A stretch of 64,000 nt of DNA from Myxococcota bacterium (GTDB taxonomy: Bacteria > Myxococcota_A > UBA9160 > UBA4427): contig OZ252299.1 in NCBI GenBank assembly GCA_965250285.1, positions 5,408,001 through 5,472,000 on the forward strand, given 5' to 3'. Below are positions 1-64,000 of the stretch, in pieces. The notes beneath the pieces are model-generated. The model ran no database searches. It was given only the letters and a program-made list of their open reading frames with translations, and was not told the origin of the DNA. A program made the translations under genes and the position numbers. How positions within the stretch are numbered: the first letter of the stretch is position 1; each line of letters opens with the position of its first letter.

Positions 1-1414
1 CGCGAATCTCGTCGACCGTGTTCTTGTAGGTGCCGAAGCGCAGCGCGAGCGCCGTCGGCTTGCCGATCGGGATCGTGTACTCGGTGCCGAGGCTGACCAT
101 GCGCGACCGGAAGGGGTCGGGCGTGGGCGAGCGCTGGAGCTCGGGGTTGCGGTTCTTGGTCAGGTCGACGTCGAGGGCGAGGATCCAGCGCTCGATGGGC
201 TCGAGCGCCATGCCCATGCGCACCTGGGGGCGCACCTTGATGTCGCCGAACGTCCCGCCGTCGAACTTCGGTGCGTTGACGTTGCGCGCGGCGATGCCGA
301 TGCGCGCGAAGGGCAGCGGGCGGTACTCGATGCCGAGATCGAGGCCGAAGCGGTGGCTGATGCGGTTGTCGTCGAAGTCGGCGATATCGCCGAAGCCGCC
401 GCTGCTGACGTCGTCATACCTCGCCGCCTTCACGAACGCGACGCCCATCATGTACTTCGCGGTGATGCCGACGCTGATCTTCCGGTCGAGCCAGCGCTCG
501 AACCACGGCGACGGGATCGCGTAGCCGTACGAGACCCCGAACTCCTGGATCGAGAGACCCGCCGTCACGATGCCGCTTTCGTTGTCGGCGAATGAGTCGG
601 CGTTCTCGACGCCCTCTGCGAGCTGCAGGATGATGTCCTGCACTTGGGGATCACTCGCGTCGACTTCGGGAGACTCGACGAAGATGTCGACGAAGACATC
701 GGCGTTGTTCCCGCTCGTCGTGTTGCCGTTCCAGTAGCCGCCGACGTCGTTGCGGATGCGGTCCTTGAGTGCGGTTTGCTCCGTCGTGGACGCACCGCTC
801 GCGTTGAGCAGCGTCGTCAGGTCACCCTGGTCGAGGCCGATCGCCGAGAGGTCGACGTTCGGAAAGACGTAGGCCGACGTGTTCGACAGCGCGCCGAACC
901 CGAAGTTGCCCGAGTGGCCCATGAGGCCGAAGCCGATCTCGCCGTGCACCGACTGCGGCTCTTCGCCGAGCGCGTCGAAGTCGGCGAGCCAGTCGACCGC
1001 GGGCCCGATCACACCGTCGGTCAAGAAGCCCGGATCGCCGGCCTCGAGCAAGTCGATCGCCGCGTCGAGGTTGTCGGCGCGCACGGCGAGGTCGGAGACC
1101 TGCTCGATCAGCTCGTTCTCGACGCTGATGTTCGCGGTGGCCGGCAGCTGCACGTCCCACTCGCCGCGCTTCTTGTAGCCGAGCGCCGCCGGGTTCCAGT
1201 AGAAGGCGGTGCTGTCGTCGACCGTGGCGACGCCGGCGCCGCCCATGCCCTGGAACCGCGACCCGACGATGTTCCACTGCTGCGCGAACGCGGCGGGCGC
1301 GGCCAGGCCGAGCCCCAGCAGGGTCACGAGTGCGACACCCACGACCCGGCGCGGGCGGATCGATGCGATTCGCGGTGCGGCCGACGGGTCTGCGGGCATG
1401 GCGCGGTGGGACAT
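1..1414 (-). CDS. TraF_2-like (PF13729-type) outer-membrane beta-barrel protein, 3' end runs off the window
   Basis: Not in the ORF track. Manual translation from ATG 1414 (GGAG RBS upstream) gives a signal peptide, then QQWNIVGSRFQGMGGAGVATVDDSTAFYWNPAALG; the same frame near position 1 reads PQVRMGMALEPIERWILALDVDLTKN. Confidence 0.7.
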   Translation of the reverse strand, partial: MSHRAMPADPSAAPRIASIRPRRVVGVALVTLLGLGLAAPAAFAQQWNIVGSRFQGMGGAGVATVDDSTAFYWNPAALGYKKRGEWDVQLPATANISVENELIEQVSDLAVRADNLDAAIDLLEAGDPGFLTDGVIGPAVDWLADFDALGEEPQSVHGEIGFGLMGHSGNFGFGALSNTSAYVFPNVDLSAIGLDQGDLTTLLNASGASTTEQTALKDRIRNDVGGYWNGNTTSGNNADVFVDIFVESPEVDASDPQVQDIILQLAEGVENADSFADNESGIVTAGLSIQEFGVSYGYAIPSPWFERWLDRKISVGITAKYMMGVAFVKAARYDDVSSGGFGDIADFDDNRISHRFGLDLGIEYRPLPFARIGIAARNVNAPKFDGGTFGDIKVRPQVRMGMALEPIERWILALDVDLTKNRNPELQRSPTPDPFRSRMVSLGTEYTIPIGKPTALALRFGTYKNTVDEIR

Positions 1415-1677
1415 CGGTGACTCCGGGGGTCGAGGCCGGGCGCGGCGCGCACCCTGCGGCGGCTTCTTCCTTTATCGGCGGGAAGATAGGGGGCTTGAGC
1501 GGGCGCGGCTTGTCGACGCGCGCGTGCGTTGCAGTGAACGGGTGGGCGTGAGATCGTCGGGACCCGAGGGAGGTTCCGCACGAAGTGTCACGGGGGTGGC
1601 CGTCGATCGGTCGCCCGAGGGTGCGGGGCCCGCGGCCGGGGAGCCACCGAATGCGTGAGGATTCTCACGGAATTGCC

Positions 1678-2094
1678 ATGAGACGCGAAGCCGAGACACG
1701 CCCCGGCCGTCGCTGCGGGCGCGGGATCGGCGCGGTTGTGCTGACTCTCGCGCTGTCGTGTGCGAGTCACCAGACGATCGTCGTGTGGGAGAAGCCGGGT
1801 GCGACCGACGGTGAGCTCGAGGCGGCCCGGGCGACGTGTCTCGCCGAGCTCGACGCCATGCAGGACGCCCCGGGCGTGAACCGCATGCGCCTCGAGGCGG
1901 ACGCCACCGGAGGCTGCTTCGTCGCCTGCATGCGGCGCCATGGCTTCACGTGGCGCACCGTGCGGGTGAAGGAAGGCGAGCCGATCCCCGAGGCGTCGCC
2001 CGCGGCCGAGCCTCAGCCGCCGCTCGACGTGCCGCCGCCCGCCGACTGCGCGCCGGGCTCGGGGGGTTCGGACGTCTCGCGCGCCGGCTCGTAG
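1678..2094 (+). CDS. Small putative lipoprotein
   Basis: Lipobox-like LALSC, then WEKPGAT...C...CMRRHGF; overlaps the 3' end of the convergent M48 gene. Confidence 0.55.
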   Translation: MRREAETRPGRRCGRGIGAVVLTLALSCASHQTIVVWEKPGATDGELEAARATCLAELDAMQDAPGVNRMRLEADATGGCFVACMRRHGFTWRTVRVKEGEPIPEASPAAEPQPPLDVPPPADCAPGSGGSDVSRAGS

Positions 2095-3542
2095 CGCGTC
2101 GCGCGGCCGATCTTCACGAGCTGCCCATCCTGCAGCCGGGCGTCGAGGAAGATCGAGTTGAGCACACCGGTCTCGGGCAGCGGCAGCGCGTTGCCCGTGC
2201 GCGCGCTCAGCGAGGCGAGCGTCTCCCCTCGCTGCGCCTCGACGACCTCGAGCTTCATCACCTTCACCTGGTCGCGCTCTTCGGCGTTGATGGCGCGGAA
2301 CGAACGCGCCGTCGACTGGAAGCGGCCCATCATCTTGTCGGCGACCGCGAAGGGCGCGACCGCGTTCATCTGGAACACCGTGCCCTCGAACGCGATGAAC
2401 GTGATCTGCACGCGCACGCCGTTGGCGCTGCCGTCCATGCGGAACGCATCGTAGGGGCCGATCTTCATCGGCATCATGCGTTCGACCTTGCCGCGCTGGG
2501 GCTTGAACTTCTCTTCGATGAACTTGCGACCGAGCGCCTCGGGGTCGTCGCCCGCCCCGGCGAACGTCAGGAACACCTGCGCATCGCCGCGCCGCGTGAC
2601 GCCCCCCACGGCTTCGGTGCTGTTCACCGGGAACCAGTCCTTCGGGATCTTGAACGTGAAGCCCATGTCGGGGTGCAAGAAGCGGCCATCGGGCAGGAAG
2701 ACGCCCTGGGCCGGATCGGGCCCCAGGATGAGCCCCTCCATCTTGCGGAGGAACCCGGCATGGTCGCCGGCCACCAGCGGGCCGCGCTGCCACTCGAGGG
2801 TGTCGGCGCGTTGTGCCGCGGTCGCCGCGCGCTCGGGGCTGCCCGGGTGGCTGTCGAACCAGGTCGGCATGCGCGACCAACCGATCTGCAGTCGCTCGCT
2901 CGCCGCGAGATCCTGCATGAACGTCGACATGCCGATCGGATCCCAGCCCGCCTTCGAGGCGATCGTCTGGCCGCCGCGGTCGGCGTCGCGCTCCTGGTTG
3001 CGGCCGTAGCTCGCGATCTGCGCGTAGCGCATGTAGCCCATCGAGAGCGGGTTGAGTCTGCGCGCCGCCTCCTGCTGACCCGCCGCGTGTCGCTCGGCCG
3101 AGTGCGTGATCTCGTGGCCGATCACGTTGGCCAGCTCGTCTTCGGTGTTCGCGAGCGTGAGCAGGCCGCGCGACACGTAGATGTGGCCCCCCGGCAGAGC
3201 GAAGGCGTTCGGCGCCGCCTGGTCGACGATCTGGAACGTGTAGTCGAAGGTGCGCTGTGGGGCGTAGGGCAGCATGCGCTTGCCAATCGCCTCGATGTAG
3301 GCCGTGAGCTCGGGATCCTTCACGATGCCCATCTGCGCTTCGATGGCCCGGGCGCTCTCGTCGCCGACCATCTCATCGTGGTACTCGGTGGTCAGCAGCA
3401 CCTGCTTGCGCCCGCCGCCCGATGAGCCGCCGCCGCACGAGAGCAGAGTCGCCACGCAGGCGAGCGCGATCCAGCCCGCCGGTGAGCGGCGGAGCAGGCG
3501 AGCCGGGGAGGCCTGGGGACGGGGACGGGGCTGGGCGGACAT
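2013..3542 (-). CDS. M48-family Zn metallopeptidase lipoprotein with C-terminal LysM-like domain
   Basis: PNAFALPGG, HEITH, QERDAD and SHP motifs; lipobox LLSC; start chosen at MSAQP. Confidence 0.85.
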   Translation of the reverse strand: MSAQPRPRPQASPARLLRRSPAGWIALACVATLLSCGGGSSGGGRKQVLLTTEYHDEMVGDESARAIEAQMGIVKDPELTAYIEAIGKRMLPYAPQRTFDYTFQIVDQAAPNAFALPGGHIYVSRGLLTLANTEDELANVIGHEITHSAERHAAGQQEAARRLNPLSMGYMRYAQIASYGRNQERDADRGGQTIASKAGWDPIGMSTFMQDLAASERLQIGWSRMPTWFDSHPGSPERAATAAQRADTLEWQRGPLVAGDHAGFLRKMEGLILGPDPAQGVFLPDGRFLHPDMGFTFKIPKDWFPVNSTEAVGGVTRRGDAQVFLTFAGAGDDPEALGRKFIEEKFKPQRGKVERMMPMKIGPYDAFRMDGSANGVRVQITFIAFEGTVFQMNAVAPFAVADKMMGRFQSTARSFRAINAEERDQVKVMKLEVVEAQRGETLASLSARTGNALPLPETGVLNSIFLDARLQDGQLVKIGRATRYEPARETSEPPEPGAQSAGGGTSSGG

Positions 3543-3851
3543 GCGCGCTCCGAGGCGATGGAAGGGGCGGATCTCCCGAAAGTGAAGCATCGAATCGAGG
3601 CCGCGCCAGCGCGGCGCCCGACGCCTTCCTATCGCCCGCACAGGCGGCGCGACGCGGGGCGAGTGGGGCCTGGCAGCGTGTAGAATGCCCGAGCGACGCG
3701 CGCCCCGAATCTCGACAATCGAGTCGGTGAGACACCCGCGGTGGGCCGATCGTTCGATCGGTCGACCGTCCGAGCCGGCCGATGCAGGGCGCGCGAGACC
3801 GCACGGGACCAGACCGCACCCAGACAGGGCGCAGGGAGAGAGGCGAACGCA

Positions 3852-4967
3852 ATGGCGGGCGACACGACAGACACGACGGCGGACGATGGACGCACCGTGA
3901 AGGGCATCGCCGCCGAGGCCCTCGATGCCTGGTTCGATGCGCACATCGACGGTGCGAAGGCGCCGCTGCGCTTCTCGCTGATCGCGGGGGGGCATTCAAA
4001 CCTGACGTATCGGGTCGAGGACGCCGCCGGGCAGGTCTTCGTGTTGCGCCGCCCGCCGACGGGGGCGGTGATCGCGACGGCCCACGACATGGCGCGCGAG
4101 CACCGCATCATCGCCGCGCTCGCCGACACCGCCGTGCCGGTGCCGCCCGCGCTCGGGCTGTGCGAAGACGACTCGGTCAACGACGCGCCCTTCTATGTCA
4201 TGGGCTACGTCGATGGCGTGGTGCTGACCGATCCGGCCCAGACCGAGGCGGCGATCCCGGCCTCGAACCGCGCGAAGCTCGGCGACGATGTCGTGCGGGT
4301 GCTGGCCGCCCTGCACGCGATCTCGCCCGACGACGTCGGCCTCGGCGATCTCGGCCGCAAAGAGGCCTACCTCGATCGGCAGCTCAAGCGCTGGCGCGGC
4401 CAGTGGGAGAAGACGAAGACCCGCGAGCTCGACTCGATGGAGACGGTCTACGAGGGGCTGCTGCGGCTGAAGCCCGAGCAGGTCGGCGCGGGCATCGTGC
4501 ACGGTGACTACCGCCTGGGCAACATGCTCGTCTCGCCCGAGGGTCAGGTGAAGGCCGTGCTCGATTGGGAGCTCTGCACGCTCGGCGATCCGATGGCCGA
4601 CCTCGGCTACGTGATGAACAACTGGGCCGATGCCGGCGAAGCCGACGACGACATGCAGGGGGCGGCGACGTTCCCGACGGCGTGCGGCGGGTTCCCGACG
4701 CGGCGCGCTTTCATCGACGCATACGAGTCGGCGACCGGGCGCGACACCACTCAGATCGACTACTACCGCGCGTTTCAGTACTGGCGCCTCGCGGCGATCG
4801 TCGAGGGCGTGCTCGCCCGCTACCTGAAGGGCGTCATGGGCAACGCGGCCAACACCGACCTGTTCCGGAAGCAGGTCGATGGGCTCGCGCAGTCGGCGGT
4901 CGATCTGCTCGAACAGCTCGAAGCCCGCGGCGAGCGCCGGGCGCCCACCGAGCCGGGAGCGAGATGA
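3852..4967 (+). CDS. APH-like phosphotransferase (ACAD10/11 N-terminal type)
   Basis: GGHSNLTY, AHDMAREH, HGDYRLGN and LDWELCTLGDP motifs. Confidence 0.9.
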   Translation: MAGDTTDTTADDGRTVKGIAAEALDAWFDAHIDGAKAPLRFSLIAGGHSNLTYRVEDAAGQVFVLRRPPTGAVIATAHDMAREHRIIAALADTAVPVPPALGLCEDDSVNDAPFYVMGYVDGVVLTDPAQTEAAIPASNRAKLGDDVVRVLAALHAISPDDVGLGDLGRKEAYLDRQLKRWRGQWEKTKTRELDSMETVYEGLLRLKPEQVGAGIVHGDYRLGNMLVSPEGQVKAVLDWELCTLGDPMADLGYVMNNWADAGEADDDMQGAATFPTACGGFPTRRAFIDAYESATGRDTTQIDYYRAFQYWRLAAIVEGVLARYLKGVMGNAANTDLFRKQVDGLAQSAVDLLEQLEARGERRAPTEPGAR

Positions 4968-5476
4968 AGCGACTCATCGTGATGCGGCACGCCACGACCG
5001 CGCCGACGGCGCCCGGCGGCGACATCGAGCGTGCCCTGACGGCCGAGGGGCACGCCGAGGCCGAACGCATCGGGGCCTGGCTCGCCGAGCAGGGGCACGT
5101 GCCCGACACCGCGCTGTGTTCGACGGCGCGGCGCGTGCGTGAGACCTGGGCTGGCGTCGAAAAGGGGCTCGGCGTGTCGCCGCCTGCGCGCTTCGCTCGC
5201 GTCGTCTACGCGGCGAGCGCCCGCGAGCTGCGGCTCGAGGTCAGCGAGCTCGAAGACCGGTTCGCGACGGCGATGCTCGTCGCCCACAACCCGTCGGTCA
5301 CTCAGCTGACATTCGATCTGACCGAGCGCGTCGATGCCCCGGGCCGCGAGCGCCTGCGCGCGGGGTTTCGGCCCGCGACCGTGGCGGTGCTCGACGTGGC
5401 CGGCGACGCGTTCGCCGATCTCGCCGACCGCGGCGCGCGGCTCGTCGACTTCGTGTCGGCGCACGAGCTCGACTGA
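4964..5476 (+). CDS. SixA-type histidine phosphatase
   Basis: MKRLIVMRHA, CSTARRVRET, VAHNPS; ATGA overlap with the upstream gene. Confidence 0.85.
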   Translation: MKRLIVMRHATTAPTAPGGDIERALTAEGHAEAERIGAWLAEQGHVPDTALCSTARRVRETWAGVEKGLGVSPPARFARVVYAASARELRLEVSELEDRFATAMLVAHNPSVTQLTFDLTERVDAPGRERLRAGFRPATVAVLDVAGDAFADLADRGARLVDFVSAHELD

Positions 5477-5491
5477 GCGAGGCATCGACCC

Positions 5492-5917
5492 GTGGCCCGA
5501 GACGACACGCGCGACGACCCGTGGTGGCAGGGGGGCCTGCGCTTCGAGTGCACGCAGTGCGGTCATTGCTGTCGCGGCAGTGGTCGCGTCGAGGTGAGCG
5601 ACGTCGAGATCGAACGGCTCGCGCAGCGCGTCGAGCTCACGCCCGACGCCTTTCGTGAGGTCTACACGCGGGCGGGCCGCAAGGGCCGCATCGATCTGCG
5701 CGACAAGGCGGGCGGCGACTGTGTGTTCTTCGACGAGGCGCGCGGCTGCACGGTCTACGAGGATCGCCCGTCGCAGTGCCGCACGTATCCCTTCTGGCGA
5801 TCGGTGCTCTACGACCGCGACAGCTGGGACGTCGAGGCCGGGCACTGCGAGGGGATCGGGCGGGGCGAAGTGGTCTCGGGCGAGACGATCCGTGCGCTGC
5901 TCGATCGTCGCCGCTGA
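5492..5917 (+). CDS. YkgJ-family Cys-cluster (Zn/Fe-chelating) protein
   Basis: GLRFECTQCGHCC...CVFF...CTVYEDRPSQCRTYPFW...CEGIG. Confidence 0.85.
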   Translation: MARDDTRDDPWWQGGLRFECTQCGHCCRGSGRVEVSDVEIERLAQRVELTPDAFREVYTRAGRKGRIDLRDKAGGDCVFFDEARGCTVYEDRPSQCRTYPFWRSVLYDRDSWDVEAGHCEGIGRGEVVSGETIRALLDRRR

Positions 5918-5926
5918 GAGCGCGCC

Positions 5927-6976
5927 CTAGAGGTTCTTCGCGGCCTTCTTCACATCGATGAAGCCGTCGCGTGAGAAGCTGCACGCGAGCTCGGGCCGTT
6001 CGCTCATGATGCGCGCGAACTCGAGGTCGAGGTCGTCGGTCGGGAGCAGCCGCTCGAAGTCACCGGCGCGCTCGAGCACGTCGCGGCCCTCGTCGATGGC
6101 CTCGGCGCGATCCTTCTCGGTACCGAGGCAGAGCAGCACGGCGCCGAGCTCGACCTGGTAGTCGACGCGCTTCGGATGCAGCGCGACGGCGTTCTTCGCG
6201 TCTTCGACCGCGCGCTCCTTGTCGCCGCTCACGCCGACGAGCAGCCGCAGCCAGATCGACTCGGGCACCATGCGGTTGAAGACGGCGCTCGCGTAGTAGA
6301 GGTTGCCGAGGGTCGAGTTGTGCTGGCCCTCGGTTCGGGTCGGCTTCAGCTCGATGCCCTTGTTCAGCAGCTTGTTCATCGTGCGTGCGTTGCGCGCCGC
6401 CGAGAGCAGGCCGCGGGTCGTGACCAGTCGGCCGAGCGACGCGTAGCGCCAGAGCATGCACTCGGCGCAGCGCGGGTCGCGCTCGATGCCGAGCTGGGCG
6501 AGGGCGTCGGCGCGGTCGAGATAGGCGCTGCGCGTGTCCATCTCGGTCTCGGGCACGAGATCGGAGGCGCGCCACCAGGCCCGGGCCGCGCGCCAGGCCG
6601 GATAGGCCGCGTCGGGCACCCGCTCGGTGAGGGTCTCGAACCCCTGGGCCGCCTCTTCGAATTCGGTTTCGAGCTCGTGCTGGTGGGCTTCGAGGAGCAG
6701 CGCCATCAGCTCGTCGCGCTGATCGGCCGGGGCCAGGGTCTCGAGCCATGCGGTGTCGGGCTCGACGATCTCGGTCAGGTCGTTCAGGTGGCGGGGCTTG
6801 TCGCGATAGGCGCTGATGCCGGGGGTCGGCGCGTCGCCGACGCGCTCGAGGAACTGCCCCGACGACTTCGGCGGCGCGCTCTCGCCGTCGCCGGCGTTCT
6901 CGTCGATCGCGAACGCGGGCACGGCCCACGTCGCGAGTGCGAGGACGAACAGCCAGGCGCCAGGGTGGCGGAGCAT
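5927..6976 (-). CDS. Secreted TPR-like protein
   Basis: Signal peptide followed by helical repeats (GIERDPRCAEC, AVALHPKRVDYQVELG); resembles the ORF at 25351. Confidence 0.65.
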   Translation of the reverse strand: MLRHPGAWLFVLALATWAVPAFAIDENAGDGESAPPKSSGQFLERVGDAPTPGISAYRDKPRHLNDLTEIVEPDTAWLETLAPADQRDELMALLLEAHQHELETEFEEAAQGFETLTERVPDAAYPAWRAARAWWRASDLVPETEMDTRSAYLDRADALAQLGIERDPRCAECMLWRYASLGRLVTTRGLLSAARNARTMNKLLNKGIELKPTRTEGQHNSTLGNLYYASAVFNRMVPESIWLRLLVGVSGDKERAVEDAKNAVALHPKRVDYQVELGAVLLCLGTEKDRAEAIDEGRDVLERAGDFERLLPTDDLDLEFARIMSERPELACSFSRDGFIDVKKAAKNL

Positions 6977-7298
6977 GAGCAGCCCCAGGACGACGGATGG
7001 GGGACGAAGCACGTCGCCGAGCGCTGCGCCGAGGCCGGCCCGGCAGCCAGCCGCTCGGTGCCCGTGCGTTCGACGCACTGCGCGGGCAAGTCCATCGAAA
7101 CATCGCCGCGCGCAGCCAAACCATCATACTCGAACGCCGTTGGCGTCGCATCGCAGGTCGCTCGACCGCCGCGCCGCCGTCCAGCAGAGCCCGCGTCCAG
7201 GCCCTATCGTGGACAGTCATGTCGCGATCCCCTTCATGTCCGTCGCCTCGCGAGCGCGCGGCCGAGTCGACTCACCTCGACCGGCAGGTGCACCCCGT

Positions 7299-8846
7299 AT
7301 GAGCGCGGTCGCAGAGACGAAGGTCGGCGCATGGCGTGGCCGCGAAGAGCGGGGCGTGCTGGTGTTTCGTGGGCTGCGCTACGGCGATCCGCCGGTGGGC
7401 GAGGGCCGACTGCGCGAGAGCCGCCCTGCCTTGCCCCACGCCGGCGTGCTCGATGCGTTCGAGTACGGCCCTGCGTCGATCCAGCGCGCGGGGTTTCCGC
7501 GCGCGATCCAGTGGCTCGCCGGCTTCGCCGATCTCGGCACCAGCGAAGACTGTCTCTTTCTCAACGTCACGACACCGGCCGTCGACGACCGGCGTCGACC
7601 GGTGCTCGTCTGGGTGCACGGCGGCGGCTTCAGCCAGGGCTCTTCGGGGCTCTTCCTGTATGACGCGCGGAGCCTCGCTGCGCGCGGCGACGTGGTCGTC
7701 GTGACGCTGAACTACCGGCTCGGTCTGCTCGGCGCATGGATGGGCGAAGAAGCCGGCGCATTCGACGCGAACCCGGGGCTGAGCGACCAGGCGCTCGCGC
7801 TCGAGTGGGTGCGCGATCACATCGAACGCTTCGGGGGCGACCCGACCAACGTCACGCTCTTCGGCCAGTCGGCGGGCGCGATGAGCGTGGGCAGCCTGCT
7901 CGCGATGCCCCGCGCGCGCGGCCTCTTTCATCGCGTGATCCTGCAGAGCGGCGCGGCCGCCAACGTGAGTGGGCCCGGGCAGCGTCGATCCATCTTCGAG
8001 CACGTCGCGAAGGTGCTCGACCTCGACGTCGCCGGCGATCTCGGTGCGCAGCTGCGCGCGCTCGACCCGGCCGTGCTGCTGGCGGCCCAGGATCGGGTCG
8101 CGACCGAGATCAAGCTGCCGCTCGGGCAGCTCTGCTGGAGCCCCGGCTACGAGACCGCCGCGCTGCCCGCCGCCCCGCTCGACGTCATCACACGCGGCGG
8201 CGCGCCGAAGCTGCCGATGCTGATCGGCACGACGCGCGACGAGTGGCGGATGTTCACGGCGACCGACGCGAAGCGGCGCAACCTCGACGAGGCGACGCTG
8301 CACACCTACGTCGAGCGCACGTTCGCCGATGCGAGCGACCCGGCCGCGCGTCGGCGCGAGGTGCTGGCGACCTTCGAGCGTGATCCCGACACCGGTGAGC
8401 GTCGCTCGCCCGCCGAGCAGTGGGCCGCGCTGCAGACGGCGCGCGTATTCATGAAGCCGGCGCGCGAGCTCGCCGACGCGCACGCCGCCGCCGGGGCCGA
8501 TGTCTGGAGCTACCGCTTCGACTGGCGGCCCCGCGTGCTGCGCGACCGACTCGGCGCGTGCCACGCGATGGAGATCCCCTTCGTCTTCGGCAGCTACGGG
8601 CATCGCGCGATGTGGCCGCTGGTCGGCGCCTGGCCGGGGGCCCGCGCGCTGTCGCAGCGCATGCAGGACGCCTGGGTCGCGTTCGCCCACGGCGGCGCGC
8701 CGGTGCACGACGACCTGCGCGACTGGCCGAAGCACGCCGGCGCGAGCCCGATCAGCCTGCGCTTCGACGACGAAGATCGATTGGCCGAGGCGCTCGGTGA
8801 GCCCGAGCTCGCGGTGCTCGCAGGGGATGGGTCGGCGCCGACCTAA
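7299..8846 (+). CDS. Type-B carboxylesterase
   Basis: SEDCLFLNV, WVHGGG, NYRLG, FGQSAG and CHAMEIPFVFG motifs. Confidence 0.92.
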   Translation: MSAVAETKVGAWRGREERGVLVFRGLRYGDPPVGEGRLRESRPALPHAGVLDAFEYGPASIQRAGFPRAIQWLAGFADLGTSEDCLFLNVTTPAVDDRRRPVLVWVHGGGFSQGSSGLFLYDARSLAARGDVVVVTLNYRLGLLGAWMGEEAGAFDANPGLSDQALALEWVRDHIERFGGDPTNVTLFGQSAGAMSVGSLLAMPRARGLFHRVILQSGAAANVSGPGQRRSIFEHVAKVLDLDVAGDLGAQLRALDPAVLLAAQDRVATEIKLPLGQLCWSPGYETAALPAAPLDVITRGGAPKLPMLIGTTRDEWRMFTATDAKRRNLDEATLHTYVERTFADASDPAARRREVLATFERDPDTGERRSPAEQWAALQTARVFMKPARELADAHAAAGADVWSYRFDWRPRVLRDRLGACHAMEIPFVFGSYGHRAMWPLVGAWPGARALSQRMQDAWVAFAHGGAPVHDDLRDWPKHAGASPISLRFDDEDRLAEALGEPELAVLAGDGSAPT

Positions 8847-8935
8847 CGCGCAGGCCGTCGAGCGGAGATCTTCACGTTCGCGGCGCGCAAACGGTGATAG
8901 GCTGAGTTCGGGAAGGGGCCCGCCCGAGGCCCGCC

Positions 8936-9652
8936 ATGCGCGCTCGCAAGCGTCAGCTCATCGTCTTCTTCTTCTCTGTCTGTTTCTTCGCCTTGGCGAG
9001 CTTCACGCTCGCGAGCGCGAACGCCAGCGCCTACGTCTTTACGTTCGAGCGTCAGTTGATTCCCGGCCTACCGTACGGCCAACCGGGCAACGAGGGCCCC
9101 GACGGCATGCGTTTCCCAGTCGATGGCTTCGGAACCACCGACGAGGTCGTGCTCGATCTCTACCTCGATACAGAAGGCCAGTCGGAGATTCGGTACTTCT
9201 CGCTTGGCATCCTATTCAATCCGTCCGTCTTCGAGTACGACGCTGCGAACTCGAGGCTCGCTGACTACGCCCTCTACACGCCGCTGACCAGCGGTCCGGC
9301 TGGAAAGACGCCCGATACCTGGCTCGAGCCGTGGTCGAACCCGCCTGCGCTCTACGATGGCAAGGTCCCGCCGGGGCTCTCACTGTTGATCATCGAGTTC
9401 AATGAACACGCGCTGCGGCCAACCGTGGCGACGGCGACGAATGAGTGGCTGGGCCGGATCAGCTTCACTCGGGGGTTGCCGGCATTCAGTCGGCTGACCG
9501 CGACCTGGGAAAACGAAGGCACGAGCTTTCTCACGGCAGCCGGCTACGAATCACCCGAAGTCAGGTTCGTCTGGGCACCCGAGCCGACGACGGCGCTGCT
9601 GGTGGGGCTCGGTCTGGCGGGGCTGGCGCTGCGCCGCACGCGCCGACTGTGA
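8936..9652 (+). CDS. PEP-CTERM sorting-domain surface protein
   Basis: N-terminal signal peptide; C-terminal APEPTTALLVGLGLAGLALRRTRRL. Confidence 0.85.
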   Translation: MRARKRQLIVFFFSVCFFALASFTLASANASAYVFTFERQLIPGLPYGQPGNEGPDGMRFPVDGFGTTDEVVLDLYLDTEGQSEIRYFSLGILFNPSVFEYDAANSRLADYALYTPLTSGPAGKTPDTWLEPWSNPPALYDGKVPPGLSLLIIEFNEHALRPTVATATNEWLGRISFTRGLPAFSRLTATWENEGTSFLTAAGYESPEVRFVWAPEPTTALLVGLGLAGLALRRTRRL

Positions 9653-9669
9653 GCGGCCGCCCGTCGCCC

Positions 9670-9798
9670 GCGAGCGCGTGTCGTTACACCGCCGTCTGAG
9701 CCCGGCTGCGAGCGCGTGTCGTCATCCCGCTGTGTGATCTCTACTGCGAGCGCGTGTCGTAACACCGCCGCTCGAGCCCTACTGCGAGCGCGTGTAGT
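9670..9798. repeat. 38-bp-period degenerate tandem repeat, 4 cores
   Basis: GCGAGCGCGTGT(C/A)GT at 9670, 9708, 9746 and 9784. Confidence 0.85.
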
Positions 9799-11287
9799 GC
9801 TCTTTCTTGGTGATCTTCACGAGCTGGCCCTCTTCGAGCACGACGGCCTCGTCGAGGCCGTTCGCGACGGCGATCACCTCGGCGTCCCACTGGCTCTCGG
9901 TGCGTTCGGCCAGGGCTTCGAGGGTCTCGCCCTCCTGCGCTGAGGCGATGCGCACGCGGTCTTCGAAGATCTCCTTGCGCTCTTCGGGCGTCAGGCGGTG
10001 GAAGCTGCCGGAGGCCTCGTCGAGCACCGGGCCCAGGGTCTTCCACGCGTTGCTCGGCCCGACGCCGGCGAGCTGAAAGACGTAGCCGTCGAGCGCGATC
10101 CACGTGAGCTCGGCGTGCATCGCCGCGTTGCCGCGGCCCTCGATGTGCACGCCCTGGACGGCCTTGAGGCCGTTGATCTCGGTCGCCGTCGGTCCCTCGC
10201 TCAGACCGTGCTCCTCTTTAAAGCGCTCGGCGACCTTCATCGGATCACCCGCGTCTTCTTCTTTCGTCGCGGCGAGCTTGAGCACGAAGAACGACTTCAG
10301 CCCCTCGTCCTGGGCGAGCACGAAGCTGTGCGCGTTGACCTTCTCCCACTCGGGGGGGAAGGTCAGGCCGAAGCCCATGTCGGCGTGCAGGAACCGGTCG
10401 TCGACGAAGACGCCCTCGCGGGCCGGCACGCCGTAGACCAGGCCGTCGATCTTCGCGAGAAAGGCGGCGCGGTCGGGGGCGATCGGGTTCGGCGGCGCGC
10501 GGTCGAGCTTCTCGGCGTTGCGCGCGGTCTCCTGCGCGCGCTCCTCGCTCGGCGGGTGCGACGAGAAGATGGCGTAGGGCCGCTCGGCGTCGTCGTGCAG
10601 CGCCGTCTCACGGTCGAGGGTCGTCATGAACGTCGACATCGCCATCGGATCCCAGCCCGCGGCGGCGGCGTAGCGCTGACCGAGCTTGTCGGCCTGGCGC
10701 TCCTGACCGCGGCTGTACGAAGCGAGCGCGAGAATGCCGGGCAGCGCCGTCGTGCCGGCCACGACCTGACCGAGGCGGGGCGAGACGATGCTCGTCGCCC
10801 AGCCGCCGACGCCGGCGGCGATCGCGACGGGGGCGAGGATCACGCCGCTGCGCTGCCGCGACACCGAGTGCCGCGCCGACACGTGCGCGATCTCGTGGCC
10901 GATCACGTTCGCGAGCTCGTCTTCGTCATTGGTGAAGGCGAGCAGACCGCGCGAGACGTAGATGAAGCCGCCCGGCAGCGCGAACGCGTTCGGCTCCTGC
11001 ATCTCGACGATGAAGAAGTGGTATTCGATCTCGTTGCGCGCGGCTTCGGCGGCGAGGCGCTGGCCGATCTCGTCGACGTAGGTGTTGAGTGCTTCGTCCT
11101 CGACGAGACCGATGTTCTGCGCGATTTCTTCGGAAGCCTTCTGGCCCTGCTCGATCTCTCCCTTCTCGGTCGTGAAGACCGCCTCGGGGCGACCGCTCTC
11201 GGGGTTCATGGCGCAGCCGGCCGACGCGCACGCGAGGGCCACGGCGGTCAGCACGGCGAGAGCAGGGCGAACGAATCGGGCGGTCAC
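9779..11287 (-). CDS. M48-family Zn metallopeptidase lipoprotein (paralog of 2013-3542)
   Basis: PNAFALPGG, HEIAH, QERQAD and SSHP motifs; lipobox SAGC; start uncertain (GTG 11287). Confidence 0.85.
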   Translation of the reverse strand: MTARFVRPALAVLTAVALACASAGCAMNPESGRPEAVFTTEKGEIEQGQKASEEIAQNIGLVEDEALNTYVDEIGQRLAAEAARNEIEYHFFIVEMQEPNAFALPGGFIYVSRGLLAFTNDEDELANVIGHEIAHVSARHSVSRQRSGVILAPVAIAAGVGGWATSIVSPRLGQVVAGTTALPGILALASYSRGQERQADKLGQRYAAAAGWDPMAMSTFMTTLDRETALHDDAERPYAIFSSHPPSEERAQETARNAEKLDRAPPNPIAPDRAAFLAKIDGLVYGVPAREGVFVDDRFLHADMGFGLTFPPEWEKVNAHSFVLAQDEGLKSFFVLKLAATKEEDAGDPMKVAERFKEEHGLSEGPTATEINGLKAVQGVHIEGRGNAAMHAELTWIALDGYVFQLAGVGPSNAWKTLGPVLDEASGSFHRLTPEERKEIFEDRVRIASAQEGETLEALAERTESQWDAEVIAVANGLDEAVVLEEGQLVKITKKEHYTRSQ

Positions 11288-11678
11288 GGGCAAGCAGGGT
11301 CTCCAGAGCTCGGCGCAGGCGGCCGGAGCGCGGGCGGGTCGAACGGGGCCGGGGTAGGGCGATTCGCTTCGCTCTGCACGCGCGCGATCGCCGGCCCCCC
11401 GGGCGGCGGCCATCGTAGCTTGACTCGCCGGCACGGGCCGTCCGGGCATCGGACGCAGCCCGCCGTCAGCTCCAATCGGTGCGAGCGGCCCGTGAGAGGC
11501 GCCCTGGGCGCTGAGAGTTCCAGATTCTGGGCGCTGTCTTGTCCAGGAAGCACGCGAACGTTACGATTCGTTCCGTATCGAAACTCGATCCCGCGCCGGC
11601 CGGGCCCGCCCGCCCGCTGCGCCCTCCAATCTCCGAACCCCCGCCCGGCCGCCCTCTCGCCGCCGGAGGAGTCTTGTC

Positions 11679-12923
11679 ATGTCGAAGCGCACCGAAGGTC
11701 CCCTCTCCGGCGTCCGCGTCATCGAGGTCTCGATGCTCGGCCCCGCCGCCATCGGCACCCAGCTCGCCGACCTCGGCGCCGAGGTGATCAAGATCGAGCC
11801 GCCCGCCGGCGACTACATCCGCGACATGACGTGGCCCATCATCGAGGGAATCTCGTTGATGCACTACCACGTCAACCGCGGCAAGAAGAGCCTCACGCTC
11901 GACCTCAAGACCGAGGGCGGTGTTCAGGTGTTGAACGAGCTCGTGAAGGACGCGGACGTAGTGATCGAGGCGATGCGCCCGGGCTCGATGGCCCGGCGCG
12001 GCGTGGGCTACGACGATCTCAAAGAGATCAACCCGAAGATCGTGTTCTGCAACATCTCGGGCTACGGCATGACCGGCCCCTACCAGAACCTGCCGGCCCA
12101 CGGCATCGCCTTCGACACGTGGGCGGGCATCATCAACCCGGCCTTCGACGATGAGGGCTTCTGTTTCATCCCCGAGCATGCCTCGATCGGCATTCACGCG
12201 GGACCGACGATCGGTGCGCTCGGCATCCTGGCCGGCGTGATCCAGGCACGCGCCACGGGCGAGGGCAGCTTCCTCGAGGTCGGGCAGAGCGACGCCGCGG
12301 CCTACATGGACTGGTATCGCAGCGAGTCGCACATGGCGTACGACCGCCCCGAGGACATCGTGACCGGTAACAAGGCCGATGGCGGCAAGCGCCGCCCGGT
12401 GGGCACGGCCGGCATGAAGGAAGGCGTTCGCTACCAGATGTACGAGTCGAGCGACGGCTTCGTGCTCTTCATGGCGAGCGAGCAGGCCTTCTGGAAGAAC
12501 TTCTGTGAGTGCGTCGGTCGCACCGACATGTTCGAGAAGTGGCCGGGCTCGAAGTACGCCGACCACGCAATCGGCAACCGGGAGATGCAGCGCGAGCTGC
12601 GCGACATCTTCAAGACGAAGACGAGCGACGAGTGGATTCGGCTCGGCGACGAGAAGAACTTCCCGATCGCGCCGGTCAACTCACCCAAGACCATCGTCGA
12701 CGACCCGCAGTTCAAGGATCGCTTCGAGATCTACTCCCACGAAGAGCACGGCGCCGACATGCTCTCGTTCCCGGTCAAGTTCGTCGGGCAAGAGCTGCCG
12801 GTGCCGAGCAAGGCGCCGACGCCGGGCGAGCACAACGACGAGGTGCTCGCGGATGTGCTGGGGTACGACGCGGAGAAGATTGCGCAGGTGAGGAGTGACG
12901 GGGCTTTGGGGAAGGATCGGTAG
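11679..12923 (+). CDS. CaiB/BaiF family III CoA-transferase
   Basis: GPLSGVRVIE, LADLGAEVIKIEPP, NRGKKSLTLDLK, APTPGEHNDEVL. Confidence 0.92.
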   Translation: MSKRTEGPLSGVRVIEVSMLGPAAIGTQLADLGAEVIKIEPPAGDYIRDMTWPIIEGISLMHYHVNRGKKSLTLDLKTEGGVQVLNELVKDADVVIEAMRPGSMARRGVGYDDLKEINPKIVFCNISGYGMTGPYQNLPAHGIAFDTWAGIINPAFDDEGFCFIPEHASIGIHAGPTIGALGILAGVIQARATGEGSFLEVGQSDAAAYMDWYRSESHMAYDRPEDIVTGNKADGGKRRPVGTAGMKEGVRYQMYESSDGFVLFMASEQAFWKNFCECVGRTDMFEKWPGSKYADHAIGNREMQRELRDIFKTKTSDEWIRLGDEKNFPIAPVNSPKTIVDDPQFKDRFEIYSHEEHGADMLSFPVKFVGQELPVPSKAPTPGEHNDEVLADVLGYDAEKIAQVRSDGALGKDR

Positions 12924-12948
12924 CGCTCGCGCCGTGATTGGGTGCCAG

Positions 12949-13066
12949 GGCCGGGGCGGATGGGGGCACCGTGCTCGGACATTCTCGGGCGCAGAGGCGT
13001 TGTTGCTCGTGGCGATCGTTTCGCGCGCCCTGCGAACTGCGCGCGGTACCCCCATCCGCCCCGGCC
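12949..13066. repeat. REP/MITE-like inverted-repeat element between convergent genes
   Basis: 26-bp arms at 12949-12974 and 13041-13066 with 2 mismatches. Confidence 0.75.
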
Positions 13067-13122
13067 TCGGGGCGCTTCTGGTTGGCTCGACTCCCGGTCT
13101 TTGGGGTGGATTAGGGGGGGCG

Positions 13123-14085
13123 TTAGCTGCCGATGGGGAAGGTTTCGCCGAGGAGGGATTCGCTGATCGACCAGAGGCGTTTGGCGGAGTCGGGGTTGAG
13201 GGCGTAGTCGGCGATGCCGCCTTCCTGGTCGTCGCTCGTCTTGGGCGGGGCGATGCCGCAGTCTTCGAGGTAGCGGCCGCCCTGGCCGGCGAGTTCGGGT
13301 GAGGTCGCGGCCCAGACGCTGGTGGCTGCGCCCTGCTCGACGGTCTTCCACTTGATGCCCTGGCCGCCCGGTGCGCGGCTCATCAGCTCTTCGATGTCGG
13401 CCTGCTGCAGGTGGCGACCGAGGTTGGTCATGATGCCGCCCGGGTGCACCGCGAACGCCTCGACGCCGCGGTCTGCGAGCCGGCGGTTCAGCTCGACGCT
13501 GAACAGTACGTTGGCCGTCTTGCTCTGACCGTACGATTCCCACTTGTCGTAGTCGCGGGTCTCGTAGTTCGGGTCGTCCCAGAGCACGTCGCTGAAGCGA
13601 TGACCCGCGCTCGAGAGGTTCACGATGCGCGCGGGCGCGCCGGCCTCGAGCTGCGGGGCGAGCAGGCACGTCAGCAGAAAGTGTCCCATGTGGTTCGTAC
13701 CGAACTGCATCTCCCAGCCCTTCTCGGTGCGGGCGAGGGGGCAGGCCATGACGCCGGCGTTGTTGATCAGCAGCTGCAGCGCTTCGTGATCGGCGGCGAA
13801 GCCCTTCGCGAAGGCGCGGATCGAGTCGGGCGAGGTGAGGTCGAGGGCGCGCACCTCGACGTCGGCCCCGGGCACGGCGTCGCGAATCGAGTTGGCGACC
13901 TCTTCACCGGCGGCGAGGTCGCGCACCGCGAGGGTGATGGCGGCACCGCGAAGCACGAGCACGCGCGCGGTCTCGGCGCCGAGACCGCTCGAAGCGCCGG
14001 TCACGATGGCGCGGCGGCCCGACAGGTCGGCCCCCTCGCTGGCCTGCTCGGCGGTGGTGTCGTGTCCAAAGGTCGATGCGGTCAT
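13123..14085 (-). CDS. Short-chain dehydrogenase/reductase (retinol-DH-like)
   Basis: TGASSGLG, NNAGVM, YGQSK and HPGGIMT motifs. Confidence 0.92.
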   Translation of the reverse strand: MTASTFGHDTTAEQASEGADLSGRRAIVTGASSGLGAETARVLVLRGAAITLAVRDLAAGEEVANSIRDAVPGADVEVRALDLTSPDSIRAFAKGFAADHEALQLLINNAGVMACPLARTEKGWEMQFGTNHMGHFLLTCLLAPQLEAGAPARIVNLSSAGHRFSDVLWDDPNYETRDYDKWESYGQSKTANVLFSVELNRRLADRGVEAFAVHPGGIMTNLGRHLQQADIEELMSRAPGGQGIKWKTVEQGAATSVWAATSPELAGQGGRYLEDCGIAPPKTSDDQEGGIADYALNPDSAKRLWSISESLLGETFPIGS

Positions 14086-14153
14086 GGGGGGCTCCTGGGC
14101 CGGGGATCAGGGGAAGGCGCGCCACGTCGGCGTCCCTCGAAACTTTGTCGGGG

Positions 14154-14867
14154 ATGCGGCGCGCGGTCAACGGCCACCGGGCGACTGTCGGGCGCTCGTG
14201 GCAGACTGGGCGCGTGTCCCGCCCCGATCCCCCTTCAGCGCCGTGCCCCGTGTCCCGCCCCGATCCCCCCTCAGCGCTCGGCCCCGTTCGGCGCCACGCC
14301 TCGGCGCGCTCGCTGGCCGCGCTCGCCGGCGTGGCCCTGCTCGTCACGGCCGGTCTGGTCGTGCGGCACCGCCTCGAGCCGAAGCACTTCGAGGTGGTCG
14401 AGGCCGGGGTGCTCTATCGCAGCGCGACGCTGCCGCCGAGCCAGCTCGTCGAGGTGACGCGCGAGTACGGCATTCGCACCGTCGTCAATCTGCGCTCGCC
14501 CGAAGAGAACGCCGAGCCCTGGCACGCCGCGCAGCGCGCCGCGCTCGCTGCTGCCGACGTCGCGATGATCGATCTGCCTATGGCTTACGGCACGCCGCCG
14601 GCCCCCGAGCTCGAAGCGCGCTGGCTCGCGCTGCTCGCCGACCCCGACGCGCAGCCGATCCTCGTGCACTGTCAGTACGGCGTGCTGCGCACGGGCATCA
14701 TGGTGAGCGTGTTCGATCTCGCGCATCGAGGCGCCTCGCCGGACGGGCTCTTCGATCGCGGTCCGAAGTTCGGCCACGGCGTATCGCCCGAGACTCGAGC
14801 CCGTATCCAGACCTATCTCGACGGGTTCGCCGCGCGCCGCCCGACGCAGGCGATGGCCGGTTCGTGA
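14154..14867 (+). CDS. Dual-specificity/protein-tyrosine phosphatase-like membrane-anchored protein
   Basis: LYRSA, VVNLR and HCQYGVLRTG (CX5R) motifs; start uncertain. Confidence 0.75.
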   Translation: MRRAVNGHRATVGRSWQTGRVSRPDPPSAPCPVSRPDPPSALGPVRRHASARSLAALAGVALLVTAGLVVRHRLEPKHFEVVEAGVLYRSATLPPSQLVEVTREYGIRTVVNLRSPEENAEPWHAAQRAALAAADVAMIDLPMAYGTPPAPELEARWLALLADPDAQPILVHCQYGVLRTGIMVSVFDLAHRGASPDGLFDRGPKFGHGVSPETRARIQTYLDGFAARRPTQAMAGS

Positions 14868-17200
14868 GCTTCGGTCCCGCTCACCGGCTCGCGTTCGCCG
14901 CGGTGCTCGTGCTCGCGTGGTGCGCGCTCGGCGCGACGACGGGCGACGGCGGCCGCCCGCCCGAGGCGACGCCCCTGCCCGCCGCGGGCGCAAAGGGGCT
15001 CTCGTTCGTCGGGCGCAGCGCCTGCGTCGACTGTCACGCGAGCGAGGCGGCCCGCTGGCAGGGCTCGCATCACGACCAGGCGATGCAGCCCGCGACGAAC
15101 GCGACCGTGCTCGGCGCGTTCGATGGACGCACGTTCGAGCTGAACGGAGAGCGCTGGCAATTCGCGCGCGAAGGCGAGCGCTTCGTCGTGCGATGGAGCC
15201 CGCCCGGGGCGAAGCCGCACACGTTCGACGTGGCCTACACGTTCGGGGTCGCGCCGCTGCAGCAGTACCTGATCGCCGCGAGCGGCGGGCGTCTGCAGAG
15301 TCTCAGCGTCGTGTGGGACGTCGAGGCGAAGCAGTGGATCCACCTGCAGCCGGACGAGCCCGTCGCGCCCGACGACGCGCTGCACTGGCAGGGCCGCTAT
15401 CAGACGTGGAACGGCATGTGCGCCGATTGCCATTCGACGCGGCTCGATCGCGGCTACGACGCACAGGCCGACGTATTCGAAACGACGTGGGCCGAGATCG
15501 ACGTGAGCTGCGAGGCGTGTCATGGCCCGGGCTCGCTGCACGTCGAGCGCACGCGGGCGCGCGCCGCCGGCCAGCCCGTTGCCGCGACCGCAGGCGACGG
15601 GCTGCTCGTCGATCTGTCGAACGGCCCGGCGCGCGAGCAGGTCGACGTCTGCGGTCGCTGCCACGCGCGGCGCCGCGCGGTGAGCCCGCGCTTCGAGCAC
15701 GGCGGCTCGCTCTTCGATCACTACGTGCCGACGACCCTCGACGCGGGGCTGTACGAACCCGACGGTCAGATTCTCGACGAGGTGTACGTCTACGGCTCGT
15801 TCACCCAGAGCGCCATGTTCGTTGCCGGCGTGCGCTGCACCGACTGCCACGATGCGCACTCGCTCGAGCTGCGCGAAGACGGCGACGCCGTCTGCATGCA
15901 GTGTCACGGCGGCGCGGGCACCGAGCGGTTCCCGGGCATGCCGGTGGGCGGCTACGACACGCCGGCGCACCACCATCACGTCGAAGGCCAGCCGGGCTCG
16001 GCTTGCGTCGACTGCCACATGCCGGCGCGCACCTACATGCAGGTCGACCCGCGCCGCGATCACCGCATGGGCGTGCCGCGCCCCGATCTGTCGGTGCGGC
16101 TCGGCACACCGAACGCATGCACCGGCTGTCACACCGACGAGAGCGATGCGTGGGCGGCGAAGCAGGCGAAGGCGTGGTGGGGCGCGCCCGCGAAGCGGCC
16201 CCGCGACTTCGCGGCGCTCTTTCACGATGCGCGGCAGGGTGACCCCGCCACGCTCGAGGGGCTCGGCGCCTGGGTCGATCGCGCGGGCGACTCGCCGGCG
16301 GTGCGGGCGACGGCAGTTGAGCTCGCGGGTCGCTTCGGGCGCGCCGGCGCGCCGATCGTCGACCGTGCACTGCGAGACCCCGAGCCCTGGGTGCGCACGA
16401 CCGCAGCGTCGGCCACGCTCGGCTGGCCGCTCGAGGCGCGCGCCGCGCGGGTCGTGCCGCTGCTCGACGATCCGGTGCGCTCGGTGCGCGTCGAAGCGGC
16501 GCGGTCGCTCGCGCCCTTCGAGGCGGGCGGTCTCGAGCCGGGCGATCGGCAGCGACTCGGTCGGGCGCTCGACGAGCTCGTCACGGCGCTCGAAGCGACG
16601 GCGGATCATCCGGGCAACCGGTTGAACCTGGCCGTCGTGATGCAGCAGCGCGGCGACCTCGAACGCGCCGAGCGCGAGTATCGCATGGCGCTCGAGCTCG
16701 ACCCGCGGTTTCTGCCCGCGCGGCTGAACCTCGTGCACCTGCTCGATGCCGAAGGGCGCGGTGGCGAGGCCGAAGACCTGCTGCGCGCGGGGCTGGCCGA
16801 CGATCCCGACGCGGGCGATCTGCACTACGCGCTGGGGCTGCTCGTCGCCCAGGCCCGCGACGCATCGGGCGCCACTCGACTCCCCGAGGCGGCGCGACAC
16901 CTCGAGCGTGCGGCGCAGCTGCTGCCCGAGCATCCGCGCGCCTGGTACAACCTCGGCCTCGCGCGTCAGCAGCTCGGTGACGTCGCGGGCGCGCGCGCGG
17001 CGCTGGCCTCGGCCCGGCGGCTCTCGCCCGAAGATCCCGAGGTGCTGCAGGCGGTCGCGATCTTCCACGCGCAGCAGGGTGAGTGGGCGACGGTGCGCGA
17101 CATCTCGCGCGTGTGGCTCCAGCTGATGCCGGGCGACCCGTCGGCCCGGTCGCTGCTGCTGCGCGCCGAACGCGAGCTGGCGGCGGAGGGCGCGCGCTAG
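14864..17200 (+). CDS. Multiheme (8 CxxCH) cytochrome c with HEAT and TPR repeats
   Basis: CVDCH, CADCH, CEACH, CGRCH, CTDCH, CMQCH, CVDCH, CTGCH; C-terminal TPRs; GTGA overlap with the upstream gene. Confidence 0.85.
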   Translation: MSFGPAHRLAFAAVLVLAWCALGATTGDGGRPPEATPLPAAGAKGLSFVGRSACVDCHASEAARWQGSHHDQAMQPATNATVLGAFDGRTFELNGERWQFAREGERFVVRWSPPGAKPHTFDVAYTFGVAPLQQYLIAASGGRLQSLSVVWDVEAKQWIHLQPDEPVAPDDALHWQGRYQTWNGMCADCHSTRLDRGYDAQADVFETTWAEIDVSCEACHGPGSLHVERTRARAAGQPVAATAGDGLLVDLSNGPAREQVDVCGRCHARRRAVSPRFEHGGSLFDHYVPTTLDAGLYEPDGQILDEVYVYGSFTQSAMFVAGVRCTDCHDAHSLELREDGDAVCMQCHGGAGTERFPGMPVGGYDTPAHHHHVEGQPGSACVDCHMPARTYMQVDPRRDHRMGVPRPDLSVRLGTPNACTGCHTDESDAWAAKQAKAWWGAPAKRPRDFAALFHDARQGDPATLEGLGAWVDRAGDSPAVRATAVELAGRFGRAGAPIVDRALRDPEPWVRTTAASATLGWPLEARAARVVPLLDDPVRSVRVEAARSLAPFEAGGLEPGDRQRLGRALDELVTALEATADHPGNRLNLAVVMQQRGDLERAEREYRMALELDPRFLPARLNLVHLLDAEGRGGEAEDLLRAGLADDPDAGDLHYALGLLVAQARDASGATRLPEAARHLERAAQLLPEHPRAWYNLGLARQQLGDVAGARAALASARRLSPEDPEVLQAVAIFHAQQGEWATVRDISRVWLQLMPGDPSARSLLLRAERELAAEGAR

Positions 17201-17305
17201 CGCGCCTGCGCAGGGCGATCGCAGCGCACACACACACGCCCCTCAAGCCGGGCCGGATGCACTCCGATGTCGGTGGAAGCCCCCTCCCCGCCATCGGAGC
17301 CCCGC

Positions 17306-17995
17306 ATGCCTCTTCGATCGATCGCCGCCGCCCCGCACCTTCTGATCGCCGTCTTCGCGGTCGCCGCGATCAGCGTCGCCTGCAACGAGATCGAGTCGGT
17401 CGCCGAGACCGTGCGCGCCCAGACGGCGGCCTCGTCGCCGAGCGAGGCCGGGCCCGAGGCCGAGCCGCAGACCGCGGCGTCGAAGCCCGAGGGCAGTGAC
17501 CTGACGTCGCTCGGCCCGAACGCCGATACGCGCATCTACTACCAGTACATCGACGAGCGTGGCGGGGTGCGCTTCGCCGAGCGCCTGGGCGACGTGCCCG
17601 AGGCCTGGCGCGACAAGGTCGGCTACCTCGAGATGGATTCGCCGCCGCCGATGTCGCCCGCCGATGCGAAGCGCACGCGGGATGCGCGCTACGCCGCCGC
17701 CAACCCCCAGGCATCGCGCAGCGCCTCGAGTGGAGGCGGTGGTCGCGCGATGGATCGCTTCGAGCCCCGGGTGCTCGTCTACTACGCCGATTGGTGCGGC
17801 TACTGCGTCAAGGCCAAGCGACACCTCGACCGAGCCGGCGTCGCCTACGAGCTGAAGAACGTCGACAACCCGCACATCAAGCGGGAGCTGATCGAGAAGA
17901 CGGGCCAGAAGGGCATCCCGGTGATCGAGGTCGATGGACGCGTCATGAAGGGCTACAGCGCCAGCGCCCTCGACGAGATGCTCGATTCGATCTGA
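17306..17995 (+). CDS. Glutaredoxin-domain lipoprotein
   Basis: Lipobox SVAC; WCGYC...GIPVIEVDG. Confidence 0.8.
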   Translation: MPLRSIAAAPHLLIAVFAVAAISVACNEIESVAETVRAQTAASSPSEAGPEAEPQTAASKPEGSDLTSLGPNADTRIYYQYIDERGGVRFAERLGDVPEAWRDKVGYLEMDSPPPMSPADAKRTRDARYAAANPQASRSASSGGGGRAMDRFEPRVLVYYADWCGYCVKAKRHLDRAGVAYELKNVDNPHIKRELIEKTGQKGIPVIEVDGRVMKGYSASALDEMLDSI

Positions 17996-18093
17996 CCCAC
18001 CCCGGACAGACGCGGCTGCTAGAATGACCGCGTTCACGGGGGACAGACGTCATCGACACGCCGCGCGCCCGCCCGCACCAATCGAGCCGTCTG

Positions 18094-18756
18094 TTGCACG
18101 TCGCACACGTCGCACACGTCGCACACGTCGCACTCGCTGCGCTCGTGGGGGCTCTGCTCTTCGGCTGCGCCTCGAACGATGCGGCGACGACCGAGGCCGC
18201 GCCGCCGCCGCCCGGCAGTGACGAAGCGCGCGCCGTCGTCGAGCGGGTGAACGCGACGATGCTCGATGTCGCGGCGCGCTCGAGCGAGCTCGGCCAGTCG
18301 GGCCGCGAAGCCGAGCTGCGGCCGATCATCATGGAGAGCTTCGATGTGCCGGCGATCGCGCGCGCGACGCTCGGCTCGCACTGGCAGGCGCTCACGCCCG
18401 AGCAGCAAGAGGTCTGGCTCGACACCTATGCCGAGTTTCACATCGTGGCCGCCGCCTTCAACTGGCGCAGCGCGCGCGGAGCGGTGTTCGAGTATCTCGG
18501 CGAGGCGTCGGCGCCCAACGACACGGTGCTCGTGAAGGCGCGGCTCGACCGAACCGGGCACGGCGCCGACGTGCGCCGCGACTACCGGCTGCGGCCGCAT
18601 CGCGACGGCTGGCTGATCATCGACGTGTTCACGCCGGGCTACGTCAGCCAGGTCGGCATGCGGCGGTCGGAGTATCTCGCGGTGCTTTCGCGCACCGACT
18701 TCGACGGCCTGATCGACGACATGCAGCGCCGCATCGCCACGCGGCGGCGCAGCTAG
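18094..18756 (+). CDS. MlaC/Ttg2D-like periplasmic lipid-binding protein
   Basis: FDVPAIARATLGSHWQALTPEQQ...DYRL...WLIIDV...SQVGMRRSEY; start uncertain. Confidence 0.75.
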   Translation: MHVAHVAHVAHVALAALVGALLFGCASNDAATTEAAPPPPGSDEARAVVERVNATMLDVAARSSELGQSGREAELRPIIMESFDVPAIARATLGSHWQALTPEQQEVWLDTYAEFHIVAAAFNWRSARGAVFEYLGEASAPNDTVLVKARLDRTGHGADVRRDYRLRPHRDGWLIIDVFTPGYVSQVGMRRSEYLAVLSRTDFDGLIDDMQRRIATRRRS

Positions 18757-18822
18757 GGAACCTCTGCACAGCCCGCCTGCCCCGGCCTCGGGACGCTTCC
18801 GTCACAGCGCAGGGCTCGGGCT

Positions 18823-19272
18823 TCAGCCGCCGAGCAGCTCGGCGGCGATCTTCTTGGCGAGGCCGCCATCGACCTCACCCTTGTGGGCCTTCATGATCGC
18901 GCCCATCACGCGACCGACGTCGCCCGGGGCGCTCGCGCCCGAGTCGGCGATGGCGGCTTCGACCCAGCCGCGGGTCGTCGCCTCGTCGGCGAGGCTCGGC
19001 AGGAACGCCTCGATCACCGCGAGCTCTTCGCGTTCGGCGGCGGCCTGCTCTTCGCGGCCGCCCTTCTCGAACGCATCGATGCTCTCTTTTCGCTGCTTCG
19101 CGAGCTTGCGCAGGATCGTGACCGCAGCCTCGTCGGGGATCGTCTCGGCGCCGTCCTTCTTCATCTCGTTCAGAAACGCGGCGCGCATGCCGCGCAGCGC
19201 GGCGAGGCGCGTGGCCTGCTTGGCCTTCATTGCTTCTTTCAGCTGGGCGTTGACGTCGTCGAGGATCGCCAT
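18823..19272 (-). CDS. GatB/YqeY domain protein
   Basis: LKEAMKAK...KLAKQRKESIDAFEKGGR...FLP...DVGRVMGAIM. Confidence 0.9.
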   Translation of the reverse strand: MAILDDVNAQLKEAMKAKQATRLAALRGMRAAFLNEMKKDGAETIPDEAAVTILRKLAKQRKESIDAFEKGGREEQAAAEREELAVIEAFLPSLADEATTRGWVEAAIADSGASAPGDVGRVMGAIMKAHKGEVDGGLAKKIAAELLGG

Positions 19273-19460
19273 GAGGTGCTCCCACACGTGAGGCGCGTTG
19301 CCATCGGTCGCCGTAGGGTGACACAACCCGGGGCCGGCGAAAGAGAGCGAAGAGGCGTGCGCGCGAGCCGGGGACGTAGAGAGCGAAGAGGCGCGTGCGC
19401 GAGCCGGGCTATCCTTCGCGCCCGGCGTCGCGCAGGCGCCCCCACGCTGCGGAGGGCGCC

Positions 19461-20294
19461 ATGGCGATGATCGAGTGGGCCGATACGCTGGCTTGCCTTG
19501 CCGTCGAGGCGACGAGGGATGGGGTGTACACCGCGCCGAACATCCCCATGCCGTACCGGCGGGTCTATGGCGGACAGGTGCTCGCGCAGCTCGTGGCCGT
19601 CGCCGAGGCATCGGCCGATCCGAAGCAGGTCAAGTCGCTGCACGTCGTGCTGCCGCGCGAAGGCGAGCTCGAGCGCGCGCTCGAGTTCGACGTCGATGCG
19701 CCGCAGACCGGCCGCGCGTTCGCGACGCGCGCGGTGCGCGTGCACCAGGCCGATCGCGCGATCGCCCAGGCGACGATCTCCCTGCATGCGCCCGAAGCCA
19801 GCGCCGTCTCGCATCAGCTGCCGGCGCCGACGCTCGCGGGCCCGGGCGACGCGACGCCGGTCGATCTCAGCATGATCCCGTGGTCAGCGCGGGCCGTCGG
19901 CGGCGTCGATCTCGCGGCGCCCGGTATCGGCGCGGCCGAGTCGGCCTATTGGATGAAGACCCCGGCGCTCGATGATGCGCCCGCCTGTGCCCACCGGGCG
20001 CTGCTCGCGTTCGCGACGACGCTGACGCTCGTCGGCACGGCCCTGCGCCCCCATGCCGGCCTGTCGGAGGCCTCGATCCCCGACCGCGTGCAGACGGCGG
20101 TCACGAGCCACACCGTCTGGTTCCACGCCGGCGACCTGCGCGTCGACGACTGGTGGCTGCTCGTGCAGTCGGCGCCGAGCCTCGCGGGCGCGCGGGGCCA
20201 TGGCCGCGGTGACGTCTTCGACGCCGCCGGTCGGCTCGTCGCATCGTTTGCGCAGGAGAGTCTGATTCGACCAGTCGAAGCCACCGAGGCGTAG
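19461..20294 (+). CDS. Acyl-CoA thioesterase II (TesB-like)
   Basis: RVYGGQVLAQ, KSLH, GRAFATRAV, SHTVWFH, VASFAQE. Confidence 0.85.
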   Translation: MAMIEWADTLACLAVEATRDGVYTAPNIPMPYRRVYGGQVLAQLVAVAEASADPKQVKSLHVVLPREGELERALEFDVDAPQTGRAFATRAVRVHQADRAIAQATISLHAPEASAVSHQLPAPTLAGPGDATPVDLSMIPWSARAVGGVDLAAPGIGAAESAYWMKTPALDDAPACAHRALLAFATTLTLVGTALRPHAGLSEASIPDRVQTAVTSHTVWFHAGDLRVDDWWLLVQSAPSLAGARGHGRGDVFDAAGRLVASFAQESLIRPVEATEA

Positions 20295-20347
20295 TCGTCG
20301 CGGCGCGCGGCGCCCCCGATTTCGGCATTCGTGCTACACCGCTGGCC

Positions 20348-21433
20348 ATGGCGCGTGTCCCGATCGAGCTCCCCCATCATCGCTACGAGGTCGTCATCGA
20401 GCCCGGTGCGCTCGGGCGGCTCGGTGAACTCGTCCACGCGGTCGCGCCCCACGCCGACTGCGCCCTGCTCGGCGATGCGGCCGTCTTCGCCCACTACGAG
20501 AAAGCGGCCCACGACGCGCTCGAGGGGGCCGGCTATCGCGTCGTCTCGAAGGGCCTGGCGCTCGGCGAAGCGAGCAAGCACCTCGACACGGTGCGCGGTC
20601 TGTACGACGTGCTGCTCGACGAACGGCTCGAGCGACGCGCACCGGTGATCGCGCTCGGCGGCGGCGTCGCGGGCGACACCATCGGCTTCGTGGCTGCGAG
20701 CTATCTGCGCGGTGTGCCCTTCGTGCAGGTGCCCACGACCCTGCTCGCCATGGTCGACTCGAGTGTCGGCGGCAAGACCGGCGTCAACGTGCCCCAGGGC
20801 AAGAACCTGATCGGGGCGTTCTATCAGCCGTCTGTCGTGGTCGCCGACACCGACGTGCTCGCCACGCTGCCCGATCGCGAGCTGCGCTGCGGGCTCGCCG
20901 AGTGCGTCAAGCACGCGGTGATTCGCGACGCGTCGCTGCTCGAATTCATCGAGCAGAACGCGGCCGGCCTGCTCGCGCGCGAGCCCGAGCTGCTGGTCGA
21001 GCTGGTGCGACGCAACGTCGAGATCAAGGCGGCGGTCGTCGTCGAAGACGAGCTCGAAGCCGGTGTGCGGGCACACTTGAATTTCGGACACACGTTCGGT
21101 CACGCGATCGAAGTGACGACGGGCTACGGCGTGCTGCTGCACGGCGAAGCCGTGGCGCTCGGCATGTGCGCGGCGGCGACGGCCGCCGCCGAGATGGGGC
21201 TCTGTGCGCCCGCGGTCGGCGAGCGCATCGAAGCCGCGCTCGAAGCCCTCGGCATCGCGCGCACCGGAGCGGTCGCCGACGACGCGACGCTCGGCGCGGC
21301 GATGAAGCTCGACAAGAAGGTGCAGGGGGCGAAGGTGCGCTTCGTGTTGCCGACCCGAGTCGGCCACGTCGAGATTCGCGACGACGTCCCCGCCGCGGCG
21401 ATCGCGGCGGCGTGGGCGCACGTGCGCAGCTAG
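20348..21433 (+). CDS. aroB: 3-dehydroquinate synthase
   Basis: GGGVAGD, PTTLLAMVDSSVGGKTGVN, LNFGHTFGHAIE, HGEAVALG, DKK. Confidence 0.96.
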   Translation: MARVPIELPHHRYEVVIEPGALGRLGELVHAVAPHADCALLGDAAVFAHYEKAAHDALEGAGYRVVSKGLALGEASKHLDTVRGLYDVLLDERLERRAPVIALGGGVAGDTIGFVAASYLRGVPFVQVPTTLLAMVDSSVGGKTGVNVPQGKNLIGAFYQPSVVVADTDVLATLPDRELRCGLAECVKHAVIRDASLLEFIEQNAAGLLAREPELLVELVRRNVEIKAAVVVEDELEAGVRAHLNFGHTFGHAIEVTTGYGVLLHGEAVALGMCAAATAAAEMGLCAPAVGERIEAALEALGIARTGAVADDATLGAAMKLDKKVQGAKVRFVLPTRVGHVEIRDDVPAAAIAAAWAHVRS

Positions 21434-21878
21434 CGCGCCCCTCGTCGTTCCTCTCCTCTCATCTTTCTCATCGCATCATCGATGAAGGGCTCGGGTGGAT
21501 CCCGGCATCGGGGCGCAGCCGCGTGTGTCGACGACCGCTCGCGATCCGGCCGAACCCGATGCCTTCGCAGGCGCGCGCGAACCCGAACGTGTGGACTCCC
21601 GTCCAGAGCTGATCCCGGCGCGGCTCGACCGAGCCGATCGGACGTTCGATCGCGCTGCAGTCGACACGCATGCGACGGGCTCAAGCCGCCGCGGCCGTTC
21701 ACCGATTTCAAGTGAAGGCGTGCAGGGGCTCGAACGCCGGTTGACCGCGAATCGCGTGCATCGGGGCTTTTCCCGATGGTTCTTCGCGCTCGAGCATTGC
21801 TAGCCTTGGGTTTCCCCCCTCGCATGGACCGGTACATCCAACCGGGTCGTCGCGGTGTCGGGTGGGAGAGGCGAGCGT

Positions 21879-23441
21879 TTGGCGGAAGGTGTGTTCGTCA
21901 AGGAGCCGTGCGAGGTCGAGACGCCGTCGGGCCGACTCAGAGGGAGTCAGCGCCGGGGCGTCTATCGGTTTCTCGGTGTGCCGTACGCGACGGCGCCTCG
22001 CGGCGAGCTGCGGTTTCGGGGCCCGCGCCCGGTCAAGCCGTGGGCCGGTGCGCGCGACGCGAAGGTGCCGGGGCCCGCGCCGCTGCAGATGGGCGTGCCC
22101 TTCTTTCGCAACGTCAACCCCGGCGTCTCGCGGCAGTCGGAAGACTGCCTCTACCTGAACGTCTTCACGCCCGGGCTCGATGATCGCAAGCGCCCCGTGC
22201 TCTTCTGGATCCACGGCGGCGGCTTTCTGGTCGGCTCGGGTTCGACGCCCGTCTACGACGGCTCGGCGCTCGCGCGCACCGGCGACATCGTCGTCGTCAC
22301 CATCAACTACCGGCTCGGCGCGCTCGGCCACGTCCACCTGAAGGACGTGCTCGGCGAAGACTTCAAGGACGCCGCCAACGCCGGCTCGAAGGATCAAGCC
22401 GCCGCCCTGCAGTGGGTGCACGATCACATCGAGGCCTTTGGTGGCGACCCCGACCAGGTGACGATCGCCGGCCAGTCGGCGGGCGCGATGAGCGTGGGCG
22501 CGCTGCTGGCGGCGCCTTCCGCGCGGCCGCTCTTCAAGCGCGCGATCCTGCAGAGCGGCGCTGCCGCGAACGTCATGACCCGCGATCAGGCGGCGATCGT
22601 CGCCGAGACGTTCCTCGAGGCGCTCGGCCCGGTGCGCGATCGCCGCGGGCTCGCATCGGTGTCGGCGCAGCGGATCATGCGCGCGCAGGGCATCACGAAC
22701 CGCAAGCTCATGAACATGGCGCGGCTCATGGCGATGACCCCGTGCGTCGACGGTGACTTCATCCCCGATCATCCGTACGAGGCCATCGAACGCGGCGACG
22801 TGGCCGACATCGAGCTGATGGTCGGGACGACCCTCGACGAGTGGAAGCTCTTCGGCACCGTCGAAGCGCTCGCGCCCGCCGTCATGGGCGAGCACGTGCT
22901 GCGCAGTCGGTTCGTCTCGGTGCTCGACGCGGTCGGGGCCGACGTGCCGTCGGCCGAGCAGGCGCTCGGCGAATACCGTGCGGCCGTGCGCAAGCGCGGC
23001 GGCAGCACGAGCGCCTATTCGGTCTGGAACGCCTTCCAGTCGGCGCGCATCTTCCACGTGCCGGGCATGGATCTCGCCGAGCGCCACGCCGACGCCGGCG
23101 GCCGCGCGCACAGCTATCTGTTCAAGTGGCGGCCGCGCACGCTGCGCAACGCGGTCGGTGCCTGTCACGCGCTCGACGTGCCCTTCGTTTTCGGCCTCGG
23201 CAACCTTCGACTCACGCGCGCGATGAGCGGTCTGTCGGCCTCGGCGCCGCGACTCTCGGAGCGCATGCAGGGCGCGTGGGTCGGCTTCGTGCGCAACGGC
23301 ACGCCGCAGTCGGACGACCTGCCCGAGTGGGACGAGTACTGCGGTCGGCACCGGGCGACGATGCTGCTCGGGCGACAGTGCTACGTCGCCGACTCGCCGC
23401 TCGAGGAAGAGCGCGCGCTGCTCGCGAACTGGCTCGGCTAG
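21879..23441 (+). CDS. Type-B carboxylesterase (paralog of 7299-8846)
   Basis: SEDCLYLNV, WIHGGG, GQSAG and CHALDVPFVFG motifs; start uncertain. Confidence 0.92.
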   Translation: MAEGVFVKEPCEVETPSGRLRGSQRRGVYRFLGVPYATAPRGELRFRGPRPVKPWAGARDAKVPGPAPLQMGVPFFRNVNPGVSRQSEDCLYLNVFTPGLDDRKRPVLFWIHGGGFLVGSGSTPVYDGSALARTGDIVVVTINYRLGALGHVHLKDVLGEDFKDAANAGSKDQAAALQWVHDHIEAFGGDPDQVTIAGQSAGAMSVGALLAAPSARPLFKRAILQSGAAANVMTRDQAAIVAETFLEALGPVRDRRGLASVSAQRIMRAQGITNRKLMNMARLMAMTPCVDGDFIPDHPYEAIERGDVADIELMVGTTLDEWKLFGTVEALAPAVMGEHVLRSRFVSVLDAVGADVPSAEQALGEYRAAVRKRGGSTSAYSVWNAFQSARIFHVPGMDLAERHADAGGRAHSYLFKWRPRTLRNAVGACHALDVPFVFGLGNLRLTRAMSGLSASAPRLSERMQGAWVGFVRNGTPQSDDLPEWDEYCGRHRATMLLGRQCYVADSPLEEERALLANWLG

Positions 23442-23478
23442 CCGAGCGCGCCACAACCCACCCGCATCCAGCTCGACC

Positions 23479-23615
23479 GGCGATGCCCGAGCGTGCGTCA
23501 TTCAGGCGAAGGCGTGCGTCACGCGCCCGAGCCCGGGTCGCTGCGAAACGACGCGTCGGGCGACGCCCGAGCGTGCGTCATTCAGGCGAGGGCGTGCGTC
23601 ACGCGCCCGAGCCCG
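23479..23615. repeat. 57-bp direct duplication spanning a gene 3' end
   Basis: 23479-23535 vs 23559-23615, 2 mismatches. Confidence 0.85.
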
Positions 23616-24004
23616 CGCCACTGCGCGAAGGCGAGCGCGGCGACGACGGTGCTGACCCCGGCGAGGCCGATGGCGCCCAGCGGCGTCAGCCAGCCGAGTG
23701 CGATGATGGGCACGCTGCCGACGACCCACGCGACGTCGGCCGCACAGTACGAACGGGCTTCCGTCGCGAGACGCGTCGCGTCGGTGCGCCGTGACGATGC
23801 GACCAGCAGGGCCGCGAACCCGAGCAACCCGACGCCCAGCGCGACCAGCAGCTCGGCGGGCACGCCGATCAGCGGCGCGAGCGCCCCTGCGTCGAGCACG
23901 AAGATCAGGGCGCAGGTCGTCGAGAAGGCGGCGTTGGCGCGCAGCGCGAGGCGAAGCAAGCGAGTCGCGTCGGCGCGATCGGGCGTCGGTTGGGCGGTCG
24001 TCAT
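23582..24004 (-). CDS. Small 4-TM membrane protein
   Basis: LLRLALRANAAFS plus hydrophobic helices; GGAGG RBS; divergent from the TetR gene. Confidence 0.75.
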   Translation of the reverse strand: MTTAQPTPDRADATRLLRLALRANAAFSTTCALIFVLDAGALAPLIGVPAELLVALGVGLLGFAALLVASSRRTDATRLATEARSYCAADVAWVVGSVPIIALGWLTPLGAIGLAGVSTVVAALAFAQWRGLGRVTHALA

Positions 24005-24051
24005 GGTCGGGTCCTCCAGCGGGAGACGATTTCGGGGGGCGCGGTCCGATC

Positions 24052-24097
24052 AATAACACGAACGATCGTACTTGTAAATGCGATCGATCGTGCTATT
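24052..24097. promoter_or_regulatory. Inverted pair of putative TetR operators flanking TTGTAA
   Basis: AATAACACGAACGATCGTA (24052-24070) matches the reverse complement of TGCGATCGATCGTGCTATT (24079-24097) at 16/19 positions. Confidence 0.7.
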
Positions 24098-24106
24098 TCT
24101 CCCTCC

Positions 24107-24715
24107 ATGCCGACCCGCTCCCGCCAAACCCGCGCTGAGATCCTCGAGGCGGCCATGCACCTCGCGTCGGTCGAGGGCCTCGAAGGGCTCTCGATCGGCC
24201 GGCTCGCGAAGCGCATGTCGATGTCGAAGAGCGGGGTGATCGGCCACTTCGAGAGCAAGACCGACCTGCAGCTCGAGGCTGTGGCCGCGGCGGTCGACGT
24301 CTTCGAGCGCGCCGTGATCGCGCCCGAGCACGAGGCGCCGGGCCTGCCGCGGCTGCGCGCGCGCATCGAGCGGTGGATCGCGCACGTGGCCTCGGGGCGC
24401 TTCGAGGGCGGCTGCTTCTTCTGGGCCGCGTCGGCCGAGTTCGATGGGCGGCCGGGCCCCGTTCGTGACGCCGTCGCCCGCGCCACGGCACACTGGCTCG
24501 ATGGCCTCACCGAAGAGGTGCGCCTCGCGCAGCGGCTCGGTGAGCTCGATGCAGACGAAGAGCCCGAGCAGATCGCCTTCGAGCTGCACGCGGTCGTGCA
24601 GGAGGCGAACTGGGCGAAGCAGCTGCTCGGTCGCGATGACGCGTTCGAGCGCGCGCGACGCGCCGTCGACGCGCGGCTCGCCCGCACGGCCGAGGGCGCC
24701 GCGACCTCGGGCTGA
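24107..24715 (+). CDS. TetR/AcrR-family regulator
   Basis: ILEAAMHLASVEGLEGLSIGRLAKRMSMSKSGVIGHFESKTDL; GGCFF...EFDGRPGPVRD. Confidence 0.92.
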   Translation: MPTRSRQTRAEILEAAMHLASVEGLEGLSIGRLAKRMSMSKSGVIGHFESKTDLQLEAVAAAVDVFERAVIAPEHEAPGLPRLRARIERWIAHVASGRFEGGCFFWAASAEFDGRPGPVRDAVARATAHWLDGLTEEVRLAQRLGELDADEEPEQIAFELHAVVQEANWAKQLLGRDDAFERARRAVDARLARTAEGAATSG

Positions 24716-24810
24716 CCGGTCGACTTGCAGGCGCGACGCGCCGTCGACGCGCGGCTCGCCCGCTCGCCCGCTCGCCCGCACGGCCGAGGGCGCCGCGACC
24801 TCGGGCTGAC
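24653..24810. repeat. Direct duplication of the TetR 3' end
   Basis: 24653-24716 is repeated at 24731-24810 with two extra GCTCGCCC units. Confidence 0.85.
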
Positions 24811-25350
24811 GCGGCGACCCGATCGCGCCTTCGCTCCGCACCGCGATGAAGCGGGGCCCCGGCCATGACGCGCCGGCCGCATCGCTTCGATTCCGCGACA
24901 CAGATCGTTGCACGGTGTCCTGCGGGCGAGCGCGAGACGGCGACCCCTTGCATAGGAAGGCAGCGACCCGTCCCCACGCGGATCACCCGCAGGTCGATGG
25001 GCGGCGACTGGGCGGGGCGACGCAGCGTCACTCAGGCCGGTCGAACGAACCTCCGATGGGTTCATGGGGAATGTCGCCCAGCGCCCGAAACCGTCACGCC
25101 CCGGGCCGGTGCGTGACGCCGCCGGGGAGGGCGGGGAACGGTTAGAATCAGGCGGCATCCAAAGCGGGCTGGTGAGGGGCATCACCAAACGAGCGATGGA
25201 ACGACGAGCCAGGCAGGGGCCGCTCGTCTCGCGCGTGAATCGGGTTTGAACCCAAGCAACCAAGCCACTGCGCGCCCCACACCGGCGATGAGCGAAGAGA
25301 TCCAGGCGCAGCGTCCCCATGACGCCGCGCTCGCTGACGAGGCTCGAAGC

Positions 25351-26244
25351 ATGCGCAACGCACCCCGAAAGGACAGGACGCACCCGTGCTTCGACGCTGC
25401 GGTTCGGTCGGTCGTCTGGGTGCTGCTCGCGTCGCTCGCGCTGATCGGTGCGGCGCCGAGTGCGCTCGCGCTCGGTCAGGGTGCGTCGGCTGCGGCGTCC
25501 GGCCCCTTCTCGCCCGATGATCCGCTGCTCTATCACCCGGCGCTCGATGACGGGCCGCTCGGGCCCGGTCGCAAGGCGTACCGCGAGCGGCGTGATCCCG
25601 ACCGTGCGCTCGAGAGCTACACGCTCTTCAAGCAGGTGGTCGAGGAGAACCCGGGCGATCCGACCGCGCTCTGGCATCTCGCGATGAGCTGCTACTACCT
25701 CGGCCAGCGCGTGGTCGAGACCGGCGACGAGCGCAAGCGCGTGTTCGCCGAGGGGCATCGCTTCGCCGAGCAGGCGGTGGCGCGCGACCCGAAGTGCGCC
25801 CCGTGCCACATGCTGGCGGGCGTGAACCAGGCGCTGTGGGGCCAGGAGATGGGCATCTTCCGCGTGCTCTCGGGCCTGCCCAACGTGAAGCGTCACCTGC
25901 AGGCGAGCACCGACCTCGACCCGACCTTCGCCGGCGCGAGCGCGCTGCGCGTGCGGGCGCAGATCGCGCGCGTCTTGCCGCGCTGGCTCGGCGGCGGCAA
26001 GAAGAAGGCGCGCCGCTACCTGCTGCGCGCGATCGAGATCGCGCCGAACGAGCCGCTCAACTACCAGTTCCTCGCCCGGCTGTATCAGAAGGATTTCAAG
26101 CAGCCCGACAAGGCGCTCGCCGTGGCGCGCGAGGGCCTGACGCTCACGCAGCCCGGCCCCGAGTTCGTCGAGAGCGTCGACTCGATGCGCCGCCTGCAAC
26201 GCATGGTGAACAAGCTCGAGAAGAGCGAGGGCCGCGACGGCTGA
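25351..26244 (+). CDS. Secreted TPR-like protein
   Basis: Hydrophobic signal; AVARDPKCAPCH, LPRWLGGGKKKARRYLLRAIEIAP; start uncertain. Confidence 0.7.
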   Translation: MRNAPRKDRTHPCFDAAVRSVVWVLLASLALIGAAPSALALGQGASAAASGPFSPDDPLLYHPALDDGPLGPGRKAYRERRDPDRALESYTLFKQVVEENPGDPTALWHLAMSCYYLGQRVVETGDERKRVFAEGHRFAEQAVARDPKCAPCHMLAGVNQALWGQEMGIFRVLSGLPNVKRHLQASTDLDPTFAGASALRVRAQIARVLPRWLGGGKKKARRYLLRAIEIAPNEPLNYQFLARLYQKDFKQPDKALAVAREGLTLTQPGPEFVESVDSMRRLQRMVNKLEKSEGRDG

Positions 26245-26273
26245 CCCACGCCGCGCCGGATCGCCGCGCACCG

Positions 26274-26681
26274 ATGAGCCAACCCCCGACCGAGACCGCG
26301 CCCGAGCGCAGCCGCCGCGTGCGCGTCGCCGACCTGAGCGACGTGCCCGAGCGAGGGGGGCTTGCCGTCGAGGTGGGCGGCGTCGAGATCGGCGTGTTCC
26401 GCACCGAGGCCGGGCTGCTCGCCATCGAGAACGCCTGCCCGCATGCGAGCGTGCCGCTCAGCACGGGCTCGGTCGAAGCCTGCATCGTGACCTGCCCCGC
26501 GCACGGGTTTCAGTACGATCTGCGCACCGGCTATGCGGCCGACTTTGCCGACGGGTTCCCGATCCCGCGCTTCGAAGTGATCGTCGAAGACGACTCGGTC
26601 TTCATCGAAGCCGATGTCGAGGACGACGGCGGCGTCGCGCCGCGGCCGCTCCCGCGTGTGCGGCCCACGCGAGACGCCTGA
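26274..26681 (+). CDS. Rieske [2Fe-2S] ferredoxin
   Basis: NACPHASVPL...CPAHGFQYDLRTG. Confidence 0.88.
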   Translation: MSQPPTETAPERSRRVRVADLSDVPERGGLAVEVGGVEIGVFRTEAGLLAIENACPHASVPLSTGSVEACIVTCPAHGFQYDLRTGYAADFADGFPIPRFEVIVEDDSVFIEADVEDDGGVAPRPLPRVRPTRDA

Positions 26682-26682
26682 C

Positions 26683-26778
26683 TCGCCGGCGCCCGTCCGG
26701 TGTGGCTCGAGCGAGACGTTCGGGTCGCCGGCACCCGTCCGTGTGGCTCGAGCGAGACGTTCGGGTCGCCGGCACCCG
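26683..26778. repeat. 41-bp tandem repeat (~2.4 copies), intergenic
   Basis: GTGTGGCTCGAGCGAGACGTTCGGGTCGCCGGCACCCG at 26700 and 26741. Confidence 0.85.
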
Positions 26779-26798
26779 CGGCCGCGGGGAGACGAACG

Positions 26799-28328
26799 AT
26801 GGCGCGACCGTGGTGGCAGGACGCGGTGATGTACCAGATCTACCCGCGCTCGTTCGCCGACTCGAACGGCGACGGGGTGGGCGACCTGCCCGGCATCACC
26901 GCGCACCTCGACGACCTCGCCTGGCTCGGCGTCGACGGCGTGTGGATCTCGCCCTTCTTTCGCTCGCCCATGCACGACGCCGGCTACGACGTGGCCGACT
27001 ACTGCGACGTCGATCCGGTCTTCGGCTCGCTCGCCGACATCGACACGCTGATCGCCGAGGCCCATGCGCGCGGGCTCAAGGTGATGATCGACTGGGTGCC
27101 CGCCCACACCTCGAACGAGCACCCCTGGTTCGTCGAGGCGAGCGCGTCGCGCGACGCGCCGAAGCGCAACTGGTACGTCTGGCGCGACGCCGGGCCCGAC
27201 GGTGCGCTGCCGAACAACTGGCGGGCCGCCTTCAAGAAGGTGCCGGCGTGGACGTGGCACGAGGCCACGGGTCAGTACTACCTGCACTCGTTTCTCAAGG
27301 AGCAGCCCGACCTCAACTGGAACGAGCCGGCGGTGGTCGAGGCCATGCACGACACGCTGCGCTTCTGGCTCGACCGCGGCATCGACGGCTTTCGAGCCGA
27401 CGTGGTGCACAACATCGGCAAGAACGATGCGCTGGCCGATCACCCGGAGCCCGTCGCCAAGATCCCGCACTGCGCGCTGAACGACGACGCGCTCACCCAC
27501 GGTCATCTGCGTGCGATTCGCAAGCTGCTCGACGGCTACGAGGGGGACCGCGCGATGATCGGCGAGGTGTTCCTGCTCTCGACCGAGCAGGTGGCGGCCT
27601 ACTACGGCCAGGGCGACGAGCTGCACATGAGCTTCAACTTCCCGCCGCTCTTCGCGGCGTGGGAGGCGCCGGTCTGGCGCGAGCAGATCGAGAGTGCCGC
27701 GCGGCTCTTCGATCCGATCGGGGCCTGGCCGACCTGGGTGCTCTCGAACCACGACCAGAAACGGCACCGCACGCGCTACGGCTCGCTCGCACGCGCGCGG
27801 GTGGCGGCGATGCTGCTGCTCACGCTGCGCGGCACGCCCTTTCTGTACCAGGGTGAAGAGCTCGGCCTCGAAGACGCGGTGGTGCCGCCGGATCGCGTGG
27901 TCGACCCGGCCGATCGCGACGGCTGCCGGGCCCCGATCCCGTGGCTTCGCGCGGGTGGCCACGGCTGGCCCGATCCGTCATGGCTGCCGCTGCCGCCCGA
28001 AGCGGGCGCGCTCTCGCACGAGGCCCAGCGCGAAGACGCGGGCTCGATGCTGCATCTCTATCGCCATCTGCTGGCCGAGCGGCGCGGCTCGCCGGCGCTG
28101 CGCGAAGGGGCGCTCGAGCTGTGTGAAGCCGACGAAGGGCAGCTCGCCTACCGGCGTGTGTGCGGCGACGATGAGCGCCTGGTCGTGCTCGATCTCGGTG
28201 GATCGGGCGGCCGGTTCGAGGCGGGAGTCGGTCGCAGCGTCGTCGCGTGCACCGACCGCGCCCGCGAGGGCGCGGCGTTCGACGGGCAGGTGCCCGCCGA
28301 CGCCGGCTTCATCCTCGCTCGGGCGTAG
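26799..28328 (+). CDS. GH13 alpha-glucosidase
   Basis: WWQDAVMYQIYPRSFADSNGDGVGDL, QPDLNW, DGFRAD, GE, SNHD, YQGEELG. Confidence 0.93.
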   Translation: MARPWWQDAVMYQIYPRSFADSNGDGVGDLPGITAHLDDLAWLGVDGVWISPFFRSPMHDAGYDVADYCDVDPVFGSLADIDTLIAEAHARGLKVMIDWVPAHTSNEHPWFVEASASRDAPKRNWYVWRDAGPDGALPNNWRAAFKKVPAWTWHEATGQYYLHSFLKEQPDLNWNEPAVVEAMHDTLRFWLDRGIDGFRADVVHNIGKNDALADHPEPVAKIPHCALNDDALTHGHLRAIRKLLDGYEGDRAMIGEVFLLSTEQVAAYYGQGDELHMSFNFPPLFAAWEAPVWREQIESAARLFDPIGAWPTWVLSNHDQKRHRTRYGSLARARVAAMLLLTLRGTPFLYQGEELGLEDAVVPPDRVVDPADRDGCRAPIPWLRAGGHGWPDPSWLPLPPEAGALSHEAQREDAGSMLHLYRHLLAERRGSPALREGALELCEADEGQLAYRRVCGDDERLVVLDLGGSGGRFEAGVGRSVVACTDRAREGAAFDGQVPADAGFILARA

Positions 28329-28358
28329 GCGTGCGCGGCGCACGCTGGGGCGGTGCGC

Positions 28359-29132
28359 TCAGCGGCGCATGCCCGCTTCGTGCTCGATCATGTTCACGAG
28401 GCCCTCGTCGATGCCCGAGGCGCGCGCCTCGCTCACGATGAAGTTCACCTCGTTGCGCGTCTCGACCACCTTCTGCTCTGCGAGCTGCAGGCGCTCGAGC
28501 ATCATGGCTTCGTTCTCGGCGTCAGCGCCGGGCTTGCGCGCGGCGCGGGCGTAGGCCTCGCCGGCTTCGACGGCGTCGGCCTCGGCCTGGCGATAGGCCT
28601 TGAGAGCCGCGCGGGCGCGCATCTTGAACTCGTCGCTCGCCTGGGGCTCGATCATGTCGGCTTGATCGATCGACGGCGCCGCCGGCAGGGCCGAGCGGTC
28701 GATGGGCTCGTACTCGGGGTTGCCCGCTGCGCCGGGGTTCTCGAGACCCGTGCCGCCGTGCTGACTGGGCAGCCGGTACATCTGAGACACGAGCATGCCG
28801 TGCACTTCGTGATCGAGGCCCTTCTCCTGCATCTTGCCCCAGAGGCGCAGGCGATCGCCGTTGTTGATCGCGCCGTGCTCGCGCACGAGGAAATCCTGGA
28901 TCTTGACCGGCATCTTTCCGGTGTCGTCCTGGATGTAGTAGATGAACTGGTTGGCCGAGTCGCTCATCGTGCCCTCGACCGTGAAGTACTCGGCGATCTT
29001 CATGGTCTTGAGCGCCTCGGCGATCGGGATCGGATCCTGGGCCTGGGCCTTTGCGACCTTCGTGAGGGTCATGCTCCCGGCGCACGTGACGGCGGCCAGC
29101 AGAGCGACGAAGTGAACGATTCGGTGCGGCAT
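28359..29132 (-). CDS. Secreted protein with N-terminal bacterial OB-fold (YgiW/YdeI-like) and helical C-terminus
   Basis: FTVEGTM...YYIQDDTGKMPVKI...GDRLRLWGKM. Confidence 0.6.
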   Translation of the reverse strand: MPHRIVHFVALLAAVTCAGSMTLTKVAKAQAQDPIPIAEALKTMKIAEYFTVEGTMSDSANQFIYYIQDDTGKMPVKIQDFLVREHGAINNGDRLRLWGKMQEKGLDHEVHGMLVSQMYRLPSQHGGTGLENPGAAGNPEYEPIDRSALPAAPSIDQADMIEPQASDEFKMRARAALKAYRQAEADAVEAGEAYARAARKPGADAENEAMMLERLQLAEQKVVETRNEVNFIVSEARASGIDEGLVNMIEHEAGMRR

Positions 29133-29294
29133 GCGTGACTCCCCGGGCGAACGCTCGCCCTCGCGACGCGCCGCGAACGCGCGGCGTCGGTCGGTGACCT
29201 GCGTCGTATCGACGCGACTTGCGCGCAGGTTGAGGGCCATCTCCGCGTCGCAGCGGCGAAAGCCCGGGAGTGCCTCGGTGCGAGGAGGGGCCGC

Positions 29295-29672
29295 TCAGCG
29301 CGCGTCGCGCATCTCGGCCGGGTTCCAGTAGGCCTTCAGACTTCGAATCAGACCGGAGGCGTCGAACTCGACAACGTCGATCGCGTCGAGCCAGCGCGCC
29401 GGTCGGCCCGGGCGCTCGAGGCAGGCGACGAGCGGCATGACGCCCGTGTCGTCGGCGACGCAGATCGGCCCGGTGATTTCGGCGGTGAGCTGGCCGGCGG
29501 TGCCCGCGTAGAAGGCCTTCACCGCGTCGCGTCCCTCGTGGCGCGGCCCACCCACCGGGTCTTCGATCGAGCCCGCCTCGAGATAGAGCGCGCCGATGGC
29601 CTCGACGTCGCCGGCCGACAGCCGATCGACGTAGTGCACGAGGGTCTCGCGGATCGTGTCGGCAGACGGCAT
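29295..29672 (-). CDS. NTF2/SnoaL-like protein (ketosteroid-isomerase-like)
   Basis: YV...GDVEAIGALY...IEDPVG...GRDAVKAFY...IDVVEFD...LKAYW. Confidence 0.8.
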   Translation of the reverse strand: MPSADTIRETLVHYVDRLSAGDVEAIGALYLEAGSIEDPVGGPRHEGRDAVKAFYAGTAGQLTAEITGPICVADDTGVMPLVACLERPGRPARWLDAIDVVEFDASGLIRSLKAYWNPAEMRDAR

Positions 29673-29748
29673 CGTTGCTCCTCGACGCGGACGGGCAGCT
29701 GGGTTCAGTTGAGTCCGGACAAGAGTGCGCGATGTCGATCGTCGCGTC

Positions 29749-30411
29749 ATGGGCGACTCGGAGGTGGGCGTGGCGGCACGCAAGAAGGGCTTGATCCAGG
29801 GCGAGGACGGTCGGCTGCGCTGCTGGTGGCCCGGCGAGCACGCCGACTACGTCGCCTACCACGACGACGAGTGGGGGCGCCCGGTCGACGACGACGTGCG
29901 GCTCTTCGAAAAGCTGTGTCTCGAGGGCTTCCAGTCGGGGCTCTCGTGGCTCACGATTCTGCGCAAGCGCGCGCATTTTCGGGCGGCCTTCGCCGGCTTC
30001 GACTTCGAGCGCATCGCACGCTGGAACACGCGCAGCGTCGAGCGGCTGCTGCGCGATGCGGGCATCGTGCGCCACCGCGGCAAGATCGAGTCGGTGCTGA
30101 ACAACGCGCGCCGCACCTGCGAGCTGATCGACGACACCGGCTCGCTCGCCGATCACGTCTGGGGCTACATGCCTGCCCCGCGCGAGCGGCCGCGCAAGCT
30201 CACGCACGCCGAGCTCATGAAGCTCACGCAGTCGGCCGCTTCGGTGGCGCTCTCGAAGGATCTCAAGCGTCGCGGCTTCAGCTATGTGGGCCCGACCACG
30301 CTCTACGCGTTCATGCAGTCGATGGGGGTGGTGAACGACCACATCGAGGGCTGCGCTCTGCGCGCGCCGGTGGAGCGAGAGCGGCGAGCCTTTCTCGCCC
30401 GGAGGGGCTGA
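29749..30411 (+). CDS. tag: DNA-3-methyladenine glycosylase I
   Basis: RCWW...YHDDEWG, LFEKLCLEGFQSGLSWLTILRKR, GPTTLYAFMQSMGVVNDHIEGC. Confidence 0.95.
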   Translation: MGDSEVGVAARKKGLIQGEDGRLRCWWPGEHADYVAYHDDEWGRPVDDDVRLFEKLCLEGFQSGLSWLTILRKRAHFRAAFAGFDFERIARWNTRSVERLLRDAGIVRHRGKIESVLNNARRTCELIDDTGSLADHVWGYMPAPRERPRKLTHAELMKLTQSAASVALSKDLKRRGFSYVGPTTLYAFMQSMGVVNDHIEGCALRAPVERERRAFLARRG

Positions 30412-30525
30412 AGCTTCGTCCCATCGACGGGCCCCCGGCGGCTATGCTGGCGGGGAGCGGCGCCCCGTCGAACCACCGAAGCGCCGCCGACACAGCCGGG
30501 CCTCGCGCCCGCCCGGAGGATCGCC

Positions 30526-32295
30526 ATGGAGCTCGCAAGCCCCCTCTCGAGCTGGCTCTCGGTCGCGCGCGGCGTCGTGCGCATCCTGCCGAACTCGCGG
30601 TGGACGATGACGCGTCTGCTCGACGAACGCGTGAAGGCGGCGCCGAACGACCCGGCGCTGGCCTATCTCGATCGCCGCTACACGTGGCGCGAGCTCGACG
30701 CCGAGGTCAATCGCTGGGCGAACGTGCTGCTCGACGAGGGCATTCGGCCGGGCGACGTGGTCGCGCTGATGATGGACAACCGGCCCGAGTATCTCTTTGC
30801 GGTGCACGGGCTCGATCGCATCGGGGCGTCGGCGGCGCTCATCAACACGAACCTGACCGGTGCGCCGCTGGTGCACGCGGTCAAGATCGGCGGCGCGCGC
30901 AAGGTGATCGCGGGGGACGAGCACGCCGAGGCCGTCGACGCGGTGCGGGGCGATCTCGAGGGCGTCGACGCCGAGCGCGGCGTGCTGGTGCACGTCGAGC
31001 ACGAGACAGAGCGTCGGCCCGGGGGCGGCGACGCGATCAACGATGCCGTCGAAGCGGCGAGCGAGGCCGCGCCGGGCATCGAGCTCGACGCGGGCATCGA
31101 TGACCTCTTCTGCTTCATCTACACGTCGGGCACGACGGGCCTGCCCAAGGCGGCGGTGATCTCGCACAAGCGCGCGATGATGGCCGGGGCCGGCATGGCG
31201 CATTTGATGATGCGGCTGCAGCCGGGGCACGTGAACTACATCGCGCTGCCGCTCTATCACTCGAGCGCGATGTTCCTCGGCTGGAGCGCGGTGCTGAACA
31301 GCGGTGCGAGCATGGCGCTGCGCCGCAAGTTCTCGGTCACGCACTTCTGGGACGACGTGCGCAAGTTCGGCGCGTCGCACTTCGTCTACATCGGCGAGCT
31401 CTGCCGCTATCTGCTGAACGGCAAGCCGTCGTCGGGCGACCGCGATCACGATCTGCAGGTGGCCGCCGGAAACGGCCTGCGCCCCGACATCTGGGGCGAG
31501 TTTCAGCAGCGCTTCGGCATCCCGCACATCCGCGAGTTCTACGGCGCGACCGAAGGCACCGCGGCCCTCATGAACCGCGAGGGCAAGCCCGGCATGGTCG
31601 GGAAGCTCTCGCTGGGCATCAAGCTCGTGCGCTGCGACCAGGAGACGGGCGAGCCGATTCGCGACGCGTCGGGTTTCTGCACACCGTGCCAGACCGGTGA
31701 GATCGGCCTGCTGCTCGGGCCGATCACCAGCGCGACGAAGTTCGACGGCTACGCCGACGAGAGTGCGTCGAAGAAGAAGGTGATGACCGACGTCTTCAAG
31801 CGCGGCGATCGCTACTTCAACACCGGCGATCTGCTGCAGCTGCACGAAGGCAAGTGGCTCTCGTTCGCCGATCGCGTGGGCGACACGTTCCGCTGGAAGG
31901 GCGAGAACGTCTCGACCAACGAGGTGGCCGAGGTCTGCAACGGTGCGGCGGGGATTCTCGAGACCAACGTGTACGGGGTCGAGGTGCCGGGGGCCGACGG
32001 TCGCGCGGGCATGGCGGCGATCGATGCCGAAGCCGGGTTCGACCTCGGCGCCTTCGCCGAGCACGTGAAGGCGAACCTGCCGGGCTATCAGCGGCCGCTC
32101 TTCGTGCGGCTGCTCGGGGGCCACGACATGCGCACGACGGGGACGTTCAAGCACCAGAAGGTCGACTATCGAAACGAAGCCTTCGACCCGAGCCGCGTGG
32201 CCGATCCGCTCTATTACTTCGATGGCGACGCGTATCAGCCGCTCGACCAGGCGGTCTACGACGCGATCGGGCGGGGCGACGTTCAGGTCGGCTGA
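30526..32295 (+). CDS. Long-chain acyl-CoA synthetase (FATP/VLACS-like)
   Basis: YTSGTTGLPKA, YIGELCRYL, EFYGATEG, DRVGDTFRWKGENVST. Confidence 0.92.
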   Translation: MELASPLSSWLSVARGVVRILPNSRWTMTRLLDERVKAAPNDPALAYLDRRYTWRELDAEVNRWANVLLDEGIRPGDVVALMMDNRPEYLFAVHGLDRIGASAALINTNLTGAPLVHAVKIGGARKVIAGDEHAEAVDAVRGDLEGVDAERGVLVHVEHETERRPGGGDAINDAVEAASEAAPGIELDAGIDDLFCFIYTSGTTGLPKAAVISHKRAMMAGAGMAHLMMRLQPGHVNYIALPLYHSSAMFLGWSAVLNSGASMALRRKFSVTHFWDDVRKFGASHFVYIGELCRYLLNGKPSSGDRDHDLQVAAGNGLRPDIWGEFQQRFGIPHIREFYGATEGTAALMNREGKPGMVGKLSLGIKLVRCDQETGEPIRDASGFCTPCQTGEIGLLLGPITSATKFDGYADESASKKKVMTDVFKRGDRYFNTGDLLQLHEGKWLSFADRVGDTFRWKGENVSTNEVAEVCNGAAGILETNVYGVEVPGADGRAGMAAIDAEAGFDLGAFAEHVKANLPGYQRPLFVRLLGGHDMRTTGTFKHQKVDYRNEAFDPSRVADPLYYFDGDAYQPLDQAVYDAIGRGDVQVG

Positions 32296-32299
32296 GGCG

Positions 32300-32848
32300 T
32301 CAGCTGTCGATCACCGGCCGGCCGCTCGACCAGTCGATGCGGCGCACGGGGTCGGTGCGGCCATCCCACGCCTTGCATGCGCGTTCGATGTCGTCGAAGA
32401 GCGACGTCATCAGCTCGATGCGCGCCATGAGCTGCACCATGGGGCCCGGTGGCGCAGTGGTTTCGAGATAGGCGTGGGCGTCGCCGTAGCGCTGGCGCAG
32501 CCTGAAGCCCGGGGCGCGCGCACGCAGCTCTTCGAGCTTGGCGGGGATGTCATCGACCCAGACGGCGAGGTGCTGCAGGCCGCCCTCGGGTCGCCCGGCC
32601 AGGTACTCGCGATAGATCGTCGGCGTGTCGTCGTGCTGTTCGATCAGCTCGATCTGCTGATCGCCCGAGTACGCGAACGCGGCCGAGAGATCGGCCTGAA
32701 TGGGCGCGCCATCGAGCTCGCCCGGCGGACGAATGTGCCGTTCGACGAAGAAGGGCCCGACGCCGAGCGCGACGAAGTGCTCGAGCGCCGGCTCGAGCGC
32801 CGGCACCACCCAGCCTTGCTGGATGAACGGACCGAAGAGCGCGCTCAT
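32300..32848 (-). CDS. VOC/glyoxalase-family protein
   Basis: QQGWVVP...GVGPF...AFAYSGDQQIELIEQ...GLQHLAVW. Confidence 0.8.
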   Translation of the reverse strand: MSALFGPFIQQGWVVPALEPALEHFVALGVGPFFVERHIRPPGELDGAPIQADLSAAFAYSGDQQIELIEQHDDTPTIYREYLAGRPEGGLQHLAVWVDDIPAKLEELRARAPGFRLRQRYGDAHAYLETTAPPGPMVQLMARIELMTSLFDDIERACKAWDGRTDPVRRIDWSSGRPVIDS

Positions 32849-32870
32849 CGGGGCGCCGGCGCCGAAGCGA

Positions 32871-33872
32871 TCAAGCGAGCCACGACAGGCAGCCGGCTCG
32901 CTCGAGGATCGGGTCGAGGGCGCTCTTGTCGGTGACCGCGGCGTAGCGCTCGCGCAGCTTGCCGAGCGAGCGGGCGTGATACTTCTGCGGCTTCTGGGTC
33001 CAAGCGCCACTCGGGAGCTCGACGGTGAACTCTTCGTCGCCGGCTTCGAGGCACTTGGCGTTGGCGTCGCTCCAGGGCAGGAAGAGGGCGCCGACCTGCT
33101 CGGCGAGGAAGGGCCCGAGGGTGGGAGCGAGCGCCGCCCACGCCTCGAAGTCGCCCTCGGCCTTGGGCTCGAGCATGCGCTGCACCCAGCCGGTCACGTT
33201 CGGGTGCGCTTCGATCATCGGCCGAGGCGTCGGGTCGGTCCACGCGTTGTAGACCTGGCCCCAGAGGCCGAAGTCGCCGAAGGCCGGTCGGCCGCCAAAG
33301 AGATAGGGTCGACCGTCGAGGTGGGCCTCGAGCTGGTCGAGCCCGCGCTGCCACGAGTGCTCGATCGCCTCTTTCGTCTGACCGGACGAGCCGACGAACC
33401 AGGTGCGCTTCGTCATGCGCCCGAGGATCATGCCGATCACGCCCTCGCGCTCTTCGTCGCTCGCGCCCTCGGGCGCCATGTTCACCGACAGCCGTTCGGC
33501 CGCCGAGCGCGCATCGGGCTCGTACGACCAGCGGTAGTGGAACATCCACTTGTTGCCCCACTCGTCGCCGAACTCTTCGACGAGCGCCGACACGAAGGCC
33601 ACGGCCGGGTCGCTCGGATGAATCGTCGGGTCGGGGTGGCTCGACTCGAAGCGTTCGAGGATCGGCGTCGAGTCCTGAAACGCGGTGTCGTCGGGCATCA
33701 GCACCAGGGGGATGAGCGGCAGCTTCGCGTGCTGCTGGTAGAGCGCCATGTTCGACGCGTTGCGCTCGGTCCACTCGTGGTCGATGCCCTTGTAGCGAAG
33801 AACCGACCGAACCTTCACCGAGTAGGGCGAGAGCTCGGCGCCGAAGACGAGGGGGCGGGGGCGATCGGACAT
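32871..33872 (-). CDS. Glutathione S-transferase-family protein
   Basis: SPYSVKVRSVLRYK, LIP, QDSTPI, EEFGDEW, YLFGGRPAFGDFGL. Confidence 0.88.
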   Translation of the reverse strand: MSDRPRPLVFGAELSPYSVKVRSVLRYKGIDHEWTERNASNMALYQQHAKLPLIPLVLMPDDTAFQDSTPILERFESSHPDPTIHPSDPAVAFVSALVEEFGDEWGNKWMFHYRWSYEPDARSAAERLSVNMAPEGASDEEREGVIGMILGRMTKRTWFVGSSGQTKEAIEHSWQRGLDQLEAHLDGRPYLFGGRPAFGDFGLWGQVYNAWTDPTPRPMIEAHPNVTGWVQRMLEPKAEGDFEAWAALAPTLGPFLAEQVGALFLPWSDANAKCLEAGDEEFTVELPSGAWTQKPQKYHARSLGKLRERYAAVTDKSALDPILERAGCLSWLA

Positions 33873-34303
33873 GGGTCGGGCTCCTGGGGGTGTTCGGGGG
33901 CCTGTTGAAGCACCGAATGCTAGCGCGGGCCGAGAGCGGCGATGCGGGCCCGTGGCCGCGTCCACGCGTGGGCCGGCCGTTCCTTCGACCGATCTCGGCC
34001 GTGGCGGGGTCGGAGGCAGGCCGGATTGCGGTGGGGCTGCGGATCGATCTCGGCGATCCGAGGGCGCAGGCCGTTGCCATCGCGGCGCAGCGCGAACTGG
34101 GGCGATCACAGCCCGCCCGCCTGCGCGACTTCGCGGGGATCAGCGCTTATCCTTCGCGCGCTCCCATCCGATGAATTGATCATGCTTGGACGATTTCGGT
34201 GCGTTGGCAACTGGGGTGTCGACCTCCGCAGCCTGAAGGGGCGCGCGGTGATGGCGTCGCATCGACCGGCTGTCGCGCTCGTTGACGAAGCGAGGCCGAT
34301 GTC

Positions 34304-35353
34304 GTGAAGCTGCGCGACCTCGCGCTCATCGGTTGGATCGTCGTCTTCCTGTCGCTGGTCGAGGTCGCGCTCGAGACACGGGCCCATCTGAACGGTTGGA
34401 ACACTCTGATCTACGGGCCGGTGGTGCGCGCATCGGTCGACTCGGATCGTGAGAGCGATCCGAGCTCGCCCACCTTCGGCCCGACCGCCGCCTTCCCGTT
34501 CCGGAGCGAGATCGTGGCAGGTGCCGCGCCCGACGGCGTCGACCGCATCTGGATTGCGTCGGCTTCGCACGGTGAGGATGTCCATCTGCCGGCGGACGTC
34601 ATCTTTCCTCATCTCGTCGGCGTCGAGCGCACCTCGTCGGGCCGGCCGACGCAGGTCCTCAACGCGAGCCGGGCCGGCCACGACATCGCATCGAACGGTG
34701 AGATGCTCGTGCGCGAGGCGCCCACCTGGAAACCCGACGTTGTGCTTCTCTATCAGGCATCGATCGACATCGGCCGACTCGCGAAAGAGGTCGACCCGCT
34801 CGGCGGGGTCGGCCCGACCGCCGCTGCCCGGTCGGGTGCCAGCCAGCCAGCGTGGCTGCAGCAGGCCTTCGAGTCGACCACCACGTATGAGTTGTTGGCC
34901 GGCACCGTCCGCGCCTGGCTCGGTACCCAGCGGGTCCTGACCGAACGCCTGAGCGACGAGGCCCTCGCTCGCTACGAAGCGGTCGTGCGTGAGTTCGTCG
35001 CGACGACGCGCGCGGCCGGCGCCCGACCCGTGCTTGCCACGTTTGCAACGAGTCACACGAAGGAAGATCTGGGAGCTATCCCGGAGCACATCGTTCTCGG
35101 CGTGTTTCAATTCAACGACCAGCTGTCGATGGCTGCTTGGCTCGATGCGATCGAGCGCTGCAACGCGGTCATTCGCGCCGTGGCGGCCGAAGAGGAGATC
35201 ACGGTCGTTCCAGTCGCTGAGGAGCTGACCGGGCGCGATCAGCACTTCCGCGACCTGGTCCACTTCTCTCCGAGCGGGCACGCGATCGTCGCCAAGACGA
35301 TCGCGGCCGCCCTCGCCGAGCCCGCTGATACGGCTGGAGGGCTGGCCGAGTGA
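34304..35353 (+). CDS. SGNH/GDSL-like membrane-anchored protein
   Basis: N-terminal TM; NASRAG, KPDVVLLY, FRDLVHFSPSGH; block I atypical (ASASH). Confidence 0.65.
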   Translation: MKLRDLALIGWIVVFLSLVEVALETRAHLNGWNTLIYGPVVRASVDSDRESDPSSPTFGPTAAFPFRSEIVAGAAPDGVDRIWIASASHGEDVHLPADVIFPHLVGVERTSSGRPTQVLNASRAGHDIASNGEMLVREAPTWKPDVVLLYQASIDIGRLAKEVDPLGGVGPTAAARSGASQPAWLQQAFESTTTYELLAGTVRAWLGTQRVLTERLSDEALARYEAVVREFVATTRAAGARPVLATFATSHTKEDLGAIPEHIVLGVFQFNDQLSMAAWLDAIERCNAVIRAVAAEEEITVVPVAEELTGRDQHFRDLVHFSPSGHAIVAKTIAAALAEPADTAGGLAE

Positions 35354-36750
35354 ACTTCAACTCGCTCGAGTTCGCGCTCTTCTTTGCGACTCTTCTGCTG
35401 ATCTACACCTGGGTGTTCGCGCGCCCGCTGGCGCGCAACGTGACGCTGCTGGTCGCCAGCTACTTCTTCTACATGTCGTGGGACTGGCGCTACGCCGGCC
35501 TGATCGCCCTTTCGACGCTCGTCGACTACGTGATCGGCTTGCGGCTCTCGAGAGAAGACCAGCCAGGGATACGACGCGCGCTCGTGATTGCGAGCCTCTC
35601 GTTCAACCTCGGCATTCTGGGCCTCTTCAAGTACTACAACTTCTTCATCGACGTCGGTGAAGGCGCGCTCTCGCTGTTCGGCTTCGACGTCTCAGGATTG
35701 AAGGTCGACCTGCTCCTGCCCGTCGGCATCTCGTTCTACACGTTCCAGACGCTCAGCTACACGCTCGATCTGTACCGCAGGAACATCGAGGTCGAGCGCA
35801 GCCTGTTGCGCTTCGCCGTCTACGTGTCGTTCTTTCCGCAGCTGGTCGCCGGGCCGATCGTGCGCGCCTCTGACTTTCTGCCGCAGCTCAACCGGACGCC
35901 GAACGTTTCTCGGAACCGATTCGATGATGGGTTCACGCTCATCTTCCAGGGGCTGTTCAAGAAGGTCGTGATCGCCGATCTCCTGGGCGGACTCGGCGTC
36001 GACGCCGTCTTTGCGAATCCGTCAGAGTTCTCCAGCCTCGACCTCCTGCTCGCGCTCTACGGGTACACCTACCAGATCTACAACGACTTCTCCGGCTACA
36101 GCGATATCGCGATCGGCGCCGCTCGGGTGATGGGCTTCGACCTGCCCGAGAACTTCAACCGGCCATACCACTCGCAGAACGTCCGGGAGTTCTGGACGCG
36201 CTGGCACATCTCGCTCTCAACGTGGCTTCGCGACTATCTCTATATCTCGCTTGGCGGCAACCGCCGCGGCTCGAGACGTACGAACGTGAACCTGATGGTC
36301 ACCATGCTCCTCGGCGGACTCTGGCACGGAGCCGCACTGAACTTCGTGCTCTGGGGCGCCTACCACGGCCTGCTGCTCGTGCTGGCGGGACGCGGCGCCG
36401 AACGTACGCCCCATGTCGGCGGCGGGCGCAAGCTGCTGAATCAAGTCGCGACCTTCCATCTGATCGTCTTCGGTTGGCTCCTCTTCCGCGTGCAGGATGC
36501 CCCGCAGTTCGTCGACTATGTGAGCGGCCTCCTCGCCTTCAGCGGGGGCAGTCGGCTGCAGCCGGCCTATCTGGCGGTGCTGGCGCTGGCGATCTTCGCG
36601 CACGTGGTTCCGCGCGGTCTTCTCGCAGACGCGCGGCAGCGGCTCGTCGCCCAGCCGCGATTCGTCCAGGGGGGTCTGTACGCCGGGCTCCTCATGATCT
36701 ACGTCGGCGTGACGCTCGGCGCACCTGCCTTCATCTACTTCCAGTTCTGA
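35350..36750 (+). CDS. MBOAT O-acyltransferase (AlgI/PatA/DltB-like)
   Basis: LPVGISFYTFQ, FFPQLVAGPI, DFSGYSDIAIG, FWTRWHISLSTWLRDY, GLWHGA. Confidence 0.93.
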   Translation: MNFNSLEFALFFATLLLIYTWVFARPLARNVTLLVASYFFYMSWDWRYAGLIALSTLVDYVIGLRLSREDQPGIRRALVIASLSFNLGILGLFKYYNFFIDVGEGALSLFGFDVSGLKVDLLLPVGISFYTFQTLSYTLDLYRRNIEVERSLLRFAVYVSFFPQLVAGPIVRASDFLPQLNRTPNVSRNRFDDGFTLIFQGLFKKVVIADLLGGLGVDAVFANPSEFSSLDLLLALYGYTYQIYNDFSGYSDIAIGAARVMGFDLPENFNRPYHSQNVREFWTRWHISLSTWLRDYLYISLGGNRRGSRRTNVNLMVTMLLGGLWHGAALNFVLWGAYHGLLLVLAGRGAERTPHVGGGRKLLNQVATFHLIVFGWLLFRVQDAPQFVDYVSGLLAFSGGSRLQPAYLAVLALAIFAHVVPRGLLADARQRLVAQPRFVQGGLYAGLLMIYVGVTLGAPAFIYFQF

Positions 36751-36990
36751 GGGAGCCGCGTTCGCGGCTGCGTCGGTGAGGGGGGAGTCCCGTTCACGGT
36801 GCTCGTGGCCGCTGAACCCGAACCCGGCGTCGGCGCCGAGACTACGTGCCTGCGGTCCACCTGCGATCTCGACGAATCAAGTGGGCTGTCCGGCCCACAC
36901 GGGCACGCCCCGCGCCCGCATGATCTGATCTACGCTCGGAGGGCCCTTCGAAGTCGATGCCCCGGCTCGAGACGCGGAGGCAGCGCGGTC

Positions 36991-37509
36991 GTGGACGGCC
37001 TCTCCATTCGTGCTCTGCTCGTCACGGCTGCGCTTGGCGGCATCTTGACCGGCGCCGTGTTCTTCACGCTCGACTATGCGCACGGCCTCTCGTATCTCTC
37101 GAGCGACTCTTCGGCCTGCGCGAACTGCCACATCATGGAGCCGCAGTACGTGTCGTGGCAGCGCGGGTCGCACCGGGCCGTCGCTGGCTGCGTCGACTGC
37201 CATCTGCCCCAGCACGGGCTCGCCAAGTGGGTGTCGAAGGCCGACAACGGCTGGCGCCACACGGTGGCGTTCACCCTGCAGAACTTTTCCGAACCGATCG
37301 TCATGCGGCCGGTCAACCGTGAGACGCTGCAGCAGAACTGCATCGAGTGCCATGGGGGCCTCACGCACGACGTCACGGCGATCGCACCCGACGCGGTCGA
37401 GTGCGTGCACTGTCACAGCGACGTGGGCCACGGCGAGCGCCTCGGTCTCGGTGGACCGCCGACGGCCGCAGAGCTCTCGCTGCCCCTTCCGCCAGGAGTC
37501 GATGGATGA
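36991..37509 (+). CDS. nrfH: Cytochrome c nitrite reductase small subunit (tetraheme)
   Basis: [32 protein letters not shown]-terminal TM; overlaps nrfA. Confidence 0.9.
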
Positions 37510-38933
37510 GCGAACGATCCCCTTTGAGCGCCCGCGTGCTGATCGCCGCGGCGGTCGTGTTCGGCATCGGAACGGTCGCGGTGTTCGCCCTGCTCGCGAA
37601 CATCGCCGACCGCAAAGAAGAGGCGAGGTCGCCCTTCGTGCGCGTGGTCGAGGTCACCGAAGACGACACCGACCCCGAGAAGTGGGCGGCGAACTGGCCG
37701 CAGCAGTACGACAGCTACAAGAAGACGGCGATCGCAACGCGCACCCGCTTCGGCGGTCACGGCGGCTCAGAGGCGCTGCCCGAGCAGAAGATCGAGCGCG
37801 ACCCGTGGCTGCAGAAGATGTTTCGCGGCTACGCGTTCTCGATCGACTACCGCGATCGCCGCGGCCACGCCTACATGCTCTCGGATCAAGAGAACACCGA
37901 GCGACTCACCAAGCCCCAGAGCGGCTCGTGCCTGCACTGTCACGCGTCGGTGATGCCGCTCTACCGCGAGCTCGGCGATGGCGACGCCATGGCCGGCTTC
38001 GAGAAGACCTACGAGTACTCGTACCAGGATCTACACGCGATGCTCGAGGAGACGGGCAGCGCGCATCCCGTGTCGTGCGTCGACTGCCACGATCCCGATA
38101 CGATGCGCCTGCGGGTGACTCGGCCCGGCTTCATCCAGGGCATTCAGGCGCTGGCCGAGAGCGACGCCGACGTGCCGCACCTGCCCTCGATTCGCGAATG
38201 GCGCGCCACCGATCGCAGCGAGCCCTATGACCCGAACGTCGACGCTTCGCGCACCGAGATGCGCTCGTACGTGTGCGGGCAATGCCACGTCGAGTACTAC
38301 TGCTCGAGCGGCATGAAGCTCACCTTTCCGTGGGGCAATGGCCTGACCGCCGAACAGACCGAGGCGTTCTGGGACGAGACGACGCTCGACGACGGCAGTC
38401 GCTTCGTCGACTACTTCCATGCGGAGAGCGGCGCGCCGATCCTCAAGGCGCAGCACCCCGAGTTCGAGCTCTGGAGCCAGGGCATTCACGCGCGCAGCGG
38501 CGTGAGCTGCGCCGATTGCCACATGCCCTACATGCGTGAGGGCGCGACGAAGGTGTCGGATCACTGGGTGCGCAGCCCGCTGCTGAACGTGAACCGCGCG
38601 TGCCAGACCTGTCACCACTTCTCGGAGGACGAGCTGCTCGAGCGCGTTGCCGTCATTCAGGATCGCAACCACGAGCTGCTGCAGCGCGGCGGGGTCGCGA
38701 TCGTCGATCTGATCGATGCGATCGTCGCGGCCCAGGCGGCGGGCGCGACCGATGAGGCGCTCGCGCCGGCGCGCGAGCTGCAGCGCAAGGCGCAGTGGCG
38801 GCTCGACTTCATCGCGGCCGAGAACTCGATGGGCTTCCATGCGCCGCAGGAGGCCGCGCGCGTGCTCGGTGAGGCGCTCGACTACGCGCGTCAGGGGCAG
38901 GTCGCCGCTCTGCAGGCGGTGCCGAGCACCTAG
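37506..38933 (+). CDS. nrfA: Ammonia-forming cytochrome c nitrite reductase, CxxCH-type heme 1
   Basis: Five heme motifs ([29 protein letters not shown]); [23 protein letters not shown]. Confidence 0.93.
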
Positions 38934-38966
38934 CTCAGCACGCGACCGGGCGGCCGGCAGCGGCCG

Positions 38967-40013
38967 TCAGGCGAGTCGCTGCGCCAGATCGACGTGGTCT
39001 GCGTAGGGCGGGCCCCCGCGCTGCGCCGCCGCTGTCGCCGGGGATCCGAGCCAGCGCCGCTTGAACGCGGCCATCCGATCGAGCGACGCGCTCAATCGCT
39101 CGGCCGGCATGGCTTCAAGGGCCGCCAGCACGGCATCGCGCAGGTCGTCGCGACTGCAGACGAGCATGGCGTCGACGCCGGCACCGAGGGCGAAGTCGAC
39201 GATCTCGCCCGGCGTGTAGTGATCGGCCACGGCCTTCATCTCGAGATCGTCGGTGAAGACGAGCCCTTGCCAGCCGAGCTCGTCGCGCAGCACGCCCACC
39301 GCCTTCGCCGAGAGCGTCGCCGGGCGTTCGGCGTCGAGCGACTCGACCACGACGTGCGCCGTCATCATGCTGGCGACGCCGGCGTCGCGCGCCGCGAGAA
39401 ACGGTGGCCATTCGACCGTGCGCAAGCGCTCGAGCGGCGTCGACACCCGAGGCAGAGCGAGGTGGCTGTCGACGAAGGTGTCGCCGTGCCCGGGAAAGTG
39501 CTTGGCGCAGGCGGCGACCCCCGTCGACTGCAGGCCCTCGATGAAGGCGACCGCATGGCGCGCGACCGCGTCGGCGTCGCGCGCGAAGCTGCGGTCGCCG
39601 ATCACCGGGTTGTCGGGGTTCGAGTCGACGTCGCAGCACGGCGCGAAGTCGAGATCGAACCCGACATCGCGCAGCTCGAGCCCCATCGCGACGCCGACCT
39701 CGCGGGTCGCCGCGGCGTCGTCGCTCGCTGCGATGGTGCGCGCCGGCGGAAACTCGGTCCAGGGCGCGCGCAGACGCTGCACTCGGCCGCCCTCCTGATC
39801 GATGGCGACGCAGAGCGGCGTGCCCTCGGGTGCGAGCGCGTGCAGTGTGTCGATCAGCGCGCGCGTCTCGTCGGGCGTGCCGACGTTGCGCGCGAAGAGC
39901 GTCACGCCCCCCACGCGACCCGCGCGGATCAGGTCGGCGAGGTCACCCGGTACGTCGAGGCCGGGCAGCCCTGCGAAGAGGAGCTGGCCCGGTTGTCGTT
40001 CGGTCGTCGTCAT
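38967..40013 (-). CDS. nagZ: GH3 beta-N-acetylhexosaminidase
   Basis: IDQEGGRVQR, KHFPGHGDTFVDSH, MMTAH, TDDLEM. Confidence 0.9.
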   Translation of the reverse strand: MTTTERQPGQLLFAGLPGLDVPGDLADLIRAGRVGGVTLFARNVGTPDETRALIDTLHALAPEGTPLCVAIDQEGGRVQRLRAPWTEFPPARTIAASDDAAATREVGVAMGLELRDVGFDLDFAPCCDVDSNPDNPVIGDRSFARDADAVARHAVAFIEGLQSTGVAACAKHFPGHGDTFVDSHLALPRVSTPLERLRTVEWPPFLAARDAGVASMMTAHVVVESLDAERPATLSAKAVGVLRDELGWQGLVFTDDLEMKAVADHYTPGEIVDFALGAGVDAMLVCSRDDLRDAVLAALEAMPAERLSASLDRMAAFKRRWLGSPATAAAQRGGPPYADHVDLAQRLA

Positions 40014-40253
40014 CCCAATCCATCATCGCGGTGTAGAAAATGGTCGAAAGGTGTCGAAAGGGGTCGACCCGGAGGGCCGGCTCTCACGCCCGACTCCGGT
40101 CGCCGAGCCCCACCAGCATATGTCAGGTTGGACGCGTCGCATCGATGCTGCAGCCGATTCGGCGCTCGGGCGCGCGCGCCCGTGATAGGGTGATCGGGTG
40201 TCGGCTGCGCGCGCTCGCCCGCGCGCGGGGCCGATCTCTGGGAGGCGGCGATC

Positions 40254-40850
40254 ATGCGGCGATGTGCACCCTTGCGTTTCTTTCTCTCTCTCGCGTGCGT
40301 GTGGGCGGTGTCGGTGTTCGTCGCCGCGCCCGGGCTCGCGGCGCCGGTCGAGCTGCTGATCGAGGGCGATCTCTTCGCCGCCGGCGATCCCGCTCCGCTC
40401 CCAGTCTCGGTGAGCCTCGTCGTCGAATCGACCCAACCCGACGAGAACCCGGCCTCGAACGTCTACCTGGCGACCGACCACGGGGCGTTCACGCTCGATA
40501 CCGTGCTGGCCCCGAGCGCACCGCCGATCAACCTGATCGGCACGCCGAGCCAGATCACGGCCGACGCGGTGGCGGGGGCCTGGGGGTTCGACATCACGAT
40601 CGACCTCGGTCTCGCGACCGTCGACGCCGACCTCGAGTTTCTCGGCCTGGGGCTCACGCCCGATCAGATCCTGCCCGACTTCACGTCGATTCAGAGCGGC
40701 GTGCTCACCGCCGATACCGGGGCCCTGGGCCTCGGTGTGCTCTCGGGGGACGTCTCGCTCACGATCGTGCCCGAGCCCTCGACCGCGCTGCTCGTCGGCC
40801 TCGGCCTCACGGCCTTCGGTCTGCGTCGCAGGAGGAGCCGGGCGCGCTAG
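40254..40850 (+). CDS. PEP-CTERM sorting-domain surface protein
   Basis: Signal peptide; C-terminal VPEPSTALLVGLGLTAFGLRRRRSRAR. Confidence 0.85.
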   Translation: MRRCAPLRFFLSLACVWAVSVFVAAPGLAAPVELLIEGDLFAAGDPAPLPVSVSLVVESTQPDENPASNVYLATDHGAFTLDTVLAPSAPPINLIGTPSQITADAVAGAWGFDITIDLGLATVDADLEFLGLGLTPDQILPDFTSIQSGVLTADTGALGLGVLSGDVSLTIVPEPSTALLVGLGLTAFGLRRRRSRAR

Positions 40851-42175
40851 CGCCCCTTCGTGAGCCGGCCGACGTCGATGAAGCGGCGGATCTTGCCCTT
40901 GCTGAGATCGGGCACCGAGTGCGCATCCCAGAACTCGATGCGGTTGCCCGTGCCGGTCTGCACGTTCACGATGATGTCCGACACGACGACCAGCGCGTTG
41001 GGCTCGGGGATCTCGCTCGAGCCGGGGAACCAGACGCCGGTCAGCGATTCATCCTGAGACCAGCGCTTCGCGTGCCAGATGATCTTCCACAGCTCGTCCT
41101 TGCGGTCGTACGCGAACGAGAAGTGGGGCACGAAGGTCTGCTGATCGATGTAGATGTCTTTGTACGAGTACGGGTGATCGTCGTTCTTCGGCGTCATGCG
41201 CACCTTCCATACGCGGCGCATCTCCCAGCGGTCGTCGGCGAACGACAGACCGAAGGGGCCGAAGCTCTGATCTTCTTCGTAGGGGTAGCCCGCGACGCGG
41301 GTGTTGCCCGGGGCGATCAGATCCATCTCGCCGAGGCACTCCCACTCGTACTGCGGGACGATGCCGTTGAAGCTGCGCAGGTCGTCCATCGTGAAGTCGG
41401 TGCCCGAGATCGAGTCGGTGCGCTGCGCCGTCGAGATGCGCCGCACCCGCCGCAGCGTCGGCACGTAGACCCACGTGTCGTCGTTGCGCGCCTCACTGCG
41501 CGGCTTGTCGGCCGTCTTGTAGCGGTAGGTCAGCAGCATGATGCCGCGGGCATCGAAGGGCGCGACGACCTCGACGCCCGAGGCCTCCTTGCGCTTTTCG
41601 TTGCGAAAGATGTCGCCGCCGTTGGCCTCGAGGTAGCTCGGCTCGATGCGGTGAGCGAGCTGGATGCCGCCGCCCGTGCCCTCGTAGTAGAGCGGCAGCT
41701 CTTCGCCGCGATCCCAGTACGAGTAGTAGAAGCTGGCCCGCCCGTTGCCGCCGCCCGATTGAAAGCTCCACAGGATCTTGACCCCCGCCTGCGGGTCGGT
41801 GGCGCAGTCGATCGTCTCGGGCGGAAACGCGCGCCCGGCGACGAAGCCCTCGAGGCTGTTGTCGGGGCCGATGCGCGCCTGGGCGTGATAGGCGTCGGTG
41901 GCCGCCTGCATCTGCTTCGACGGCGGGTAGTCGCGCTGCATCGGACCGATCTCGAGCTGCATGCCCTCGTAGAAGAAGAAGTCGCGGTTCACCCAGAACT
42001 CTTCGGGCAGGTAGGGCCGCAGCACGTCGACCTCATCGATGTCGATGATGTCGCCCTCTTTGAACGTCGGCCCCGACGCCGATGCGTCTTCTTCGGCCGC
42101 GCGGGCAGCGGGCGCGCCGGCGGCGGCAGCGAGCAGCATGAGGATCGACACGAATCGGGCAGCGCGATACGACAC
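40847..42175 (-). CDS. DUF1329 / LolA-like periplasmic protein
   Basis: DDTWVYVPTLRRVRRIS...GTDFTMDD...WEMRRVW...HPYSYKDIYID. Confidence 0.82.
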   Translation of the reverse strand: MSYRAARFVSILMLLAAAAGAPAARAAEEDASASGPTFKEGDIIDIDEVDVLRPYLPEEFWVNRDFFFYEGMQLEIGPMQRDYPPSKQMQAATDAYHAQARIGPDNSLEGFVAGRAFPPETIDCATDPQAGVKILWSFQSGGGNGRASFYYSYWDRGEELPLYYEGTGGGIQLAHRIEPSYLEANGGDIFRNEKRKEASGVEVVAPFDARGIMLLTYRYKTADKPRSEARNDDTWVYVPTLRRVRRISTAQRTDSISGTDFTMDDLRSFNGIVPQYEWECLGEMDLIAPGNTRVAGYPYEEDQSFGPFGLSFADDRWEMRRVWKVRMTPKNDDHPYSYKDIYIDQQTFVPHFSFAYDRKDELWKIIWHAKRWSQDESLTGVWFPGSSEIPEPNALVVVSDIIVNVQTGTGNRIEFWDAHSVPDLSKGKIRRFIDVGRLTKGR

Positions 42176-42260
42176 ACTCTTCTCCCGGGTGGGGACCGAG
42201 TCGGGGGGTTGGCCCGAGCGCGTTTCGGGCCGGAGGACGAACCGCCCCGCCCTGAAAAGA

Positions 42261-42280
42261 ATTAGAATACATATTCTAAT
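42261..42280. promoter_or_regulatory. AT-rich palindromic operator candidate
   Basis: ATTAGAATA-CA-TATTCTAAT, perfect 9-bp arms, ~85 bp upstream of the DUF1329 gene. Confidence 0.65.
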
Positions 42281-42304
42281 CCCAGGGCGTCGGCCTGCGC
42301 AAAC

Positions 42305-42340
42305 GAAAAACGCCCCGGTGCCGAAGCACCGGGGCGTTTC
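42305..42340 (-). terminator. Rho-independent terminator after the thiolase gene
   Basis: Minus strand: AAACGCCCCGGTGC-TTCG-GCACCGGGGCGTTTTT. Confidence 0.85.
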
Positions 42341-42372
42341 GTATTGCGTCGACGCGCGGCGTCGGGGTTCGG

Positions 42373-43608
42373 CTAGACGCCGACCACGAAGCTCACGCTG
42401 GTCGTGCCACTGCCGCCGATGTTGAGCGTCTGGCAGTTGCGCGCGCCTTCGACCTGATAGTCGCCGGCGGTGCCCGTCACCTGCTTGTGGCAGTCGAGCA
42501 GCTGGCGCACGCCGGTGGCGCCCACCGGGTGACCGGCGCCGATCAGGCCGCCGCTCGGGTTGATCGGGTACTTGCCGTCGATCTCGAGCCAGCCGGCCTC
42601 GACGGCCTTCCAGCTCTCGCCCGGCTTGGTGAGGCCGAAGTGATCGATCGCCATGTACTCGCTCGTGGTGAAGCAGTCGTGGGTCTCGATGGCGTCGACG
42701 TCATCGGGGCCCGCCATGCCGGCGCGCTCCCACGCGCTGGTGATGGTCGACCGAACGTGGGGCAGCACGTACTCGCTCTTCGCGCTCTCGGCGACCTTGT
42801 CGTCGAAGCGCAGGCGCGCCGTGTTGTGGCCCCAGCCCTTGATGCGGGGGATGTCTTCGAGCTTCATGCCCGTGCCCTTCGCCCACTTCTCGGCGTAGTC
42901 GCGCGAGGCGAGGAACACGCAGACGGCGCCGTCGGTCACCTGCGAGCAGTCGCTGATGCGCACGCGTCCGCCCACCGCCGGGTTGTCGTCGGTCTGCAGC
43001 AGCGCCTGCTCCTTGTTCATGTACCAGGTGCGCGTCTGGGCGTTCGGGTTCAGCTTGGCGTTGTCGTAGTTCAGCCGGCTGATCTCGGCGAGGTGCTCGT
43101 ACTTGAGCCCGTAGCGCTTGTCGTACTCGTCGCCGAGCCGACCGAAGAGCTTGGGGAACGGGAACTCGATGCCGTCGGCCTCTTCTTCGTACCACGCCGC
43201 GGTGCCGAGGTAGGCGCCGCCTTCCGATGCCGACACCGTCTTCATCTGCTCGATGCCGACGACGGCCTGCAGGTCGTAGCGACCGGCCTCGATCTCGGCG
43301 CCGGCCGAGAGCAGCGCGATCGAGCCCGAGGCGCAGGCGGCCTCGTGACGGCCCGTGGGCAGCCCGCTGAAGGCCGGGTCGACCTCGGTGAAGAACGCAC
43401 CGAGGTGGCCCTGCATGCAGTAGAGCTCGGCGGCGAAGTTGCCGACGTGTGCGCTCTCGACCTCTTCAGGGGCGATCTGCGTGGCCTCGAGGGCGCCGTG
43501 CACGCTCTCGCGCATCAGCGACGAGAAGTGCTTGCTCTCTTTGGTCCAGTTGCGGGCGAAGTCGGTCTGGTAGCCACCGAGCACGTAGACTTCGGATCCA
43601 GCAGCCAT
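42373..43608 (-). CDS. Thiolase (SCP2/non-specific lipid-transfer type)
   Basis: EAACASG, HDCFT, NPSGGLIGAGHPVGATG. Confidence 0.9.
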   Translation of the reverse strand: MAAGSEVYVLGGYQTDFARNWTKESKHFSSLMRESVHGALEATQIAPEEVESAHVGNFAAELYCMQGHLGAFFTEVDPAFSGLPTGRHEAACASGSIALLSAGAEIEAGRYDLQAVVGIEQMKTVSASEGGAYLGTAAWYEEEADGIEFPFPKLFGRLGDEYDKRYGLKYEHLAEISRLNYDNAKLNPNAQTRTWYMNKEQALLQTDDNPAVGGRVRISDCSQVTDGAVCVFLASRDYAEKWAKGTGMKLEDIPRIKGWGHNTARLRFDDKVAESAKSEYVLPHVRSTITSAWERAGMAGPDDVDAIETHDCFTTSEYMAIDHFGLTKPGESWKAVEAGWLEIDGKYPINPSGGLIGAGHPVGATGVRQLLDCHKQVTGTAGDYQVEGARNCQTLNIGGSGTTSVSFVVGV

Positions 43609-43646
43609 GTGAGTTTCCTCCGGTTCTCAGTTGATGAGAGGTGCGA

Positions 43647-44990
43647 TCAGCCCGCGACGAAGAATCGTCCGGTGTTGATGGTGGGGTGGTTGAAGAAGCG
43701 CTTGGGCTCGCCCGTCTGGGCCGCCTTCGTGAGCGCCTCGGGCACGGCCAGGCCGGCGCCTTCGATCATCTGCACGACCCCGTCGGCTCCGATCGTGTCG
43801 ACCAGCACCGACGGCGGCGCCCAGTTGAAGCCCATGCCCATGATGCGGTCGATGCCGTCGATGTCGTCGGTCACCTCGCCCACGCGGTGGAACGCGTAGG
43901 CGATGTAGCCGCCGATCACCTTGCGGGCGAGCGCCGCCTCGTCTCCCTCGGCGTGGAGGAAGATCTGCATGGCCTCTTCGTAGCGACCCTGGTGGTGCAG
44001 GTCGGCCACACGATCGATGTAGCCCAGGTCGGGCATCTCGATGTCGGCTTCGGGCGTGTAGTCGCCCGTCTTCGGGTCGAGCACCAGGCGGGTCTTCCCA
44101 TCTTTCTTGAAGAAGCCGCCCTTGGTCTTGTTGCCGAGCACGCCCTTGGCGATGAGGTCGGCCATGTAGCCCGGCAGCTTGTTCGTCTCGTGGGCCTCGT
44201 CGTTCGTGTTCTCGTACACGTTGTCGACGATGGCGCGGTGGATGTCCCACCCGACGAGGTCGATCGTCGCGAGCGGCGTCAGCGCGCGCCCCGTGTACGG
44301 GCCCACGATGCGGTCGACCAGCGCGGGGCTGATCTGCTCGGCGAGCTGCGCGCACTCGTTCAGCAGCTTGAACCCGACGCGGTTGCCCGCGAACGCCGGC
44401 GTGTCGTGCGTGCGAATCATCTCGCGGCCGAGCTTCACGCGCGAGAACACGTCGATGAAGTCGACGAGCGCCGGATCGGTGTCGTTGCCGGCGATCAGCT
44501 CGGTGCCGACGATGACGTTCGGCGGGTTGAAGAAGTGCAGGCCCATGAACGACTTGCGGAAGCTGTCGCCGCGGCCCTCACAGAGCGAGTTGATCGACAG
44601 ACCCGAGGTCACGGTCGCCACGATCGAGTCGTCGCGGCGCGCCTTCTCGACGCGGTCGAACATGTCCTTCTTGATCGCGAAGTCTTCGGTGAGCGCCTCG
44701 AAGACGATGTCGGCCTCGCTGACGGCCTTCTCGAGGTCGTCTTCGTAGTTGCCGACCTTCGCGCGCGAGGCCACGGTGGGCGAGCGCACCTGACCGATGG
44801 CGCCGTCGAGGCCCTCCTGGGCCTTCTCGGTGGTGCGAGCGAGGAACGTCACCTCGGGCACGGCCGTCGTGAACAGCGCGGCGCTGCCGAAGCCCATCGT
44901 GCCGTTCGCGCCGAGCACGACGACCTTCTTGATCTCGCGACTGGCGAGGATCTTGCGCGCCTCGGCGCCAGTGGGGGATGCATTGCTCAT
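43647..44990 (-). CDS. 3-hydroxyacyl-CoA dehydrogenase family protein
   Basis: GANGTMG, EALTEDFAIK, TSGL, GLHFFNPP, AFAGNR, DLVGWD. Confidence 0.88.
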   Translation of the reverse strand: MSNASPTGAEARKILASREIKKVVVLGANGTMGFGSAALFTTAVPEVTFLARTTEKAQEGLDGAIGQVRSPTVASRAKVGNYEDDLEKAVSEADIVFEALTEDFAIKKDMFDRVEKARRDDSIVATVTSGLSINSLCEGRGDSFRKSFMGLHFFNPPNVIVGTELIAGNDTDPALVDFIDVFSRVKLGREMIRTHDTPAFAGNRVGFKLLNECAQLAEQISPALVDRIVGPYTGRALTPLATIDLVGWDIHRAIVDNVYENTNDEAHETNKLPGYMADLIAKGVLGNKTKGGFFKKDGKTRLVLDPKTGDYTPEADIEMPDLGYIDRVADLHHQGRYEEAMQIFLHAEGDEAALARKVIGGYIAYAFHRVGEVTDDIDGIDRIMGMGFNWAPPSVLVDTIGADGVVQMIEGAGLAVPEALTKAAQTGEPKRFFNHPTINTGRFFVAG

Positions 44991-45616
44991 GGGGCTCTCG
45001 TCTCTCTCTGACTGGGTCGATCCCGGCTCGATCGCCGTCGTGATCGAGGGGGCTCGACGGAAGGGGGCTCCACACAGGAGTGCCTGGGTGAGTGTGCGAA
45101 TCCGTGCCGCAGGTGTCTGGATTGTCGGGACAAGAGCAGACGTCGTAGATGCTGCCCCGAGCTTTCAGTCTCACTGTACGGATCCACGAGGGGCCGCTGC
45201 GCCGCGAGCATGGCCCCGGCGATCCGGATCCAGACCTGGACACGGTGCGTCACGGGGGGCGAGCTCGAAGCTGGACGGCAGCGGCTGGCGCCGGGATCCG
45301 ACACACCAGCCGCGCACCCCGGCACGCGAGGCCTTCGCGGGCGGGGGCCCGTCATTGTGAGGCATGTGGGGCCGAGGTCAAGGCGCGAAAGCCATTGTCT
45401 CGCCTTGCGATTTTGGCGGAGCGGTCGGGCCCGCCGCGGCGCGGATGAGCCCCGCTGGGCCGGTCGGCGCGGGTGGCGGAGCAGTCGGGAAGAGCTCGGC
45501 GAGGCGCGCTGCCCCCTGGGGCTCGTGTGGAGACGAGCCGCTCGAGCATGCGGCTGTGCCGGCTCGGATACACTTGGGTGGCGCCCGAACGCTCGTTTCA
45601 ACGAAGGAGCGCCACG

Positions 45617-46552
45617 ATGACCCGACGAGCCCCCTCGCCCCACCCAGGCAAGCCCTTCCTTCTCTTTCCTGTTTCTCTTCCTTCTTTCTCTCTGCTGTTT
45701 CTTTCTTCTCTTTCCGCTCGCCCGCCTCGGCCGCGATCGGCGCCGCGCGCCGCGCCTCGCTCGACCCGAGCCGGTCGCCGGGCGGCCGGGCCCGGGCGAT
45801 GCGCCGCGCTCGCCTCGGCCGCGCTCGTGCTGGGGGCCCCCGCGGCCGCCGCGGGTGGCATCGACCGCGCCCAGGCGAATGCGATCGTCGCGTCGCCCGA
45901 TCGCAGCGTCGAAGATCGGCGCCGCGACATCCACCGACGCCCCGACGAGTTTCTCGTGTTCGCCCAGATCGGGCCCGGCATGTCGGCGGCCGACATCGGC
46001 GCGGGCGACGGCTACACGACCGAGCTGCTCGCGCGGGCCGTGGGCCCCGACGGCACCGTGTACGGCCACAACTCGCCCTTCGTCGTCGAGCGCTTCGTGA
46101 GCGAGAGCTGGCCGGCGCGGCTCGCGAAGCCCGTGAACGCGAACGTCGTGCGCGTCGATGCCCGGGTCGAAGACCCGCTGCCCCGCAGCACGAAGGGCCT
46201 CGACGTCGTCACGATGATCTTCACCTACCACGACACCTATCTCACGCGGCTCGGCGACTTCGATCACAAGCTCTATCTTCGACGCTTCTACAAGATGATG
46301 AAGCCCGGCGGTCGGATCATCGTGATCGACCACCGCGCGAAAGAGGGCGAACGGGGCCCCGAGGTCGCCGACGAGCTGCACCGCATCGACGAGGGCCTGG
46401 TCGTCAAAGATTTCGAGGCCGCCGGCTTCGAGCTCGATGCGACGGCCGACTTCATGGCGCACGCGGAGGATCCGCGTGAGCAGCCCTTCTTCGAGATGGA
46501 TCAGCCCACCGACGCCTTCGTGCACCGGTGGGTTCGCCCCGTGTCGAAGTAG
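45617..46552 (+). CDS. Secreted class I SAM-dependent methyltransferase
   Basis: DRRRDIHRRPDEFL, ADIGAGDGYTTELL, YHD, KPGG, HRID; AAGGAG RBS before ATG 45617. Confidence 0.82.
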   Translation: MTRRAPSPHPGKPFLLFPVSLPSFSLLFLSSLSARPPRPRSAPRAAPRSTRAGRRAAGPGRCAALASAALVLGAPAAAAGGIDRAQANAIVASPDRSVEDRRRDIHRRPDEFLVFAQIGPGMSAADIGAGDGYTTELLARAVGPDGTVYGHNSPFVVERFVSESWPARLAKPVNANVVRVDARVEDPLPRSTKGLDVVTMIFTYHDTYLTRLGDFDHKLYLRRFYKMMKPGGRIIVIDHRAKEGERGPEVADELHRIDEGLVVKDFEAAGFELDATADFMAHAEDPREQPFFEMDQPTDAFVHRWVRPVSK

Positions 46553-46603
46553 CATCGCGGGGCGAAGCAAGGCCGCGCCGCGGGATCGGGAGCGTTCGAA
46601 GAC

Positions 46604-47122
46604 GTGGATCTGGCAACGCTCGCGAATCTCGCCGAGGTGCTCGGCGCGACGACGATCATCGGCGGTGCGGTGTTCGCGCTGCTGCAGGTGCGCGAGTTTC
46701 GCGAGCAGCGGCGTCAGTCGGTCGCGGTCGAGCTCGCGCGCACGTTTCAGAGCCCCGAGCTGGTGCGGGCGCTCAACATGGTGCGCTCGTTGCCCGACGG
46801 CATCTCGGCGGCCGACCTGCGGGCGCGCGGCGCCGAGTACGAGGATGCGGCGCTGAGCGTCGCGCTGACGCACGAGACCATCGCGGTGCTGATCCACGAG
46901 CGGCTCGCTTCGTTCGACATGGTGCGTGAGCTCTTTGGGGGGATGGTCTGCGTGACCCACCGCAAGCTCGCGCAGTGGCTCGAGGACGTGCGCGTCGAGC
47001 AGAGCCAGCCTTCGTGGGGCGAATGGTCGCAGTGGCTCGCCGAGCAGATGGAGCGCGAGTCGTCGAGCAAAGAGGCGAACCCGGCGCACGTTCGCGAAGC
47101 GCACTGGCGGCCGCACCGATAG
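46604..47122 (+). CDS. Hypothetical membrane-anchored helical protein (DUF4760-like)
   Basis: N-terminal TM; ETIAVLIH...WGEWSQWLAE. Confidence 0.6.
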   Translation: MDLATLANLAEVLGATTIIGGAVFALLQVREFREQRRQSVAVELARTFQSPELVRALNMVRSLPDGISAADLRARGAEYEDAALSVALTHETIAVLIHERLASFDMVRELFGGMVCVTHRKLAQWLEDVRVEQSQPSWGEWSQWLAEQMERESSSKEANPAHVREAHWRPHR

Positions 47123-47186
47123 CGCGCGCTAAGCGGCCTCGGGCCCCGTCGCGTCGTGCCGAGCGCGGTGCGAGTAGAGGATCGAC

Positions 47187-49136
47187 ATGGCCATCACGCA
47201 ACACGGACCCGAGCGATTGATCGACCAGGGCGTCGGCCCCGACAACGTGGCGTCGGCACACCGGCTGATCCGGGTGCTGCTCGCCGAATCGCCTGCGCGC
47301 AACTGGTGCGATCTCGTCACGCTGTATCGCCACGGCCCCGAAGAGGGCGGGGCGGGCGGGGCCTACGAGGTGTGGTCGCGCCGCGGGATGGTGCGCTTTC
47401 GGCGCATCATCGACGGGGCGGGCGAGCTCGGCTTCGAGGTGCTCGAGGTCGTCGGCGAGAACCCGATCGAAGATCAGCGCGAAGACGCGCTGCGCACGCT
47501 CGAAGAAGAGAAGGCGGCCGCGCGCGCGTCGGGCTTCGACGCCGACGATGCGCGGCGTCGCTTCATCGAGACCGAGCACCAGAGCTATCCCTTCGGCTAC
47601 GAGCGCATCACCCAGCTCTTCGACTCGCCGAACGCGCCCGATCTCGCGCTGTCGTCGAAGGATTGGTGCCTCGGGCTGCAGCCCGGCCAGCACGGCGCGC
47701 TGCACGTGCGCCAGGCGCGCGCCCCGCTCTGGCTGGTGGGCCGCGGCGTGAAGCACGGCCGGCACGACCTCGCGGCCCGCGAGGTCGACATCGCGCCGAC
47801 CGTGCTCGCGGCGCTCGGCTTTCCGAAGATCGACGGTCGCGACGCGACCGGGCGCACCTCGAGCGAACGCGGCGCGGCGCCCGACGTGCTGCTCGCGCGG
47901 CAGGACGGGCGCGTGATCGACGAGGTGCTCGATGCGAGCGGCCCCGCGCCGAAGTACGCCTACGTGCTGCTGCTCGACGGCCTGCACCCGACCGCGCTCG
48001 AAGAGCTGCTCGCAACGCAGCCGGGGCGCTACCCGAACCTGCTCGGGCTGCGCGCACGGGCGGCCGTCTTCGAGTCGGGCCAGATCGTGAACTTTCCGTC
48101 GATCACGTGGCCGAGTCACACGGCGCTCGGCACCGGCAGCTGGTGCGGTCACCACGACGTCGTCAACCCGAGCTACTACCTGCGCGAGAAGCGCGAAGCC
48201 GTGTCGCCCCAGGGTCAGCAGGTGCACACCGAGGGCTTCTCGAACCGCGGCGTCGAGAGCCTCTACGAGGCGTTCGCGCGGGTGCGGGGCGAGGGCTGCG
48301 TGACCGCGGCGATTCACGCGCCCTTTGGACGCAGCGCGAGCCATGCCGTGCTCGAGGGCCGCAACCTCGGCGACAAGGCGCGCCTCAAGGCGCTCACCGC
48401 GCAGCTTCGCGCCGACGAGAGCCCACGCTGGACCGACGACGCGAACGAAGACGCAGCGAAGGAGTCGCGGCTCGACTCGCGCGGGATGGCGCAGGTGATC
48501 GACCTGTTCGAACGCGACGACGTGGCGTCGCCCGACTTCGTCTATCACGAGCTGATCATCACCGACGGCGTCGGCCACGAGTATGGTCCGCACGGCGACG
48601 CCCTCGCCGATGCGCTCGCCGAGGGTGACGTGCGCATCGGCCGGCTGCTCGATCTGCTCGAAGCCAAGGGCCGGCTCGACGACACGCTCTTCGTGCTGAC
48701 GGCCGACCACGGCATGGCGCCGCAAGACCCGTCGCTCGAGGCCAACAGCGCGCAGCAGGCCAAGGCCCACGGGTTCGCGTGCTTCGTCGACGAGTCGATG
48801 GTCTGGCTGCACGACCTGCACGTCGAGATCGAACGCGCCCCCGACGGCCGCACCGGCCGGGTGCTCGTGTTCGAGAGCGACCGCGACCCGGCCGGCGAGC
48901 GGCCGGCGCTCGAAGGCGCGCGGGTGCGGGTGACACACGAGCGCGACGGCGAGCTCGTCGATGCGCTGGCCCAGGGTACGACCGTCGCCGGCGGCGCCTA
49001 TGGCTTTGCCACCCCGGCGACGGTCGCGAGCGATGAGATCTTCGTCGAGATCGAGTGCGAGGGGTTCAACGCGCGGCGGCTGCGGCTCGACGGTGCCGAG
49101 GACGTGCTCGACCTGCGCGCGGTGCTCTTTGGTTGA
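47187..49136 (+). CDS. Alkaline-phosphatase-superfamily (NPP-like) enzyme, apparently circularly permuted
   Basis: LLDGL, FPSITWPSH, DGVGHEYGP and TADHG, preceded by GQHG...DIAPT...DGR. Confidence 0.82.
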   Translation: MAITQHGPERLIDQGVGPDNVASAHRLIRVLLAESPARNWCDLVTLYRHGPEEGGAGGAYEVWSRRGMVRFRRIIDGAGELGFEVLEVVGENPIEDQREDALRTLEEEKAAARASGFDADDARRRFIETEHQSYPFGYERITQLFDSPNAPDLALSSKDWCLGLQPGQHGALHVRQARAPLWLVGRGVKHGRHDLAAREVDIAPTVLAALGFPKIDGRDATGRTSSERGAAPDVLLARQDGRVIDEVLDASGPAPKYAYVLLLDGLHPTALEELLATQPGRYPNLLGLRARAAVFESGQIVNFPSITWPSHTALGTGSWCGHHDVVNPSYYLREKREAVSPQGQQVHTEGFSNRGVESLYEAFARVRGEGCVTAAIHAPFGRSASHAVLEGRNLGDKARLKALTAQLRADESPRWTDDANEDAAKESRLDSRGMAQVIDLFERDDVASPDFVYHELIITDGVGHEYGPHGDALADALAEGDVRIGRLLDLLEAKGRLDDTLFVLTADHGMAPQDPSLEANSAQQAKAHGFACFVDESMVWLHDLHVEIERAPDGRTGRVLVFESDRDPAGERPALEGARVRVTHERDGELVDALAQGTTVAGGAYGFATPATVASDEIFVEIECEGFNARRLRLDGAEDVLDLRAVLFG

Positions 49137-49328
49137 GGCCCGCCGCGCGCGGATCGACCCGCCGGCCGCCCGCTAGCTTGCCCACATGAATCTGGACATG
49201 CGGGTCGTGGGCACCCGGGCGGGGCCGCCTCGATCGCCCCGTGTGCCGGCCGCGTCTTCTCTCTACACTGCCCCCTCCGCCGGTGCGCGCCCGCAGGTGT
49301 GCCCCACTCGAGGAGCCCCGACCCCCCG

Positions 49329-50885
49329 ATGATCTCCCGCCGCTGCGCGCTCCCCCTGGCCGTGCTCGCCTGCACCTGGCTCGTGGCCTGTCGCGAGAAC
49401 ACCTACGTCGCACCGCCGCCCCCCGCGGTCACCGTGCAGCTGCCGGTGGTGCAGGACGTGATCGACTATCTCGAGTACACCGGGCGCACCCGCGCCGTCG
49501 AGTCGGTGCAGATCGAGGCGCGCGTGCAGGGCTATCTGCAGAGCATGCACTACACGCCGGGCACCGACGTGAAGAAGGGCGACCTGCTCTTCGTCATCGA
49601 CCCCGAACCGTTCGAGGTCGACGTCGCTGCGAAGCAGGCCGAGCTCTCGAGCCGGCGCGCTGAGGCGGCGCTCGCCAAGACGAGCTTCGAGCGCTCGCGC
49701 CAGCTCTATAGACAGAAGGCGACGAGCGAGATCGAGTATCTGCGCTTCAAGGCCGAGCGCGACAAGGCCGACGCCGCCGTCGCCGCCGCCGAGTCGGCGC
49801 TGTCGGACGCACAGCTGAACCTCGACTACGCCTATGTGAAGTCGCCCATCGACGGTCGCGCGGGGCGGCATCGCGTCGACCTCGGCAACCTCGTCGGGGC
49901 CGGCGAGACGACGCTGCTGACCGACGTCGTCGACTACTCGCCGCTCTTCGTCTACTTCCAGATCAGCGAGATCGACGTGCTGCGCGTGCAGCGCCGGATT
50001 CAGGCCGAGAACGCGCGGCGCGAGGCCGAAGGCGGCCAGATGCGCACGAACGGCGCGGCGGGAGCGGGCAGCACCGACGCGACCGCAGCCGAGCTGGCTC
50101 GTTCGGACGCGCCGATGACCGATGGCATGGAGCCCGAGGGCAAGGCGCCGCCCTCGCGGCCCGTCGACGCCGAGCCGCCCGACGACGAGTCACTCGAACC
50201 CTCGGAGCACGGCTACGAGGCAAGCGGCGGCACGCGCTACGGCCGCTCGCCGAGCCCGGGCGTGCCGCCGGTCGAGGTCGGCCTCGCCGACGAAGAGGGC
50301 TACCCGCACAAGGGGTTTCTCGACTTCGCCGACTCGCAGATCGACTCGGCGACGGGCACCCTCGAGCTGCGGGGCGTGCTCGAGAACGAGGGCGAGTTCG
50401 AAGACATCATCATGCCCGGCTCGTTCACGCGGGTGCGCATCCCGGTGGGTCGATTCGAAGACGCCATGCTCGTGCCCGACCGGGCGCTCGGCACCGATCA
50501 GGGCGGGCGCTTCGTGTTCGTCGTCGGCGACGGCGATCTCGTCGAGCAGCGCTACGTCGAGGTGGGCGGCACGTACGAAGACATGCGGCGCATCGTCTCG
50601 GGCCTGGCGCCGACCGAGCGGGTGGTCGTGAACGGCATTCAGCGCGCGCGCCCGGGCGCCGCGGTCGCGCCCGAGCTCGTCGAGGGCCGGCGCCTGCCCG
50701 AGCCGCCGCCGACCGTCTTGCCCGAGGACGCGCGCGAGCCCGAGCCCATGCCACCGGCCGAGGTCGAGCCGGGGCCGCCGCCGAGCGACGCCGACACTCC
50801 GACGCCGGCGGGCGAAACGAGCCCGAGCGACGCCGCGCCGTCGGCGTCCGACGCCGCGCCCGCAACGACCGCGAGCGGAGCGTAG
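49329..50885 (+). CDS. RND efflux membrane-fusion protein (lipoprotein)
   Basis: Lipobox LVAC; VKKGDLLFVIDP, LNLDYAYVKSPIDG, DSATGTLELRG. Confidence 0.9.
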   Translation: MISRRCALPLAVLACTWLVACRENTYVAPPPPAVTVQLPVVQDVIDYLEYTGRTRAVESVQIEARVQGYLQSMHYTPGTDVKKGDLLFVIDPEPFEVDVAAKQAELSSRRAEAALAKTSFERSRQLYRQKATSEIEYLRFKAERDKADAAVAAAESALSDAQLNLDYAYVKSPIDGRAGRHRVDLGNLVGAGETTLLTDVVDYSPLFVYFQISEIDVLRVQRRIQAENARREAEGGQMRTNGAAGAGSTDATAAELARSDAPMTDGMEPEGKAPPSRPVDAEPPDDESLEPSEHGYEASGGTRYGRSPSPGVPPVEVGLADEEGYPHKGFLDFADSQIDSATGTLELRGVLENEGEFEDIIMPGSFTRVRIPVGRFEDAMLVPDRALGTDQGGRFVFVVGDGDLVEQRYVEVGGTYEDMRRIVSGLAPTERVVVNGIQRARPGAAVAPELVEGRRLPEPPPTVLPEDAREPEPMPPAEVEPGPPPSDADTPTPAGETSPSDAAPSASDAAPATTASGA

Positions 50886-50891
50886 CCGGGC

Positions 50892-53800
50892 GTGTTCTCT
50901 CGGTTCTTCATCGAGCGACCGATCTTCGCGACGGTGCTGGCCATCGTCATCGTGCTCGCGGGTCTGATCGCGCTGCCGACGCTGCCGATCGCGCAGTACC
51001 CCGAGATCACGCCGCCGACGGTGGCCGTGTCGACGGTGTACCCGGGCGCCAACGCCCAGGTCGTCGCCGAGACGGTGGCCGCGCCGATCGAGCAGGAGGT
51101 GAACGGCGTCGAGAACATGATCTACATGTCCTCGACGAGCGCGAACGATGGCTCGTACAACCTGACCGTCACGTTCGAGGTCGGCACCGATCTCGACATG
51201 GCGCAGGTGCTCGTGCAGAACCGCGTCGCCATCGCGCAGCCGAAGCTGCCCGAAGAGGTGAAGCGCCAGGGCGTCAGCACGAACAAGAAGTCGACGAGCA
51301 TCGTGCTGCTCATCTCGCTCACGGCGCCGCCCGACAGTGCCTACGACTCGCTCTACCTGTCGAACTTCGCGACGCTTCGGCTCGTCGATACGCTGAAGCG
51401 CATCAAGGGCGTCGGGGACGTGTCGATCTTCGGCGGCGCCGATTACAGCATGCGCATCTGGATCGACCCGAACCGGCTGCGCGCCCGCGATCTGACGACC
51501 GACGACGTCGTCAACGCGATCCGCGAGCAGAACGTGCAGGTCGCTGCGGGGCAGCTCGGTCAGCCGCCGGCGCCGACGGGCACGCCGTTTCAGTACACGA
51601 TCAACAGCCTCGGGCGGCTCGAGAGCGTCGAGCAGTTCGAAGACATCATCATCAAGACCGGCGACGAAGGGCAGATTCTAAGGCTCAAGGACGTCGCCCG
51701 GGTCGAGCTCGGCGGCGAGACGTATACGCAGTACGCGACGCTGAACGGGCAGCCGACGGCCGCCGTCGCCATCTATCAGCTGCCCGGTGCGAACGCCCTC
51801 GATCTCGCGAAGCGCATCCGCGAGACGATGGGCGAGCTCGAGACGTCGTTCCCCGCCGGCATCGAGTGGCGGATCCCCTTCGATACCACCCGTGCCGTCG
51901 AGGCCTCGATCGCCGAGGTCTACGAGACGCTCTTCATCGCCATTCTGCTCGTGTTCATCACGATCTACGTCTTCTTGCAGGATTGGCGGGCGACGCTCAT
52001 TCCGGCCATCACGATCCCCGTGTCGCTCGTCGGCACGTTCGCGCTGATGGCCGCGCTCGGCTTCTCGATCAACATGCTGACCCTCTTCGGGTTGGTGCTG
52101 GCGATCGGCATCGTCGTCGACGACGCGATCGTGGTGGTCGAGAACGTGACGCGCCTGATGGACGAGCAGGGTCTGTCTTCGAAGCAGGCTGCCATTCAGG
52201 CGATGGAAGAGGTCGGCGGCCCCGTCGTCGCCACCACCCTGGTGCTGCTCGCCGTGTTCGTGCCCGCCGCGTTCAGCGGTGGGATCACCGGCGCGCTCAA
52301 TCAGCAGTTCGCGCTCACGATCGCCGCCGCCACCGTCATCAGCTCGATCAACGCGCTGACCCTCAGCCCCGCGATGTCGGCGATCTTGCTGCGGCCGATG
52401 AAGCTCACTGACAAGGGCGCATTCGGCGTGTTCAACCGGCAATTCGATCGCGCGACGACGAGCTACGTGACGGTCGTCGGCCTGGCCGTGCGGCGCACCG
52501 GCATCGCGATGGTGCTCTTCGCGCTGATCACGCTCGCGTCGGCCTGGGGCTTCACGCGGTTGCCGACCGGCTTCTTGCCCACCGAAGACCAGGGCTACTT
52601 CTTTGCGCAGGCCCAGCTGCCCGACGCCGCCTCGCTCGAGCGCACCGGCGAAGTCGCGAAGATGATGGACGAGATCTATCAGTCGACGCCCGGCGTGCGC
52701 GACGCCGTGACCATCGTCGGCTACTCGATCATCGACGGCGCGAACCTCTCGAACGTCGCGATGTCGTTCATCGTGATGGACCCGTGGGACGAACGCACCG
52801 AGCCCCAGCTCAGCCAGGAGGCGATCGTCGGCCGCGTGCAGATGGGCCTTCTGGGCATTCAAGAGGCGATCGGCTTCACGTTCGTGCCGCCGGCCATCAA
52901 CGGCCTCGGCGTATCGGGCGGCTTTCAGATGCAGCTGCAGGATCGCATGGGCGTTGGCTTCGACACGCTGCAGGCCATGGCCGACGAGCTCGTCGTCGAC
53001 GGCGACGCCCAGGCCGGGCTGCAGCGCCTGAACACGACTTTTCGCTCGCGCGTGCCCCAGATGTTCGCCGACGTCGACCGCACGAAGGTGAAAGCGCTCG
53101 GTGTGCCGCTGAGCGACGTGTTCGGCACGCTGCAGGCGGCGCTCGGCTCGGCTTACGTGAACGACTTCAACCGTTTTGGGCGCACCTACAAGGTGACGTT
53201 GCAGAGCGACGCTCCGCATCGCCAGACCGCGGCCGACGTGGCGCGGCTGCAGGTGCGCAAGCCCGACGGCACGATGGTGCCGATCGGCACCGTGATCGAG
53301 ATGGACGAGACGTTCGGCCCGCAGATCATCACGCGATACAACCTCTACCCGTCGGCGACCATCAACGGCGCCGCCGCGCCCGGCTTCAGCTCGGGCCAGG
53401 CCCTCAACCTCATGGAGGACATGGCCGACCGCAAGCTGCCCAACACCATGGGCTACGAGTGGACGGGCATGTCGTATCAAGAGAAGCAGATCGGCGGCGA
53501 AGCCGTCGCGCTGTTCGCCCTGGCCGCGCTGCTCGTCTTTCTCGTGCTCGCCGCCCAATACGAGAGCTGGACAGCGCCCGCCGCCGTCGTGTTCGCCGTA
53601 CCGCTCGGCCTGCTCGGCGCCGTGGTGGCGGTGGCGCTGCGCGGGCTCGAGAACGACGTCTACATGCAGATCGGCCTGGTGCTGCTCGTGGCGCTCGCGA
53701 GCAAGAACGCGATCTTGATCGTCGAGTTCGCCCGCGAGCTGCGCGCGGGCGGCAAGCCCGTGCTCGAGGCGGCCGTCGAGGCGTGTCGACTGCGGTTCAG

Positions 53801-54044
53801 GCCGATCCTGATGACGGCCTTCTCGTTCGTGCTCGGCGTGCTGCCGCTCGTCGTCGCAAGCGGCGCCGGCGGCGCGTCGCGGCGCTCGCTCGGCACGGTG
53901 GTGCTCGGCGGCCAGCTCGCGGCGACGATCATCGCCGTGGTGCTCGTGCCTGTCTTCTTCGTGGTGTTCCAGCGGCTCAGCGACCGGTTCGCGAGCGACG
54001 ACCCCGCGCCGCCGACGTCGACCGACCCCGGTCCGACCGCCTAG
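50892..54044 (+). CDS. RND efflux permease (HAE1/AcrB family)
   Basis: FFIERPIFA, AQYPEITPP, GIVVDDAIVVVENV, KNAILIVEFA, RFRPILMT. Confidence 0.96.
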   Translation: MFSRFFIERPIFATVLAIVIVLAGLIALPTLPIAQYPEITPPTVAVSTVYPGANAQVVAETVAAPIEQEVNGVENMIYMSSTSANDGSYNLTVTFEVGTDLDMAQVLVQNRVAIAQPKLPEEVKRQGVSTNKKSTSIVLLISLTAPPDSAYDSLYLSNFATLRLVDTLKRIKGVGDVSIFGGADYSMRIWIDPNRLRARDLTTDDVVNAIREQNVQVAAGQLGQPPAPTGTPFQYTINSLGRLESVEQFEDIIIKTGDEGQILRLKDVARVELGGETYTQYATLNGQPTAAVAIYQLPGANALDLAKRIRETMGELETSFPAGIEWRIPFDTTRAVEASIAEVYETLFIAILLVFITIYVFLQDWRATLIPAITIPVSLVGTFALMAALGFSINMLTLFGLVLAIGIVVDDAIVVVENVTRLMDEQGLSSKQAAIQAMEEVGGPVVATTLVLLAVFVPAAFSGGITGALNQQFALTIAAATVISSINALTLSPAMSAILLRPMKLTDKGAFGVFNRQFDRATTSYVTVVGLAVRRTGIAMVLFALITLASAWGFTRLPTGFLPTEDQGYFFAQAQLPDAASLERTGEVAKMMDEIYQSTPGVRDAVTIVGYSIIDGANLSNVAMSFIVMDPWDERTEPQLSQEAIVGRVQMGLLGIQEAIGFTFVPPAINGLGVSGGFQMQLQDRMGVGFDTLQAMADELVVDGDAQAGLQRLNTTFRSRVPQMFADVDRTKVKALGVPLSDVFGTLQAALGSAYVNDFNRFGRTYKVTLQSDAPHRQTAADVARLQVRKPDGTMVPIGTVIEMDETFGPQIITRYNLYPSATINGAAAPGFSSGQALNLMEDMADRKLPNTMGYEWTGMSYQEKQIGGEAVALFALAALLVFLVLAAQYESWTAPAAVVFAVPLGLLGAVVAVALRGLENDVYMQIGLVLLVALASKNAILIVEFARELRAGGKPVLEAAVEACRLRFRPILMTAFSFVLGVLPLVVASGAGGASRRSLGTVVLGGQLAATIIAVVLVPVFFVVFQRLSDRFASDDPAPPTSTDPGPTA

Positions 54045-54469
54045 TCGGCCTTCGGCGCCACCCGCCGAATGACGCGCAGCCGCGCCTCGGCGCTCGCGAT
54101 GTGCGTGCCGCCCGCGTCGAAGAGCTCGCCCGTCGACCGCACGTCGCGTCCTTCGAACGACACGATCTGGCCCCGACCGATCAGCTTGCCCGCCTTCGCG
54201 GGCGCGTGATAGTGGACCGAGAGCTCGGCGTGCACCGCCGCCTGGTCGGCGGCGATGGCCTCGTTCGCCACGATGCCCGTCACCGAGTCGAGCATGCTCG
54301 AGATCATGCCACCGGCGAGGGTGCCGATGCGGTTCAAGAACTCGGGCTTGGCCGTGTACTCGATCTCGACCGTGCGGCGCTCGCGGTTCGAGTCGAGGAT
54401 GCGCGTGCCCATCAGCTGGCCGTAGGGCGAGTGGGGCGACTTCGAGTAGGCAGTCGGTTCTGATGACAT
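54041..54469 (-). CDS. PaaI-family hot-dog thioesterase
   Basis: FLNRIGTLAGGMISSMLDSVTG...ELSVHYHAP. Confidence 0.82.
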   Translation of the reverse strand: MSSEPTAYSKSPHSPYGQLMGTRILDSNRERRTVEIEYTAKPEFLNRIGTLAGGMISSMLDSVTGIVANEAIAADQAAVHAELSVHYHAPAKAGKLIGRGQIVSFEGRDVRSTGELFDAGGTHIASAEARLRVIRRVAPKAD

Positions 54470-54776
54470 GGCGACCGTCGATGATGCGCGCGATGCCGCG
54501 CCCGCACAACGTCGCCCTCCCCGGGGCTCGCAGGTCACCCGCCCCGAGCGGGCAGGGCGCACGCCCCGCGGTCGCCCGCCGCCATGACCGCACACCGTCG
54601 CGCGGCGCGAGACGCCGACCGCCCACGCGAGGCCGGCACGCGTCATCGACGGACGGTGCCCACGGTCGCCTGGCCAACCTAGCCTCGCGACGGCGCGGCT
54701 TCTCGGAGCCCACCGATCCCGCCCCGCCATCGTCGCCTCACCGCCTTCATCCCCCGGCTCGAGGAGCCCTGCCATC

Positions 54777-55781
54777 GTGGCTGACCCCGAAGAGGGCCGC
54801 CGAACCCCCCGCGCCGCCCCGCCCGGCGCCCGCCTGCTCGATCGCCTGCGCGCTGCCTGTCGGCTTCGACACATGAGCCTGCGCACCGAGCAGGCGTACG
54901 TCGGCTGGGTGAAGCGCTATCTGCACTTTCACGATCTGACGCACCCCGACGAGATGGGTGCGGCCGAGGTCGTCGCTTTTCTGAGCGACCTGGCCGTGCG
55001 CCGCGAGGTCGCCGCCTCGACTCAGAACCAGGCCCGCGCCGCGCTCGTGTTTCTGTATGAGGAGGTGCTGGGCCGCGACCTCGAAGGCCTCGACGCCGCC
55101 GTGCGCGCTCGCACTCCCGTGCGCCTGCCCGTGGTGCTCGACCGCGACGAAGTGCGCGCCCTGCTCGCCGCCCTCGAAGGCGAGCACGCGCTCATCGCCC
55201 GGCTCTTGTATGGGTCGGGCCTGCGCATCTTCGAGTGCCTGCGCCTGCGCGTGAAGGACATCGACGCCGCCCGAAGGCAGATCGTCGTGCGCTCAGGCAA
55301 GGGCGACCGCGATCGCGCGACGCTCTTCGCCCGCTCGCTCGAAGAGCCCATCGCCGCCCAGCTCGTACAAGCCCGCGCCCTCTACGAGGACGACCGAAGA
55401 CGCGGCCTCCCCGGCGTCTCACTGCCCACGGCCCTCGCCCGCAAGTACCCGAACGAGAACCTCTCGTGGGGCTGGCAATGGCTCTTCCCCTCCCGCCGCG
55501 TCTCGACCGACCCCCGCACCCGCCGCCCCCACCGTCACCACCGCCACGTGAGCGGCCCCCAACGCGCCATCCGCCTCGCCGCCCGCAAAGCCGGCATCGA
55601 GAAACGCGTCACCGCCCACACCCTGCGCCACTCGTTCGCCACCCACCTGCTCGAATCAGGCTCGGACATCCGCACTGTGCAGGCCCTGCTCGGCCACCGC
55701 GACCTCAAGACCACGATGATCTACACCCACGTCCTCGACCGAGGCCCGATGGGCGTCCGCAGCCCCGCCGACGACCTGTGA
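54777..55781 (+). CDS. intI: Integron integrase
   Basis: [33 protein letters not shown], integron-specific ALARKYP...[23 protein letters not shown]...TTMIYTH; catalytic residues intact. Confidence 0.97.
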
Positions 55782-55974
55782 CCCACCCCCAGCGATCGCC
55801 CCGCCACCTACTCGCAGCCCCCCAGCCACATCATTCCCTTACGCAGCACCATGCGTCGTTTACGACCTATCGCGACATCGGCGCAATGAAGCCAAGTCGG
55901 CGGATTCGTGGGGGATTGAGCGAGGAGCCCCGCTCAGTCGCTAGATTATGAAGCGAAGCCCAGCGGCGGGCGCT

Positions 55975-55996
55975 GGGTGGTCAATATTAGTTAGGC
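55975..55996 (+). other. attI site (core GTTAGGC 55990-55996)
   Basis: GTTAGGCCGCGTA here is the exact reverse complement of TACGCGGCCTAAC ending cassette 1; no attC upstream. Confidence 0.8.
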
Positions 55997-56034
55997 CGCG
56001 TAACCCGGCGCTTGAGCGTGGTTGTCCAACGGGC

Positions 56035-56460
56035 ATGCTTCGGGCCTTCGGTCGATCTCTTCTTTGGCTGTTTGCCGCTATCGGTGTCGGCGCGGTTTCC
56101 CTGTCGGCGTACTCCGTCTCTGGCAGAGTTGTCTGCAGGCTCGAAGACCGCGTCTCTGCCCAACTCTTGCAACTGATGTCCGCCCTCGAGTTCTATCGGC
56201 TCGATAATGGTCGGTTTCCAACAACGGAGCAGGGCCTCGAAGCTTTGCTGTCGAGACCGGCGGCTGGTCCCCAGCCCGAATCGTACCCCGAAGGTGGGTA
56301 TCTCGGTGAACGTGCCTTGATATGTGACCCATGGGGCGAGCCAGTTCGTTACTCACACGAGAGCGACTCACTTGTGCTTGTTTCGATCGGTGGTCCGGAA
56401 TGCATATGCGAACACGCTACGCGGCCTAACAAGCCGTTGCAGCGGACTTGCTCCCGCTGA
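56035..56460 (+). CDS. Cassette 1: GspG-like (T2SS pseudopilin G domain) protein
   Basis: ALEFYRLDNGRFPTTEQGLEALL...GGYL...DPWGEPVRY; no GFTLxE prepilin motif. Confidence 0.75.
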   Translation: MLRAFGRSLLWLFAAIGVGAVSLSAYSVSGRVVCRLEDRVSAQLLQLMSALEFYRLDNGRFPTTEQGLEALLSRPAAGPQPESYPEGGYLGERALICDPWGEPVRYSHESDSLVLVSIGGPECICEHATRPNKPLQRTCSR

Positions 56461-56554
56461 GGCGATATCGGGTCGTGGTAGAATGTCGGCTACCCGAGGC
56501 GTTCAGCCGCTGCGAGCAAGGTCGCCGCAAGCCGCTGAACGCCGACCGTTAGGC
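56424..56554 (+). repeat. attC 1
   Basis: GCCTAAC AAGCCGTTGCAGCGGAC...GCCGCTGAACGCCGACC GTTAGGC. Confidence 0.93.
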
Positions 56555-56602
56555 AGCGTTCCAGTCAGAGTCATGGTCTTCGGTGCAGCCTGAGATGACG
56601 CA

Positions 56603-56818
56603 GTGACGAAGCGGAATCTGATCGCGATCGCTTCCGTCCTGTTCCCCGCTATGGCAGTTGCTGGCTGCGTCGATCTCGTACTTCCCATCGAGATCGTCGA
56701 TTTCGGTGCAGGAATCGCAGGTGACCGTCCTCTTGCGAAGTGGGTCCCTTACTTCGCCATCGCACTTGGCGGTACGTTCGGAAGCTGGGCGCTATGGAGC
56801 CGCCTGCCTCCCGACTAG
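56603..56818 (+). CDS. Cassette 2: small 2-TM protein
   Basis: 71 aa with two hydrophobic segments; fills the cassette. Confidence 0.6.
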   Translation: MTKRNLIAIASVLFPAMAVAGCVDLVLPIEIVDFGAGIAGDRPLAKWVPYFAIALGGTFGSWALWSRLPPD

Positions 56819-56851
56819 CTGACAGCTATTCGTGTCGCGAGGCTCCACGCT

Positions 56852-56982
56852 GCCTAACAAGCCGTTGCAGCGGACTTGCTACCGCTGAGGCGATATCGGG
56901 TCGTGGTAGAATGGCCGGCGTCCGAGGCGTTCAGTCGCTGCGAGCAAGGCCGCCGCAAGCCGCTGAACGCCGACCGTTAGGC
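56852..56982 (+). repeat. attC 2
   Basis: Same family, 131 bp. Confidence 0.93.
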
Positions 56983-56990
56983 GGCGTGCC

Positions 56991-57275
56991 GTGATCACGA
57001 GGTACTCGGTCGCAGCTCTGGCAGCCGTCGCTGTCACGGGCTCCGCGTTCTGGTTCGGCTCGTCGTTGCTCGACCGCGAAGCAGCGGCGCATTGCCCCAA
57101 GAACGACCTATACGAACTCTCGAAGCGCAGCCGATCGGAATGCCGAGTCGCCCATTCGCGCGACTGTAGTTCCTCCTGCGAGCTGGTCATGACCGATGTC
57201 TATGCGGCCGACTGCAGCAGCTCCATGTTCGTTGAGGTGTGCGTTCCGTCGAGCGAGCTTTCTGCGTTCCGATGA
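56991..57275 (+). CDS. Cassette 3: small Cys-rich exported protein
   Basis: N-terminal hydrophobic helix, 6 Cys; duplicated as cassette 7. Confidence 0.65.
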   Translation: MITRYSVAALAAVAVTGSAFWFGSSLLDREAAAHCPKNDLYELSKRSRSECRVAHSRDCSSSCELVMTDVYAADCSSSMFVEVCVPSSELSAFR

Positions 57276-57306
57276 GTTGCTCAAGCGAAATGGCGTGCCA
57301 GACGCC

Positions 57307-57437
57307 GCCTAACAAGCCGTTGCAGCGGACTTGCTGACGCTGAGGCGTTGTCGGGTCGTGATAGAATCACGGACATCCGAGGCATTCAGTCGCTGCGAGC
57401 AAGGCCGCCGCAAGCCGCTGAACGCCGACCGTTAGAC
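57307..57437 (+). repeat. attC 3
   Basis: Same family, 131 bp. Confidence 0.93.
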
Positions 57438-57459
57438 CGCCAGAGCACAGGAGGCGCGC

Positions 57460-58077
57460 GTGGCAAAGCTCAAGGACAAGGTGCTTGAGATCGCCGGAAT
57501 TGCGAAAGAGTGCCCGGAGAATCTCCAGGCGATTTGCTTCGAGTTGCTGCTTCGGCACCACCTCGACTCGCTCGCGCCGCGATCGCCGAAGCCAACGCCA
57601 CAGGCGACACCTGAGCCCGAGACTCCTAAGGAAGAGAAGAAGCAGACGGTCGAAGAGGCGGCTTCTTCTCAAGACGATCTCTCGGAGACAGATCTCCACG
57701 TCAAGGTCCGTCGGTTCATGGAGAAGTACGCACTATCGATAGAAGACTTGAGCAACCTCTTCTACAAGGAAGATGGAGAAGTGCTCCCGTTGTACGAGGA
57801 TTTGAAGACAACGAGGCTCGCTGAGGGGCAGGTTCGAATCGCACTTCTGCAGGCGCTGCATTCGGCGATCTCGCACGGCGAATTCTCTTGCCAGGTCGAA
57901 GCTGTCCGAGCGGAGTGCAAAGACCGAAAGTGCTACGACCAGAACAACTTCGGCAGCAACTTCACCAAGAACGCAGTTCTTTTCGACTTCGACAAGTACG
58001 GCAAGTCGGTGAAGACGATCAAGCTGTCTGAGGATGGTCGAAAAGAACTTGCGGCAGTCGCCAAAGAGCTTCAGTGA
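57460..58077 (+). CDS. Cassette 4 gene A: hypothetical protein with possible C-terminal winged helix
   Basis: AGGAGG RBS; 205 aa ending NFGSNFTKN...IKLSEDGRKEL. Confidence 0.75.
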   Translation: MAKLKDKVLEIAGIAKECPENLQAICFELLLRHHLDSLAPRSPKPTPQATPEPETPKEEKKQTVEEAASSQDDLSETDLHVKVRRFMEKYALSIEDLSNLFYKEDGEVLPLYEDLKTTRLAEGQVRIALLQALHSAISHGEFSCQVEAVRAECKDRKCYDQNNFGSNFTKNAVLFDFDKYGKSVKTIKLSEDGRKELAAVAKELQ

Positions 58078-58083
58078 GCACGC

Positions 58084-58905
58084 GTGGACGCGACTCTCAA
58101 GACATTCCACGATGATCTGAAGGCGCTCAAGCGGGATCTCAAAGCTGAAGAGAATCCACGGGTTGCCAAGAAGGGCCTACGCGAACGCGCTGAGGAACTC
58201 GGGTCACGGTGGTTCAGCGAGCTGGCGCCTGGCCTTTCAAAACTGGGGTTCTCGGCTGAACTCGTCGAGAAGTACTCCGCTGCCTGCGCGCGACTAATCA
58301 AACTCAGCGCCCCAAACAACCTGAAGAAGAGCTACCTCGAGTCCATCGATGTACTCGTCAAGCCTATGCGCGACGAGCTGATTCTTCCGATCAAGTCCGG
58401 CGTCGTATCCAGCCAAGCGGTCTCTCCCTTCAATGAGTTCGTCGCCAACCTTGAAGCCGCTGAAGAGAGCGCCTATTTCCAAGAGTCGATCGATTGTGCC
58501 AAGAGCGGCTACCTACGCGCGGCGGCAGTCCTAGGCTGGTGCGCTGCGGTCGATCGAATTCATCGCAAGATTGAGGCAGATGGGTTCTCAGTCTTCAATG
58601 TGGCATCTGCCCAAATGGCAAGTCAAAAGAAGGGCCGCTACAAGCGATTCAACCAGACGCAGAACGTCACCTCAATCAGCGAGCTCCGTGAGGTCTTCGA
58701 TACCACGATCCTTTGGGTCATCGAAGGCATGGGGTTGATTGATTCGAACCAGCACACTCGACTCCGAAGCTGCTTCGAGATGCGCTGCCACTCTGCCCAC
58801 CCAGGCGACGCGCCGATCACTGAGTACAACCTGCTCTCGTTCTTCTCCGATCTGCAACAGATCGTCCTAGAGAATCCGTCCTTCGAAATCCCGACCGATA
58901 GCTAG
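58084..58905 (+). CDS. Cassette 4 gene B: HEPN-like domain protein
   Basis: YFQESIDCAKSGYLRAAAVLGW and Rx4H motif RCHSAHP. Confidence 0.72.
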   Translation: MDATLKTFHDDLKALKRDLKAEENPRVAKKGLRERAEELGSRWFSELAPGLSKLGFSAELVEKYSAACARLIKLSAPNNLKKSYLESIDVLVKPMRDELILPIKSGVVSSQAVSPFNEFVANLEAAEESAYFQESIDCAKSGYLRAAAVLGWCAAVDRIHRKIEADGFSVFNVASAQMASQKKGRYKRFNQTQNVTSISELREVFDTTILWVIEGMGLIDSNQHTRLRSCFEMRCHSAHPGDAPITEYNLLSFFSDLQQIVLENPSFEIPTDS

Positions 58906-58915
58906 GCGTCTGGCG

Positions 58916-59045
58916 GTCTAACAAGCCGTTGCAGCGGACGTGGCAACGCTGTGCCGATATCGCTCGTGGTAGAATCACGGAGTCCCAGGCTTCGGCCGGC
59001 GCGGTGCAAGGTTGTGCCACGCCGCTGAACGCCGATCCGTTAGGC
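58916..59045 (+). repeat. attC 4 (divergent centre)
   Basis: GTCTAAC...GTTAGGC, 130 bp. Confidence 0.92.
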
Positions 59046-59320
59046 CGCGTGGCACAAGGCCCTCTAGTTGCTGGGTGCCGATTCCTGCCCACCGCCTTCT
59101 CGAACCCGGCAGCTCGTTGCGAGCTCGCTAGCTAGTTGACCTGCTCGCTTCGCCCTTAGGTCACTCCCGACAGATCGCATGCGACGCATCGCCAAAGTGG
59201 CCACAACCGGCTCTCTGGGGCGAGCTTCGCCTTCGGTCTGCTCGATCCAACTCGACTGCCGAATCCCATCTTGGCAGGGGGTAGGGCGGTAGAGGGTCTG
59301 CTCTTCGCACGCGGTCTAAC
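59039..59320 (+). other. Cassette 5: gene-less cassette family, copy 1
   Basis: 282 bp; homologous to the units at 61354, 62771 and 63722; no conserved long ORF. Confidence 0.88.
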
Positions 59321-59444
59321 AAGCCGTTGCAGCGGACTTGCTACCGCTGAGGCGCTTTCGGTTCTTGGTAGAATCTCGGGCGTCCGAGGCGTTCAGCCGC
59401 TGCGAGCAAGGCCGCCGCAAGCCGCTGAACGCCGACCGTTAGAT
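59314..59444 (+). repeat. attC 5
   Basis: GTCTAAC...GTTAGAT, 131 bp. Confidence 0.93.
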
Positions 59445-59806
59445 GGCGGAGACGCGAGATAGGACGTTACAAGTTCAAGCTTGGCCAGAAGCCACGACGA
59501 AAGCGCCGGTTAGATTCCGGGCGTACGCGCATTCGTCGAGGTGGCGATCCGACGGCAGCAGGAAGAGAGCGGGGCGATCCGATTTCTCCCGAAGAGCGTT
59601 GGGTTCCGAGCTTCGACGACGTAATTGCAGCATTGGTCGTCATTTCGCTGATCACATTCTTCATTGCCGCGTTCTGTTCTCTTGGCCACTGTTCATGTGC
59701 GGGGCTGAGTGCTTACTCGAACTCTCGAGTGAGTCTCGTCACTCCGTTGCCCCTGCAGATTCGCCCGCCATCTAACAAGGCGTTGCAGCGGACTTGCTTA
59801 GGCTGA
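59443..59806 (+). CDS. Cassette 6: hypothetical protein, frame ambiguous (ATG 59443-59775 or ATA 59459-59806)
   Basis: Two overlapping stop-free frames; the second has a GGAG RBS and a TM helix. Confidence 0.4.
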
Positions 59807-59900
59807 GGCGATATCGGGTCGTGGTAGACTGCCGGGTGTCCGAGGCATTCAGCCGCTGCGAGCTAGGTCGCCGCAAGCCGCTGAACGCCGACCGTTAGGC
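59770..59900 (+). repeat. attC 6
   Basis: ATCTAAC...GTTAGGC, 131 bp. Confidence 0.93.
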
Positions 59901-59908
59901 GGCGTGCC

Positions 59909-60193
59909 GTGATCACGAGGTACTCGGTCGCAGCTCTGGCAGCCGTCGCTGTCACGGGCTCCGCGTTCTGGTTCGGCTCGTCGTTGCTCGACCGCGAAGC
60001 AGCGGCGCATTGCCCCAAGAACGACCTATACGAACTCTCGAAGCGCAGCCGATCGGAATGCCGAGTCGCCCATTCGCGCGACTGTAGTTCCTCCTGCGAG
60101 CTGGTCATGACCGACGTCTATGCGGCCGACTGCAGCAGCTCCATGTTCGTTGAGGTGTGCGTTCCGTCGAGCGAGCTTTCTGCGTTCCGATGA
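59909..60193 (+). CDS. Cassette 7: duplicate of cassette 3
   Basis: Identical 94-aa protein. Confidence 0.65.
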   Translation: MITRYSVAALAAVAVTGSAFWFGSSLLDREAAAHCPKNDLYELSKRSRSECRVAHSRDCSSSCELVMTDVYAADCSSSMFVEVCVPSSELSAFR

Positions 60194-60224
60194 GTTGCTC
60201 AAGCGAAATGGCGTGCCAGACGCC

Positions 60225-60355
60225 GCCTAACAAGCCGTTGCAGCGGACTTGCTGACGCTGAGGCGTTGTCGGGTCGTGATAGAATCACGGACATCCGAGG
60301 CATTCAGTCGCTGCGAGCAAGGCCGCCGCAAGCCGCTGAACGCCGACCGTTAGGC
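60225..60355 (+). repeat. attC 7 (same as attC 3 up to the crossover)
   Basis: 131 bp. Confidence 0.93.
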
Positions 60356-60368
60356 AGCGGAAGCGGCA

Positions 60369-60710
60369 ATGACGCGTCGAACTCCGCTCCTCATCTTCGG
60401 AACCTTGGCATTCGGCATGCTGGTAGCGTGCTCGCCCGACGTATGGAGCGCACAAGAGCTCTCCGACTGGCACGCGCGAAACGCGGAGGGTTCGCCGCAC
60501 TACAGTCCGCTCTACTACACCGGTACCGACGACGACTACCACCACTTTAAGTGTCGCGCGATGGACACGTGGGTTGTAGTTCGCGTACCGCGGGACCAGA
60601 TCACGATTCCCGAGGTCCCGGCGTCACAAGATCCCGGTGCCGTGCCACGGCTGTACGCTGTCGACCCAGCGAATGACTATCGAATCCTCGAAGCTTCGGC
60701 AGGCCAGTAG
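60369..60710 (+). CDS. Cassette 8: small lipoprotein
   Basis: Lipobox LVAC; LYYTGTDDDYHHF. Confidence 0.72.
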   Translation: MTRRTPLLIFGTLAFGMLVACSPDVWSAQELSDWHARNAEGSPHYSPLYYTGTDDDYHHFKCRAMDTWVVVRVPRDQITIPEVPASQDPGAVPRLYAVDPANDYRILEASAGQ

Positions 60711-60723
60711 AGCGCACGCCGCT

Positions 60724-60854
60724 GCCTAACAAGCCGTTGCAGCGGACTTGCTGACGCTGAGGCGATATCGGGCCGTGGTAGAGTCACGGGCGTCCAAGGC
60801 ACTCAGTTGCTGCGAGCAAGGCCGCCGCAAGCCGCTGAACGCCGACCGTTAGGT
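60724..60854 (+). repeat. attC 8
   Basis: GCCTAAC...GTTAGGT, 131 bp. Confidence 0.93.
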
Positions 60855-60862
60855 GGCGAGAC

Positions 60863-61219
60863 TTGGAAGTTGACGACGTAACGACGCTCAATCGGCCCAC
60901 TGGCCCGGAAGAGCTCGCCCTCGTCGAGCAGTCCGGCTTTCGTCGTTGGCCGCCTCGACTGCCTGAGCAGCCGATCTTCTATCCAGTCACGAATGAAGCC
61001 TACGCCGTCGAAATCGCCAAGAACTGGAACGCCCGCGACGGCAAAGCCGGGTACGTAACCCGATTCAGCGTTCGGTCTAGTTTCATGAGCCAGTACGAGA
61101 TCCAAACTGTGGGCGCCAAGCATCACACAGAGTGGTGGGTGCCTGCCGACGAACTCGACGAGCTGAATGACAACATCGTCGGCACGATCGAAGTCATCCA
61201 GGCGTTCGATCCGAGCTGA
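60863..61219 (+). CDS. Cassette 9: conserved small protein of the PPRLPEQPIFYPV family (often labelled ADP-ribosylation/crystallin J1)
   Basis: RPTGPEELAL...WPPRLPEQPIFYPVTNEAYA...WN...GYVTRF...EWWVPADELDELNDNIVG. Confidence 0.8.
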   Translation: MEVDDVTTLNRPTGPEELALVEQSGFRRWPPRLPEQPIFYPVTNEAYAVEIAKNWNARDGKAGYVTRFSVRSSFMSQYEIQTVGAKHHTEWWVPADELDELNDNIVGTIEVIQAFDPS

Positions 61220-61229
61220 CGCGCTCGCC

Positions 61230-61360
61230 ACCTAACAAGCCGTTGCAGCGGACTTGCTCCCGCTGAGGCGATATCGGGCCGTGGTAAACTGGCCGGCGTC
61301 CGAGGCATTCAGCCGCTGCGAGCCAGGTCGCCGCAAGCCGCTGAACGCCGACCGTTAGGC
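61230..61360 (+). repeat. attC 9
   Basis: ACCTAAC...GTTAGGC, 131 bp. Confidence 0.93.
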
Positions 61361-61634
61361 CGCGTGGCACAAGGCTCTCTAGTTGTTGGGTGCCGATTCC
61401 TGCCCACCGCCTTCCCGAATCGGGCAGCTCGTTGCGAGCTCTGGCGTTGGCTGATCTGCTTGCTTCGCCCTTAGGTCACTCCCAATAGATCGCATGTGAC
61501 GCATCGCCAAAGTGACCACAGCCGGCTCTCTCATGCGCGCTTCGCCTTCGGCCTGCTCATCCCACCCGAGAGCAGAATCGAGGCTTGGCAGGGGGTAGGA
61601 CGGCAGAGGGTCCGTCCTTCGCACGCGGTCTAAC
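61354..61634 (+). other. Cassette 10: gene-less cassette family, copy 2 (most diverged)
   Basis: 281 bp, homologous to copy 1. Confidence 0.88.
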
Positions 61635-61762
61635 AAGCCGTTGCAGCGGACATCGTCCAGCTGAGGCGATATCGGCTCTGTTAGCTTCTTGGCAACGAAC
61701 CAAGTGCGTTCTGCGGAGCCGGTCAGCAGCTGGCCGATGCCGCTGAACGCCGACCGTTAGGC
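61628..61762 (+). repeat. attC 10 (divergent, 135 bp)
   Basis: R and L boxes conserved, central region largely different. Confidence 0.9.
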
Positions 61763-61796
61763 GGCGTTTCGTGCCAAGCACGGAGTTTCAGCGACC

Positions 61797-62084
61797 GTGA
61801 CCAGCTACTTGCGGCGTGGCCCAGGTGCCAAGAAAGCTGAGGCTCTCGGCCGTGCCGAGACCGCACTCCGTGATGCTATCTCTCGGGGCGATGCTTCTAA
61901 GGCTATCGCCAAGCTCGCTGATCGCGTCCGAGACGCGAAGCTTGGCTACCTCAAAGCGAGACTCTTCGAGGCCCGCGGCGACTTCAGTCGAGACGCCCCT
62001 TCCCAGCAGGTCTCCAATCTCGAGTCCGAGCAGGCCGCTTGGTCGACGCTCTCCGTCGACGACGTCATCGACCGCTATCGCTAA
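61797..62084 (+). CDS. Cassette 11: small helical hypothetical protein
   Basis: 95 aa; GGAG upstream; fills the cassette. Confidence 0.65.
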   Translation: MTSYLRRGPGAKKAEALGRAETALRDAISRGDASKAIAKLADRVRDAKLGYLKARLFEARGDFSRDAPSQQVSNLESEQAAWSTLSVDDVIDRYR

Positions 62085-62103
62085 GGCTCGGGACTCCAAC
62101 GCC

Positions 62104-62234
62104 GCCTAACAAGCCGTTGCAGCGGACTTGCTACCGCTTGAGCCGATTTGGGTCGTGGTACCATGCCGGCAATCGATGGCGTCTCAGCAGGTTGTGCCAA
62201 ATCGGCGCAAGCCGCTGAACGCCGACCGTTAGGC
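62104..62234 (+). repeat. attC 11
   Basis: 131 bp. Confidence 0.92.
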
Positions 62235-62242
62235 GGCGTTAC

Positions 62243-62653
62243 ATGGACGATGTCGCGTACGTCCGACGGGTCATGTGGCTGCCTTCGTTCGTCCCGTTTG
62301 TGCTTGCCGCAATGGATGATCTTTCGAACTACTCCGTTGGTTCATACATCCAAAGTAGTCTCATGCTGGGAGCTGCGACCTATCCTGCCTTCGTTCTGAT
62401 CTCGCGGTACGCGTTTCGCGCCGACGGGCGGCGTGCCCATTGGGCGCTGTTGTTCGCTTCTCCCATCGCCTTTCCAGTCTTCTACGCGTCTGTGAATGGA
62501 ACGATCTGGTACTCTGAAGATGGCTGGGGCATAGGCCTGTATGTGTTTATGCTCTTCTATTCTCTCGTGCTCTGTATTCCACTCGGCTATGCATTCGCGC
62601 TCGTAGCATGGGCTGCCAGAAGACTCTGGCTCCGTCGCGACAACGCCGCCTAA
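62243..62653 (+). CDS. Cassette 12: ~4-TM membrane protein
   Basis: 136 aa, hydrophobic; TAA stop lies in the R'' box. Confidence 0.72.
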   Translation: MDDVAYVRRVMWLPSFVPFVLAAMDDLSNYSVGSYIQSSLMLGAATYPAFVLISRYAFRADGRRAHWALLFASPIAFPVFYASVNGTIWYSEDGWGIGLYVFMLFYSLVLCIPLGYAFALVAWAARRLWLRRDNAA

Positions 62654-62777
62654 CAAGCCGTTGCAGCGGACTTGCTAACGCTTGAGGCCAACCGGCTCGT
62701 GGTAGAATCTCGAAGTCCGAGGCGTTGTCAGTCGCTGTGCCAGATCGGCGCAAGCCGCTGAACGCCGACCGTTAGGC
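62648..62777 (+). repeat. attC 12
   Basis: 130 bp. Confidence 0.92.
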
Positions 62778-63052
62778 CGCGTGGCACAAGGCCCTCTAGT
62801 TGTTGGGTGCCGATTCCTGCCCACCGCCTTCTCGAATCGGGCAGCTCGTTGCGTGCTCGCCAGCTATCTGACCTGCTCGCTTCGCCCTTAGGTCACTCCC
62901 GACAGATCGCATTCGACGCATCGCCAAAGCGGCCACAACCGGCTCTCTGGGTCGAGCTTCGCCTTCGGTCTGCTGGATCCCACTCGACTGCCGAACTCCA
63001 GCTTGGCAGGGGGTAGGGCGGTAGAGGGTCTGCTCTTCGCACGCGGTCTAAC
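62771..63052 (+). other. Cassette 13: gene-less cassette family, copy 3
   Basis: 282 bp, homologous to copy 1. Confidence 0.88.
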
Positions 63053-63176
63053 AAGCCGTTGCAGCGGACTTGCTACCGCTGAGGCGATATCGGGTCGTGG
63101 TAGACTGATCAGCGTCCGAGGCGTTTAGTCGCTGCGAGCAAGGCCGCCGCAAGCCGCTGAACGCCGACCGTTAAGC
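63046..63176 (+). repeat. attC 13
   Basis: GTCTAAC...GTTAAGC, 131 bp. Confidence 0.93.
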
Positions 63177-63196
63177 GGCGAGCGCGGAGCAGACGC

Positions 63197-63586
63197 GTGT
63201 CGGCCACACGCAAACCGTATGCGGCAGAGTTCGATGGAGCGTTAGAGCTCTGGCACTCCGGCGACCCGGAGGCTGCTATCACGCAGCTGCAAGACCTGGC
63301 GGTCCGGTATCCGAACGAAGCCGCAATCCACGGCATGCTGGGCGGGTATCTCTACGACCACGGTGGCCTGCTCGAGGCCGAGCCACATGCTCGGGCAGCC
63401 GTGCGGCTGTCCCCACGGTCTCAGCTAGCCGCTCGGACCCTGTTTCACGTTCTTCACGATCTCGGTCGGCTCACGGATGCGATCGAAGAGCTCAAGCGCT
63501 TCAGGTCAGCCACCGAAAGTGACGAGCTTCGTCGCGAATGGTCGCGTCTCGTCCGAGCCGTCGAGGCCGAACTTGGCGAGCGGTGA
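63197..63586 (+). CDS. Cassette 14: TPR-like protein
   Basis: GDPEAAITQLQDLAVRYPNEAAIHGMLG...AVRLSPRSQLA...LGRLTDAIEEL; GGAG RBS. Confidence 0.78.
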   Translation: MSATRKPYAAEFDGALELWHSGDPEAAITQLQDLAVRYPNEAAIHGMLGGYLYDHGGLLEAEPHARAAVRLSPRSQLAARTLFHVLHDLGRLTDAIEELKRFRSATESDELRREWSRLVRAVEAELGER

Positions 63587-63597
63587 TTCGTCTCGCC

Positions 63598-63728
63598 GCC
63601 TAACAAGCCGTTGCAGCGGACTTGCTAACGCTGAGGTGATTTCGGGTCGTGGTAGACTGGTCGAAGTCTGAGGCGTTCAGCCGCTGCGAGCAAGGCCGCC
63701 GCAAGCCGCTGAACGCCGACCGTTAGGC
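63598..63728 (+). repeat. attC 14
   Basis: 131 bp. Confidence 0.93.
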
Positions 63729-64000
63729 CGCGTGGCACAAGGCCCTCTAGTTGTTGGGTGCCGATTCCTGCCCACCGCCTTCTCGAATCGAGCAGCTCGT
63801 TGCGAGCTCGGCAGCTAGCTGATTTGTTCGCTTCGCCCTTAGGTCACTCCCGACAGATCGCATGCGACGCATCGCCAAAGTGGCCACGGCCGGCTCTCTG
63901 GGGCGAGCTTCGCCTTCGGCCTGCTCATCCTACTTGAGTGCAGAACTCCAGCTTGGTAGAGGGTAGGGCGCCAGGGGGTCTGCTCTTCGCACGCGGTCTA
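63722..64000 (+). other. Cassette 15: gene-less cassette family, copy 4 (its attC lies beyond the window)
   Basis: Homologous to copy 1; window ends in CACGCGGTCTA. Confidence 0.88.

Follow-up and report, generated by a model that had tools for sequence, protein, structure and literature searches.

The two genes at positions 57460-58905 of the 64,000-nucleotide stretch of Myxococcota DNA analyzed here (the window) form a real, well conserved and apparently unnamed two-gene HEPN module, in which a predicted winged-helix protein (gene A) is paired with a predicted HEPN RNase (gene B) and for which a role in defense is predicted. That the pair serves anti-phage defense in some form we consider probable. 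If this is true, the pair is a two-gene HEPN defense system of compact size (1.45 kb) and broad distribution that carries no name in PADLOC-DB 2.0, NCBIfam 20 or the papers we searched, and it would give a first function to the Pfam family PF27235 and to the Pfam-less partner family of A. It would also be a minimal case of a winged-helix protein gating a HEPN RNase without a retron. The module is small and self-contained. Since HEPN defense effectors and integron defense cassettes are already well known, such a system would not be new in kind.

The integron cassette

The original prediction had placed the two genes in an integron cassette, and this was borne out. Positions 57460-58905 belong to a true cassette, which lies between attC sites whose 14-nt core sites are complementary, and an integron integrase gene, intI, is located upstream at 54777-55781 (NCBIfam TIGR02249, E 9.8e-132) on the forward strand, which is also the strand of the cassettes. 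The attC site of the previous cassette (57303-57436, forward strand, repeat start 57309, core GTT at 57431) is a member of a 144-nt repeat family, and its bottom strand folds into a hairpin of -31.1 kcal/mol, as calculated without a shuffle control. Core pairing identified the cassette's own attC site at 58912-59046 (forward strand, repeat start 58918): the 14 nt at 58909-58922 and the core at 57431-57444 are exact reverse complements of each other. The cassette thus opens with the 57431 core and closes with this attC site.

Both genes lie on the forward strand. Gene A (57460-58077) starts with GTG and encodes a predicted regulator or sensor of 205 amino acids, and gene B (58084-58905) encodes a predicted RNase of 273 amino acids. 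The strong ribosome binding site and the 6-bp gap that had been pointed out earlier are present, the former as AGGAGG at 57449-57454 (forward strand), 5 nt before the GTG, and the latter at 58078-58083. The start codon of A is separated from the cassette core by 29 nt.

A whole-genome scan found 49 attC sites in the main array, which continues beyond the window. Of the 48 intervals between them, 47 measure 398-765 bp. The A-B cassette, fourth after the integrase, measures 1609 bp, more than twice the next largest (765 bp), and it is the sole one with two long genes; the earlier description of it as the only two-gene cassette therefore holds for two genes of the size of A and B. Its GC content is 0.56, compared with about 0.70 outside the array, and each gene occurs once in the 6.25-Mb genome. 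DNA contigs from three runs that belong to a single study, which may be the source sample, list no changed letters within A or B; no RNA holder was listed.

Several other features of the array were observed. Its first cassette (55948-56460) codes for a GspG-like protein (T2SSG, E 1.2e-17). One cassette with a cysteine-rich 94-aa ORF is duplicated (56991-57275 and 59909-60193), another cassette is present three times and a 97-aa ORF twice, and 59443-59775 has copies beyond the window; duplicated cassettes of this type are a sign of an active array. Ten intervals measure 398-400 bp (58918-59316, 61232-61630, 62650-63048, 63600-63998 and six beyond the window). Those within the window are mutually similar and mostly free of ORFs of at least 55 aa, one of them directly follows the A-B cassette, and they may be cassettes that carry a promoter or an RNA instead of a gene. 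Of the 54 attC sites of the genome, 38 (in the window from 56426 on, and beyond it) contain an extended -10-like motif (TGnTAGAAT or TGGTAGACT type), which has a constant offset of 49-50 nt, is directed into the next cassette and has no -35 element; by motif count, the attC upstream of A carries one at 57359-57367. Such a motif may give the attC sites a promoter of their own. A second cluster of five attC sites of the same family lies at about 109240-111540 of G000:C1, with no integron integrase match near it.

Predicted structures and families of A and B

The AlphaFold2 model of B (mean pLDDT 93.2) contained two domains, a predicted four-helix bundle at residues 1-111, where a helical N-terminus had been proposed, and a HEPN domain at about 113-270 that bears R234-x4-H239. 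Structural matches to the bundle were generic (talin, vinculin, designed bundles). For residues 126-272, the top structural row was the HEPN protein AF_0298 (Z 11.4, rmsd 2.8, 113 aligned), and lower rows held the HEPN domains of AbiA, sacsin and SO_3166. Foldseek alone on the whole of B returned no match at E<=0.001. Dandelion and DARNA chains were absent from the structural lists of B, an absence that excludes nothing, and Atlas look-alikes (DUF4145 and AbiJ_NTD5 at 0.88-0.89) serve as leads only. At the profile level, the B family matched the PDB entry Dandelion-hepn with E 1.3e-5 and with the Rx4H motifs in register. Predicted structure and profile together place B in the HEPN superfamily, as originally proposed. 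The motifs on which that proposal was based were located at E134-x3-C138, RAAAVLGW 145-152 and RCHSAH 234-239. Of the 115 relatives in the alignment, 114 retain R234 and 114 retain H239, residues that conform to the Rx4-6H pattern. The conserved motifs in A and B are not due to chance, and the model leads us to predict that B is an active HEPN RNase.

Homologues of B formed 864 clusters, and all 120 that were listed carry the tag PF27235, for which the Atlas gives the name AF_1680. A profile search with the B family recovered 1097 representatives at E<=0.001. Of 115 family members, 39 hit the PADLOC model PD-T7-3, the best of them with E 1.6e-5; the window's own B gave no match to it. PHROG 27609, an unannotated phage family of 418 positions with an N-terminal HEPN, matches B with E 2.2e-10. 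A look-up of clusters for ten distant relatives of B gave no useful names, and neither did Pfam, PADLOC and NCBIfam searches with the window's A and B proteins.

Among 150 listed representatives of the B family, 61 consist of the bundle and a full HEPN domain, and 12 carry the HEPN domain behind another N-terminus. Pfam assigned some of these N-termini to a DnaJ-type zinc finger, leucine-rich repeats and a nucleotidyltransferase; others appeared membrane-like or winged-helix-like by inspection. Because the same HEPN domain stands behind other N-terminal domains in these 12 representatives, the four-helix bundle of B looks like an exchangeable input socket. The fusions in question include P0291, P0321, P0289, P0345, P0353, P0293, P0303, P0338 and P0260, which form a set of putative single-gene candidates. 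Homology between the winged helix of A and the winged-helix-like N-termini was considered and found unsupported (match probability 0.2-4%).

The AlphaFold2 model of A (mean pLDDT 86.5) begins with a conserved helical hairpin (residues 2-38) in which P19 and C26 are invariant. A disordered linker of variable sequence (40-62) leads to a folded region (64-205) that comprises an alpha/beta segment (64-115) and a winged helix (116-205). Winged-helix chains filled the top structural rows for residues 116-205 (best Z 6.5, rmsd 2.8, 77 aligned), Foldseek matched this region to SSV1 F-93 (probability 0.96, E 0.05), and the predicted model contains the three helices plus wing of a winged helix-turn-helix. 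This agrees with the earlier view that A ends in such a region, there recognized by LSEDG, which occupies residues 189-193 and whose G193 was kept in 137 of 137 relatives. A predicted winged-helix fold does not by itself demonstrate DNA binding. The helix at 161-170 follows a conserved RKCYD and bears conserved asparagines (N163 in 136/137), and R126, R150, R156 and K157 lie near it; together they may form a nucleic-acid-binding face.

The family of A has 514 homologue clusters, and none of the 120 listed carries a Pfam tag. Gene A itself matched nothing in Pfam or NCBIfam, its 137 relatives matched nothing in PADLOC at E<=0.01, and its Atlas neighbors were all unnamed. A second, diverged paralogue of A was seen upstream of the pair in one element represented by four records (L084:1719-2258, L102:1391-1930). 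Its hairpin is conserved (E 4.8e-10) and its winged helix is cut short, so that it may be either a remnant or an extra sensor.

Gene pairing, distribution and neighborhood

We fetched 100 loci by way of B; the 5' end was intact in 95, of which 88 offered at least 150 nt of upstream sequence. Gene A was located directly upstream of B in all 88 checkable loci with intact B, which collapse to about 65 sequences when grouped at 90% identity. The co-conservation on which the original prediction depended was thus found. Of 90 cases (window included), 89 had a gap of -4 to +12 nt between the genes and one, L063, did not, and pairwise identities of A and B were correlated (Spearman 0.68, 49 loci). In three loci with room for A yet without it, B was a 5'-truncated remnant. 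No third recurring gene was found among the neighbor ORFs. From the gene pairing we infer that A and B bind each other. An apparent A-B fusion, P0393 (417 aa, one contig), was rejected as evidence for a complex: a single residue occupies the stop position, and the protein was taken to be a read-through or frameshift artefact. The chimeric-looking P0339, P0292 and P0352 were treated in the same manner.

Broken copies of the pair were of two kinds. In L017 and L097, B contains a nonsense codon and A is intact. In L063, a 64-nt deletion takes the end of the winged helix of A and leaves B intact, a single case that may be an assembly artefact.

Named genomes with the pair belong to Gammaproteobacteria, Alphaproteobacteria, Planctomycetota, Acidobacteria, Nitrospirae, WOR-3, Clostridia, Bacteroidota and further groups. 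Sampling of 1200 genomes, in three sets of 400, yielded no copy beyond the three seeds, and plasmid and phage records gave no match. Genome searches with A recovered the seed genomes only, and a viral scan with A recovered none. The pair was located on two viral contigs, both of which also carry A; in one of these (L103:4352-5810) it sits amid head and structural genes, in a moron-like position. Of 51 distinct loci, 7 showed cassette-type core pairing, the window's own among them, compared with 36 of 2550 mismatched pairs (1.4%). The pair is rare and mobile, with a patchy distribution across many phyla.

Of 40 loci, some of them kin, 11 had defense genes (PADLOC E<=1e-20) next to the pair, compared with 1 of 20 control windows, which were random 6.5-kb windows of the host genome only (one-sided Fisher p 0.037). 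The value became 0.011 once both generic matches were dropped, namely one radical-SAM protein beside the pair and a sigma-54 activator that was the control hit. The PADLOC input from the neighborhoods was a hand-picked set of 79 of 168 ORFs. Matches included AbiL, type I and II restriction-modification, GmrSD, DpdJ, PLD-helicase and several PDC candidates, and in the examined flanks 29 of the 40 loci had no strong defense neighbor. The enrichment is suggestive.

Mode of action and comparison with known systems

We tentatively favor the reading that the pair is an abortive-infection system, in which A is an inhibitor-sensor and B an RNase released by infection. HEPN nucleases form their RNase site as dimers, and B would dimerize via its HEPN domains in this manner. 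The tethered N-terminal hairpin of A would dock on the four-helix bundle of B, keeping it silent, and the winged helix would read a phage-derived nucleic-acid signal and not its own promoter. Upon release or rearrangement, B would cut tRNA or rRNA, translation would stop and the phage cycle would remain incomplete. The assignment to defense is based on the HEPN fold and the conservation of R234 and H239, the strict A-B pairing, the patchy, mobile distribution together with the defense neighbors, and the fact that the nearest characterized HEPN relatives of B are phage-defense RNases. The choice of an inhibitor-sensor follows the precedent of Retron-Kva2 (type IX), in which a WH protein wraps the HEPN protein, alone mitigates its toxicity and is needed for defense (10.64898/2026.07.14.738597). 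If the whole of A were needed to neutralize B, then L063, with its shortened winged helix and intact B, fits badly; set against L017 and L097, the broken copies cut both ways.

Only slightly less probable than this reading is that A is an activator. B would then be self-inhibited, and A would bind a phage nucleic acid or protein and cluster B via its hairpin, turning the RNase on as in DARNA or RAZR, but with the functions divided over two proteins. DARNA (PD-T7-3), the nearest characterized HEPN relative, needs ssDNA and oligomerization: it is a dodecamer that cleaves tRNA anticodons when activated by ssDNA after infection (10.64898/2026.02.22.705581). This activation proceeds without a partner gene, and RAZR and HepS are reported to be non-toxic until activated (PMC13434031); both points favor an activator. 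So do the fusions that join the same HEPN to the zinc-finger and other N-termini described above, the intact B that L063 retains after losing the end of the winged helix, and the cassette copies, which leave no room for a promoter. However, full-length B without A was found in 0 of 88 loci, though an obligate activator predicts the same pattern, and the A-then-B order and the Retron-Kva2 precedent suit an inhibitor.

A classical type II toxin-antitoxin system, in which A would be an unstable antitoxin and operon repressor and the pair would stabilize mobile DNA or impose stress dormancy with no special role against phage, we judge distinctly unlikely. The coupled, co-conserved operon with a DNA-binding-fold gene in first position, the disordered linker in A and carriage on mobile elements would suit it, and integron HEPN domains have been proposed as stress-dormancy RNases (PMC3710099). 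Inverted repeats with arms of at least 7 nt, some of which are attC hairpins, occurred in 12 of 42 leaders compared with 13% in shuffles and argue mildly in the same direction. However, in all 7 cassette copies the distance from the recombination core to the start of A was 28-52 nt, too short for a promoter with an operator. The 42 unique 200-nt leaders shared no motif beyond shuffles, although they may contain a weak operator, and no sigma-70 consensus promoter was found in 55700-59100. Moreover, the pair is rare, unlike common addiction modules, and had no plasmid match. With such short leaders and no shared upstream operator motif, the winged helix of A is unlikely to serve classical autoregulation and sensing is the better guess, so that self-regulated toxin-antitoxin was the less likely half of the original prediction.

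Most improbable of all is a mobile RNA-processing or regulatory pair outside defense, with A as a transcription factor for other genes and B as a specific RNase. In its favor, many loci sit amid housekeeping genes, the window proteins match nothing in PADLOC or NCBIfam and the fold of A resembles generic regulators and replication proteins (Z 5-6.5). Against it, there is no third conserved gene, the spread is patchy, the neighbors are of defense type and HEPN relatives work in conflict systems.

A more specific proposal, which we regard as unlikely, describes a retron-free, stand-alone winged-helix and HEPN immune system. A would directly read phage nucleic acid via its asparagine-rich helix, its hairpin would plug into the socket of B, this socket would be one of several exchangeable inputs on a single uncharacterized HEPN family, and extra A paralogues could add triggers.

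No named system matches the pair, in line with the original prediction: it has no MNT, no reverse transcriptase and no DARNA architecture. The pair was likewise undescribed in the literature within our scope, outside which lie subscription journals, bioRxiv supplements and large prediction-screen tables such as that of DefensePredictor, which may list it. The consulted part of the DefensePredictor report names four HEPN systems, DS-11 among them (PMC13092281). In AbiV, going by the portion of the source at hand, the antitoxin is an RNA. HEPN-MNT (type VII, HepT/MntA) resembles the pair as a two-gene unit with the regulator first and the HEPN second, the HepT-type SO_3166 is among the fold matches of B (Z 8.5), and a nucleotidyltransferase fusion occurs in one distant relative of B. 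However, A has no nucleotidyltransferase domain and models as a hairpin plus winged helix. The AbiJ/DUF4145 HEPN proteins (including RAZR, Taranis and Esos) share a C-terminal HEPN behind an exchangeable N-terminal domain and integron carriage, but they are single-gene systems, whereas B is a member of PF27235 and has A as its partner. Abi-type HEPN proteins are known to have variable N-terminal domains (PMC3710099, PMC13434031), and Taranis and Esos are integron-borne HEPN defense genes (10.1101/2024.07.02.601686).

With PD-T7-3/DARNA and Dandelion, B shares a homologous HEPN domain with a canonical Rx4H followed by P. From its size, its 12 chains and its N-terminal HEPN, the PDB Dandelion (9wxf/9wx2) appears to be a PD-T7-3 relative; a literature search found no paper on the Dandelion HEPN. 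The architecture differs: DARNA is a single gene with an N-terminal HEPN (1-159) and a 300-aa C-terminal ssDNA-sensing domain (10.64898/2026.02.22.705581), whereas B has 273 aa, carries its HEPN C-terminally behind a four-helix bundle and is accompanied by gene A.

The type IX retron likewise pairs a HEPN RNase with a partner whose C-terminal domain is of the winged-helix/HTH kind. Unlike the retron, the A-B cassette has no reverse transcriptase or ncRNA. A scan of 147 of 168 neighbor ORFs found no RT family, the six-frame ORFs of loci L001-L103 contained no RT-like motif, and relatives of A or B showed no sequence link to the PADLOC retron models. B has the canonical Rx4H, whereas the Retron-Kva2 HEPN lacks Rx4-6H, and the retron WH binds HEPN through two alpha-beta domains where A has a helical hairpin and linker (10.64898/2026.07.14.738597). 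The likeness to the type IX HEPN-WH module would therefore be one of functional analogy. Taken together, the comparisons suggest that the A-B pair works most like the type IX retron HEPN-WH module and shares its nuclease lineage with PD-T7-3/DARNA.
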